DNA of 64,000 bases from the human T2T-CHM13v2.0 reference genome, Homo sapiens: NCBI RefSeq assembly GCF_009914755.1, contig NC_060936.1; one strand, 5' to 3'. This document shows positions 1 through 64,000 of this stretch, one piece after another; the first letter of the stretch is position 1; every line of letters starts with the position of its first letter. The notes below the pieces were generated by a model. It was not told where the DNA came from. It searched no databases and was given only the letters and a program-made list of their open reading frames with translations. The translations under genes and the position numbers were made by a program.

Positions 1-242
1 AAATGAGACTAAACTTCAGCTGAAAGTTTTGCAGGAATTAAAGACAAAAACTGTTAACCTGAGCCAAACCATAAGGACACATGCCCATCTCTTCTCCTTT
101 CCCTATAAAACTCCAATCTGGTTTCAAATCAAGAAGCTACCTGATTTTTAGATGCTCCGGATATGCAACAACTGTATCCTATCTTTGAGTCACTTAAATT
201 ACATTATTTTGATAGCACAGAAATACAGTGATAAGCTGCACC

Positions 243-270
243 AAAAACAACAACAACAACAACAACAAAA
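243..270. repeat. (AAC)n microsatellite
   Basis: aaaaacaacaacaacaacaacaacaaaa read directly. Confidence 0.9.
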
Positions 271-999
271 ATTATTTATCATGTGATCAGTGGCTTACAG
301 AGAAAAGTAAAAAAAACCTCCTTTTCTTCATTTCTACAATAGCAGATGGCTGGTCTTGTGAACAAGTCATTTGCTTGAAATATCTGAAGATGAGAAAAGT
401 TGTACCAATTAAGTCAACCTCCTTCTTTTCATGTGAACTGCAATCTTCTCTATGGCCTACTTCCTGGTGCCAGCACATCCTGTTCTTCCATCCCCATTCC
501 AGACATTACTGGCTTATGGCAAATTTTGGCTGCCTCCTAACTGTCATGTAGAGTCTAAATTTCTAGCCCCGCACCCAAGGGCCCTCTCTAGAATCACAGG
601 AGAGATCTTCAGAACTTATTTTTATTTTATTCTCATTCTGTTAACATCTTTTTCCTGTTTCCTGTGAAACTTTCTCATTTGTCTGCAAAGGATAACCACC
701 AGTTTCTCTTGGATCTCTTTGCTTACTTGTCATCAAAGTGAACTCTATACCATAATCACATTGTGAATTGCACTTAACAAAGATTTCCAAACCCCTATCC
801 TCATAAACATTAATGAGGATCGAGCGCTATGAGGTTTAGAGTAGATTTATCCCCAAGGAAATTTTAAGACAAGAGAAGGTAAGGCAGAAATCACATCCCA
901 GACAAAGGAACAGCACCAGCTAACAGACCAGCACTTAAAAGCCTGCAGCACCCTGCTTAAGAAGTACTCCACTTAGACTTTCCCTCCAAATATTCATAG

Positions 1000-1480
1000 T
1001 GATAAAGGGAGGATAAAGCAGGAAAAGCAAGATGTAGTCATATTTTGGAAGAATCATTATACAGGATTGAGACATTTTCTTATAATTGAATACATGATGA
1101 TAAACCATGAATGTTTTGAAAAGTGGGTAATAAAATCAGGATCCTCATTTGAGAAGATTAATCTCGATGTCATGTACAGAAATGATTGGAAGAGAAAGGT
1201 TCAAGAAGAAAGCAGACCAATTAGAAGCTGTTGAAATTTTAAAAAGGAAAAAACCAAAGGAACATAAAAAATGTAAGACCTTCAAAAGTTGACAACTTTG
1301 ATGTTGAAAGAAAAGGAGAAATGGAATCAAAGATGATTCTGGATGTCGATCCTTAATAACAGAGAGTACGTCAGTGCTAGAGACAGTGATGAAGGAGGAT
1401 GGGGGTAAAAGGCAATATATGATGAAATCATGGGCACTCATACTGGAATCTGAGACTATGGAGAAAAAGTGACTTTTGTA
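1000..1480 (-). mobile_element. L2 LINE fragment (ancient, degraded)
   Basis: Purine-rich strand with ggagaaatggaatcaaagatgattctgg, typical of antisense L2; boundaries approximate. Confidence 0.45.
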
Positions 1481-3873
1481 TTTTTTCTGTAAACTGGCCT
1501 TTCTCCAGAGCCCCATCCATTCTTGGGAATAATTACATGTGCAAAACAGTTTAAAAATTAGTTTGAATCCAGTATCTCTTGGATAAAATATGTTCACATG
1601 ATTAATCCCTGCTTCTGGGAGAGGAGTATGGCTTACTGCCTTTATGGCAAGAAAGAGGAAACACTGACTCCTCTGATTCTTATGGTGTCTTGCTCTTACT
1701 CCTAGGTGGTTCAACAGTGCCCTTTGTCCTCCTGGATTCTGATTGCTTTGCTCTCCTCTGATGCTCAAAGCCTATGACTAACACATCTCAAAGGCCATGG
1801 CCTGGCACAAACACTGCTGCTTGTGAAATTCATATCTCACTACCTTCACCACAAATCTTGCTGTAGAAACCTCAGAGGTCTACCTGCAACCCTTATTTGG
1901 CCCTGGTTGGGGTGCTCCTCCCTTCAATCCTTATTTGGGAATCACTTTATTTCATCAATAGTGACCTTCTTCTGGCAAGATCCTTAGGGAACCAAAGGTG
2001 CCTTAGAAAAGCTACACTTGGGACCACTTTTTTACCTTAACAGGCTACACTGACACATCTTGAAGTCATTCTGCACCAGTGTTTTTCAGAACCCCTGCAA
2101 GTATCTTCCTTCTTCTGAAGTCCGAAATGGAAAATAGGGGTCTCTCTCTGACTTTGCTAGTATTCTCTCTCTTTTTTCCCACATATCTCTTGTCCAGAGC
2201 CCAGAGAAAGGAAAATGTGCACCTATAATTAGTTTTTTCATTCTATGCTCTCTGTCTCTTTCTTCTTTCCAGAATCCACGAGACAAGACTTCACAGAGAG
2301 CAGAGTTATGCTCTTTAAATTATAGAGGAGCTCTGAATTGACTGCTCCAAGATGGATTATTTATTTGCAAATATGAGAAATATAAAAATAATGGAACTCC
2401 TCTCTAGAGAACAGCTAACAATCTGATTTATCATTATGGAGGCAAACCGCCAGAACCAACCTCAACCCCAGGAAGCCTTTCTTTCATCTTACTCATTTAT
2501 CTTTCTCATTTTTATTGTTTGGGTGCTTTCTGTTTGCATTTCTACTGTAACAAATCCTAATCTTCCTCAGGCATATTGCTGCCTCAAGCAAACTAAGACA
2601 ATGGTCTTGTACTGTGAAAGGCAAAATAAAAAGCACATCAATAATTTTTTAAAAACATTACCCCCACTGTACATGTTTAGTTTAAGCTACCTGCAGAACA
2701 TTTAGGAAAGTAAATCCCCCTTCGTAACCTGGAGAGATTTGTTTTCCCTTTTTAACTTAAAGTCTAAGCAACATTCTAGTTTTTATTCAGCCTCTCATTA
2801 TGATTAACCATCACTAATAGAGCTTGGCCATAAACCAGGAGGAGTTTTATATCTTTAAACTCAAATGGTTTAAAGAACACACAGGGTTTCTTGGAAAGTA
2901 TGGTAAGAATTTAATATATCCGATCATAATTTCTGGGTACCACAAGTCCCAAGACAAACCCTTATTTAACAATGGTAATTATCCTGTAGTGCCAGCACTG
3001 TAAAAATCAGCGGAGAACAGAGACAAACAGGTCATCAGATCTGAAAAACTCCTAGAAAAGTCAAAGGAAGAACCACAGAAGAGAAATAAGATAATCAGAT
3101 CACAGCCAAGAGTCAAATATTTCATAAATGCCAAGGTCAAAGCAAACATAGACCTAGGAAGAGATACAACAAAGTCAGAGCCAAAGGGTGCAGGAAGAAG
3201 ACAGACACTGTACTGTCGATTGGGAAACATTTAGGCTGGCAAAAAGTTAAAAATTGCAAAAGGCTAGTAGGCACCAGGGTGAAATAGTTTTAGGAAGCCA
3301 TGGGGATAAGATAAAACTTTAGAATTAAATTTCTAGGTTCCTTTTTCTCATAGGAATGGGTGCTAGGCTGGCCTGTGGGCAGTTGAGAGGCAATGATTAT
3401 TTTTCTTGTGGCTGAGTTTACTTCTGGCATTTGCCCCACACAATAACTACATATTCTAGATCCTAACTGAATGAGTCAGGTTGGACTTTACAGAGAAAAA
3501 ATTGAGATCCAAAGACAGAGAATCCAGAGTGCTACAAATGGGGGTTACTTTTGAGTTGGCAGTACTTTAAGGTGAAGGGAAAATAGAGATGGGATCAGAG
3601 TTCAGCAGAGAATATGGAAGCCTTGGGTGATTGTCTGGAACACTAAGTGGAAACTGGGAGATCCCTCTGGGTCTGATGATTCAAGATATATAGGTGAGTC
3701 AAAGAAAATGTAATGTGGACAGTGTTCAAGCTAGAGCAGTGTGAGTCAGGAATTCAGAGAGATTAACAAGACATCTGTAAGTGGCCTTAGGATAAGGAGA
3801 CTATTACTATTAAGCAGGTTATTATTTCATTTAGAATAATGAAAACAATTGATATCAAAAATGATAAAAGTTT

Positions 3874-4191
<318 letters not shown>

Positions 4192-4318
4192 CTATATGGT
4201 ATGAGAACAGGACAGATTTCACTTATCTAGGCATTTTCAAATCTGTGTATTTCAACAACAGTAGCTCATTAAACTTCTTTTCCATGACAATCAATGTGAA
4301 TTTAAATGTCATCAACAC

Positions 4319-4495
4319 AGCTGGCCATGGCGGTGCATGCCTGTGGTCTCAGCTACTCAGAAAGCTGAGGCAAGAGAAGGATTACTAAGTCCAAGGTTTC
4401 AACGATGTAGTGCACCATGACCATGCCTGCAAATAGCCACTGCACTTCAGCTTAGGAAACACAAGAAGACCAAGTCTCAAAAAAAAAAAAAAAAA
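4319..4495 (+). mobile_element. Monomeric fossil Alu (FAM/FRAM-like)
   Basis: Single monomer retaining the 7SL-like gcctgcaaatagccactgcac segment; A17 tail at 4479-4495. Confidence 0.8.
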
Positions 4496-5149
4496 TGCCA
4501 ACAATAAGCAGTTAAAATCCCTCAAGTTAGCAGAAAGTTAAGTTCTTAATTGACACCTTTAAAGGGTTTGAAAGTATTTCAACATTTGTGTAAATACCGC
4601 TTTTTACTGAGTTACTCTCAAGGACATGAAGTCAGATACTTTCCTCCACATACCTGTTACTTTTTCTTTTCATAAGCCATCATTTTATATAAAATATAGA
4701 GTATTTAATGCCCCCTCATCTAATCAACACCTATCAGTATCTTCTTGATGTATAATATGACAAGCATTCAGTTCAGTGCTGTGAGGGATGTAAAGATATA
4801 TGACATAGGGTCCTTCTCCTGAGGACTTTGGAAAAAATATACTTTTGACTGGGGATGGGAGAGGATTACAGGGTTATGTTGGAGAATTCCATTTCTTCTG
4901 GAAAAAGTGATGTTTGCTAGGACTAACAGCAGGTTTAACAGAAAAGCAAATCACACATCTTCAATAGTAGCAGTTAAAACTTCAAAGTACCAAAACTGTT
5001 TACGTTCACAGGAAAAAGAAGACTAAGAAAACTAATGATCTTCTATATGCAGTTCAAAAGGAGGCCTCTCAAATTACCAAGGTATCATGAGGTGAGGAGA
5101 TATAAAGAGGACTTTATCATTTATCATACTTATCTTTCATGAAAGCTTT

Positions 5150-5325
5150 CATAAATCACAATAATTGTTATCTATTTTATTGTTTATGCAATGCCTACTC
5201 TTCCCATTTGACTGTGAGTCCCAGAAGGGTAGAGACCACATCTGCCTTGTTCATCCTTGCACAACCAAGCCTAAAAAAAATTGGAACATGGTAAATAGCC
5301 AAGAAATATTTATTGAATGAATAGA
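5150..5325 (+). mobile_element. L2 3' end
   Basis: gactgtgagtcccagaagggtagagaccac...tgttcatc...aaatatttattgaatgaata matches the L2 3' terminus pattern. Confidence 0.7.
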
Positions 5326-6569
5326 ATTTGACCTAAATTTCAAGACTGTGAATACGACACGAAGGAGGCCCAGATGAACTCTCAAAGTCCACAGTCGCTG
5401 GGGATTGAGTTAAGAGCAATATCGTGTCTCATTAAGCTTGAGGTCATCCCATATTGAAAGATGCCAAGAGACCAGATTGGTTTCACAACCTCTAGAAGAC
5501 CTTGATCCTTTCCTGATCACCCATGCCAGTGAGCACACAGGGATTTCCTGAAGGACCTTTGAAATAAAGAACATTTCATGGCAGAGGGTCACCCTTGACA
5601 TTCTGCCTCGTGACACTGTAATAAAGCCATTTAGCCAGGCAGCTTCGGAGAGAGGGCTCAGCCCAGACTATTTTCTATGCTGTGACAGATTCAGCTCCTC
5701 CATGGATCAGCATACTCAGGTCAGTGAACACTGCCCTTCAACCTGTTTGAAACATTTTCTAGTTCATTCTTGTTGGGGAATAATTGCATTCTTTCCATTT
5801 TAAATTAGTTTCCCTATTGTGCTTTAACGCTGAGTTTTTATGTAACATTCTAGTAAGATCTTCAGACACCCCAGCAGGGGGTTATATTACACATAAAATT
5901 GTTGCTTAAGTGACATGATTTTTGGACCCCTGCCATTTGGGTATAACTTCTCATTTTTGCCCTTCAAATGAACTGTATATAAATAGACTCAAAATAAACT
6001 CATTATGGAGATGGAAGTTGAACATATGTCTGAAATGTCACAGCATTCTTTGTAGCCACTGTAAGATTGTCTACAGATTACCATTTTTATTTTCAATAAT
6101 AAAACTTTTACTTTGAAGCTAAGTTCTAGAGTTTAAAGCACAGCTCAACAAATTTTTGTTTGATACAGAAACACCATTTTTTAAAGTCTTATTTTCTGCC
6201 AGTGGAGTACCACTGGGAATTTTATAATAGTTAAATGACAAAAATTCATGTCACAACTCTGTTAACACAAATAGCTTTTTCAAGAGTTCAGCAACAATCT
6301 GGCTTTATTTGCCCATATTCAAGTGTCAAAGATAATATAAATCAAACATGTTCTAATGTATATGTGTAGAAAGTCCTCAGTATAAATGTGTTCAACAAAT
6401 AATTGTAAATGGAATCAAACTTTTAGGAAAGAAGAGGAAAATTAAATGTTTGGAATAAAAAATTTGAGCTAAGACCATATAGGCTCCAAGTTCAGACTAC
6501 TGATTAAGCTGTGAGCTATAAACTCATATTAAAAGATGGTTTGGGGTTTAAAGAAACTTACGTTACTCA

Positions 6570-7250
<681 letters not shown>

Positions 7251-7299
7251 TCAAAACTCCATCAAAATAAGACAAGTTTAACTTGAAACTGCACCTGTC

Positions 7300-7742
7300 T
7301 GTACTGGGTTGAATAATATTCCTCAAAATTTATGTCTACCAGGAACTTCAGTGTAGGATCTTTCTGGGAAATAAGGTCTTTGGAGATGTAGTTAGTTAAG
7401 ATGAGGTCATACTGCTTTAGGATGGGCCCTAAACCCAAAGACTGGTGTCCTTAGAAGAAGGTCATATGAAGATTTAGAGAGGCACACAGGGAGGCTATCT
7501 GTGACAATGGAGATAGAGATTGAAGGGATGCATCTACAAGTAAAAGAATGCCATTGGTGGCCAGCAGCCACCAGAAACTGGACATGGAACAGATTCCCTT
7601 CAGATCATCCAGAAGAAGCCAGCCTTGTCAAAACCTTGATTTCAGAATTCTAGCTTCTAGAACTGTGAAAGAATAAATTTCTGCTACTTTAAGGCAAGAA
7701 GTTTGTGGTAATCTGTTATGGCAACCCTAAGAAATTAATATA
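7300..7742 (+). mobile_element. MaLR solo LTR (MLT1B/C-like)
   Basis: Start tgtactgggttgaataat; gttaagatgaggtcatactg; end aataaatttctg...gtttgtggtaatctgttatggcaaccctaagaaattaata. Confidence 0.85.
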
Positions 7743-8870
7743 CCATCCCCTAAAAAAAAAAAAAAAAAGTAGTAGGTAGACAGTTAATCACTTCTCACTT
7801 GTTCCTGACCTACAGACAAATGCAGAAACACAGTCACAGCAGCTCCCCGTAGGGGCTTGGCTTTGTTTTAACTCAGGATATTCATTTTGAAGGAATAGTC
7901 ATAAAATACATTACGCTGAACTATTTAAACTCAACGGGGCATCATTTAATGTTCGACCAAAGGATCCATCTGCTTTCCTTAGGTTAATATTCTGTTAAAG
8001 TATTTGTTCTGGAACTCTGGAAATTTGTGAAGAATTTGAAGTCTCCAGGGAAGCTAAGAGCATTTAGAATGGAACTAATGGTCTGTACATTTCATTGTAT
8101 TTTTACTGCTTCAGCAGCAATGTAGAGGTTAGGCATATTGAGTTGGGGTTAGAAACTAGGGTTAAACACTTAAAAGAATGTCAGGCATTCTGTGCCAAGG
8201 TCACCATTTAGCAATTTCACAAATAACTAAATGGAATGCCAAAAATAGGTTACAATAAAAATCAGGCCAATGAGAAGATAGAAGTGAAGAACTTAAATTA
8301 TTTATTTATTTTAATGATATATCAGACATCTTGTAAGATACCATCTCTCTTCTGGAGAATACTTTATTCTCTACTCCAATTGCAGTCTTCCAGCAATAGA
8401 TTAAATCATGCCATTTCCAGAATGTTTTTAGCCTGTTTTGTTTTCCTAAGATCACTCTCTACTGAATGTTTGCAATGAAGCAAAATAAACTACAAAACAC
8501 TGCAATTTCTATTACATCAATTTATTGACATTAATATTTAGTTTCACTTTGCAAATGCAACCACCTTTGAAGCATGCTTATTGTTCTTTGCTGCATCTTA
8601 TTTCAAGCTAATTTCTATCAATGTAGGTATCTGAGCTTTCGTGGCATATCTAGTTAGATGAAAGAAAAATCACTGAAGTGGCCTACTGCAACAATGAAAT
8701 ACATCCCGGCATTATCTGTGTTAACACTGCCATTTGTACCTCTAAGGGTCTAATTTACTTCAGCAATGTTCCATGAAGGGCATTGGCCAATGTAAAAAAT
8801 CTGTATTGAGGATTATAGTCAAATATATAATTTTAACATATCCAAATGGATGTATGTGTAATTACTGAAT

Positions 8871-10065
8871 CTATAATAACTAATACCATCATATCTTGAA
8901 AGATAGGATTTTCATGCTTATATCTCCAATAAATTGACATGGTTTTCCTTAAGAGTGAATTGATTTTATATTACCGTAACTGGACTAAAATAGACTGAAA
9001 TGTTCTTTGCGATGATTGCCATTAAGTGAAACAAGAATATTAAAATGAGTAGCTAGGCAAGAAAACAGACCTCTTATATCTCTGTAGAATATAGTACTTA
9101 TTTGTTTTGGAATGTAAAGACCAGAATCAGTATCAATTTTCTTGATATAATTCACATACCTAGGTGATTTATGTTTTTCCAATTTGCAGAGAATACAATT
9201 GTTCTTCCATTTCTTCCAGTCTTTCAAGTGCAGCCTGGGTATTTTTTCATCATTTAATAGAGTCTAATTGTTTTTAACCCGCATGTCAATACTGTCCAAA
9301 AGTTTGTTAAAAAACATTCCTTCAGAATTTGGATCTGCTGAATTGAAGAGACCTGATTTCAGCTCCACCAGATGCAGATATGTGTTTTGTTTTCTGGTTA
9401 TCACTGTCATACAGCTTAAAACATGTATGCTTTTCAGAATATAGTTGTCTAGGCAAACTGTCAGATGTATGAAATTCAATATTGGTATATGCAAACACCG
9501 CAAACTTTTCTTTAAGGAGTAGATGGGAGAATATGTTTATAATATTAGGAATCCTAGACTATATTTTCAAGTTATCTGAGCAGCTATGACCCTTAGGTGG
9601 AAGTGTTATATATAATACGTTAAAAACATTTTGCTTTCCTCGCTAATGATTTGTTCCTTTTCAATTCAAATTTGAATAATTTGTCATGTATTATTATTTC
9701 TGTTAAATGTATACTGTATTTAAGATGGATATATTTGGTGGCTGTATTTGTTCTGATATCTTATGATCTAAATTATGAGGTACCAAGATTGTTTCTCTGT
9801 TTATTTTTTCAAATTATGTTTAGAAATACTGTAATAAATATTCAGTAGTGATATAAAATTAAGAATTATATCAAATACAATATAAAAGCCATTACCTATG
9901 AACTGATCCATGCCTCATTTTGTATAAGTTTTATTCTGTGATCTCTTGTTCACTTAATATCTTGTTAAATGCTGATATCTCAGTCTTTCTGAAGCCCTGA
10001 AATGGTAATTTTAGCAGTTCAGAAAATGTCTTTCATTTCAATCAATAAAAAACTTCTGTAAAAAA
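8871..10065 (+). pseudogene. Processed pseudogene of an unidentified gene with 5' inversion (about 8871-9355 antisense, about 9355-10065 sense 3'UTR with poly(A))
   Basis: AATAAA at 10044-10049, A-run from 10060, TSD aattactgaat at 8860-8870 and 10066-10076. The minus strand of about 9169-9355 reads as a decayed C-terminus SGLFNSADPNSEGMFFNKLLDSIDMRVK[frameshift]QLDSIK**KNTQAALERLEEMEEQLYSLQIGKT* (stop 9169-9171; TGATGA consistent with CGA CpG decay). Confidence 0.75.
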
Positions 10066-10068
10066 AAT

Positions 10069-10455
10069 TACTGAATAGACAACTGTTCCACATTTACACT
10101 TATTAAAAACTGACATAAACAAACACAACCTGTACAAAAAATATCCCAAATCCCATGTCACTTTGGAACAGTAATATTGAAAGACATTGTCGCCTAAGAC
10201 CCCCTCTTCCTCTGCCACGGCCATGTCCTCTTCCTCTACTTCTGCCTCAGCTTCTTCCTGCAACAGCTTCCCTTTTCTTAGATTTCACCTTAAGTTCACC
10301 ATCCACAAGTAGTGTATCCAGAGATAAACTGTCTGGTAGAATAAAATATCAATGTTATTTCTTCGAATACTCAGTGTTTCCAGCTGTACAGTTTCTCTGT
10401 TCTTCAGGGTCATTTTCACAGCTTTAAGATGTGTATTCATGCTGACATCCACACC
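10069..10455 (-). pseudogene. SNRPD1: SNRPD1 (Sm D1) processed pseudogene fragment, 5'-truncated, no poly(A)
   Basis: Minus strand translates [35 protein letters not shown][fs ~10350][52 protein letters not shown], i.e. Sm D1 from G31 to the RG tail; internal stop 10247-10249; native stop changed to CAA at 10187-10189; followed by SNRPD1-like 3'UTR; no intron. Confidence 0.93.
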
Positions 10456-11006
10456 ACTGGATCAGTGGGTTCCAGTGGTTAATCTCCCTGAACGGTGATG
10501 GCATCTGAATGAAAATAACTGAACCAAATTGCACTGAAGTTTTTGAAATACCTTTGTAATTACTCAAGCCGTTACTCCCTACACTGACGCAAGGATTACA
10601 GAAACTGATGTCAAGGAGGTGAGTGAGTTCAACTACCTGTTCTGGGGGCCTGGACATAAAAGACTTTGCAAATAGAAAGAGGTGAAAATGAAGAAGAAAG
10701 CTGTATTGAAACAGAAATACAAGTCAAAAGGAACAATTACAAAGAATCATGCAGGAAGGAAAACTAGGTATTGATTTAGAATGGTTGAGTTACATTAAAA
10801 TAAACCAAATATGCTTTGTTAAAGTTTAAATGTGCAGCCACAATTTGAGTATTTTTGGTTTATATGCCCTCAAGTAAAGGAAAAGCTGAAAGAATTAATC
10901 ATATTTGAAAACCATATTTTATTGTATTTTGATTAGATATTAAATTTGCAGTTTTATTATAAATTGTACTGTTATTTTATGACATGAAAACTTATACTAT
11001 AAATTT
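10456..11006 (+). pseudogene. GADD45A: GADD45A processed pseudogene fragment (last 12 codons plus most of the 3'UTR, no poly(A))
   Basis: 10460-10498 encodes [12 protein letters not shown] (GADD45A ends MDQWVPVINLPER); followed by tggcatctgaatgaaaataactgaaccaaattgcactgaag, which I recognise as the GADD45A 3'UTR; similarity stops near 11006. May be the catalogued GADD45AP1 (not verified). Confidence 0.9.
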
Positions 11007-11050
11007 GGACTGCTATAGACTGCTTAGGTCCAACTTCAAGCGGATCTGCA

Positions 11051-11597
11051 TTTTTTTATGTCATATTAAATATTTATTTTCTGCAGACTGACTTCGGAGT
11101 AATTCTTGAGCCAGGAGGGGAGGAATTAGTGTTCAAATTGCTGAGATCTTAGGTCAAAACGCTACAGAAAATAATCACTATGTAAAAAACAGTGACTTAG
11201 AGGCAGTCACCCCTTGCCAGCAATTCCAAGAGTTGAGGCTTCATGCCTCAAGACATAGTGACAAGAGTTGAGTGAACCAGAAATTGAGGCAGTGAAGGTT
11301 TTTACAGGGAAAGAAACAAACTGTGGGTGTATGGGAGAAATGGAAGAGGGTGACAGACTGGGGAAATGATAAAGGCCATTTTGGAAGCCCACAGGGAAGT
11401 GGTCTTGGGAACCTGGAGACACTGGCAGATTCAGAAGGCCAAGGGGATCTAGCTTATACTTTGGAGGCAGGGTGCTGGAAGTGAAGGCAGGTAAGCCATG
11501 TCAAGAGCCTGGGAGGCAGGGGAAAACTGGAAGGGGACCCCAGGTGAAGAAGGGTTTGGGATGGGGTGCAGAAGTCCATGGAGACGACTGGCAGATC
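11051..11597 (-). pseudogene. VPS52: Retrocopied 3'UTR with poly(A), probably from VPS52
   Basis: Minus-strand AATAAA (11073-11078) followed by A7 (11051-11057); abrupt GC-richer, pyrimidine-rich UTR; gatctgcc...ctccatggacttctgcacccc...aagaattactccgaagtcagtctgcagaaaataaatattt matches my recollection of the VPS52 3'UTR. Confidence 0.65.
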
Positions 11598-11600
11598 GAC

Positions 11601-11690
11601 TTTTTGTTTTGTTTTGTTTTTAAATGCAAGTTGACATTTTATTAATATGTTATCATTTCAAACATGTATTAGCATAACTGTTGTGGTTGT
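11601..11690 (-). pseudogene. Candidate short mRNA 3'-end fragment, parent unknown
   Basis: Minus-strand AATAAA (11638-11643) lies 16 nt upstream of an A-rich tail aaaaacaaaacaaaacaaaaa (11601-11621) that abuts the 5' end of the VPS52-like piece. Confidence 0.4.
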
Positions 11691-12090
11691 AAATGGTGTA
11701 ACCATCACCTTAAAAATCAGAAGCAAGACAAAAACATATGACTACTATTAGTTAACATTGTTCTGAATTTTCTAAATGAACACATTCAGAAAAAGAGATC
11801 TGCAGTATAAAAATTGTAAATATTGCCATTATTTTCTGAAACTGTTTACCTGGAGGATCACTTATAAATAATTTACTAAGAAATCTAGGAACAAAACAAT
11901 CACTCAAATCAATGGATATAAAAAAGACACCACTACTTCTATGATGAAAATATTTATGAGGACAAAATATGAAAATAGAGGAAAGTATGAGATGGCAATA
12001 GCTTTCAACTAATTTTCAGAGATACTAGTAAATGAAAATAATTAAAGCAATGTAGTACTGATGAATTCACAGACAGATCAGGAGAACAGT
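11691..12090 (+). mobile_element. Ancient L1 (L1M) ORF2 fragment
   Basis: aaatcagaagcaagacaaa...actactattagttaacattgttctgaa resembles the L1 ORF2 SGTRQG...LLFNIVLE region, heavily decayed. Confidence 0.55.
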
Positions 12091-15000
12091 ATAGTGTGTG
12101 TATCTACTTCTGTATCCCTTCTAGGTATCTGTGTATCTTTCTATATGCAAGATATATATCCATGTATCTTGCACCTGATGGAGAAGGAAGGATCTGGAGC
12201 TTCTGCCCAGAATAAATACAGCAGACACCACTTAAAGAAGCCCAGAGTCAAAAAATATTAATTCTATGGAGAAGTTTATTCAAGTGAAATAGCTTAATTT
12301 CAATTTTTAACTTTCATGTTTTTGAAATCAGTAAGAAATTGCACTGGGAACTGAGAGTCAGATATACATGTAGAAATGTTGCCGCCTACATCACTCTGCC
12401 AACAATCAGGCATGGGAATGGCCAAGTCCTTACTTCAGGGAGTGGGGAGAGTGATAAAGTTAAAAAACATTAAACAGAAGTTTTTCTTAAATTTTTTCCT
12501 TAAAAATATTTTCTTTCCATGTTACAGAAAATGCTATATGCTAATATTTGGTTTATTCTGTGAGCTTTCAACTCTGACTTTTATGTAATGGGCTTGTATA
12601 TCATCTACTTGATCATATCTCTGTCTCATGTCCCCACTAAACAGAAGAATTCTTAAAGTCAAGAATGATTAACAAGATTGATTCTTTGCCTCAAGCATTG
12701 TAGGACTATTTTTTTAAATCTCATGATATTAACAATAGTGCTCGAACTAATAGGAGTAAAAAAAATGGACTTATCTGGCTCTTAGAACATTTTATAGAAT
12801 TATGCAACAAGAGTAAATTAAAATATTTTTGAATGACTTCTGCACAACAGTTACTGAGGATGCAATTATGAAGGCAAACATAGTACCTGCCTTCCTTGAT
12901 TTTAGAGTCTAGGGAAGATTTTAAAACCCAAAATAAACCAAAAATACTTATCTTCTATTCTTTGGAGATGGCTCTCTAAACTGCTCAATTTGTGCTTCTT
13001 GTAGGTTAACTGAAGATAATACTAAATACGATATTTATGTCTTTCCATTCCTTATCAGATTATCTCTTCTAGAATTTATGTCCACACTGTTTTATCATAT
13101 CAGCTAAGTGCTTTTTGAGATTCAGTAACTAATACCTGACAGAGAAAATTAATATATACTACACCATTTAATTTCTAACCTATCGATACTATTTAATTTG
13201 AATGGCCTTTAAGGCACTCACAAATAATAGACCACCTACCATTTAAATTCCATCTCAGCCTCCAAATATAATTAAGAGAAAAGTAAGAACAAAAGTTGAT
13301 TTTCCCAGAATCTGGGAACAATTTACAATGTTAGCATTAATCAATGTTAAATATGATACTATATCAACATTTACTTCTTTACACTATGTGACTATGCTAT
13401 GTACTCAACCTCTTATGCTGCTATAATCAATGCAGAAGCTCTTTATACCGCCTTTTCAAAGCATTAAAATTCAAATCCAAACCATTAAACATTATATTTC
13501 ATGTTTGCCTACTCTTAATCTGCAATACAACAATTAAAAACCATAAAATAGTGATGTAAAATCTATAATGAAAAGAGTTACTTCCCTCTGAGATTTGACT
13601 AATATTATGACAATCTGCTTTCTTGTTACTATACATTTTAAATGAAGTGATGTGTCTTGTGCCAGTATTTAAAAACTCTCTTTTGGATTCCTACCAAAAA
13701 TAGTACTTCAGGCTAAACCTCAAAGACAAAAAACATTTAGTAGATTTGTTGAAATGGAGTTTAATATTCACATTAGTTGAGGCTCCTTTTTTGATAGGTG
13801 ATATAATTCTAATATAGTCTCATTTAGAAATTTACAGTAAAAGAGCACACCACAACTTCTTGAGAACAACTTGGGAGATATCATAGAATATTATACTTTT
13901 TAAAAATATTCTTGAAAAAAGTAAAGAGTCTAATTTTAACGTGGGGTGAGGAGTGAGAAAAGAACAAGTAATATCTTACCACTGAAATTCAGAAACATAT
14001 TAATTTTTTTATTCCTGTAGTAGTAAACTAAAAAGTAGAAAAGCAAATATTGTTACACATATTCTAAAAGTTTTAAAAATCAATTTTATTATGCAATCAT
14101 TAAATTACATCCTTATTTTTCTATAAAATTAGGCATCTATTTTGCTTTAAAATTTTTAAGTACATATAAGTTCTAATTACTAAAGATATTGTCCTAAATA
14201 TTCTATTGTTAAGAGAATCAATATCTTTCCATTTCTGTGGATAAAAAGCACGGACAGAAACACTGCACCAATAAGAAATCACAGAGGAATATAAGCTTTC
14301 AGGATGCTAGGACTGTTGCAGACACCTGGGACAAATCCTATCTCTTCCTGTGAGGATACAGAAAATGAGAAATTGATGTAGTTTCTTCCACTATCAGCCA
14401 GATTATTGAAACTAGAGCCCAGGAACAGGAACCAAGAAATCATAAGCAAACAGCAAGCGACAGCCTGCTCCTAAAATATCAGCAACTAAAAATCTTAGAA
14501 GTTCGAACTTGTCATCTTTCTGTTAGGGAGTAATCTCTTTGCCTGCTAGGTAATGGAAATTTTTGGAGAAAATTTGCACATATGCCAAGTGCCACCTTCA
14601 TCTGGCATATGTATAAATCTCAACTACAGCACAGACGTCAAAAGTCAAAAGTCTGCTATAAAATGGGTGTCCATAACAAGTCTCATCTTATAAATACAAT
14701 AGAAGCATTTTTGGTTGAAGTTAGAGCATGTCTCCCAAGGTAGCTTACGATACTGATAATGCAAACTTAAATGTGTCTGTCCTTACTAAATCTTACTGTC
14801 TTGGTTATAAAGATACTACAAATTCAATCCACAGTGAGTAAATGAAATTTATGAAATAAATGTAGGTATGGATGCCCTGAAATATTTAATAAAGATCATT
14901 AATCTCCTCTCCAAAAAGGCAAGGGCACATGATACTTCTGAAACATATTCTAATCTTATCCACGTGTAACATTCAACTGAATTAAAACAAAGAAATAAAT

Positions 15001-15284
15001 TTAAAAAAAACTAAATTAAAACAAATAAATAAAAACAAATTTTAAAAAATAGTCAAATAACCAATATTCCTGATAGAAAACAAATTATCAAACATTTTTG
15101 AGAAGACAGCAATACTAAGAATGATTCCAATATTAAATGAATTTCTGAAATGAATAGTAAAGAGCATCAATATAAATCTACACATTTTAAAAATTATTGC
15201 AAAACATTAGCTTTTTAGAGCCAGGCTACCAGGACCTTCAGTGTGTTCTTTAGTCAGACCCATCCTTACCCACGTGTTAAAATC

Positions 15285-15700
15285 TGAATGATGGACTGGG
15301 TAAAGAAAATGTGGTACATATATACCATGGAATACTCTGCAGCCATAAAAAAAATGAGATCACGTCCTTCACAGGGACATGGATGGGGCTGAAGGCCATT
15401 ATCTTTAGCAAACTAATACAGAAACAGAAAAACAAATACTGTATGTTCTCTCTTACAAGTGGGAGCTAAATAATGAGAACACATGGACACATAGGGGGGA
15501 ACAACACACACTAGGGTCCTTTGGAAGGTGGGGAATAGGAGGAGGGCGAGGATCTAGAAAAACAACTAATGGGTACTAGGCTTCATACCTGGGTGATGAA
15601 ATAATTTATACGACAAACCCCTATGACACAAGTTTACCTATAACAAACCTGCCAATTTTACCGCTGAACTTAAAATAAAGGTTAAAATTAAAGTAAAATA
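15285..15700 (+). mobile_element. L1 3' end (L1PA13-16-like)
   Basis: aaagaaaatgtggtacatatataccatggaatact...gtgggagctaaataatgagaacacatggacac...acctgggtgatgaaataat...gaacttaaaataaag. Confidence 0.9.
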
Positions 15701-16329
15701 GAATCTGGCTAGTCCAACCGACAAAGGCAAAAGATAACCAGTCAAAGCATAAATGCATAGTCATATCACCTTCTTGCTCCCTGTATTCCAGCTCATTTGC
15801 ATGAGTATTACCCCTTGTTTTCCAGTTGCTCCAAGGTTCACTCTGACTCATTCACAACAAGGGCACTATCTTTTGACAATGCAGTTTGGTCAAGTACTAT
15901 GTCCGACCTCAGATTCCTCTCAAGGATGACCTTGAGTCTCCCCTCATGGCCATGCATCACAACTGCATTTGACATCTACAAAATCCTATGGGACTGACTG
16001 CCTGGAATGCTCCTAGCTTGCGAAATAGGATTAAATACTAATTCTGTGGATCAAGGTGACCCCAAGGGTCTCATTGCTCTGGGAGGAAATATTGACACAG
16101 TAGTGCTAGTCCACTCCTTGGAGCTGGTGCGTTATCACTTCATGAGGGCAAATAAGAAGCATCTCTTCTTGTATTCTGTGCAACCCTGATAAGTAACACA
16201 TACTGTTTCTCTCACAGCACAAGGCCATACCTAGGTATGATGGAGTTTATAAAGGAGTATGTAATTGCAGAATCAGGTAAAGCAAAAGGGGGAAAACAGA
16301 TATGGGAATAAGAAGAAACTAGCAAACTG

Positions 16330-16490
16330 TCCCAAAGGCATTTATTGTTTGTGAGGGACTTTGCATGTACTTGCTTAATATTTAGCATAACCCTATTAAA
16401 TAGAAACTATTAGTATGATCCCAAGTAACTTGCCCAAAGATGCAATAATAGAAAGTGGAGGACTCAGAATTCAAACTCAAGAGTCTATAC
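16330..16490 (-). mobile_element. MIR
   Basis: aagtaacttgcccaaag...agaattcaaactcaag core. Confidence 0.7.
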
Positions 16491-17571
16491 CCTCTGTGTA
16501 TGTCTGTATATGTGAGAGATATATTGTGAGAGATGTAGATGTAGAGAGGGCTTCACGGCCCTCTCATGTCTTATTACCCTCATGCTCAGTAAGTTTTTGT
16601 GCTTTTTAACCCCTCTGAGAACATCTGCTAATCCTGCCTTATACAAAGAGGACAAACGTGAGATCTGATTCTGGCTGAGAAATGGGGTGTGGGAAAATTG
16701 GAGTCAGTGACCCATTATATTAACAAACACCACGTCCTTGTGCTGAAGTTATGGAAGTAAGATCTTGCACTGGGAGCTCAATTTTAAGGCTTTGGTAGAG
16801 CACAATAACCAAATCTACTGAGCTTCCCTATGTTTGCGGTTCTTAACCCAAGGACAGCAACAGAGCTGATGTTTCACACATCTCTTTGTTGTCATCATTG
16901 ACAGTTTGCTCGCCTTACTCAAAACACTGCCTCCTAAACATTAAGAGATACAGAGCTCATTTGCATCATATGTTTACTGGCCCCTGGAGGTCCATTCTAG
17001 AACTAGGTGTAAAGATTAATGCATATACCACACTTTTTTATCACACTATTTTCCCCAGACCCCTTATCATAAAGAAGAATCAGTTAGGACCCAGTCACAA
17101 AATCTGATACTCAACCATGTGAAAGAATAAGAGTAAAGCAAGAGTCAGGGAGAAAGTGTTCCATTTCCCTGAAAAGTAAAGATGATAGGATTTCATCTAA
17201 CACTTGAAAGAAGATTGTTGGCTCAGTGTTATCTAGCAGCTTTGTGGACCAAGCCTTGACTGAGAGAACTCAATTGCTCTTTAACAACAAAGTTGTAGGA
17301 AGATAAACATCTGAGTCACTGGTTCTAAACCATTACACATTATTCCTTTCTTTCCTGCTTCTGTGATTCCAGCTCTATATCTCAATGACTTGAGTCACAT
17401 CTAAACTATGCCTAATTTTGATGACTCATTTTAAACGAGATACTCTTCTTCTCACACCTTTTCTTCCCCTATTTCTGCTCACCACATAATGCGAGTTCAT
17501 TAGACTAAAATCATTTTCTGTTTTGCTCACTACTAAATACTCAGTGTCTTAACAGCATCTATCCCTCATAG

Positions 17572-18181
17572 TGTAGGGGAGGAAAAAATACTTTCTTAGA
17601 AGAAAGGATAGACCCTTCTAGCCTCCTTGGCTGGTCTGGTCTGTGAATTAAATTGACATGAGACAGGTTGAAAGAAAAAAAACCAACAACATGGATTACA
17701 TATGTATGCACAGGAGTCCCACAGAAATATGTGGCTCAAAGAAGCAGCCAGATGATTGAAGCTTTTATATCATCTTGAGCTACAGAAAGGAATAGGAATT
17801 TGGGGTTTCTGAGGGGGTGAGTGGAGGCAAATTATGTGAGAGTCAGGGACAAAATGTATAGTAAGTAAAAGTTGTTTATTATGTAAATAAAAGTTTCTCT
17901 GGTGATAAAAGTTGTCTTCACCTGAGAAAGAGTAGCTCTCTTCCTGGTACATATACCTTTACTACCTTTACTAATGAATATTTCCTTTATACATGTAAAT
18001 AAATGGGGAGTGTGATACTTCATTTCAGGTAGCTGAAGAGAAGTAAAGAGCTTTTCCTGCTTTGGCTGGTTTTCAGATTCTTTCTGCTCAAAGTAAGCAA
18101 TATGCTGAAGTGGCAAATTTTGAGGTGGCATAATCTGATCTCCTGCAGTCATATTTTGGGGTGGTATGTCTTTAACTATCA
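17572..18181 (-). mobile_element. ERV1 solo LTR (MER34-family-like)
   Basis: TG...CA ends; gaattaaattgacatgagacagg, ggctcaaagaagcagccagatgattgaagc, terminal ttttggggtggtatg. Confidence 0.65.
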
Positions 18182-19129
18182 TTTGCGCTCTATAAATAAT
18201 TGTAGAGATAAAATAAAGCCTGCCGCGAACTGTAATTATGGCTGAGACGCTCCTCTAGGCATAGTCTCGCTTTTCAGATTGCCAGCAGGGATTGTTTCCT
18301 GCCAGACATATTTTCCAAGGAAAAGAGAACATTTCCATTCATGTATGATGAATAGCTTGCAATCCAGAATTACTCAAAAATAACAAGCCCTGACAGTAAG
18401 CACATATAAGTGAAAGAAGTAAAGATCCAAAGGCGGCTCCTGCATCCCTACAGTTGCTTAATACACCCTTTAAAATGAAGGCAGAGCCCTGTTTGGTAGC
18501 ACTCTCTCTAAAAGTTTAGATGTGTTGCTGAACAAATAGAAAGTCTGAACTAATTTGACAAGGGTAGCTTCTAGGCAGTTATACTACAATTCCTTTTATG
18601 AAAAATAACAGGCGAAAGAAGCATTTGATTGTTATTTTCAAAAGGAAAATGGACAATTGCCATAAATGGGAAAATGCCAACTGGTTTATTTCATATTGAT
18701 TTATCAACTATTCAAATATTTTGCAGTTGTGACCTTCAAAAATTGGTGGAAAAGATTATACCATTTCTTAACATGAACACCTATGCTATATTTTATACTT
18801 GTGATTCATTTAGCCCAATATTTCAATATATTTATACATACAGTTACAATAGTTTATGATAACTAATAGGTTAATGGTGACTATCAGTTACTAAAAAAAG
18901 TCTAAAAGATTTTTTTATTGACATTATGTCACCACAAAAATTAAAATTTAAGTACAAATTGTCCTTTCAAGTATCTGGTATAATTAATTATCCAGATAAA
19001 TTCATTCCTCTAGGTTCTGAATAGCTAAAGTCATGCTTTAACATGAGTCTCCAAATATTTGAAAACACATAAACACATGTGATCAGATAATATAAGAAAA
19101 TATTGATGGAGGGAAAATATTGATTCTGA

Positions 19130-19300
19130 TACTGCATATACCACATTAAAAGTGTGTGAGCTTGGACAAATCACCTAAATTCTCTGAGCCTCAGATTTCT
19201 TAATTGTAAAAATGAGATAACCTCTCGAGCTTGGTTTTACAGGATGCTATGAGAATCCAGAGCAAACATTCATATGAATGTTCTTTATAAGATATCAAAG
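19130..19300 (+). mobile_element. MIR
   Basis: gagcttggacaaatcacctaaattctctgagcctcagatttcttaattgtaaaaatgagataa core. Confidence 0.8.
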
Positions 19301-21399
19301 AGTAATATAATTATTGGTTTCTATAGCTTCTACTTAGTTTCCAATATTATTTCTCATTACCTTTATGAAAACTGGCAATTCTATCATTCTTGTCAGCTTT
19401 AGTATTGTGTATTTCATATTTGAGCCCTTCCTACTGCACAAATCAGTAATTATTATCTTTGTTCCCATTATTCTGTTGAGACTCTGTAGCAATCAATATC
19501 TAATGAGTCTCCTCCTAACTAGAATAAACTGAAAACATGCAAATTACTGCAACTCTTTCTATTCTTTACCACCCTACTCAGGTAATCACCAGCATACTCT
19601 GAAGAATACCTTCTAAAAATTACATTTTCAATGACATTCTTTTAAGGGGCTCACATATTAAAAGAACCTAAGAAGCAACTAGAGTCTTGGAGACTTTTAC
19701 ATTTCCCTTGGTTGCATTCTGTTTCAGTGGAATTATTAACCTCTAAATCGTTAGGGAAATTAGAGAGCTGAAAACCATTTAAATAGATCTCAAAGAAAGA
19801 CCAATGGAATGGATGTCAATTGGTTGATAGTATAAAAGTAATTCCTGGTTGTACTAATGGAACTCCACTAAATTTTGAACTAGCAAATATAAACTCAGTG
19901 AAGATGTACACACTTAACATCTTTGTTTCATATATTTTTAGTACAGCTATGAAAATTAAAATTGGTTGTTGCAAGTGGAAATAGTTTTTTTATCAGTACA
20001 AAAATGATAAACAGGCTCCCATGAAAACCTAAATGGCAAAAGTAAAAAAAAATAAATAAATAAACTGCTAAAACGAATTCCAAAGTGCACTTTTGGATGT
20101 GATTGTGAGACAAGACCATAAGCTTGTGGCAGTTTTAAATATAAAATTGTAGGGGTGGATTGATGTGTGTGATTATGAATGAACATCTGCATCTTGGCCT
20201 GTCCAGACCAATTTATTTGTGAAATAGAAAACAAACCTGATACTCATCAAATTGGCTTATGACTTCCCTAAAAAACTGACTGAATACTTGCTATGGAATA
20301 TAGTATTAAATATGATTGTCAAACTCATAGTAGATGTCAGTTAATAGAAAATAATAAAATGAAATGTGTAATTACATATGTTAGAAGTATGATGATACTC
20401 AAGACTATTCCATAGTATAACTAAAGTTAGATGTATATCTAACTAAAGCAAAGCTCCTAAAAATAGATTTTTCTTTAATTTGAATCAGAATTTTTCCCAA
20501 AATAGAGGAATAAAACCTAGAATGATGAATTTAAATCATTAAAATTATCCAGTATATCTAGCTAATTCACTTCATAGATAACAGAGAAAAAAACCTAACC
20601 AGGGCGGATCTAGGAATCACATTACCTCTCTTGAGTCCAGTGCTGCTTCCATTACAATTTGCTGCTTAAATGTGTGTTTGTTAGTTTTTGTGTTGTATTT
20701 AAGGTAATGATATTTGATTATATTGTTTACGAGAAATTATTCTACAGACTAAGATAGTATCTCCATTTCTTCACCTAAAAAACAATCTATTACTTCAAGT
20801 AGCTCATTTATTTTTACAAACATTCTTTTATTTCAGTTTGTTTTCCTTCTCACCTCAGAATTAAAATTCGTTAAAAGCCCATTGAAAAATTATTTCCAGA
20901 ATGTTTTGTTCTTGCAATACATAAATTTCCCTACCAGTACTATGTATCTTCAATGGAATTTCATGATTTTAGTAACAAATCACTTCTAAGATTAAGAAGT
21001 TTAACAAGTAAATCAAGTATCTTTCAGATTATCTTGTTCTCCATAATATAGAGACATAGAATACAAGTTAAAAACTACCTGTCACTTTCTAATTCTTTTT
21101 AAAACAACCATTTTTATATTACTGACTCAATCCCTTTTGCTCTGATATGCTTGATGCTTGATAGATGATGATATAATAGACATATCCCCACAGTTATATG
21201 CAGGGTTATACCAAATTCATAGAGCGACAGTTGTAGATTTGCCCTTTTCTCATCAACTTTAAAAAGCACATAAGAACGTAAGCAAGTGAGGGTATTTTCA
21301 CAAATATCCACATTTAATATATTTTTAGTTGCAAAAAACTCTTAACACACCACACACCAATTGTCACATCCCAGGATACTTTGACAGATATCTAGCTCA

Positions 21400-21433
21400 C
21401 TAGATAGATAGGTAGGTAAGTAGATAGAGAGAT

Positions 21434-21464
<31 letters not shown>

Positions 21465-21515
21465 CATAGGTAGGTAGGTAAGTAGGTAGGTAGGTAGGTA
21501 GACAGTTAGCTAGAT
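21400..21515. repeat. Compound (TAGA)n/(TAGG)n tetranucleotide STR
   Basis: gatagatagatagatagatagata and ggtaggtaggtaggtaggta runs read directly. Confidence 0.9.
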
Positions 21516-21629
21516 GGAGATAATTTTCTAGAATGATAGTAGTTTCAGAAGGAAAAAGAGGAAGTATGGCAATAAAATTATGTTGGCATTAAATCCTTAA
21601 TTATTAACCTTAGGACAATTAACTGATGA

Positions 21630-23470
21630 ATTACAAGGAAGGACTGTTGCTTTCAGCCATGGTGGAACAAATGGTGCTGGGTTTCCCTTCACAGTGGAAA
21701 TAATTACACACTGTCCCAACCATACCAGGCAACTGTTTTTAGGCATTAGAAATTGGCCGGTGCAAAACTGTGATCTTTGAAAGTAGGGGAACACTTTCAA
21801 AAGGTGAGCCCTATATTTTCCCAGCTTTTTATCCAAGAGTGCCTTCTGGACCATGATGTAGGGAAGCAGAGCACAAGAAGTTCTGCTTAGGTTAAAAGGC
21901 AAAGACTGAAGTTTGGGCTACTGTAGTGGCTAGAAATTGTGGAGCAAATTTTAAAGAATAGGAAAGTGACAAAGGAGGAAACAAAAACATTTGCATGGAA
22001 ATTCCGGTCTCTGAACCAGAGTTGGGCTAAGTTAGTACAGGGCAAGAATCCACAAGGTCTGGTGGAGAATGTTTGTTTTTTCATGGATAACTGAATAGAG
22101 CTATCAGAGGTCATGCAATCTTGGGAGATACTGCAGATCCAGCCAAGTGAGAATGAAGAAATCTCACACAGCACTTCGGGTATCCAGCTGAGATTTTTGG
22201 AAGGCCGTGTTTTAGAATGAAGGCTTAAACCCTAGTGTAAGGAGCACACATTAGGACAAGTGCAAAACCAAAACCGATTACCTCCAATAAAGATAAAATC
22301 AAACATAGAAGGATCAAAACTATTATCCATTGTTAGTCAACAGGGGCATGCAAATTTAAAAGCCATAAGATGCCTTTTTACAGACTAGAATAGCCAAAGT
22401 TAAAATGATTGTCAAAAACAAACACTGGCAAGGATGTAAGTCAACTGGAACTCTAATTTATTCCTAGTGGGAAGATGATATGGTTTGGATTTGTGTCCTC
22501 ACCCAAATCTCGTGTCAAATTGTAATCCCCGATATTGGAGGAGAGGCCTGGTGAGAGGTGATTGGATAATGGGGGCAGACTTCCCCCTTGCTGTTCTCAT
22601 GATAGTGAGTGAGTTTTCATGAGATCTGGTTGTTAAAAAGTGTGTAGCCCTTCCCCCTTTGCTCTCTCTCTCCTGCCACCATGTGAAGACTTGCTTGCTT
22701 CCTCTTCACCCGTCTGCCATGACTGTAAGTTTCCTGAGGCCTCCCCAGTCTTGCTACCTGTACAGCCTGTGAAACTGTGAGCCAATTAAACCTCTTTTCT
22801 CTATAAATTACCCAGTTTCAGGTATTTCTTTAGAACAGACTAATAAAGAGGGTAAAATGGAAGAACTATTTTGGAAAACCATTTGGCATTTTTGAAAAGT
22901 AAACATACATGGCCTTATAACTTAGCCATCCCACTCCTAGGCATATATCAAAAACAAATGAACACGTGTTTCCAAAAGCCTTCTACAAAAATGTTTATTG
23001 TGACTTTATTCATAACTGCCATTCATACTTGCCCCAAAAATGGAAAAAAACAAGTGAATAATAATAAATAAATTGCATTCAATCCATTCTATGTTCACTT
23101 AGTGAAATACTATTCATGAATTTTTTAAAAAAGAATAAACTATCCATCCATACAAGCAAGAACACAAATTAACCACAAAACTATAATATTGAGAGAAATA
23201 ATTCAGACATAAGTGAGTATATACTATATGATTTTATATTTATGAAGTTCAAGAGTAGAAAAACTAATCTATGATCTAGTTATTATAGCCTTTCTCACCT
23301 ATGGTTTAGGAATTGCCTGGAAGATTAACACAAGAGAACTTTCTGGGAAAATGGAAATGTTCAATATCTTCATGTGATATTCATAACTTAATAATTGGTT
23401 AAAACTCCTCAGATGGTACACTTTCGATCAGTTTATCTCAATGTATGTATATTTTACCTTAATTTTTAAA
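21630..23470 (+). mobile_element. Ancient L1 (L1ME-like) fragments interrupted by an MSTA LTR
   Basis: ctggcaaggatgtaagtcaactggaactc...agtggga | gtaaaatgg...ttttggaaaaccatttggca...ccactcctaggcatatatc is continuous across the LTR; the 5' part (21630-22320) is less certain. Confidence 0.7.
22476..22847 (+). mobile_element. MaLR solo LTR (MSTA-like)
   Basis: Start tgatatggtttggatttgtgtcctcacccaaatctc; end ccaattaaacctcttttc...acagactaata. Confidence 0.9.
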
Positions 23471-24607
23471 AGGGTAATATAGAAGGACTATAGAGAAAAT
23501 TTTCATTAGTCAAAATGCCCTAAAAGAGCCTAGTAGTAAAAATATGCTTTTGTCTTGTTACTAAAACAAAATTAGTAAGAAATAAAAGAAAAAAATGGGA
23601 TATAAGATAACAGAGATGGAGAAAGAGAGAATTCCTTAGGAGAAATGTTGAGATCTCAGAAGACAGGCTTTATATATATATGAAAGGAAAAATGAGACCT
23701 TGGAGGCCAGAAGAAAAAGAGAAAAGAATTTATTCTTCTTCAAAGGAGAAGGAATAAAACAAAGGAAATGCAATGCCAGGGGTACATCCCACTCAAAAAA
23801 ATAAGGAAGAGAAAGAAATACCTCTTAAAGCCTAGAAATTCAAAAGCTGAGGAGAGATGGTCTTGAAAAGTAAATGGCAACCTTAGGGTTCTAACTCAAA
23901 TCCTGGTATACAGGATTCAAAAACATCAACAGCAACTTCAGCTCAGAAATCCACTAGAATAATTCTGCAGTTAAAAAGTAAAATAAAGGAATGAGGGAAA
24001 GCCTTCCCTAAGATACTAGTTTCATATATATAAGAAATTGTAGAACAAGAGCCAGTGAAAGCAGCAATTGTGCAAAACAAATGCCAGCTTGCATTTGGTG
24101 CGAAAGCTGCATCATTAAAGAGAGTTCACGTTTGTCATGATTTTGGCATGTCAAAGTTCAAAGAGGCTGTGTAAATAAAGAGATCTGAATATGCTATAAT
24201 ATATAAGAAAGAAAAGCAGTTTACTACATTCTAATGTCTGGGACCTCTAGTCTTACAAATACATAGGTACCTCAAATGCCCCCATCTGAGAGAAGAGGTA
24301 TTTTTTGTTTGATATGGTAAATGTACAGTGCCACTGGGTTCTCAGACACGAAGTGAAGATAAATCTAGAAATATATTGTCTACTTTCCTTCCCTTGTACA
24401 CATACAAAAAAAGTCCTTCCTATGATCTTTAGCCAATGGTAATGTGCCAGCTCTTTCTTACTTTCTGCTGACAGCTTATTGACCATGGTTCATACTAAAT
24501 GTAAGGGTGGTTATATAGTTCTCCCAGGGGACCTAGAGGTTAGGACACAAAATGAATTCTAGCCAATGGAACATTTTTCCAAAGCCAACAAATTTATGAA
24601 ATGAAGA

Positions 24608-24840
24608 CTAATAGTGGTTAAGATCAGCATCTAGGGTCAGAGTGCCTGGATTAAAATCCTGGCTCCATCATCCAACAACTGAGCAACTTTAATTTTCATA
24701 TGCCTCAGTTTCCTATCTATAAAATAGACATAAGAATAATACCTATTGCATACAATTGTCATAAGGATGCAAAGAGTTAACACCCATAAAGCATGTACCA
24801 CAGATCCAGGGATATAGAAAGTGTTCAATATATATGTTGG
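24608..24840 (+). mobile_element. MIR (near full length)
   Basis: tagtggttaaga...cctggattaaaatcctggctcca...tgcctcagtttcctatctataaaat...gtgttcaata. Confidence 0.85.
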
Positions 24841-25087
24841 TTTTAACAACTTGACTGTCCTTCAGCTGGGTAACCTTCTACCTAGAGGTGAAATGGTTGC
24901 TTGTTCTTGGCTGCAGTCTCTCAACCTTGCTTTTCTGCTCAACATGAGAAATATTAAGCCACAAAAAATATTTTTCTGAACCAATTTGATCTGATTCACT
25001 TAAAAGAAAGTTCAGCTAGTAAATGTAATAATTTGAAATAACAGATTTTTCTAAAATTGAATTCAAACCCATTTTAATAGAAAAAAA

Positions 25088-25215
25088 TAATAATAGCAGC
25101 AAACATTTGTATAGCTACCATATAATAAGCACTTGACAAATTATTTCATTTAATGTTTACAATCACTAAGGGGAACAATTACTATCAATAACTGCATTTT
25201 ATAGATGAGGACAAC
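25088..25215 (-). mobile_element. MIR fragment
   Basis: aataatagcagcaaacatttgtatagc...cattttatagatgaggacaact. Confidence 0.65.
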
Positions 25216-27273
25216 TTTACTTGGAAGACTTTGTAAAACAAACTATTAGAACAGTTCCAGGTACTATGTCACAACTGTGGTTATCACAGCTGGGTTGAGT
25301 GTCTGTGCCCAAGAGTGTCAAAGGATCTTTATTTCTACTGAAGAAATAGTTACCAGACAGGGTAGTGGTGATGTGGGAAGAGTCTCAAATCACCTAACTG
25401 TTTTAGTGGAAATATCAGTAGTTGACAGAGTGGAGTTGAGCTGCTTATGATGAGTTGCTCACTCATCACAAGTCAGAAACTATGGAGAATGCAAATAACA
25501 ATTAGAATTTATTTGGCAATGCATGTAACAGACACTTTAAGACCTCCCCAAGAACTAAGCAGTAGCTGGAAGGGATGGAGAAGTATGTACTTTTTCAAGA
25601 GACTGAAATTCAAACCAAAGAATTTTAGGTTTAAATGTGATTTGGCCTGAGGACATTTGGGTCATAGATATTGTATAACAACTTAATCAGTTCTACTAAT
25701 AAAGAATATATTCATCTACTGCATGCAAGCTTATTGCCAGTGTGTGCCAGCCATCCAAGATGAAGAATTAAGAAACACAGTCCTAAATAAAAGCAGAATA
25801 TTACTCAGCCTAGTGTAAGCAGCCCAAAAGCCAGCAGCATTGCTTAATGGGATTATGTTTAATCTGAAAGGGCACCACTAGAGATAATGTAAAACATCCA
25901 AAGGCCTGAAGTGGCATTGAAATTATTCAACTCCTGGACTGCAGGAGCTTTTAATCAGGGCCCCTGGAATGCTGCAGCAATTTAATAAGTTTAAATTGGT
26001 TTCACTTGGATAGATCCAGATTTGTGTTGCAGATGTTATCCCACCCAAATCTCCTACACAGGTTCATCAAAAAGGGGATCATGCCTAAGCAATCTGTGGA
26101 AATTAAAAAAGAAGTAAATGCCAAAACTCGAATCTAGAAAGAGGAAGGTGTCAGACAGAAAAGTTTACCAAAGAATAAGCCTGTGAGTGTTCTGCCTTTA
26201 GACTAAATAAAATGTCTGTAATGCTTCAGTTTACTAAATCATTCTTTGTTTCAATGTATTAAATGTTTGTACAACATTTTAACATAAAAATGTTAGTATA
26301 CATATTTGAGATAAAACTATAAAAATCAACACAGTCAAAAATAGTAAATTGAAATGAATTCAATAGAGGTGCACACACAATAAGAAATGTATAGAGTGTA
26401 AATTTAAATGTAAAAAGTTGGTCTTCATGCAGAAGAGAGAAGAGGTGATTTTTAGGGGTCAGAAGTTCTGCATAAGCAATCTCTGTCCTTAAGCTGTGGA
26501 AAAAAATCAATTCATATCTATACTCCTAAACTGAATTAGGATTTTAAATGCCTATCACCATGTATAAAAGAATTCATCTCACTTCCAAACAAAGAACACT
26601 GAACAGGGCAACAATTAGTTGATTAATTATTCATCACATCGCCAATGTTCTTACAAAGAAGGAAATATACAAAGCAATCGCCTACATTTTCTTACTTTCA
26701 CAAGGACATTTGCTAAGTGCCTATTAAATGAATGTAACTAATCATGGTATATCAGTGCAAACTGTGCATAAATACATCAAAAATCAAATCACCAATCCAT
26801 TCAACCCATAAAATCCAGCAGGTGGTCTGAAGAACATTTAAGAACAACTAATCTACTAAGCAACCTTCATCACCCACTAAATAACCTTCAGCAAGAGCCT
26901 TAATTGTATGCAGGTGCAGATAATTGTACCCAAAATAGTTAAATGGTCACATCCAAAGGTATTAAGTATACATAATTTTGAAATGAAGGATAGAAGAAAA
27001 AGAAACTAACTTTTATCCCTAACCTCTGGGACAAAATACATTACTCCAGATCATAAACAACCTTGATGGCTAAGGTATTAACTTAGGTCAGTCTATCACC
27101 AAAGTCAAAATTCTCACTATATCCTTCCATGTAAAAAGGCATTGACTCTACTTAGAAATATGCCTCTTCTTGAATCTTGTCTTACGTCTTCTTTCTGGGT
27201 GCCCTGTTCAAAATCTAACCATTCTAGTTCCCCCAATAACTACATTGTGATATAAGTTACCATTTGAAAGTAC

Positions 27274-28934
27274 ATTCCATGCTCATGGATAGGAAGAATC
27301 AATATCCTGAAAATGGCCATACCACCCAAAGTAATTTATAAATCAATGCTACACCCATCAAGATACCCTTTACTTTCGTCACAGAATTAGCAAAAAAAAA
27401 AACTACTTTAAATTTCATATGGAACCAAAAAGGAGCCTGTATAGCCAAGACAATCCTAAGCAAAAAGAGAAAAGCTGGAGGCATCACACTACCTTACTTC
27501 AAAATATACTACAAGGCTACAGTAACCAAAACAGCATGGTACATGTACCAAAACAGATATATAGACCAATATAACAGAACAGAGGCCTCAGAAATAATGC
27601 CACATGTCTACAACCATCTGATCTTTGACAAACCTGAGAAAAACAAGCAATGGGAAAAGGATTCCTTATTTCATAAATGCTGTGGGGAAAACTGGCTGGC
27701 CTATGCAGAAAACTGAAACTGGACCCCTTCCTTACACCTTATACAAAAGTTAACTCAAGATAGATTAAAGACTTAAACATAAGACCTAAAACCATATAAA
27801 CCCTAGAAGAAAACCTAGGAAATACCATTCATGAAATAGGCATGGGCAAAGACTACATAACTAAAACACCAAAAGCAATGGCAACAGAAGCCAAAATTGA
27901 CAAATGAGATCTAGTTAAACTAAAGAGCTTCTGCATAGCAAAAGAAACTATCATCAGAGTGAAACAGCTACCTACAGAATGGAGGAAATTTTGGCAATCT
28001 AGCTATCTGACAAAGGGCTAATATCCAGAATCTACAAGGAACTTCAACAAATTTACAAGAAAAAACAAACAACCCCATCAAAAAGTGGGTGAAGGATATG
28101 AACAGACACTTCCCAAAAGAAGACATTTATGCAGCCAACAAACATATTTTAAAAAAAAGGTCATCATCACTGGTCATTAGAGAAATGCAAATCAAAACCA
28201 CAATGAGATGCCATCTCATGCCAGTTAGAATGGCAATCATTAAAAAGTCAGGGAACAACAGATGCTGGAGAGGATGTGGAGAAATAGGAATGCTTTTATA
28301 CTGTTGGTAGGAGTGTAAATTAGTTCAACCATTGTGGAAGACAGTGTGGCAATTCCTCAAGGATCTAGAACCAGAACTACCATTTGAGCCAGCAATCCCA
28401 TTACTGGGTACATACTCAAAGGATTATAAATAATTCTACTATAAAGACACATGCACATTATGCTTATTGCAGCACTATTTACAATAACAAAGACTTGGAA
28501 CCAACCCAAATGTCCATCAATGATACACTGGATAAAGAAAATCTGGCACATATACACCATGGAATGCTATGCAGCCATAAAATAGGATGAGTTCATGTCC
28601 TTTGCAGGGACATAGATGAAGCTGGACACCATCATTCTTGACAAACTAAACAGGAATAGAAAACCAAACACCACATGTTCTCACTCATAAATGGGAGTTG
28701 AACAATGAGAACACACGGACACAGGGAGGGGAACATCACACACTGGGGCCTGTTGCGGGGTGGGGGACAAGGTGAGGGATAGCATTAGGAGAAATACCTA
28801 ATGTAGATGACGAGTTGATGGGTGCAGCAAACCCCCATGGCACGTGTATACCTATGTAACAAACCTGCATATGTACCTATGTAATAAGTTCTGCACATGT
28901 ATCCCAGAACTTAAAGTTTAATAATAACAAAAAA
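27274..28934 (+). mobile_element. 5'-truncated L1 (L1PA7/8-like): ORF2 3' part plus 3'UTR
   Basis: attccatgctcatggataggaagaatcaatatc through ORF2 Cys-rich region (track ORF 28089-28310 ends CWRGCGEIG) to the G-rich UTR and A tail; TSD gaaagtac at 27266-27273 and 28935-28942; frame disrupted. Confidence 0.95.
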
Positions 28935-31419
28935 GAAAGTACTGCAATAAGGCTTCCAGATTCATGATGGTATAATACAAAAATATCTCTACCCACTTCT
29001 CATCTCAAAAATAATCCCCCCAAAAATCAATAACCTAGGAAGGAAATACAAATCCATCTTTAAAAAAATTCTAGATGATGTCTGTAATTCCAAATTACAA
29101 ACTATGAAGACTGAAAGAATACAAGGAAGAGGTACAATTACTTAGCATAGGGGAGGAAGAGCAATCCTAAGTATGTGGAGGGTAGGTGTTTTGGTGGATT
29201 TGACCCCAGATGTTCCAGTTTCCTTATCAATAAAATGAAAATAATAATAGCATATAACAGTATTGTAATAATCAACTGAGAAAAGAAATTTGGTGTGGGT
29301 ATAGAAATGGAGTATAGAGATGCTACAGAAAATCTCACTGCAGAAGTTTACTAGCCATATCAGGGTAGTTGGAAATATAGCCCTTAAGCTCCTAAGGACC
29401 ATAAAGGCTACTGATACAGATTTGGGAGCTACCAGCACACAAATTACAGTTAAAGCTGTGTGATGAGGGATAGGGAAGGAGTGGGATAGGGAAGGAGTAC
29501 AGCAGATGGGACAAATAAACACTCGATAAGTAAAAATAATTATAAGAATATTTAAAGTAATAGTTACAATAATTAAAATTTGAGAACATAGGACCAGACA
29601 CTGGGCTAACGATCTTACGTTTATTTCTCCTTACTTCTGGCAAAAGCTACATTTGCTGGATAACTCTTGTTTTGATTTTACTGATGAGAAAATTGAAGAT
29701 TGTATGGTAAGTTTTCATTGCCATTGATATTATTGTCTTTCCAAGCTATAGCTGGAATGCATGATGATGTGCCACTCAGGTTGTGTTGAGCTGTACTATA
29801 TTGTGCTGTGGGAGATATAAGGCATTTTAAAGTTCATTGGCCAGTCAGATGGAAGGGTGCAGATAGTCAAGCACAACTGAACAAACAGTAGCTCAGTAAT
29901 ATCTGGAAAATGAAGGAAGATAGTATCTTGAGATAAGAAGAATTGGAGCCATCCCAGACTCCTCTTGGTATATAATGATGACCTCCCCTTCAGGAATATG
30001 ACTTTAATAAATGGCTACACATGAACATAAAGGAGCTGGACAAAAAAAAAGGCAAGAGCCAATGGTATACATTAAAGTCAGCTAGATAAAGGCTGAATGG
30101 GTGAAATACACCAGAAATAAAACTAGAAAAAAAAATCATTTGTTTAGAAAAGATAGTTTCCTCTGTCAGATCAAAGCCAAATGAATCTATTTTAGCAGAA
30201 TACATTTAAAAATAAACATATTCATATAAATGGAGTTTGAATCAGTCTGTGTATTTCTAGGGTACTCAGAGATAAAGATGAATGTTATCCAGGACCTTAG
30301 CATGTCAGAAGATATTTTCAATTAATAAGCCTATAACAAAGCCATAAAGTGTAAACCTTTCTCCAGACATGAGTTGTATGAAATGCATTGATCATAAAGA
30401 GGACAAATTTGGAAAGGTGTAGTTTTAGAACAAATGTTGGAAAATAATTCAGTCTCAGCCCTATCAGAAGCCTTTAAATGCTTGCATTATATTTCTTTCC
30501 CTTGCTTTTTCTGTTTTCTCTTCTTAATTTGATATAGACCTTCATTTATTTTCTCCAATATTCATCAAACCTGCTTTCAAGAAAGGATCAGTTATTCACA
30601 AATTGTTCTCTAAAGAGCCAAATGTTTGGCTAAACACAGAAATCCTAAAATATAAAACATTTAAAAAAATATTTTTTCAATGTACACCTAGCCAAAGTGC
30701 ACTAGTCATGAATAACCATATCACTTGAAATGTAATCACTAATTCAAACATTTAGTATAAGTGGAAGTATGTCAAAGATGGCTAACCAACCACAGAAATT
30801 GAAACTTCCCCTGTCACAGGGAAGCAGAACCTGAACATAGCTATAAGCTGCCTCCCTTGCATTGAGGCGTAGCTACAGGGATCGATTTCACCAGCAGAAT
30901 AAGAGCAACAGTGATGTTGTTTGTACAATGTGATCTGGGTTCCAAGAATTATAGGAAGATGCTACTTGGGTTCTGGAGGCTGCCCATCAACGAGAAACAT
31001 TTGCATTTATAGTTACATAAAAGAAAATAATCTTTGATTTTATTGACTACATAATTTTGTTTTTGATGTTCTTGCTGTCGCAGAAGTGTTGCAAACTTGT
31101 TTTCTATGGTTCTAATGTTATTTGTTTTTTGTTTTGGTTTTGATTTCATTTTTTTTAACAAAAAGTTTTGATTGCTATAGCAGAATCCCTAAAAGTTTCT
31201 CAGAGTAGAAAACTTTGGGATGTTGCAAACATGTAAATATTCTTGGAGGCAAATAAATTATGATTTATCGGTTATATGCCACTCCTCAGCACATGTGTAA
31301 GCATTTTCCATGTATTACCTCATCATAGCCTCACAGTAGACTGTAGAATGAACTAGATTCTGAATTCTCCTAATTTCCTCTAATATTTGGCTACAAACTT
31401 CCAACTGAGAACAAAAACT

Positions 31420-32351
31420 GCTCTGTTCCTAAAGCCCTATTGGCTGTAACTAGTTGAATTTTAAGGGATAAGGCTCCTTTTGATATATGGGTCACACAGA
31501 AAGTTCATCCAACCACCTGATGTCATAACCAGAGACATTCAAACTGCAAACCAGGACAGGGAGCTGACATTTTCACACAGTTGACAGCTTTCCCCAAGAT
31601 ATCAGAACAAGACTCCATGTCACAATGAGACTCTTACCCCCTTAATGCTACCTTTTTCACTTGACAAGATAATGGTGTAATTGAAATTTCACAGTCAGTA
31701 GCTTCTGAAGATAACTTGACAGAACCTGACCTAAGAGATCTGTTAGTATCTGTTGGCTAAATAAGGAAATATCTCTGCTATTGCTAATACTACAAATTGT
31801 ACCTGGATAAATTACTCTGGGAAAGTTGAGACCCACATACACAGAAGAAGAAAACAGGCCATATAGCTGTAACAGGTCACCCTAATTTCCCATGATCATT
31901 TGATTTTTTCAACTGGTTGCCTTTAAGCCTAGGCTCATGGCTCAAAACTATTATGCAAAGTGGAATTGTCATATAACCACTAATTTTACTTTGTATTTTC
32001 CCTTTTTAAACTTTGTATCTGAGACTTGTTAAATTTTCTTAGAAGTACAACTCCTAAGACAATAATGCTGTCCCAACACCTTGAGATGATAGGAAATGCC
32101 TATTAGACAGAACTGAACATAATGGACAACTCCAAGTAAACATTTCCTCAGAGCCACTCCTTTTAAACTGCATTTCTCTAATGTGGCTGAAAGAATTTTA
32201 ACACCAACTCCTAGTTGCCAATAACTTCTCCCAATATGGAACCAGACCAGCAATCCAGGAGAGGTCTATCTTGGCACAAAGGGACAATCAAAACCTAACT
32301 ACAGGATGATTGATCACTGATACTTTCAGAGAAAGATTGTGAAGTGGGAAA
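31420..32351 (+). mobile_element. ERV1 (MER4-group) internal 3' remnant
   Basis: ERV-internal-like sequence ending in a purine tract gaagtgggaaa immediately before an LTR start; left boundary approximate. Confidence 0.5.
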
Positions 32352-32810
32352 TGTAAAAGTTGTTGAAATCAAAATGGAGTCACTTGTGGTTGGTTGTGGG
32401 GGTGCAAGGAGAACCTGACAGATAGAGCCAAGAAAGGCCATGAAGGGAGGGTTCTCAAACTTAAATGCCCGACAGCAGAAACTATCACAAAAGATGGCAA
32501 AACCCAGAGTCATGCACTGAAGCCATTGCAACCTTGCACAAAAAATATTTCTGCAAGAACATCTTCCCTGCAATTACCTGTCCAACCTCAGATTGGTGCC
32601 ACTCTTGTTATTAATCCTTGTAGCCAATGATACTTATCTTAAAACAATTATGTAATCCTCCTCATTTTTCCTTTAAAAACCTTAGTCTTTTTTTTCTTCC
32701 CTGAATATGCACATAATTTATTATGGCACAGGAATTAGCATCACAATGTCCTATTTCCCCAAAAATATTGTGTTCTTTTACAAAGCCTCTGATTGTTATT
32801 TAGGTTAAAA
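32352..32810 (+). mobile_element. ERV1 LTR (MER65-like)
   Basis: tgtaaaagttgttgaaatcaaaatggagtcac...ggccatgaagggagggttctc...ttatttaggtt. Confidence 0.6.
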
Positions 32811-33329
32811 ATTTCATGAAATCAAGTAAGCTCAGGATCAAAGCCTACATTCCTCACTCAAAAAAACATCTACAATTCACTGGACTAATTTATTATTTAG
32901 TCAGAATGACCACCATTTACTTCAATCAAGCAAAAACCCATGAACTTAAAGGGTTTATTAAGTATTCCTTCAGCCACATATAATATGCTTCCTTAAAGAA
33001 TCTCTGTTAACTATAACTCTCTTTATCCCCTTACATTTTCAATGGTGCCACAGCATTCCAACAACACATTAAAGACCTCATAGATGGAGGCTCAGCCAGC
33101 TTCCCCACTGGTCACCCATCAATACAGCATTGAGTGTTTTAGCCAGACTATTGTTGAAATATATGTGTCTAAATTGTTAGGGAAGCAACTGAAGAGGTGA
33201 TGAACTAGGAAAATAAAGAAATATAAACTTCTAGATGGTACAGTAAATTAAGAAGGCAAGAAAAGAAAGGCAAGTAGGAGTGAGGGTATGATGGTTTGCT
33301 TTCCCTAATAGGTACAGTTAATCTCTTAA

Positions 33330-33525
33330 GTTCTTTGTTTTTACTTCAATTATGGCTTGCATAAGTTTTGTCTCAAAATACTGTCATTTGTGTACTTATC
33401 TCTTCTTTCATATTATAGATTATTTAAAAAACAGGGACAGGTTCTTGTTTATCTTTGCACCTTACTCAGTTTTTAACAATGTATATATTGTATAGAGTTA
33501 TCTTGAATGATTCACATTGAATAAA
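33330..33525 (+). mobile_element. L2 3' end
   Basis: attatagattatttaaaaaacagggacaggttcttgtttatctttgcac. Confidence 0.55.
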
Positions 33526-33883
33526 AATTTCAGTGTTTTCAAATTGAAAAACATTGAAGGTAGAGAGGAATTACTGGAGTTCAAGATCTTAAAGGGGTAG
33601 ACATCCATCAAACTAATCAAAACCCAAGGATGTTTACGAAGTGAATGGCTGATTTTTGATGTTGAATGTAATTGGGGAATTTGAAGAACTCTGAAAACAA
33701 GGTATTATAGGGCTTGATTAATATTAAGGATTCTTAATTACTAAAATAATGTGTGAAGTTGGGAGTAAGAAGGAAATTATAAGATGGGTGTTTATAGAAA
33801 TAAAGGATAAAATATAGATGCTAATAGACAACAGTCGTAAGAAAAAGGACAAGTGTTATGATCAGAAAGTGTGGACTTTTCCA

Positions 33884-34307
33884 TGGTGAACAGGTATAAA
33901 CAAACCCACCCAAATGTTCCAAGGGAGCCAAGGGGCTGAATAAAGAGGCTAACGAATCCAGCTTCTCAGAAATAAATATTCAATATGGCCTTATAAACAG
34001 AAGTGATGTTTTGGGCAGTTACAAGATAGTGGACCCCCTCATCCGCCTCCAGAAAATATTCTTTATATAGCAAGCTTTTAGGGCAAAACACGGGCAGCTG
34101 GTCATATCTTCAGAGCTTCTTGCCAAGACTGATGATAACTGAGGAGTATAGACAGGTATCTTTATAAGGGGTTATCTATGCCACAATCAATGTTTAATGA
34201 CCTTACTGCAGCACACCTTGGTATGTGAGGGTCAAACACCAGTCCTTATAGTGGTTTTGCTTCAAGATGCCATCACATTTGCCTTGCAACAGTTTGTTTT
34301 CCTACAT
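33884..34307 (-). mobile_element. ERV1-type solo LTR, subfamily uncertain
   Basis: About 420 bp with TG...CA ends (...gtttgttttcctaca), minus-strand TATA-like ctttatatag, and ttcaagatg motif. Confidence 0.5.
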
Positions 34308-35624
34308 GAACAAATTTTTTTTAATGGCCTGGTCAGTGATGGTGTCATATCAATAGTCTAGACATGATGGCAGAGAACATGGAAATTATTATCTTCATTT
34401 TAGTTTTATAAGAGTTGAAGATTTTCTTGCAAGTAGGACACAACACAATGACACTCAAATAGATAAAAGTTGGAACTCTTTGTTGCATAAAACTCCAGTG
34501 TAGAGCAGCCTGCCAGTCAGGGCCGTACAGGGATTGCTCCCCAGGACAGGGTAGTAGTTAGCTAAGCTGGAGCTGTAAGGGGCATCTAAAGTAATGGCAA
34601 GCAGTGTTGAATTAACCCAGTTTCCAGGGCTTCCAGCCCTGTGGATTAGCTAATTGAAATAATTTTAGTTTTCAGCTTCTAGGGCATACGGGCTGTCTCT
34701 ACAGAGAAGAAGCAGCTTCCTTTCATGCCAGGATTAAAATTCATAGTTGGTTGCTCCATTTATCTGTTCTTCACTTGAGAATTTTGGAGCCACATTAAGG
34801 GAGAATCTGAAGGCATTTGATCAAAGTCTGTATCATCATGGATAAACCTTTAACAAATCATACAAATACAGAATTAAAGTTATCCCTTGAAGCTTCAGAG
34901 AAATATTTTTAGAACATAATAAAGCAAAATTGTTCAAAGTTAGGACTATAAAGTGTATGGAATTCCTAAATCTGAGTCCTCTATGCATCAACTGCAGACC
35001 TACTGTCAACAGATCCCCTGTTAATTCCCAGCGTATTGACTGAAATGGGACACATCCTGATGATGTTATGTGGGAACTCTGAAGAAATGCTCCTCTATTC
35101 TGACTGACCTCTCAGAGTGCCATCTATACCCTCATACACACACCTACAAACAAACTTACAAGCCAGATCTCTGCTAACATTTTTACTGGAGATACTATTT
35201 ATTGCAGTAGATTTGATCACCTATCTTCAAGAGGAGATAAAAGAATAATGGTCATATGTACAACTATGGTGTTTGTTAACTTGTGTATAATATTTCCATA
35301 GGAATTTATGAATATATAGAAAGGGTTGAAGTATATCTTAAACATTTGAGGTTGAAATTCATAAGAAAAACCACATAAACATCCTTAATGCCACTATTAG
35401 ATATTTAACACTGACCTAAATACCCACTGATATTACCTAATTTAGCATATTTTTATGTTCTGATATCGATTTTTTTTAAACAAAACATGTTTGAGAAAAT
35501 TGCATTGGACAAATTAAACAGCAAGAAAAAAATTCAAGATGATTGCAATAAAGGAGAGATATTTAACTCAATTGAAATAAAAGACGAGACAGTTTTTAAG
35601 CACTAGGGTGAGCTACTGGAAAAA

Positions 35625-35967
35625 TACTAGAGGATTTTAGGGAGGAAGCTTCGTCAGTGTGATTAGACCCTCTGTGTTTGCTAATTGGCACTTATTGAAG
35701 TTAGGCTCCAATACTCTCACAGAGAGTGGGAGATAGGGGCCCTGTCTTTCTTGATGATTACATTTCAAGGCATGGCTCCTAGGTCCTTGAGAAAGACATT
35801 GCTTGGGTTGTAAAACTGGCAAGAAGATTTACATCTAAGAGAGACAAAGAATTTACACTTCCAAGTTTTCTAAAGTAAATGCTCTAAGAAAAGGAAAGTG
35901 CAGGAACTTATAGTCAGGAAGAAACCTGTCTAGTCAAGCTGAGGGAAACTTTTAAGCCATCTTGTCA
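35625..35967 (-). mobile_element. MER31-like ERV1 LTR fragment
   Basis: gattacatttcaaggcatggctcctaggtccttgagaaagac...gaaacctgtctagtcaagctgagggaaac...atcttgtca. Confidence 0.65.
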
Positions 35968-36126
35968 CTGAAGGTCACTTGAAAGAGAAATTTTTATCCT
36001 TGCAACCACATGATAAATTTTAATTGTTTATTTTCTTAGCTATGTGAACTACTGCCCCTTCACACAATATTCATTCATCAATTTATTCACATACATATCA
36101 CATATCTATAACCACACACTGGACTG

Positions 36127-36189
36127 TTTTTTTTTTTTTTTTTTTTTTTTTTTTTGAGACGGAGTCTCACTCTGTAGCCCAGGCTGGAG
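36127..36189 (-). mobile_element. Extremely truncated Alu 3' end with pure T29 tail
   Basis: T29 (36127-36155) followed by gagacggagtctcactctgtagcccaggctggag, then Alu similarity ends. Confidence 0.85.
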
Positions 36190-36719
36190 AGATTGCAAAC
36201 TTTTATAAGGAATTTAAATACTGAGAAAACAAAGAGAGGAGTAATAAACAAAATTACCCCAGGAGAGTAAGAAAAGTATAGTTGCCAATACACGTTTTCT
36301 TGTAAGTTAGGTACATGTTTAATTTTCACAGACTATGATATTTCAAGTGATTTTCAGGTATAACTTACTATTTAAAAAAATGAACTGAATCATTTCACAA
36401 AGAGTACATTTTTTTCTAAATCATCTATCTTTTAAATATACATTTAAAAATCAGATGTTTCTGAGGATGAATTCATATTCTGAATTTTTAAAAAAACTTA
36501 CAGATTTTATAAAACACAGAGCTATATTTTTTCAGATATTTATTTCATTAAAGAAAATGTACTTTGTTTGGCTTTTTATTTCCTGTTTTGTTCCATTCTT
36601 GACTTGAATTGCTTTTGTTGTTGAAAACTGACTTTAAATACTATTTTATTTGCTTTAGCTACAAGTCATTTTTTTTTCCTTAAAACAGGAATTGCTTTTG
36701 TAATGCACACTTTTTGACC

Positions 36720-37117
36720 TTTCTTAGTCCATTGTGTTTCTGTAAAGGAATACCTGAGGCTGGATAATTCATAAAGAAAAGAAGGTATCTGGCTCACGAC
36801 CCTGTTGGCTGAAAGACTGGGCATCTGGCAAAAGCCTCAGGCTACTTCCACTCATCGCAAAGGCAAAAAGGAGCGGGTGTGTGCAGAGACCACAGGACAA
36901 GAGGGAAGCAAGACAGAGAGGGGAGGTGCCAGGTTCTTTATAACAACCAGCTCTCATGTGAACAAATACAGTGAGAACTCCTTTAAGGGAAGGCATTAAT
37001 CTATTCGTGAGGGTTCTGCCCCCACCACCTGAACACCTCCCATTAGGCCCTACCTTCAACATGGGGAGTCAAATTTTAACATGAGATTTTGAGAGAACAA
37101 ATATCCAAAACATAGCA
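36720..37117 (-). mobile_element. MaLR solo LTR (MSTB-like)
   Basis: cttagtccattgtg...taaaggaatacctgaggctggataatt...acacctcccattaggccctacct...atccaaaacatagca. Confidence 0.88.
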
Positions 37118-37958
37118 ATTTGTCCATTTTATTTTCCCTCCTAGCTCAGCCAAGCTAAACCACAGATGAATTTGGTTCTAGGTTCTGGTCTTCTTGGTCA
37201 TTCTAGAAATGGAAAAGTCACTTGGCAGTATGACTTTAAAGGATTCCTGCTGTTGACTAACATATACATATGTAAACAATCCATTATTTATTAATGAAAG
37301 TCAGATTCCGAAAAGACCAAACAGAGAAGAGAGGATGAATATCTATCTTTGGAGATGAGATTCTTAAAAGAGATTTTTACGGAAAATGTTTTTAAAACTC
37401 ATTTATTTTCATTAAATGTACCCACAGTTATTAGCAACGAATACACTGGGATGTAGCAATGGAGATGCAAGAAAAAAAGAAAGGCCATTTTCTGCTTAAT
37501 TGCAAAACAATAAGAATTTCCCTGTGTCCCTTACATTTTTCAAACACTAAAACTTTTTATATCACTTGGGTCCATTACATTTTTGAAACACTTCAAAACA
37601 TTTACATAACAATGTGATGGAGTAGCATCACATTGTAATGCTTGGAATGTGTCTAATTCACTTTACAATAACTAAACCAACTAAACATACACTGATATTT
37701 TACACCACACATGTATTTATTGAATTTTGCTTCTTGTTATATGAGATATAAAAAAGCCTTATAAATTATTGAATGCCTAACAAAATAACTGAACTTGACG
37801 ATTTTCTAAAACTACATATAAAAAATTCAAGCTTTCTGAGAGCTAGCCTTTTCATTTGAGTGGTAAGGGGGAACCATTTTAAGACAGAAAACAAGTGAAA
37901 TTTTTCATATATAAAGGCAAGGTTATTGATTTTTAAAATGGTAGCTGTGATATGATTA

Positions 37959-37977
37959 GAGTGCCACCTAGTGGTGA
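37959..37977 (-). promoter_or_regulatory. Candidate CTCF binding site
   Basis: Minus strand reads tcaccactaggtggcactc, a close match to the CTCF core CCAC(C/T)AG(G/A)(T/G)GGC(A/G)C, in unique AT-rich DNA. Confidence 0.6.
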
Positions 37978-39762
37978 AGTGTATTAGACCAGTTGTGTTT
38001 CTGCAGTTTCTCACAAGGCAGTTCCCTTATTTTCCATCTGTCTAGGAACGGAGTGAGTTGCATTGCCTGAGTACAAGATAAAGCATTAGGAGATGGTTGT
38101 AGTTCTGATGGGAGAGCTTCCAGACAACACAGAAGACAAATATATACAACCTGAAAGCTAACAGTGTCATTTTATAGTTTCTTCAAACCTGGCAGTGTGG
38201 AGGTGATTCAGAGAAGCCCCTGAGGCCATCTGGTCATTTTTCCCCACTACCTTCAGGCAGTGATTTTGGCTGTGCAGAATGTCAAAGATTTCACTAATCT
38301 ACAGAAACAATAGTTTCTTGGCTTCCCTTAGAAACACTTGCCAATACTGAGTCACTCTCACTGCCTGGAAACATGTCCTTATTTCTAATTAAAACTCAGA
38401 ACGTTATAATCTAAATTATTTTATCTTGTTCTTTCCTCAATGGGATTAGAGAAAGAATTAGACAAAGAGTCTATGGATCATCTAGTTAGAGCTGAAAGAA
38501 TGCCTAGAGATACAACAGGCCATTTTATAGATGACAAAATAGCAGCTCATTTTTTTAAAGCAAATTGCCTAAATTGGAAGAGAAAATTAATGCCAGGGCC
38601 GGGTGAGCATCTAGACCTGACTTAAAATCTAGCAGCCTTTCTACTTCCTAACGGTATGCCACCCTACTTTGGGTATGGTCATCTTGATCATTGCAGTCAA
38701 ATACACAAGATGTGTGGTTTGCTCTCAGGCTTTCTTCTTAAGATAGTAACACTATTATTCTCTCCTCTGACACTTGTCAGAATTTCCGCCTAGTTATTTT
38801 TATTCCTAGTATGTAGTGTCTAGCACAGCATAAGCACACTGCAGTCATCTAATATTTATAGATTAGCCCTTCCCATCTTAGCTACATCTCTAGCCATCTT
38901 TCCTTCCTGTTGTGCTTATCTGAGATATGCTCAACAGAAGAAAATAGCCTAAATATGGCCAGGATTTGCAATAAGCATTGTTTCATTTTAAATAAGTTAA
39001 GAACAAATCATCCTCATTTTCACAGCCCATCAAGTTGGACTTAAGCAAAGTTTGATATCAGATACAAAATGTGAATACCAACTTCTGTGGATTAAAAATG
39101 GCAAGTAATGATTTATTAATGAAAAAATGTAAAATCTTCATATTTTCTTATGGTTTCTGTAAATATAAAGATAAAATCCTTACTGCCAGAAATTACAAAT
39201 ATATTTGGTGGTTCCTCCTACAGGGTATTAGCCATGTTTATACCTATATCCGCCTTTTGCTCATTGACTTGTAATATATATGCCTTTGTTATATGGTTTC
39301 TGGGTTTTGCTGTTGCTCCTAGAATCAAATTCCTAACTGTGTGTAAAAATATTAATTCATTCAACAAGAGTTTTCTAAAGATATTGGCTGCTTTTAAATG
39401 TTACATAAGGTCTTTCAAAGAATCAAGTTACTATTGGTTTTGCTGCTTTTGTTGCCACTTAGAATCGCTGACCTGTAAGACACTTATATCTAGAACCAAT
39501 TTTTCATTTTGTTGCCAACTCAAACATATATGAAATGGCAGGTAAACACCCTGGCATGAAAGAAGAAGAACACTAAAAAAAAAATCACTGTACTTTCAAG
39601 GGACGTGTGAAAGAAAGCTTGTGAAATTGAGTTATATGCAACAAAAACCTGAGTAGGATTACATAAGACCCCTCAAAAATCTCAGCCAAAGAAATTCTCA
39701 TCTATATCTTACAGCATATTCTATCATGATTGTCTTCATTTCTCTTTGACTGAAAAAAATAC

Positions 39763-40065
39763 ATGCAGAGGGATGAGGGGTAGGGAGATGTTGATCAAAA
39801 AATACATAATTTTGGTTAAATAGGAGGAATAAGTTCAGGAGATCTATCTTACAACATGGTGATAATAGTTAATAATATATTGTATTATTTTAAAATGCTA
39901 AAAGGGTGAATGTAAAGTGTTCTCATCACAAAAATGATGACTATCTGAGGTAATGTATAATTAGCTAGATTTAGTCATTATTGCATATATACTTTGAAAC
40001 ATCATGATGTAAATTTTAAATTCACACAATTTTGTATGTCAATTTAAAAGTAAAAGATAAATACA
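39763..40065 (+). mobile_element. L1MA-type 3' end
   Basis: ggagatgttgatcaaaaaatac...aggaggaataagttcaggagatcta...gtgttctcatcacaaaaatg...tatgtcaatttaaa. Confidence 0.85.
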
Positions 40066-40399
40066 TAAAAAGAGGGGCCTAAAATAAATAGCTTGGGAAT
40101 GAAGTTTCCTGTAAGAATCCCCTACCCCAAAAAATACGTTTAAAGCCCAATTCACAAAATATTCCTTAATATCTGTAAATCACTTTTAAAGTCTAAAGTT
40201 AAGTATAATGTTGAAAAAAGATGTGTAGTTTCTTGTTCAAACAAAACGATTACAAAAACAAATAACCTGGAAATGAGAGTAACTTTTCTTTAACAATCAA
40301 ATAATTCTTTATTGAATTGAAGATTAATTTCAACTGCAAGGAAAATATCAATAAGTAAGAGCACATACTTCTACCAGTACATCTAGAAAACTGTAATTT

Positions 40400-40525
40400 A
40401 ATTATATCAATCTGTTTCCCCCACTACTCTAAGCCCCTGAGGGACTATGTCTTATTATTCTTCATATCTCCATCATTGAACATACTATCTGTCACAAAAA
40501 TTCAATAAATGTTTGTCCAAATAAA
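40400..40525 (+). mobile_element. L2 3' end
   Basis: ctgtttcccccactactctaagcccctgagggactatgtc...ttcaataaatgtttg. Confidence 0.65.
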
Positions 40526-41629
40526 CTATACCAAAGTGCTTATTGAATTGGTGATTAGAGTCAGAAAAGCCTTGATGTTTTTTCTCCTCTTAGAAATACA
40601 ATAATCCACAGAAGTTGGTATTCACATTTTGTATCTGATATCAAACTTTACATAGGCCTGGGATGTAGATGAAAAAATAGTCAAGATTTTGTTTCATTTT
40701 GTACATGTTGAATTGAAACTTACATTAATAAAAATGGAAGAAGAAGATTCTTTTTATTCCCCTAATATGTCCCAGAAGTTCCTACCTCTGAGACTTTGGT
40801 GACATTTATTTTCTTAGTCCAGTAAATATCTCTCCCTGTCTTACCATCTAGTGTTGTCTACAACTATTATCCAACACTCAAGGCCCAACTCCAATCGTAC
40901 CTCACCCATGAAGTATAGCATCATGTCTGCAAACCTTGGAATCAAATGGAACTGAGTGTAATTATCCAAGTTTTCATTTTACATCTGTAAAATGTACGTC
41001 ATTGTGAAGAATACATTTTAAGCCTCTAACACTGTAGCTGAAAATACATATTTCTGGCACTTTATGTTTTGGGGTATACGATACCATAACTGACACCTAT
41101 ATGCATTGAACAAACTCATATAAATCTCTGGACATTTGCCCCAGAATTTACCCTGCTAACTTTATTTACCTGGCTGTTAATGTTTTTGTCATTGTACGCT
41201 TGTTTTGATACGTGCCTTCTTATTGAGTTTTGGCTTGGCTTATTGAACTTTATTCCTATAGTCTCCTCAATCCTGTTAATTTGTGGTCATTCTTGGCCTT
41301 AGGTGAAAAACTCCTCCTTCATTTCCAACACCTTGTACTATTCCCTTCAGCTCCCCTACTATTAGGAAAGGAGAACTTGGGGAGTAAGCACTGATCTTTG
41401 AGCAGTCACTCTCAAAGTGAATCTAAAACCTTGCCCAAATTAGATAGAGACCAAACCTCTCCTACTTATAGAGAGTTTTGATTTCAAGGTAGAAGGCATA
41501 TACAAGCCAGGAGAAATTCCAGAAAGCTAAGACTTCTAGCAAGACGATTGGCCCCAGCACTGTAGAGCGGTAAAAAAGATGAAAAGTAAAGAGAAGTACT
41601 ACTCCAGATAATCAGAAAAAGATCAACAG

Positions 41630-41960
41630 AGGACAATATATTTGAGTAAAGACCAAAAGAAGTCAGGATGCAAATCATGTGATTACCTGAAAGATAAGCA
41701 GTTCATGACAGAGGAAAATATATAATTTCTGGACATTGAATCTTTTTTTATGTTCAAAGGGTAACAAGTAGACTAGTGGGATAGAGAAGAGGGAGGCAGG
41801 AGAAAGCGTTTAGGAAAAAGGTCAGAAGAGCCAGCTAATATAAGGCCTTGTAGGTGATGGTAAAAACTTGAGATTTTAGACTAAGCATGATGGGAAACTA
41901 TTAAAAGGTTGAAAACACGAAAGTGACATGAACCAATTTACCATTTGAAAATAACTCTCA
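41630..41960 (-). mobile_element. L2 fragment
   Basis: ggccttgtaggtgatggtaaaaacttgagattttagactaagcatgatgggaaactatt. Confidence 0.65.
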
Positions 41961-42575
41961 CTTAAATATGTGTGTAGGATTCAAAATCTCACAAATAAGG
42001 AAATCATAAATACAGAGGACAATCTGAAATCTATAAAAACCAACAACAGAATATCAAATGTTGTATTGAATATACACAAAAATAGGTTATTTTCCTCTAG
42101 TATTTTACTAAGATTGACTATTTCAACTTAATCCTTGGGAAAGTATAAACTATAAGTATAGGCTTATTACTTTACTTTTCTTCAACTTTCCTTAAATATT
42201 TAGTGAGTAAAATTAATATGCATAAACCTAAAGAAAAATGTTTTTTAACACTTTTGAAGGAAACATTTAAATTTTTCTTAACCAACTCATTTAATACATT
42301 GAGTGTTTTGAAAGAGTAAACTTGAAGTATGAGAACTTGAATGCTCTTTTCCACTTAAAGGAAAAGCAAAAGTATGAAAACGGATTAGCTAATGCTGAAC
42401 AGGTATATAAAGAGTAGTAGAAAATGTAGAAAATGAAGAAAATCAAACATTTTTATCAAACATATCTAAAATAGATGGTATATATCTGATAATAAAATTT
42501 GACCATGAAATATAAATAAATGGAAAGAAAAGTACAAAAGCTAAGTATCAGTTTTTCTGAGTCGTTACAAGATAA

Positions 42576-42911
<336 letters not shown>

Positions 42912-43084
42912 TAAGTTTAAAACTTAGAGCATACCGTTTAGAGTCCTTCTGTTACTACTTCTATAAGGCCAACTTCTGTTTATCTTTCAAGGGCCAGCTC
43001 AAATGTCACACATCAAAGTCTTTCTTGCCTATCAGCACTCTGCCATAATAACCCTGTTAATACTTTCTTATGCTTATTACAGCT

Positions 43085-45150
43085 CACTAAAAACTGAGAA
43101 CAAGGCAGTAGAGCTCAAAGAAATCCCTCACAAAACATTTAGCTTCCACTGTAGGGCGCACTGCAGCAGCCCGCCATCTGAAGGCTGGGAGCTGAACACG
43201 ATATCTGAGAGAAATGCCCGTTAGGAGCTCTGAGCTTTCAGAGCTTCTTCCAAACATTGACAGCTTGTCATCAGGAGAAAGAAGAAACTCACTGGGGCAG
43301 AAAGCTGCTTGATTAGCCATAAAGCATGACGTGATCTCTTGACTCAGGTGATCAGATTCCAAACCCTGCTGAAAGGAAAATTCCAATTCTCCTCTTAACA
43401 TATGTAAAGCAAATGGTAAATTAAATTTAACTAAAGTTGTAACAAAACCTAAATCCAACTTAACCACACATTATATTGATTTATCCCCGTCAAACTAAAA
43501 ACCTAATGAAAAGAGAGGCATTCCTTTTTCTGGGGGTAAATATTACTTACTTCAGTCTCTACTATTCTTTTAAACATAATGTCAATCATACAATAAAAAT
43601 TACAAGACATTCAGAGATCCAAGAAACTGTCATCTATTGTCAAGAGCAGAAATTGCCAATCAAAAGAGAACCAGAGATAAGTCCATTGTTGGTATCATTG
43701 GACAGAGACTTTTAAAACAAACTGATAAACATTAAAGGTGAATGAAAAACATGTGTGAATATATGGTATTTATAGCAGAGAGAAAAGAACTATAAAAACA
43801 AGTTATATGAGAAGGCTAAAGGGGAAAAAAACACAATACCAGAAATAAAGAATTCTTTTCATAGGCTTGAAAAAAGACTTCACACAATGGAAGAAACAAT
43901 TAGTAAACTTAAAGAAAAACATAATATAAATTATTCAACTTGAAAGAGCAAATAAAAGTGAAAATAAAATAAAACAATGTCTGAGGTGTGGGACAACATC
44001 AAATAATCTAACATGTTTAATCAGACTCTGACAAAATAGGGAAAATCATATAATTGAACAAATATTTAAAGAAGGTTATTATTGTAAGCTAACAATTTTT
44101 CCAATGTTGTTGAAAAAAAAAAGTGACTGAAATACTCCAAAAGTTGAGTGAATTATAGGAAGGTAAACGCAAAATAATCACACCTAGGTACATCATAATC
44201 AAATTGCTGAAAACAAATAATAAAGAAAAAATCATAAAAACATCCAAAGAAAAAAGATGCATTACATGTGGAGAACCAGTAATAAGAATAAAGGTTTAGT
44301 GCCCATCAAAAAAATGAAGTTCCAAAGACAAAGACATTGCATAATAAAGTATTAAAAGAAAAAAAATTAATCTAGAATTCCTTAACCAATGAAAGTAACT
44401 TTCACAAATGAAATGAAATAAAGATATTTTCAAAGAAACAAAAACCAAGAGAATTGATCTTCAATTTGGATGTGTCCTACAAAAGAAATACTTAAAAAAA
44501 AAAAAAAGAAAAAGTCTTCAGGCTAATTAAAGGGAAATGATGACAAATGGAAGTCTTCATCATAAAAAATAAAATCAAGCCGGGCACAGTAGCTCATGCC
44601 TGTAACCCCAGCACTTTGGGAGGCCGAGGTGGGTGGATGACCTGAGGTCAGGTGTTTGAGACCAGTCTGACCAATGTGGCAAAACCCTGTCTCTACTAAA
44701 AATACAAAAATTAGCCAGGTGTGGTGACACACACCTGTAGTCCCAGCTACATGGGAGGCTAAAGCAGGAGAATCGCCTGGACCTGGGAGGTGGCAGTTGC
44801 CATGAGGCAACATCACGCCATTGTACTCCAGCCCAGGTGGTGACTGAGCAAGACTCCGTCTCAGGAATAGTTAATTAATTAATTAAATAAAAGAAAAATT
44901 AAAAACATCAAAAAGGTAAGTATGTTGGTTAAAATAAAACATATCTTATTACTACACGTTTATTTTTACACATTTTTAATTTTCTTTAAAATTTATTCAC
45001 TACTAGTTAAAAATAATATTGTGTGATTCATTGTCATAGAGTTTAGATATATAACACAACATAAGTTGTAAGGTTTTGAAGGTAGAATGTGGTAAGATAA
45101 GATACACATCTTGTAACCTCTAGTGTAACTATGAAAATACAACACAAAGA
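43085..45150 (+). mobile_element. Ancient L1 (L1M) 5' region and ORF1 remnant, interrupted by an Alu
   Basis: ORF1-like A-rich sequence: cacctaggtacatcataatcaaattgctgaaaac, ctagaattcctt, gaaataaagatattttca; boundaries approximate. Confidence 0.7.
44578..44890 (+). mobile_element. AluS (Sx/Sz-like)
   Basis: gccgggcacagtagctcatgcc...cctgaggtcagg...agactccgtctc; tail decayed to (TTAA)n and A-rich sequence. Confidence 0.92.
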
Positions 45151-45666
45151 GATGTAGTGAAAAAGGCACCAGATAATTACCAAAATTCATCAAACACCAC
45201 CTAGGATCTATACATTTTATTAAAGTATAACTTATTTTTAAAAATATTACAAATATCTCTGCATATGAAATCAGAAAACACAACTAAATTTAGGCTTCTC
45301 TTGATAGTCAAGGTCAAAGTTTTTGTACAGAGCTATAAAATTGTGGTACATCAAGAAGTTGCAGGGTATACTACTGAGCTCCTGATCATTAGAACTAATT
45401 ATTCCAGACAGGTATGTTTTTCTAGGGCATGTGACTGTGTTTTATAATCTATTAAAAAATGAAAGAGAATTTTTACAAAAAGACAGCTATTAAAGTATTT
45501 TTTTACATGCATAACTATCCTATTTAGCTATGTGTTCCAAGCCAAGGGAGGCAGAATTTTTTATTTATATATGGCTCCACAGATCAAGCCCAGTGAGTTG
45601 ACCTTAGTAATATTCAACAGGTCTTTCACGGAAGAAATAAAATAAATGTGTAACTATGACGATGAT

Positions 45667-45973
45667 TTTTTTTTCTTTTTTTTTTTGAGACAGAGTCTGG
45701 CTCTGTCGCCCAGGCTGGAGCGCACTGGCGCAATCTCGACTCACTGCAAGCTCCTCCTCCCACGTTCACGCCATTCTCCTGCCTCAGCCTCCCGAGTAGC
45801 TGGGATTACAGGCACCCGCCACCACGCCCGGCTACTTTTTTGTATCTTTTTTTTAGTAGAGACGGGGTTTCACCATGTTGGCCAGGATGGTCTCTATCTC
45901 CTGACCTCGTGATCCGCCCGTCTCGGCCTTCCAAAGTGCTGGAATTAACAGGCGTGAGCCACCGCGCCCGGCC
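45667..45973 (-). mobile_element. AluY-like
   Basis: CpG-rich; gcaagctcc...ttcacgccattctcc; gacctcgtgatccgcccg; TSD gac(g/a)atgat at 45658-45666 and 45974-45982. Confidence 0.92.
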
Positions 45974-45987
45974 GACAATGATATTCT

Positions 45988-46296
45988 TATCCTTAGCAAA
46001 CTAACACAGGAACAAAAACCAAATACCACATGTTCTCACTTATAAGTGGGAGCTAAATGATGAGAACACATGGGCACATAAAAGGGAACAACACACACTG
46101 GGGCACGGTGGAGGGTGAGAGGAGAAAGAGGATCAGGAAAAGTAACTAATGGGCACCATGCTTAATACCTGGGTGATGAAATAATCGGTACAACAAACTC
46201 TCATGACACAGGTTTATCTGTGTAACAAACCTGCACTTGTATCCCTGAACTTAAAATAAAAAGCCAAAAAGTTAAAAATTACTAAAGATTAAAAAA
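45988..46296 (+). mobile_element. L1 3' end (L1PA13-16-like)
   Basis: atccttagcaaactaacacaggaac...gtgggagctaaatgatgagaacacatgg...cctgaacttaaaataaa; candidate TSD gatattct at 45980-45987 and 46297-46304. Confidence 0.9.
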
Positions 46297-46919
46297 GATA
46301 TTCTCATATCTTTGGAAAAATATGTATGCATACAAAAGGTGATTATGGAAAGAGCAAATAAATAGATGATGTGTATGCAATATGAGTACTCCTAGATGTC
46401 TCATAAATGAAGTAGCAGTGTGAACTTAGTCTTATCACTCGCTAATATATAAATCAAATTAAATAGTTGAATGTCTTAGTTCAAGAAATCTGCGAAAAAA
46501 ATCAATAGCATTTGTTTGATATTTTAGGCTGAAAGGACTCAATAGTTTTAGGCATTTGGGAGTTACGATACTGGCAATGTCACAAATGAAAAAGACACTT
46601 ATCCACTGAGAAGAGCTATAGGCCATATTGCTTTTTCAGAGCATTAAGGTAATATCTTTAGATAAACTTCCCTGCAATGATGGATTTATTTATAACCAAT
46701 TCTTAGGTCATTAAATGTTCCGAAGTGATATAGAGGGAGTTTGTGTTATAACCCCTTTCAGGTTATAATCTTTAGGCTGTACCATAATTTTTTCCTTTTA
46801 AAAGACAGTGATGGCCTGAAGAGTATCTAACTAGCTATCTCTCCACCCATCCATCTATCCTAATATTTTTGGAATGATTTTTAATGTATGTGCATTTATT
46901 AATAATGTTAACTCTTTTG

Positions 46920-47740
46920 CCTTAAGTCCCTGGAAAAAAAAGTAGAGGACATGGCATAGGGGAAGCTGGATCAGAGAGGAAGAAATAGAGAGCTGGTCCC
47001 TTCCTCCCTCTCCCACAGTGGGAATATGGGAGGATACAAGAGACTGAAGTAGTATAAAAGGGCAGATTCCAGGGTTTTCAGTTTTTCCACTTCTCAAGGC
47101 TTAGCTCCATATGGGTGGTGTTTCTATCCAATTATATATGGGAGTGGTCAAGAAACAGGAGGTCCACTTCTGCCATATCTAGGGAGGCCAAGGCCTTTAG
47201 AAGAAATCTACCATCCTGTAAGTGTTATGTCCATCACAGTACACAGGTAGTAGTACCACAAGTGGCAGAAAAGGGTATCTAATAATAGAAAAAAAGCCTA
47301 TGCAGTACCCTGACTCCTCATGGCTTGCACAGGGCATATTAATGATTCACGGGTTCAATGAACCCTGGTGAGGGAACATGAAGGGTGTAGGAGATTTCAG
47401 AGGTTGCAGTACGTTAGAGAAACATGAATGGCTTTGGTCATAGGTGCCACCCACCACTTTAAAATTGCCAGAGAATATCAGAACACAGGCCACCTACAAA
47501 AGAAACAGGATTTAGAGAATATCACCTTTCTTTCCCGCCCAACTCATATAGGCCCCCTTTATATTAGATGTCATCTTGGATGGAAGCAGATTGTTTTAGA
47601 AGAAAATATGAAAAACCAAGTGTTTCCCCAAAGGAGACCAAGTCTTCCAAGGGACACTATTTAAATAAGGAGAAATGGGTGTCCTGATAATTGGTATGTT
47701 TAAAGTTTCCCTCCCAACTTAATACCCTGTGGGTTGTGGG
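46920..47740. mobile_element. Possible old ERV-derived internal fragment
   Basis: GC-richer block with retroviral-like composition; family not recognised. Confidence 0.25.
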
Positions 47741-48009
47741 TGAAAGAAAACAATTAGATCTATTATCGAGGCAAAGTTTTGATTTTTTTGCACATTTGGA
47801 TTGTAAACGTGAGTAAATATTATCTCCTCACTACTAACAGAAAAATAAGTAAAAAATCAAGTGGATAGATAGATGATGACAGCAGACAGATATCAGAAAA
47901 AAGATCTAATATATAAATATAGGTGATTAGTAAATACATGGAGTTAAAATGGAGATATAAATTGATGTAGAGGTAGGCATATTGAAAGAAGTAAATATTG
48001 ATATAGACA

Positions 48010-48500
48010 TAGATATGAAATATCCCACCATCACAACAAAAAAGAATTAGTTTTGCAAGGACAAAACTAGAGGACATTGGGCTAAATGAAATAAGCCAGG
48101 CACAGAAAGACCAATACTACATTATCTCACTTGTTTGTGATCTAATGTGGTTGAACTCATAGAAATGGAGAGTATAAGGGTGGTTACCAGAGGGTGGGAG
48201 GAGAGAATAGGAGGCTATTGGTCAAAAAATACAAAGTTTGCTAGACAGGAAGAAGAAATGTGTTTTTGATATTTATTGCACAGCATAGTGACTATAGTAA
48301 ATAACAATGTGTTGTATATTTGAAAATTTCTGAGAGTAAATTTCAAGTGTTCTCACCACAAAAATGTCAATTATGTGAGATGAAGTATACGTTAATTAGC
48401 TTGCTTTTGCTCATTTCACATATTGAATTAATCATTCCAATTATTTAAACATCACATTGTACCCCATAAATATATATACTATTTTTATTTGTCAATAAAT
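48010..48500 (+). mobile_element. L1MA-type 3' end
   Basis: gaggacattgggctaaatgaaataagccaggcacagaaagac...gtggttaccagaggg...acatcacattgtaccccataaat. Confidence 0.85.
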
Positions 48501-48631
48501 AATTTTATATAAACAAATATTATTTCACAGATATTGTTCATGAACACAAAATTGTCACTGTGACTTTTCTACCCGTTCCTCCTCAAAAATAAAGCTTAAG
48601 CGAAAGAATTCAACATAGTTGAATATCTCCC

Positions 48632-48938
48632 TTTTGTTTTTTGTTTGTTTTTTGAGACAGGATCTCACTTTGTTGCCCAAGCTGGCCTCTTGTGACTCTG
48701 TCACAGCCTCTGCAGCCTCAATCTCGTGGGCTCAAGAGACCTTCACACATAAGCCTCCCAAGTAGCTTGGACTACAGGCTTGTGCCACCACGTCCAGCTA
48801 ATTTTTACATTTTTTGTAGCAACAGAGTTTTATTATACGTCCCAGGCTTGTCTCTAAGTCCTGGGCTCAAGCAATCGATCCTCCCACCTTAGCCACCCAA
48901 AGTGCTGGGATTAGAGGCATGAGCCACCATGCCCAGCC
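48632..48938 (-). mobile_element. AluJ
   Basis: Diverged dimer with gggctcaag in both arms (J diagnostic). Confidence 0.88.
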
Positions 48939-48959
48939 CACCACAGAACATCTTAAACA

Positions 48960-49130
48960 TACTAGGTTTTTTCCATATGCTATCTCATTTAGTATTTAAA
49001 CAACTTTACCATATAAATATACTATTAGTCCTATTTCGTAGTTGAGAATACAAAAAAAAAAGTTAAGTAACTTGTTTAAGGCTGTAAAGCTTACAAAATA
49101 GAGCCAATGTGAAAACCTTATCTGAGTCTG
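48960..49130 (-). mobile_element. MIR
   Basis: tatctcatttagt...gttaagtaacttgtttaagg. Confidence 0.65.
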
Positions 49131-50354
49131 CTAAGTCAAGTTGACCACCCCCAAAAAAAGACTTTGAGGAAAATCAAACAACCTTTTCTTTAGGATTCGG
49201 ATATATAGATTCCCTTAGAATATCATGATACAACCTCAAGAATTAGTCAACTTTTTTTTTTATTTCCCAGACAGTATTATTGTAAACTTTTGAGGATTAA
49301 AGATTACTGTGCTCCTTTTTTAGATACAGAGCAATTGCACTATAATTTCTATATAGTGGGGAAAAAAGAAATAAAGTTTTAAGTTTCAGACTTATAACTT
49401 AAGTTTGCTTAAAATTGGAATTTGATGACAGAAAGTAGGCAAAAGTATTAATATTATGTAAAACATAAAATATTGGATCTTAGACACTAGATCAATAGTC
49501 AAAACAAAAACAATCTTACCACTTCAGCAGAAGGTTAAAGACCATGAAGAAACTAAAGTTAATCGTTCTCTTTAAAAGAGATCAATTTTAAGTGATTGTA
49601 GGGTAAGATAATTCTGAAATTGTGGCAAATGCTTTTCTAAGAAACAATTGCATTCTGGCTGTGTGTGCAGAAAACAAACAAACAAGCAAGTGAATAAATA
49701 AATGCACCCACCTGCCCATGACCATATTAAGGACACAGAGGGAGAAAGCAGAACTTCCCTACGCTGATCTATGAAAAGACTTATAGAACAATGTGTTCAC
49801 AAGTAGTGCTGCTTTATCTGGTGTTTTCTTCCAAGATTACTGAAGAAAGGAGGAATGTTTAAAATCGATAAATAACACAGCATGATTTTTGTTTTGAAAT
49901 GATAGAAAAAAAATATTGACATGACCTCTGCCTGACTTTCCACTCAGATCCGAGGATAAGATGTGTCATGCACTACATACGAACAGAGAAACTAGGAGGT
50001 GTAAAAACAAAATCGAACTAAAAAGTAAATAGCAATCCCTTTCACAAAGAAAACATAATATTCTCTAAATAATTGGAGACAAGGCAAGCAGGTAAATTCA
50101 TTTTATCTATTAAATCAAAGATAGTCTTAGAGCCTAAGACTCATCTGTAAGGTTTCATTTTAAAATCCATGAAGCAGAATTAAGTATTATTTTCAATGTT
50201 TCTTATTGGTATTTTCTATTTTTTTCTTAGCAAGTTCCTGAATGGAGTGTAAATAAAGTTATAGTTTTTTAATTTATAAAACTATCAACATTATTCCCTT
50301 GAGTTGAAAAGTTCATTAAAAATCCTAGTTTTCTGACAAGTTTAGTTGACTAGA

Positions 50355-50650
50355 GCAAAGCTACTCTAAGTGTGGTCCATGGACCTGTGTAGGTATTTGA
50401 ATTGTGACTAACCTGCCGTGAAATACATGGAAATTTAGAATAAATGTTTAGAAACCTTTATAGTAATTTAGCAATGTCTTTGAAATTTAAAAATGTCTTT
50501 GAATTTAAAAATAAAACATACAGGCTTCCATTTCATTTTTCCAGCACTTCCATTTCATTTTGATGTTGTACTTTATAAAATCTTAGGCCTGAAATAGAAT
50601 GGAGGGAGAAAAACAGATACTTTCCCATAGGTAAGTTTTAAAAGCACTGC
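50355..50650. mobile_element. hAT-Charlie DNA transposon (Charlie4-like)
   Basis: caaagctactctaagtgtggtccatggacc start and aaagcactg end resemble Charlie terminal inverted repeats. Confidence 0.55.
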
Positions 50651-50654
50651 TTAA

Positions 50655-50800
50655 GGATGAGCTTTGGCAACAAATAGAAATTGTTTTGTATACCAGCTCT
50701 AATTGCAGCCAAATTCTAATTATATGGCATTGGGAAAGTTACTTCATCTCTCCAAGTTTCCATTTCCTCAACTGAATAATGAGTATCTACTTTACATGTT
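50655..50800 (+). mobile_element. MIR
   Basis: ttgggaaagttacttcatctctccaagtttccatttcctcaactg. Confidence 0.65.
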
Positions 50801-50804
50801 TGTT

Positions 50805-50945
50805 TATGCGGTCCTGAATGAGCAAAATCAGTGTCACCCCAGCACTTGTTAGAAATGCAGATTCTCAGACCTTTTCCAGACCTAGTAAATCAGAATCTTC
50901 ATGTTAACAGCATCCCTAGTGAAGTATCTGCACAAATACGGCACT
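50805..50945. mobile_element. MER5A-like hAT element
   Basis: cttgttagaaatgcagattctcagacc...ccagacctagtaaatcagaatc. Confidence 0.75.
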
Positions 50946-52984
50946 TGACTTATAGAAAATGACCAGGAACTATGAGCTGTTGCTGGTTTTATTCATCACA
51001 GTAATACGTAAATAGTATTCCTTGAAATAAAGGGTTATATTTGGAACTTGTGTAAACACAGACATAAATGTCAAACAATTATCTTTCTGATACTTTACAG
51101 GTACCTAAAAAGTTAAGAATATGATACAGATTCTGTTGATATTAATAAAAAAGAACACATGGCTCTCACCCTCAAGAGACCCATGTGATAAGATAGAAAC
51201 CATGTACATCTAATAGAAATACAAAAGTGTTCTGACTTGTTGGTACAGCCATAGAGAAATTATTTACAGAGAAATGTTGAATAAATTGAGGCAATACTAC
51301 TTTAAGGTAGTACTCTTGCACACACACACAAAAAAAATTATTCTTGAACTGAAAAAGACAAAGGCAAAAAAACCACTCTGTTCTCAGCCAATAATACTTG
51401 TGTATACCCAGTCTTGTATCAAAAATAACTTGAATGTTCAAGGGTTGAAGTGTTAACTCCAGCCAAATTTCTTGTCCTTTAAAGTTACCCCGCTGTGACT
51501 GGCAATACGGAGGTCACATACCATTTCAGCTGAAATAGCAAAGCTCAGTGGGAAGTAAAGAATGATATTGCCTGCTACTTATCTCTGATCCTCTGTCCAG
51601 GTTTCTGAGAAACCATATCAGGGCAGCAAATATAGCTCCATAGAGATTTTTTAGAATCAACCTATGAGGGTTAAGACAGGAAAGAAAAAGAGCACATTGA
51701 CATTTGCCATTTTTACAAAATAAAGGTGCATCCCAAAAATTTACATAAGAAATGTGTCTCAGCCTAATACTGCCAGTGATACTCTGGAGGCCACAGTGGA
51801 TACCTAATAGAACTAGTTCAATATCTAATACACGTCTGATTGTTTTTCTCTGTTAAAGCCAAGTAAAAGGATTGCCCAGGGCAAAGAGACATAAACACTG
51901 ATAAATCACCATTTCACTTACTTTACTTTTATTTTCTTTTCAATTCCACATAGCTGACTTTTGTAAAAGCTGAACTCTTACAAAATGGAAACTTCAGTTA
52001 GTTACAGCGAAGTATTTTTCTATGATGTCAAATACCAGGATATGTTCGTAATGCAGACAGTTACCTAGTGTTCACTCTGTATCACACACTGTACTAGAGA
52101 CTAAAAGATGGATGCAAAAGAAACAAGAGGAATTTTTTCTGACTGAGATTTTCTGGAAGTACACAAGGGGCTTTTTCAAAAATGCATACTATTTTATAGT
52201 GAAAACCTGATTTCCTTTCTCAATTTCCATTCACTTTTCATTTTATGTTACATTTCAGCATAGCATAAACACAGACAGCTTCTTGAAAGTCTAAGCTTCA
52301 ACAGATATATTCATAGTTTGAAGATTTATATGACACTAAAACAATTGATTTACAAGTTTTTAAATTTGAAACTGGATAAAATTTTGTCATTTCTTAAATG
52401 TATAGGAACAAGGTGCATTTTTTTATAACTTAAAATTCCTTATATATTGCAAGGGAGAAAATCATTAGATTATATCATAGGACTGACTTAAAATATATTG
52501 GCATTATTTTTAGAAATATGAAACATGGATGCACTAGTACAATTCAAAAATTAATTTCATATGCCATTCTTATACTTGGTAATATAGAATGTCATTTTTA
52601 GAAATGGTTCCAAAACTCAAAATTATAAGACTGTATTATCATTTTGTTTTAGCCCAAAAAAAGTAGTGGAAACCTTATTTTAAATGTCATGATTTTGTCT
52701 AATCTTCATTGTAAGAATCCTCCTAAAGTACATGTGAATAATTGTGTTAAATTATTCATCATGCAAGCTAATTTGACAGTTAATTATAATAAAGGAAAGA
52801 GTTTTCTGAACATAATTCAGGGCTTTAATGCCTAAAGGATAAACTACACTGACGGAATTTGTCGTTGACTGTGGTCTTACTGCTACATGCTAAGCCCAAA
52901 ATTAACATTTTGTACTTTTGAGAGCTTAAAAAAAAAGATTATATTTTTTGACAATGCAAAATATGCTGATTTTTTTCTTGGAGA

Positions 52985-53225
52985 GAAGCATTGAATAGTA
53001 AAAGTTGAACAGGCTTAGGACTAAATTCCTCATTTTGCTTTTCATCAGCTGTGTGGTTGGGGAAACTAGTTTAACTCTGAACTTCATGGGTTTTGTTGTG
53101 GTTTTTTCCAGCTGTAAAATGTTGATAAAATATGCAATTTGGGGCTTTATTGTGACAATTAAAATAAATAAAAAGCAGCTGCCTCTGTTCCTTAAATATA
53201 GTAGGCACTCAATAAGTGTTAGCTC
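52985..53225 (+). mobile_element. MIR
   Basis: cagctgtgtggttggggaaactagtttaactc...atagtaggcactcaataagtgttagct. Confidence 0.75.
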
Positions 53226-53329
53226 TCTTCCTTTCTTTCTTTTCTTTTGAAAGGGGATGGGAAGAGGGAATATTTATAATTTCTTCAGTGCCATGAATAG
53301 TATTTTCAAAAATTATATTTTATGACATT

Positions 53330-53535
53330 TATTAGCTGGTAAATGGTTGTCACATGCATTGCTATTTTAATGTTTCCAATAATATTATGCTGGAGGCAAA
53401 GCAGATAACTATTCTGTTTTTACAGGTTTAAAAGTTTGGGAAGTTAAATTAGCCAAGTTTATACAACTAAAAAGTGACATAACTGGGATACAATCTCAGA
53501 TTTGCATGAGTCGAAAAACCCATTTCTTACCCCAG
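53330..53535 (-). mobile_element. MIR
   Basis: ttttacagg...gaagttaaattagccaag...ctgggatacaatctcag. Confidence 0.65.
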
Positions 53536-53867
53536 TATACACACTAGTATTCAGTGGCACAAAAATCTTCTCTAGACTGTAGCAAAATTAGTAAAATTAG
53601 CATAATCAGGGAGTTCTTCATAAAGCAGAATATATTCCTATTTTTAAATTCAGAGATTATGCCTTTTTTTCTGGATAAAATTTCTTTTTATTATGAAGCA
53701 GTGGCAAGAATAGATGATAAATGTTTTTCATGTCTTTTTTACCCAGAATTTAAAATTGTCAAAGCCCACTTGTCTCCTTTTTTTCTTTTTGAAATTTTAC
53801 TGGACTGTGAAATGCAGAAGTCTGATAATAGTATACCAGGGCATGCTACTTTATTACTCTTCCTAGT

Positions 53868-54000
53868 AAATATGCAAGGTGATGGATATGCTATTCGGCC
53901 TATTTTGATCACTCCACAATGTACACTTGTATTAAAACATCACATTATATCCCATAAATACATACAATTATTTGTCAATTAAAACAAATACAATTTTTAA
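53868..54000 (+). mobile_element. L1MA-type extreme 3' end
   Basis: aggtgatggatatgctatt...ttgatcactccacaatgtac...aaacatcacattatatcccataaat...ttgtcaattaaaa. Confidence 0.8.
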
Positions 54001-54569
54001 AATTATATTATGCTGAAATAGATGAGGATTCCAAATTAGGCTAGTTCTAAAAGAATGCAATATGATGCAAACTATTCTTATTATATATGGACTAACAATT
54101 CCAAAAAGGGTATTTTCAACTTTTTAATAGAATGTAGTGGTGGTAGTTTCCGCAGAGCTGTGAAGTTTGGTGGTGTCAAGTTATGCGCTAGTAACAAGCT
54201 AAATATCGATAGAATAGAAGAGACTCCAGTAACAGTGGTTAACTATCACCAGGTAAGTCAGCACCCAGTGGAAGCATGCCTAGCAAAAAGCAGCAACATT
54301 TAATGATGGCTTTCTGCAGTGACAAGTCATACAGTTTTCAGAGCAATCCGACCGTATCAGGGTTATCAGGGCACTAACATTGCACTGTTCTGGTTTTTCA
54401 GACTTTTTTCTATGTCAATTTATTTTCCACAGTGTGAAATTCTCACTCCTCATTTATTCCTGGCCACTCCCTTGGCATGTCTAGCTAATAAAAATAATGT
54501 TTCAGAAGTCTAGATTTCATGACCTGGTATTAATGCTTGTGTATGTACCCTGTCCTCCTTTCTTCCTCA

Positions 54570-54745
54570 GAAACAACAATGGGTTGCCCTCACATACTGT
54601 TCCCTAAATATCCTGTGCATGTCACTGTCATTGCCCTTCCATGTTATTAATATCAGACAATTCCCTCATTATCGTATATATCATCAGTGCCTATGGGGTA
54701 ACTGGCACTTGACTAGCACTCAGAACATGACAATGAATGAATGGT
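54570..54745 (+). mobile_element. L2 3' end
   Basis: cagtgcctatggggtaactggcacttgactagcactcag...aatgaatgaatg. Confidence 0.6.
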
Positions 54746-55729
54746 GTCTATAGTACAGGTATATCTGGAGCAACTTTAGTAACTTTCCTCTACAGAGAAA
54801 AGATCTAGTGATAACACTCCTTGAGAGTTCCTGCCGAGGGCAACCTCAAAACATTTCAACAGAAATTCAGGGCCACTGAAACACCACCAGAATTTGAAGA
54901 CCCATGTTCCAAATTTGGTCTATATTTATAAAATTTGAGAGATTTTATACTGATACATGAAAGTGTTGGTTTTATAACTGCATAATCTTTCAATGAAATA
55001 TAAAGGAGAAGAAAGAAAAATATCTCATTTGACCTACCTTTACCAAGGGTTCCTCTCTCAGTAGCTTTCCCTGATGATATAAAGAACCATGTGTGATCAG
55101 GCTTTTAATAAAATGGCACTAAATACATTCCCAGTGCAGGATCAAATGCTTGGTATTGTTAAAAGCCAACCTAGAGATAGCAGAGTGGATTAAAGCTCAT
55201 ATGGATGTAGTAACTACTTTTAACAGATTAATTTTCTTTCCAGAGGGAATTTTAAAGAGCCGACCTAGAAATGGCTTTGGCATTCTTTTAAATTAAGTGT
55301 AAATTAAAAAGAAATATAAAAATCCAGGGCATGGGCTAAACGTCAAAAGGAGTCAAATCATGTAACATATGTGCTCATGACTGAATTTATCAGAAGTTCC
55401 TGAGACAATAAAATAAGATGCAATATACTGAAAGGCAAAGTTCCGAACTTTGGTAACACAAATACTTTTCATGTGTGAAAGAACTTCTAGTATCAATTTT
55501 AGGATACTTTTTATCTGTCTGAAAAAGACACACTAAAAATATTTTGTTCAATTAAGCAAAATGAGTTGAATAGGCTCTATTCAACTCATGTTCATGAGAA
55601 CTATATCTCTACTAAGTAAAATGTACAAGTGTCTCAGTGGCTTGGACCCTTTTAAAATCACAATAATTTAAAGTCATTAGGGTGCAGACAGAAACAGGAT
55701 CTGTAAGTTATTATAAAATTCATTTAATT

Positions 55730-55960
55730 TCTGATGCATTCTCATAAGAAAATTCAATATTCAAGAAACATCTTAAGAAGGCAGAGAGAGAAGCATATAA
55801 CTCTGGATGAAAGGGTGCAGTGGAATTGGTGCAATGCTTGGGGATAGGAATAGTTAGAGAGGAATTCACAGGAAACTTAATGCTTAAACTGAGTCTCAAA
55901 GAATTAGTGACAATTTTCCACATGGGCAGTGAAAAAAAGAGCATTCTGGGCAGAAAGAGT
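55730..55960 (-). mobile_element. L2 fragment
   Basis: ttaaactgagtctcaaagaattagtgacaattttcc...gagcattctgggcagaaag. Confidence 0.55.
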
Positions 55961-56424
55961 AGTATGGTATATTTTTCATTATGTTTGTGCATGGCCACTC
56001 TTGTGGCCACAAGAAATAATCCAAACTGTCTTAAATAAAAAAGGAACTATTAGCTCAAAGACCAGCCAAGGTACATACAGAAAAACAGAAACCATAACAG
56101 GGATTTCAAACTGAATGCATTTACTACTGGGAATTGGTTACACTGATGTGGGAAGCGAAGGGGGATGCTGAGTTAACCCAGATGTTAGTAATTTCAGGAC
56201 AAATCTACCATCTCTGAAATTGGTAGAACAAAAGCAAACCTGGGGGGAGGTCCTCCAGATGTCTGGAGAGGTTGAAGGAGGTCCTCCAGATGTCTGGTGC
56301 CCAGATGTCTGAGGACACAGTGCAGCTGGGGCTGGAAGCAAATTGGAGCACAGGTTAACAAATCTGATACTGCTTTACATGTCCACTAGTGGGAGCTAGG
56401 CTTCTCACTACAGGAGTGAGAATT

Positions 56425-57960
56425 TGCAGATAAGAAGGTGGAGAAGTATAGAATGATCAACATGGTAATGGACTAGAGTTGGAGACATCAGTAGAAACCC
56501 GTGTTTACCTTAATATAGATAAAGATGGTTATGTATAGGATAACTGCAAATATGTGTATACACACAGGTTAGTATACACACAGGTTTCTGTGCTTTGTTA
56601 TCTGAGAAAGCCTGGAAACAGGGACACCCAAATAGCAACAAACCCACTTAGTACCCAAATCTTGGTTTTTAATATGATTCTCCAATAAAAAGAACAAGGG
56701 TTCCTTGGAAAAATAACTTATTCTAGGACTAGGGCAGGAATATACAAGATGAGTCTTGCATATGAGATGCCGGAAGCATCTCATAGTGCCCAAACATAAG
56801 AAAGTGCTCCACAACAACAAAAACCTAATTGATGGGAGTATATAAAAAAGACACAGGAGCAGAGTGAAAGGAAGGCCAAAGCTGCAACAATTTGAGCAAC
56901 AAAATAAGTACTACTAGATTGTAACTCAAAGTATAAAATAAATATCCATGAGTCCATACTGACATAAATAAATGACTGATATAAATAAATGACTTAGTGA
57001 CTAAGTAAGTAAATAAGGGAGAAGAGACAGATCTCTCTTCAGAAAAATTTCAAATAATTTATGTATATAATCTTCCTTCGAGAAAGGAGCAAAAATTCCT
57101 TGTACTTAAATGTGGGCAATGCATCACCCTTCCAAAGAGTACAGTAAGACAGAGATTGGAGTGAGGGGAGGGAAGGATAGTAACTTGTTAGTGGAGAAAT
57201 CTGACAAGCACTGCTGCAATCAGGTGACCAAGCCTGACATTCACAGTGATAAGTCAAGTGAATGGCATATACCCTTGATACAATGTGATGAAAGTGGTGT
57301 TTTGCCTCTGTGTTAATCCTCCTAAAAACCCACAATGATAATTTAATCATGAGAAATACATCAGAGAAATTCTAATAGAGGCACATCATCAGAGAAATTC
57401 CAATAAAGGGGCATTCATACTCTTCAAAACTATCAAGGCCATCAAAATAAGGAAAGTCTGAAAAAATATCACAGACAAGGGGAGCCCAGGGAGATACAAG
57501 TACATGTGATGTGGTATCTTGGATGGAAACCTAAAACAGAAAAAAATTGGTAAAAACTAAGAAAATAAATTTTCAAACTGAATAAACTATGGGCTTTAAT
57601 TAATAATAATGTATCAATATTAGTTCATTAATTATAACAAAGTTACCACAGTAATATAAAATATTAATATAATAGGGAGATCTAGGTAAGGAATATGTAT
57701 AATCGCTCTGTACTATCTTCTCCATTTTTCTGTAAATTTAGAACTATACTTTAAAGAAAATATGTTGAATGATGGACTTAAACATTGTTGATGTGGTAAA
57801 CTTAATATTAAGTATATTTAACCACAATAAAAAGTCTATTATTACACATTAGTAATGGGGGAGGCTATGCATGTGTGGGGGCAGGGAGTGTATGGGGAAT
57901 CTGTGTACCTTTTCCTTGATTTTTCTCTAAAGCTATTCTTTAGAAAGAATTTTTAAAAAG
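56425..57960 (+). mobile_element. L1MC (L1MC3-like) 3' region, apparently nested in older LTR remnants (about 55980-56400 and 58000-58400)
   Basis: ggtaatggactagagttggagacatcagt; gggcaggaatatacaagatgag; gtggagaaatctgacaagcac; gggggaggctatgcatgtgtgggggcaggg. Confidence 0.8.
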
Positions 57961-58959
57961 ATATTTTAGACACAAGTAAGTGAATAAATAAATTGGATGC
58001 TAGAGCTAAAACTGTCATCAGTTGCAAGAGCTATGCTGTTAAAAGCGAAGAACAGGAGGGAAGATCCTCTGCCTTCTTTGCTGCTTCCACTTTCACCCTC
58101 ATGCCTCCCAGTGGCAGAATCTAAGGGGAAGTTGGATGTTAAATGAGTCTACAAAGTTAGTTTTCAGAATTCCAGTCTCAGTTTAGAAGTATGAGTTTAG
58201 AACTGAGAGATATTAGGTAAATCACCAGCACAGCTGTCAAGGATTCATCCAGGAACTTGAAGCATGTAACCAGGAACTACCTTTTGACTTTTTTCTCTTC
58301 TACGTTGGTTTCATTCTTAGGTATGAAGGGCACAGTGGCCTAAGGTTCACATTCTAGGTCTAAGATCATGAGGATGGAGTGTCTTTTTTTTTGGCTCATG
58401 CATTTAATATTCTGGGATTGGTTTCCATTAAACCAGAGTGATGTGGATCATGTGACATACCTTTCAAGTAACATTGCTTTGAGAAAGTTATGATTTCAAT
58501 GGCCATGCTGACATCTCAGGATAGAGTCAATTTCATCCAATTCCACCCAAAGCGCATGGCTTGATAGTCACACTCAGTTACACATGGGAATGTGTAAGAA
58601 CATTGTAGTGCATGTAGAGAAGAAACAAACTCAAAAATAAATTTATATACCACATAAAAAATGTTTTTAACTTTAAATATAGGAGATATGTGAAATGATT
58701 GAGACATTTTGAATACATTTCAGATTTGCTGTTTAAAATTGGTATTACAGCAGCATTGTGGAGGATAGTTCTAAAAATGATTAGACTAGAATTGAGGCAA
58801 TGAGCTAGGAGGCAATTACCCTAATATAAAATTAAAATGATGAGAGGCTGATCTAAGAGGCATGTGTAAGAATGGGAGGGAAAAGACATGTACAGTCATA
58901 GCAATGCCAATGCCTATTGATTCATTGAGTGGGCAGGACAAGAGAAGAAAAGATCTAGA

Positions 58960-59145
58960 ACAGGGATTTTAAAGCCTAAGTGAATTTAGTGATTTTCTGG
59001 GAGACTGTTAAAACACAAATTAAAATGCCTCATACTCAAATATCTTGTTTTAAATGATATAGGATGGAAGGTTTTTTTTTTTAATCTTCATATTTAATTA
59101 ACACCCCAGGGGGATTCTGAGGAACACATGTTGAGAACACAGGTT
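58960..59145. mobile_element. MER5-like hAT element
   Basis: ttaacaccccagggggattctga...gttgagaacacagg. Confidence 0.55.
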
Positions 59146-59239
59146 TAGGATGATTCCCAGCTTTTTGATTTAGAGAACTGACTTTCTAGTTCTGTTAACT
59201 AAAATTTTATGAAGAGGAAGAGGAGCAAGGCTGAAAAGG

Positions 59240-59353
59240 AGAGAGAGATCAGTTACTCCATTTTGCCTAAGACTGTACCAGCACCAGCACTGAAAGTCCT
59301 CTGTCCTGGAAAATCCCTCAGCCCTGGACAAAACTGGGCAGTTAGTTTTCCTA
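59240..59353. mobile_element. MER81-like hAT-Blackjack MITE
   Basis: ttttgcctaagact...cagcactgaaagtcctctgtcctggaaaatccctcagccctggacaaaactgggcagttag. Confidence 0.7.
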
Positions 59354-59949
59354 AATATAGAAGAGAAAAAAAAATGTATATAATTGAGCAAGAGCTGCTT
59401 GCAGAATGTCTAAATATAGATGTCTAATTGGCAATTATAAATTTAGAAACTAAGAAAAGCGATAAAAGCTAGAAATACACATTTAAAGTCACTATTATAT
59501 AGGTACAGATGCTACAAGTAATAAGATTAGGTGACAGCAGTCCGAATTAATTTCATAACATAGCTCACTAACAGTGAAGAAGAGGAGAGGAAAAAGAAGG
59601 AGAAGGAGAAAGACTGATGACAGAAATTTTAATGAACATCAATATTTAAGAAAATGTAGAAGAAAAGGAGTCTGCAAAGAACAATGAGAAGATACTTTCA
59701 ACAAAGAAAACCACTGAGAAGACTAACTGAGCCATCAGTGCACATGATTATGACTGGAACAAAATGAGTCATCCAGAATATTAAGCACTGGGGAGAGGTA
59801 ACCATTGATTTGGATATTTAGGAGATCAGAAGTACATTTAGGAGGAGCAGTTTTGTTTATGTAGAGTTTTATTTACAGTTTAATTCATGCAGAGCTGTAT
59901 TGTAATCGCTTGAAAAATTAAGAAGAGAGAAAATGAGGGCAGTGATAAT

Positions 59950-60285
59950 ATTTGACAATGCAAACTAGCAGGTGACAGGCTGAATTTAGCCTGTAGAAAT
60001 TTTTTAACAGAGCTGCAAATGTTTTGTCTTCATCTTTGCTTAGTTTTATTAGTTAGATGGTAGCATTTAACATTTAAGATATTTTAGACAAGTTCAGATT
60101 TCCAGGTTTTCTTGGAAAATGAGAAGTTCTGGCATTTGGATCTGTGCTCTCGTATGGCAGGAATCAGTTGTGGCCGGGCTGAGGGTCACAGCCTCTGTAA
60201 TTTTCCACTGTTGCCCGCATATTTCGCAGCTCTCTTTTCCATCAACAGCCTAGTCCCTGCAGATATTTGAGTGTGAGACCCAGGT
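59950..60285 (-). mobile_element. MER102-like hAT element
   Basis: cagatttccaggttttcttggaaaatgagaagttctggca...ccctgcagatatttgagtgtgagaccc. Confidence 0.65.
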
Positions 60286-62395
60286 ATAACACACACAACT
60301 CTGAAAGGAAGAAGAGAAAGTATTTCTAAGGATGATTAGGTCTGGTGAAACTTTTAGCTTTATTTTTCCTTTTAAAGGTGGGATTAGCTTGAGCCTATTT
60401 ATATGCTAACTAGAAAAAGAAGAGGATAATTATTGAAGCAAAGTCAAAGTGTGAGAGGGGATGTGATGTAGAACAATAATGGAGAAATTAGCCTTGGATG
60501 AGTGGAAAGACTCCTCCAGAGAACCTAGCTGTACATATAATGAAACTATGATTTAAGAATATGACATTGAATATGTTAACTAGACTCACTTGAGATGGAT
60601 AGTCACTAACAGTTCATTGTAGCCCTATTCAGATCACAGGTTTGCAATTAAGTAGAAAATAAAAGCCCCAATGTTTTCAGTTATACCAAGAAACTAGTGT
60701 TCAGTTCCCTAAGAGGCCCAGAGCATAGCTCATGCTTTTGTTTCTGATGAATTACACCCAGCAGCCCTCTGCTGCAATACTGTGCTCTCATACAAAGGAA
60801 TGGAGAGAAGATATTTGTGTAAAATCCAGAGTCTGTAAATCAAGACTCTGCTACAACACAAAATGATCCATTTCCCAGCCTTGCCAAAAAGTATTTGTTT
60901 ACATATACATATCTTCATGAAGTTAAAAATTGCTTTTGTTCAGGTTGGTGTACTGGGGCCAAATGTAACCACAAAGAATATTACTTGAGTTGCAGTTTCA
61001 CGTGAATTAGATAAAGTTCTTGGCAATGGCATGACTCTAAAGAGTGAACTAGAATTTGCAAATGCTATAAATTAATTATCTGGTTTTTAGCATATCACCC
61101 AGACTCCTCCAAATAAAACCATACATAGTATATGTCTTATCACTGCTACAAAGTTAAGAGGAAGCTTCTCAATCTAACATTCAAAATCATCCACAACACA
61201 GCTTGCATTAAATAAAATAGGTAAAAATTGAAAACAATCTACTATGGTCTTATCTATTTGGCAGATCAAATTGTTTTCTGGCACATTCCATTTGGTTCTG
61301 AATAGTTGCTATTTTTTCATAACAGTGATGATCTAAATGTTACATTTGCCTTAATGTTTCTGTAGGATCCATATAATGACAATACAGCATCATTATTAGT
61401 TCAGTCATTGCAATACTTAGGGATTATAAGTCTAATAGCTTTCCCATTAAAAACAATGTCTTAATGCAAGCATGAGTAAAATACTGTAAAATACCTTAAA
61501 ATAAAGTAAAATACCTTAAGAGAAACAAACTTGTTTAATTTCTACAAGTACATTTGAACATGGAAATATCTTATGGCCACTATGGCAATATTAAAAAATT
61601 ACTGTATCCAAAATGTCAGTGTTTCTTTAGACTATAGACTCTTAATGGAAAGATTTCGTAGTAAGGAAGGAAAAACATGCATCGTAAGATGTGACATGAA
61701 AGTGAAATGAGAGACTTTTGAACCAATCACCTCATTTTCAAGAAATTTGCTTCAGTTATATTGAAACCATGCAAGTTAGCCTAATGTAATCTTATCTGGT
61801 AATCAGTATAAATGAATAATCTTAACATTTCTCCACTTTTTGTGCATATGCCTCTGAAGTTTCTTACTAAAAGATTAAGTAAAATTTTGGACCCAGCATG
61901 CACTTATTCTTACTCTCTTTCAAGCTGATTCACAAAGGAGAATGCTCAACAGTCTTCTATGACCCAGTAGGCATAGCAGGCCAGAAGTACTGAGAAGAAA
62001 GGTAAGATCAGAATAAGCTCCTTGCTCTTCTATGCACCTTTTAACAAATTTCTCTCAGTTCATATAAATTTAAACAGAATTTTGTTCCCGTGTTCTTTTT
62101 TCAACACACTATTTCTTTACAAAGGTTTGATTCTTCTCCAAAAGATGAGAGAGAAAATGAGAAAGTTATTGAAATTGAGGAAGAGTTATGATCAAGTTAT
62201 ACCTTCCTAGCCTGGATATGCTTTATAATTCCCCAGTCAAATATCCTAACTGCTAACCTCAAACACGCTATAATTTTCTAGCCCTCACAGAATCAATGGC
62301 ATCAGTATATCCATCCATTTTCATCTCATTAGGCCTGACTCAATAATAACTCACACTGTTTGTCTACTTTTCTTCCCTTTTCAAGCTTTTGTCTC

Positions 62396-62924
62396 TGAAT
62401 ACAGTTTTTTGTTGCTGCTGTAATAAATTACATCAAACTTTCTGGCTCAAAACAACACGAATTTATTATCTTACAACTTTAGCAGTTTGAAGCCTAACGT
62501 GGGTCTCACTCGGCTAAAACTAAGGAGTTGGGAGAGCTGCTACCCTTCTGAAAGCTCCGGGGAGGTATCCATGTCCTTGCGTCTTCTGGCTGGTAGAGAC
62601 CCACATTTCTTGGCTCATTGCCCCCTTCCTCCGTCTTCCAACCCAGCAAGTCCTTCTCACACGGCATCACTCTGACCTTGTTTCCATCATCCCATATCCT
62701 TCTCAGAATCTAACTTTTTACCCTCTTCCACTTTTACAGACTCTAGTGATTTCACTGGGCCCACAGGGAAAATCCAAGATAATCTCCCATTTTAAGGTCA
62801 GCTGATTAGCAATCTTAATCCTCTCTGCAATTTTAATTTCCCTTTTCATGCACCCTAACATTGTCACAGGTTCTGAGGATTAAGTTGTGGACATTTTGGG
62901 GGAACCATTACTTCACCTACCACA
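62396..62924 (-). mobile_element. MaLR solo LTR (MLT1D-like)
   Basis: ttgctgctgtaataaattac...aaacaacacgaatttattatcttaca...cagctgattagcaatcttaat...ggacattttggggg...cctaccaca. Confidence 0.88.
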
Positions 62925-63039
62925 GTCTCCTAAAGTTCCTCTAGCATTTCCTTCTGAAAATTCATATAAATGCAATCTTGACTCATTAGTGCACAACTTT
63001 ACTTCATTCTTTCAAAACTTTCCCAAGGTAGTAGCTTCT

Positions 63040-63260
63040 TGGCAGCATGCCATTGTGAAAAAGTATTAAGTAGGACTCAAAAAGTTTAAATCCAAGTCCT
63101 GGCTATTACACTAATTTGATCAAGATATTTAACATTTGCTAACCTCCATTTCTTTGCTTACAAAATAAAGGTAGTAAATGTGTGATGTTACACATTCATG
63201 ATGTGACTAGCTCACAGAGTGTTGTGATAACCAAAAGGTTTGATGACTTGGAAGTTCCCT
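63040..63260 (+). mobile_element. MIR
   Basis: atttaacatttgctaacctccatttctttgcttacaaaat...tcacagagtgttgtga. Confidence 0.6.
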
Positions 63261-63319
63261 TGAAATGATTCCTTTAAAAATTCAACTTAAAATGGTTAAG
63301 TTGGATAAAGTACAGGTCA

Positions 63320-63523
63320 AGGAACAGTGATATGGACTGTAGAGATACATTGACCTGTATTGAAAATCTGGCTCATTCATGTGATATTGGGCTAATTTCT
63401 TAAATTCTCCAAATAAGTTTTACCATGTACAAAATAATTCTACCTCTTAGGGGCAATGGGACAATTATAAAATATAAATATATAAAAGTATTTAGAAGAA
63501 CACTGATAGTGCTTTATAAGCTC
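63320..63523 (+). mobile_element. MIR
   Basis: gacctgtattgaaaatctggctc...tgtgatattgggctaatttcttaa...ctacctcttaggg. Confidence 0.65.
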
Positions 63524-63645
63524 TCATTAGTTTTGATAATTAGTAAATGATGAACTAATTTTATTGTGACATTTTCCTAAATTTTCATTAGTTTTGATAA
63601 TTAGTAAATGATAAACTGATTTTATTGTGGCATTTTCCTAAATTT
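63524..63645. repeat. 61-bp tandem duplication (2 copies, 3 mismatches)
   Basis: tcattagttttgataattagtaaatgat(g/a)aact(a/g)attttattgtg(a/g)cattttcctaaattt starting at 63524 and 63585. Confidence 0.92.
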
Positions 63646-64000
63646 TAAGGGAAATGAGATATATCTTATCTTTCACCTCTACTTACTATGAAGTTAGCAC
63701 AATTTCTTTATAAAAGATCTTAAAATCTTTTTTATCCCTTTTAAATCAGTAAAAAAAGATTTTTAATGCATTAATGCCAATATTTTTGATATTCTACTTG
63801 TCCCAAATTTGGCCATATGAGCTTCTGCAAGACAGCAACTATTTTAATTTAAACATAATTTTGTTCCTATGTTCTTTTCTCAGCACCAGTAGTATTGATT
63901 TCTGGCTTTCTGGTAAATCAAAATGCTCTAGATCACATGATACTTTTCCTGCCACAAACCAGGAATCACCCATTTTTCAAAAAGTACTGACTTATTTTAA

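What the first reader, a model, noticed from the sequence alone, without database searches (positions are those of the whole stretch)
8860..11700. Multi-gene cDNA concatemer: 4-6 unrelated mRNA 3' ends stitched together in 2.8 kb
Seen: back-to-back segments with essentially no genomic spacer: unknown gene X (8871-10065), SNRPD1 (-, 10069-10455), GADD45A (+, 10456-11006), a 44-bp linker, a VPS52-like 3'UTR (-, 11051-11597), and a further AATAAA-plus-tail piece (-, 11601-~11690). Orientations alternate. The SNRPD1 and GADD45A pieces lack poly(A). I find no TSDs around the individual internal pieces. Established: ordinary L1 target-primed reverse transcription gives one mRNA, a poly(A) tail and a TSD; the classic chimeric retrocopies (U6/L1, U6/mRNA template switches) are usually two parts in the same orientation. 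Inference: independent insertions landing flush against each other this often is unlikely in a window with no other recognisable retrocopies. One germline event that joined several cDNAs (end-joining at a double-strand break, or serial template switching) fits better, and would be a fossil snapshot of the mRNAs present in one germline cell.
Basis: partly seen in the sequence, partly recalled or inferred. Interest (0 to 1): 0.9.

Follow-up and report, generated by a model that had tools for sequence, protein, structure and literature searches.

The report
Five-mRNA retrocopy mosaic, one insertion
A 3.1-kb stretch of human chromosome 12 is a patchwork of the tail ends of five different messenger RNAs that were copied back into DNA and apparently pasted in together at one chromosome break tens of millions of years ago, an unusually rich natural example of many cDNAs being stitched into a single insertion.

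Summary
The inserted block is window 9319-12455, not 8860-11700. It holds five 5'-truncated mRNA 3' fragments and one filler:
- GBE1 3'UTR (+)
- spliced SNRPD1 (-)
- GADD45A (+)
- a 44-nt filler of unknown origin
- VPS52 3'UTR (-)
- an 834-nt UBTF-like (UBTFL-family) 3'UTR (-)

Window 8871-9317 is ordinary flank.

The whole block is bracketed by one direct repeat: AAAAGTTTGTTAAAAAACATT on the left and AAAGTTAAAAAACATT on the right, sharing an exact 13-mer. Of the 21 possible contiguous sub-blocks, only the complete block has such a repeat.

Four pieces differ from their parent genes by a uniform 6.6-8.7%. The fifth looks older against its nearest relative, but not once changes are assigned to lineages.

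No second copy of the mosaic exists in this genome.

Best reading (0.6): one germline event in which several L1-type cDNAs were joined, by end joining and/or template jumping, into one staggered break. Main rival (0.2): the UBTFL copy inserted first, and a four-cDNA concatemer landed later at its tail.

This is a new variant of a known kind. Cell-culture work has shown two-RNA insertions, and one with extra cDNAs. My searches found no fixed five-mRNA case.

The parts
9298..9318 (.). Left copy of the flanking direct repeat (TSD), AAAAGTTTGTTAAAAAACATT. Base 9318 (T) is shared with the first GBE1 base.
   Evidence: (family D12: exact 13-mer at 9306-9318 and 12459-12471).
9318..10067 (+). GBE1 mRNA 3' end. 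It starts 27 nt into the last exon and runs through the AATAAA signal to the cleavage region, then an A8 run (10060-10067) of which at least 4 A are absent from the parent gene.
   Evidence: C3:81543135-81543867 (-), 89.4% identity over 747 columns; borders; 64 of 732 substitutions; the only Alpha-amylase_C hit outside the chr1 amylase cluster lies 45 kb upstream on the same strand. The gene name is recalled from the chromosomal position.
10068..10455 (-). SNRPD1 spliced mRNA fragment. Its 3' end is in the natural cleavage region with at most 1 nt of tail (10068). The exon-exon junction is at 10264/10265. Its 5' end falls exactly at an internal exon boundary (+1 nt).
   Evidence: C18:21814156-21814347 and C18:21808842-21809034... 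Sm D1, E 4e-16; comparison with two full-length processed pseudogenes and the gene.
10456..11006 (+). GADD45A last-exon fragment (end of the coding sequence plus 3'UTR). It is truncated at the 3' end about 30-45 nt before the parent's AATAAA and cleavage site and has no tail. Bases 10456-10457 (AC) are either filler or GADD45A with a 1-nt deletion.
   Evidence: C1:67565253-67565807 (+), 90.7% identity.. RefSeq GADD45AP1 spans 10458-11006 (hub annotation).
11007..11050 (.). 44-nt filler of unknown origin.
   Evidence: with up to 3 mismatches the only genome match is itself (1 forward, 0 reverse); the best local alignment to any parent locus scores 21, below the median of 22 for 200 shuffles; no Rfam match here.
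11051..11600 (-). VPS52 3'UTR fragment (11058-11597). It begins 21 nt after the stop codon and ends at the natural poly(A) site with a 7-nt tail (T7, 11051-11057) that the parent does not template. Three extra bases (GAC, 11598-11600) sit at its 5' end.
   Evidence: C6:33071642-33072182 (+), 90.2% identity.. Vps52_CC exons at C6:33089469-33090557 (-).
11601..12455 (-). UBTF-like (UBTFL-family) 3'UTR fragment (11622-12455) with AATAAA and a 21-nt degenerate tail (T5GT4GT4GT5 on the + strand, 11601-11621).
   Evidence: C11:89621629-89622457 at 82%, C11:49309337-49310161 at 81%, a second retrocopy on C16 at 86-88%, and six paralogs at 68-70%; the relatives lie 0.6-0.7 kb downstream of UBF-like HMG-box reading frames..
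12456..12471 (.). Right copy of the flanking direct repeat (TSD), AAAGTTAAAAAACATT.

Best explanation
Window 9319-12455 is one composite retro-insertion. It holds five polyadenylated mRNAs (GBE1, SNRPD1, GADD45A, VPS52 and a UBTF-like gene), each represented only by a 5'-truncated 3' end, plus a 44-nt filler. All sit inside a single staggered chromosomal break of the LINE-1 type.

Shown:
- RNA origin. SNRPD1 carries a splice junction. The VPS52 and UBTFL pieces, and probably the GBE1 piece, carry untemplated A tails at natural poly(A) sites.
- One 16-21 bp target-site duplication surrounds the whole block and no sub-block.
- The pieces are of similar age.
- The mosaic is unique in the genome.

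Inferred:
- An L1-type reverse transcriptase (ORF2p acting in trans) made the cDNAs.
- The VPS52 and UBTFL pieces lie head-to-tail, with a tail and 3 extra bases between them. This is the signature of a template jump from the end of one mRNA to the poly(A) of the next.
- The other joints are tail-to-tail (GBE1|SNRPD1), head-to-head (SNRPD1|GADD45A) and filler-bridged (GADD45A|VPS52). They were made either by non-homologous end joining of separate cDNAs or by further jumps between RNA and cDNA templates. I put this at about 60:40 in favour of end joining.
- Both chromosomal flanks touch the mRNA 5'-truncation ends, and every poly(A) end is internal. The cDNAs were therefore not primed from the target nicks. 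Both borders look like ordinary L1 '5' junctions', where a cDNA 3' end is attached to a chromosomal 3' overhang.
- Window-lineage divergence of about 4-6% puts the event in an anthropoid-primate ancestor. This calibration is recalled, not computed here.
- The cell of origin was germline or early embryo. Mouse Ubtfl1 is a 2-cell-stage gene.
For: - Parents: one search scored 13 of 13 candidates. Each piece maps to a different chromosome, and no other locus carries two pieces.
- Borders at single-base resolution.
- Spliced SNRPD1.
- Flanking repeat: (D12, exact 13-mer at 9306-9318 and 12459-12471). In one search, of 21 contiguous sub-blocks only the complete block has a long flanking repeat (13 nt); the next best is 8 nt and not adjacent. 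In one search, a run of 13 nt or more occurred in 1 of 8686 control placements.
- The repeat is not derived from a parent. The GBE1 parent and the UBTFL relatives continue with different sequence at both borders.
- The left border reads CC|AAAAG, so the bottom strand reads CTTTT/GG. This is close to the L1 endonuclease preference, which I recall rather than tested.
- Divergence: GBE1 64/732, SNRPD1 27/381, GADD45A 36/544, VPS52 42/534; chi-square p = 0.52.
- Polarised window-lineage changes: UBTFL 37/645 against SNRPD1+GBE1 26/624, Fisher p = 0.24.
- Literature. Purified ORF2p shows DNA-templated synthesis, untemplated base addition, template jumping that makes concatemers, and cytosolic cDNA synthesis (PMC10830420, passages). 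L1-overexpressing cells yielded nine insertions with two RNAs and one with extra RT sequences at the internal junction (PMC11702581, section 7 read in full).
Against: - The UBTFL piece differs from its nearest relatives by 15-16% (123/813), about twice the other four (chi-square p = 7e-8 when it is included). Maximum-likelihood trees give it a terminal branch of 0.08-0.10. The polarised count removes the significance, but it rests on outgroups 26% diverged and on sites where those outgroups agree.
- The UBTFL tail is long and degenerate (21 nt), while the others are 7-8 nt and pure. That fits an older, canonical insertion that owned the TSD.
- No known one-step L1 pathway predicts poly(A) ends all internal and 5' ends at both flanks.
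- The two TSD copies differ by a 4-nt indel.
- GADD45A has neither a splice junction nor a tail, so its RNA origin is assumed from context.
- No orthologous primate loci could be examined.
Confidence: 0.6

Rival explanations
1. Two steps, UBTFL first. A UBTF-like mRNA inserted alone by canonical target-primed reverse transcription on the minus strand, giving TSD, long tail, 5'-truncated body, TSD. Later a four-cDNA concatemer (GBE1, SNRPD1, GADD45A, filler, VPS52) was captured, without a TSD of its own, at a break exactly between the left TSD copy and the tail.
For: - UBTFL total divergence is 15-16% against 6.6-8.7% for the others, and its maximum-likelihood terminal branch is 0.08-0.10.
- Its tail is 21 nt and degenerate while the others are short. 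In this order the tail would originally have abutted the left TSD copy, as in a canonical insertion.
- The minus-strand border reads TT|AATG, an acceptable L1-type site (the motif is recalled).
Against: - The later break must fall within about 1 nt of the TSD/tail border, with no loss of the TSD and no TSD of its own. That position is not an L1 endonuclease site on either strand (read).
- Window-lineage changes are not significantly more numerous than for SNRPD1+GBE1 (37/645 against 26/624, p = 0.24).
- The nearest relative is itself a frameshifted pseudogene. It changed 5.7% (37 of 645), against 1.6% for the functional parents, and this explains the larger total.
- A four-cDNA single capture is still needed, so this rival changes the count, not the kind.
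Confidence: 0.2
2. Two steps in another order. Either GBE1 inserted first as a canonical plus-strand processed pseudogene owning the TSD, and the rest landed between its tail and the right TSD copy. Or a VPS52-UBTFL template-switch chimera inserted first, and GBE1, SNRPD1, GADD45A and the filler landed between the left TSD copy and the VPS52 tail.
For: - The left border CC|AAAAG fits a plus-strand L1 event, with the GBE1 5' end joined through a 1-nt overlap.
- VPS52 and UBTFL, head-to-tail with tails, form a textbook template-switch pair.
Against: - It needs the same coincidence of a TSD-less second hit exactly at a tail/TSD border.
- It does not explain the extra UBTFL divergence any better than the single-event reading.
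- The four dated pieces have indistinguishable divergence.
Confidence: 0.1
3. Five independent, ordinary retrocopy insertions that happened to land flush against each other, for instance because A-rich tails attract L1 endonuclease.
For: A-rich tails are known L1 targets (recalled). Three joints involve tails.
Against: - No internal piece or sub-block has its own flanking repeat (20 of 21 sub-blocks show a longest shared run of 8 nt or less).
- SNRPD1 and GADD45A lack tails, and GADD45A is truncated at the 3' end.
- The orientations are wrong for tail-primed nesting.
- There is no native spacer DNA between the pieces.
- Divergences are equal.
Confidence: 0.03
4. Not a biological insertion at this site: an assembly chimera, or a copy of a mosaic made elsewhere and moved here by segmental duplication.
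For: None found.
Against: - The whole-genome search found no other locus carrying more than one piece.
- RefSeq curates GADD45AP1 at exactly 10458-11006 (hub annotation).
- The block has clean borders and a TSD.
Confidence: 0.01

Closest known systems
Non-canonical L1-mediated insertions with two RNA templates, or with extra RT sequences at the internal junction, in L1-overexpressing human cells (Mendez-Dorantes et al. 2024 preprint, PMC11702581; section 7 read in full)
   Same: Several cellular mRNA-derived cDNAs lie in one L1-type insertion, in the same or opposite orientation, with microhomology or untemplated bases at the joints and an L1-length TSD. That paper's authors conclude that RT-extended ends can take in further cDNA products before ligation.
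   Different: Those are somatic, experimental and almost all two-part, and the opposite-orientation class is explained by RT from both target ends, which puts the RNA 3' ends at the flanks. Here there are five parents plus a filler, the event is fixed in the germline and old, and both flanks touch the mRNA 5'-truncation ends with all tails internal.
Template-switch chimeric retrogenes, bipartite or tripartite (for example U6/L1; tripartite case in Magnaporthe, PMC2104539, abstract only seen; the human catalogues are recalled, not read)
   Same: Copies of different transcripts are fused directly, with one TSD and an L1/LINE reverse transcriptase. The VPS52-UBTFL pair here has exactly this head-to-tail form.
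   Different: The classic chimeras have all parts in one orientation, the poly(A) of the 3' part lies next to the TSD, and they have two or three parts. Here the orientations are + - + - -, and no tail lies next to a TSD.
RT-product-mediated double-strand-break repair (RMDR, sequential RMDR) at CRISPR cuts in mouse zygotes (Ono et al. 2015, PMC4516963; passages read)
   Same: Reverse-transcribed spliced mRNA fragments, sometimes several, are captured at one break in an early embryo, in either orientation, with short microhomologies and short fillers.
   Different: Captured mRNA pieces there have no poly(A) tails, are truncated at both ends, usually lack TSDs, and were attributed to LTR-element RT. 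Here three or four of the five pieces end at natural poly(A) sites, two or three of them with tails, and the block has a 16-21 bp TSD.
Twin priming (5'-inverted L1 and processed-pseudogene insertions)
   Same: Segments lie in opposite orientation within one TSD. The SNRPD1|GADD45A joint is head-to-head, like a twin-priming centre.
   Different: Twin priming places the RNA 3' sides at both flanks and normally uses one RNA. That geometry was tested here and is not met.

Membership tests
Canonical L1-mediated processed pseudogene (single TPRT event) | Intronless copy of one parent mRNA | tested here: not met
   Five parents on C3, C18, C1, C6 and C11-like loci. The SNRPD1 piece is intronless across one junction.
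Canonical L1-mediated processed pseudogene (single TPRT event) | Target-site duplication of about 7-20 bp flanking the insertion | tested here: met
   16-21 bp repeat with an exact 13-mer core at 9306-9318 and 12459-12471, with a 4-nt indel between the copies.
Canonical L1-mediated processed pseudogene (single TPRT event) | Poly(A) tail directly abutting the downstream TSD copy | tested here: not met
   Both TSD copies abut mRNA 5'-truncation ends (GBE1 at 9318/9319, UBTFL at 12455). All A/T runs are internal.
Canonical L1-mediated processed pseudogene (single TPRT event) | T-rich/A-rich endonuclease nick site at the TSD border | tested here: inconclusive
   The left border reads CC|AAAAG and the right border on the minus strand reads TT|AATG. 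Both are loosely L1-like in an AT-rich target. No statistical test was run.
Template-switch chimeric retrogene (Buzdin type) | All parts in the same orientation, fused head-to-tail | tested here: not met
   The orientations are + - + - -. Only the VPS52-UBTFL pair is head-to-tail.
Template-switch chimeric retrogene (Buzdin type) | One TSD around the whole chimera | tested here: met
Twin-primed two-template insertion | RNA 3' sides face both flanks and 5' ends meet in the middle | tested here: not met
   The reverse holds for the outer pieces.
Endonuclease-independent / RMDR cDNA capture at a double-strand break | No TSD, often a small target deletion | tested here: not met
   A TSD is present around the whole block. 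The feature would be met only for the inner four-piece block under the two-step rival.
Endonuclease-independent / RMDR cDNA capture at a double-strand break | Captured cDNAs truncated at the 3' end and lacking poly(A) | tested here: inconclusive
   True for GADD45A (truncated) and SNRPD1 (no tail). False for VPS52 (A7) and UBTFL (21 nt). GBE1 has an A8 run with at least 4 untemplated A.
LTR-retroelement-mediated retroposition (Tan et al. 2016, PMC5131818, abstract only seen) | Retrocopy flanked by or fused to LTR-element sequence, with a short (4-6 bp) TSD | tested here: not met
   Apart from the 44-nt filler and a few junction bases, every base of the block is assigned to one of the five mRNAs or their tails. 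The TSD is 16-21 bp.

The most novel reading that the evidence does not exclude
This is a fixed germline example of a 'retro-concatemer'. A pool of free L1-made cDNAs in one totipotent or germline cell was ligated or template-jumped into a five-gene chain and used to seal a single L1-made break. The mRNA 5'-truncation ends face both flanks, a geometry that no current TPRT or twin-priming scheme predicts. If so, such blocks form a class that records which mRNAs co-existed with active L1 in ancestral germline or cleavage-stage cells. The UBTF-like piece hints at a 2-cell/8-cell-like state. They would also show that pre-formed cDNA, not only target-primed cDNA, enters the primate germline.
Probability: 0.4. 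Interest if true: 0.75.

Novelty: new variant of a known kind. Interest (0 to 1): 0.6.

Why it matters
Processed pseudogenes are normally read as one mRNA, one event.

This locus shows that one event can carry at least four, and probably five, unrelated mRNAs in mixed orientation. So L1-type reverse transcription in the germline can supply a pool of cDNAs that repair enzymes or template jumping string together.

It is a natural, fixed counterpart of the rare multi-template insertions recently seen in L1-overexpressing cells and in CRISPR-cut zygotes.

It also gives concrete joint sequences against which models can be tested: 1-3 nt fillers, a 44-nt filler, and short tails.

Practically, pseudogene annotation here names only GADD45AP1, so four neighbouring retro-fragments are unannotated in the supplied RefSeq table. 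Dating or counting retrocopies one at a time would count this single event five times.

If more such blocks exist, their gene content could report the transcriptome of the cells in which heritable retrotransposition happened.

Tried and rejected
- Gene X reaching back to 8871. The own-genome search of 8500-9330 found only the window itself, and the left TSD copy sits at 9298-9318. Rejected.
- My first guess that the piece after 11600 was an old L1 3' end. One search showed a low-copy family next to UBF-like HMG-box frames instead. Rejected.
- Source of the 44-nt filler. A genome pattern search with up to 3 mismatches found only itself. The k-mer search of the window and parent loci gave one 10-mer and thirteen 9-mers, all scattered. 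The best local alignment scored 21, against a shuffle median of 22. Rfam gave no hit in it. It remains unexplained.
- Rfam over 9200-12600 gave 1 match, SNORD18 at 22.5 bits against a gathering score of 41, E 0.58. I take this as chance.
- Twin priming at both TSD borders. This predicts TSD, T7-VPS52-UBTFL, then GBE1-A8, TSD, which is the opposite order to the one seen. Rejected on geometry.
- A single ligated or trans-spliced RNA template. This cannot give alternating orientations. Rejected.
- LTR-element-mediated retroposition. There is no LTR sequence, and the TSD is too long. Rejected.
- DNA-level templated insertion. The splice junction and the untemplated tails exclude it for four pieces. 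It is not excluded for GADD45A alone.
- Internal TSDs: none found in 20 of 21 sub-blocks.
- The Pfam check for GBE1 failed twice because the tool was busy and succeeded on the same request.
- Literature. No paper in the held library describes this locus or a four-or-more-mRNA insertion in one TSD. GADD45AP1 occurs in 1 paper, an unrelated abstract book.
- bioRxiv supplements are closed. The chimera tables of 10.1101/2025.02.02.635956 and Fig. S7 of PMC11702581 could not be seen and may bear on the 'not in print' statement.

Full report
WHAT IS THERE

I read 8400-12300 and searched 8860-11700 against the window's own genome, a complete human assembly. All 13 candidates were scored. Besides the window itself, each part of the region matched a different chromosome, and no other locus carried two parts. 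Fine mapping followed with blastn against the fetched loci and base-by-base border displays.

The pieces, from left to right:
- 9318-10063 matches C3:81543135-81543867 on the minus strand at 89.4%.
- 10069-10264 and 10264-10455 match two blocks 5 kb apart on C18, at 85.9% and 95.9%.
- 10458-11006 matches C1:67565253-67565807 at 90.7%.
- 11058-11597 matches C6:33071642-33072182 at 90.2%.
- A second search of 11590-12600 showed that the last piece runs to 12455. It matches two C11 loci at 81-82%, a C16 locus at 86-88% in three blocks, and six more distant paralogs on C11 and C2 at 68-70%.

IDENTITIES
- SNRPD1. The minus-strand translation of 10348-10455 hits Sm D1 chains in the PDB (best E 3.7e-16, 9 sequences). 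The piece crosses an exon-exon junction at 10264/10265, so it comes from spliced RNA.
- GADD45A. The C1 parent and the RefSeq curation GADD45AP1 (10458-11006, hub annotation) agree.
- VPS52. The three Pfam Vps52_CC exon hits in the genome lie at C6:33089469-33090557 on the minus strand, 18 kb upstream of the matched 3' end on the same strand. The fragment starts 21 nt after a stop codon.
- GBE1. The matched C3 segment is the end of a last exon plus the 3'UTR. The only Alpha-amylase_C hit outside the chr1 amylase cluster lies 45 kb upstream on the same strand (13 matches, 1 on C3 and 12 on C1). The name GBE1 for that gene is recalled from its position.
- The fifth piece. Its relatives lie 0.6-0.7 kb downstream of reading frames with HMG boxes (Pfam HMG_box E 5e-16) that are closest to UBF / nucleolar transcription factor 1 in the PDB (E 3.9e-33). 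In the nearest C11 relative these frames are broken by frameshifts. I call it UBTF-like (UBTFL family); the family name is recalled.
- Both this copy and the C16 copy end at the same AATAAA-plus-cleavage position with A-rich tails. That marks both as retrocopies of a polyadenylated transcript.

BORDERS AND JOINTS
- GBE1 (+) starts 27 nt into its last exon. It ends in an A8 run (10060-10067), of which at least 4 A are not in the parent.
- SNRPD1 (-) ends in its natural cleavage region, about 16 nt beyond the site used by two other SNRPD1 pseudogenes, with at most one tail base. GBE1 and SNRPD1 are therefore joined tail-to-tail.
- The SNRPD1 5' end and the GADD45A 5' end meet head-to-head at 10455/10456, with 0-2 extra bases.
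- GADD45A stops about 30-45 nt short of its parent's AATAAA and cleavage site, with no tail.
- The 44-nt filler follows, then T7 and VPS52 (-). The parent has no T run there, so this tail is untemplated.
- Three extra bases (GAC) follow, then a 21-nt degenerate tail and the UBTF-like body (-).
- VPS52 and UBTFL are thus head-to-tail with a tail between them, the form expected from an RT template jump.

THE NEW OBSERVATION: ONE TSD

Immediately left of the GBE1 start lies AAAAGTTTGTTAAAAAACATT (9298-9318). Immediately right of the UBTF-like 5' end lies AAAGTTAAAAAACATT (12456-12471). The two share an exact 13-mer (family D12) and differ by a 4-nt indel.

Neither copy comes from a parent: the GBE1 gene and the UBTF-like relatives continue with unrelated sequence at these points.

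As a control I slid the same geometry across the window. Of 8686 placements, 11 had a shared run of 10 nt or more and 1 had 13 nt or more, and that one probably overlaps the real site.

I then tested all 21 contiguous sub-blocks of the six segments. Only the complete block has a long flanking repeat (13 nt). The next best is an 8-nt A-rich match that is not adjacent to the joint, and the other 19 have 6 nt or less.

So the insertion is 9319-12455. It also matched nothing else in the genome.

AGE
- Substitution differences from the parents: GBE1 64/732 (8.7%), SNRPD1 27/381 (7.1%; 3.7% in the coding exon, 10.5% in the last exon), GADD45A 36/544 (6.6%), VPS52 42/534 (7.9%). These are homogeneous (chi-square p = 0.52).
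- The UBTF-like piece differs from its nearest relatives by 123/813 and 128/809 (15-16%), which is significantly more (p = 7e-8 when included).
- Trees place the window copy, the C16 copy and the C11 pair in an unresolved three-way split (support 41%), with a window branch of 0.08-0.10.
- I then assigned changes to lineages with outgroups. For SNRPD1 (older pseudogene on C12) and GBE1 (older C16 fragment), the window lineage has 26 of 624 sites, the parents 10, and 10 are ambiguous. For the UBTF-like piece (six distant paralogs, unanimous sites), the window lineage has 37 of 645, the C11 lineage 37, and 18 are ambiguous.
- The window-lineage rates, 5.7% and 4.2%, do not differ significantly (Fisher p = 0.24; with ambiguous sites shared out, 7.1% against 5.3%, p = 0.20).
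- The excess total divergence is on the relative's side (5.7% against 1.6% for the functional parents). That fits the C11 loci being decaying pseudogenes.
- One age for all five pieces is therefore allowed, but an older UBTF-like piece (up to about 1.4-2 fold) is not excluded.
- A window-lineage divergence of about 4-6% suggests an anthropoid ancestor. This calibration is recalled.

MECHANISM

All five pieces are 3'-terminal mRNA fragments. Four of them end at or in natural poly(A) sites, and the TSD has L1 length. An L1-type reverse transcriptase acting in trans is therefore the likely maker.

The geometry is unusual: both flanks touch mRNA 5'-truncation ends, and every tail is internal.
- Canonical TPRT puts a tail next to one TSD copy.
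- Twin priming puts RNA 3' sides next to both.
- Priming from both TSD borders predicts the two outer units in the opposite order to the one observed.

Both borders instead look like ordinary L1 '5' junctions', with a cDNA 3' end attached to a chromosomal 3' overhang (1-nt overlap on the left).

Two joining routes fit:
- (a) Separate cDNAs ligated in random orientation by end joining and captured in the staggered break. The chance that both outer pieces point outward with their 5' ends is then simply 1 in 4.
- (b) One polymerase run from a target nick that jumps between RNA templates (giving antisense pieces) and pre-existing first-strand cDNAs (giving sense pieces), adding 1-3 untemplated bases at each jump.

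Purified ORF2p has the needed activities: DNA-templated synthesis, untemplated addition, template jumping into concatemers, and cytosolic cDNA synthesis (PMC10830420, passages).

RIVALS

The main rival is a two-step history. The UBTF-like copy inserted first, canonically, owning the TSD and the long tail. Later a four-cDNA chain was captured exactly at the TSD/tail border.

Its strengths are the larger divergence and the long degenerate tail. Its weakness is a TSD-less second hit within about 1 nt of that border, at a position that is not an L1 endonuclease site. It also still needs a four-cDNA single capture.

Other orders (GBE1 first; VPS52-UBTFL first) share that weakness. Five independent insertions are all but excluded. 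An assembly artefact or a donor copy elsewhere found no support.

COMPARISON WITH WHAT IS KNOWN
- In L1-overexpressing cells, long reads resolved nine insertions with two RNA templates, and one in which two further RT sequences sat at the internal junction (PMC11702581, section 7 read in full).
- Template-switch chimeras are bi- or tripartite and co-oriented (PMC2104539, abstract only; human catalogues recalled).
- CRISPR-cut mouse zygotes capture spliced mRNA fragments, sometimes several, but without tails and mostly without TSDs (PMC4516963, passages).
- A 2025 catalogue of L1 chimeras does not mention any of these four genes in its main text (10.1101/2025.02.02.635956, passages).
- Eight literature searches found no description of this locus or of four or more mRNAs inside one TSD.

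I therefore file this as a new variant of a known kind, not as a member of any of the named classes. Each class fails at least one defining feature that I tested.

CELL OF ORIGIN (INFERENCE)

Mouse Ubtfl1 is listed among genes driven by LTRs in 2-cell embryos and ES cells (one passage each in PMC6387303 and PMC12211846). If the primate UBTF-like parent was similarly restricted, the event happened in a cleavage-stage or germline cell.

Noticed in passing
window 10453-10457: The 5' end of the SNRPD1 fragment falls exactly at an internal exon boundary (+1 nt). Two full-length SNRPD1 pseudogenes continue into the upstream exon and the gene continues into the intron, but the window switches to GADD45A. 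The chance is roughly 1% for a random truncation point. No explanation found.
   Followed up: partly
window 11043-11049 and 11591-11597: A 7-nt inverted repeat (GATCTGC / GCAGATC) brackets the VPS52 piece and its tail. The right end of the filler repeats, in sense polarity, the first bases of the VPS52 fragment. It could be chance or a trace of strand switching. Its significance was not tested.
   Followed up: no
window 10134-11333: RefSeq annotates a functional 'enhancer' element that spans parts of the SNRPD1, GADD45A and VPS52 retro-fragments and the filler (hub annotation). So the fossil block may have regulatory activity.
   Followed up: no
L011 (G000:C16:77779616-77782698), about 828-1583: An independent retrocopy of the same UBTF-like 3'UTR, ending at the same poly(A) site, with a 55-nt deletion and an Alu-like insertion of about 280 bp. 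It is about as old as the window copy (terminal branches 0.089 and 0.081).
   Followed up: partly
L016 and L017 (C11:89.62 Mb and C11:49.31 Mb): The two nearest UBTF-like relatives differ from each other by only 2.9%, so they are a recent segmental duplication. At least the 89.62 Mb copy carries frameshifted HMG-box frames.
   Followed up: partly
window 9296-9302 and 12468-12476: Both ends of the TSD resemble L1 endonuclease sites, one on each strand (CC|AAAAG on the plus strand, TT|AATG read on the minus strand). This may only reflect the AT-rich target.
   Followed up: no
window 11936-11994: A weak Rfam SNORD18 match inside the UBTF-like piece (22.5 bits against a gathering score of 41, E 0.58). 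Probably chance.
   Followed up: no
L010 (G000:C16:19278298-19278550): An older fragment related to the middle of the GBE1 3'UTR (77.5% to the window copy). It served here as the outgroup to polarise changes. Its own nature (old retro-fragment or repeat) was not examined.
   Followed up: no
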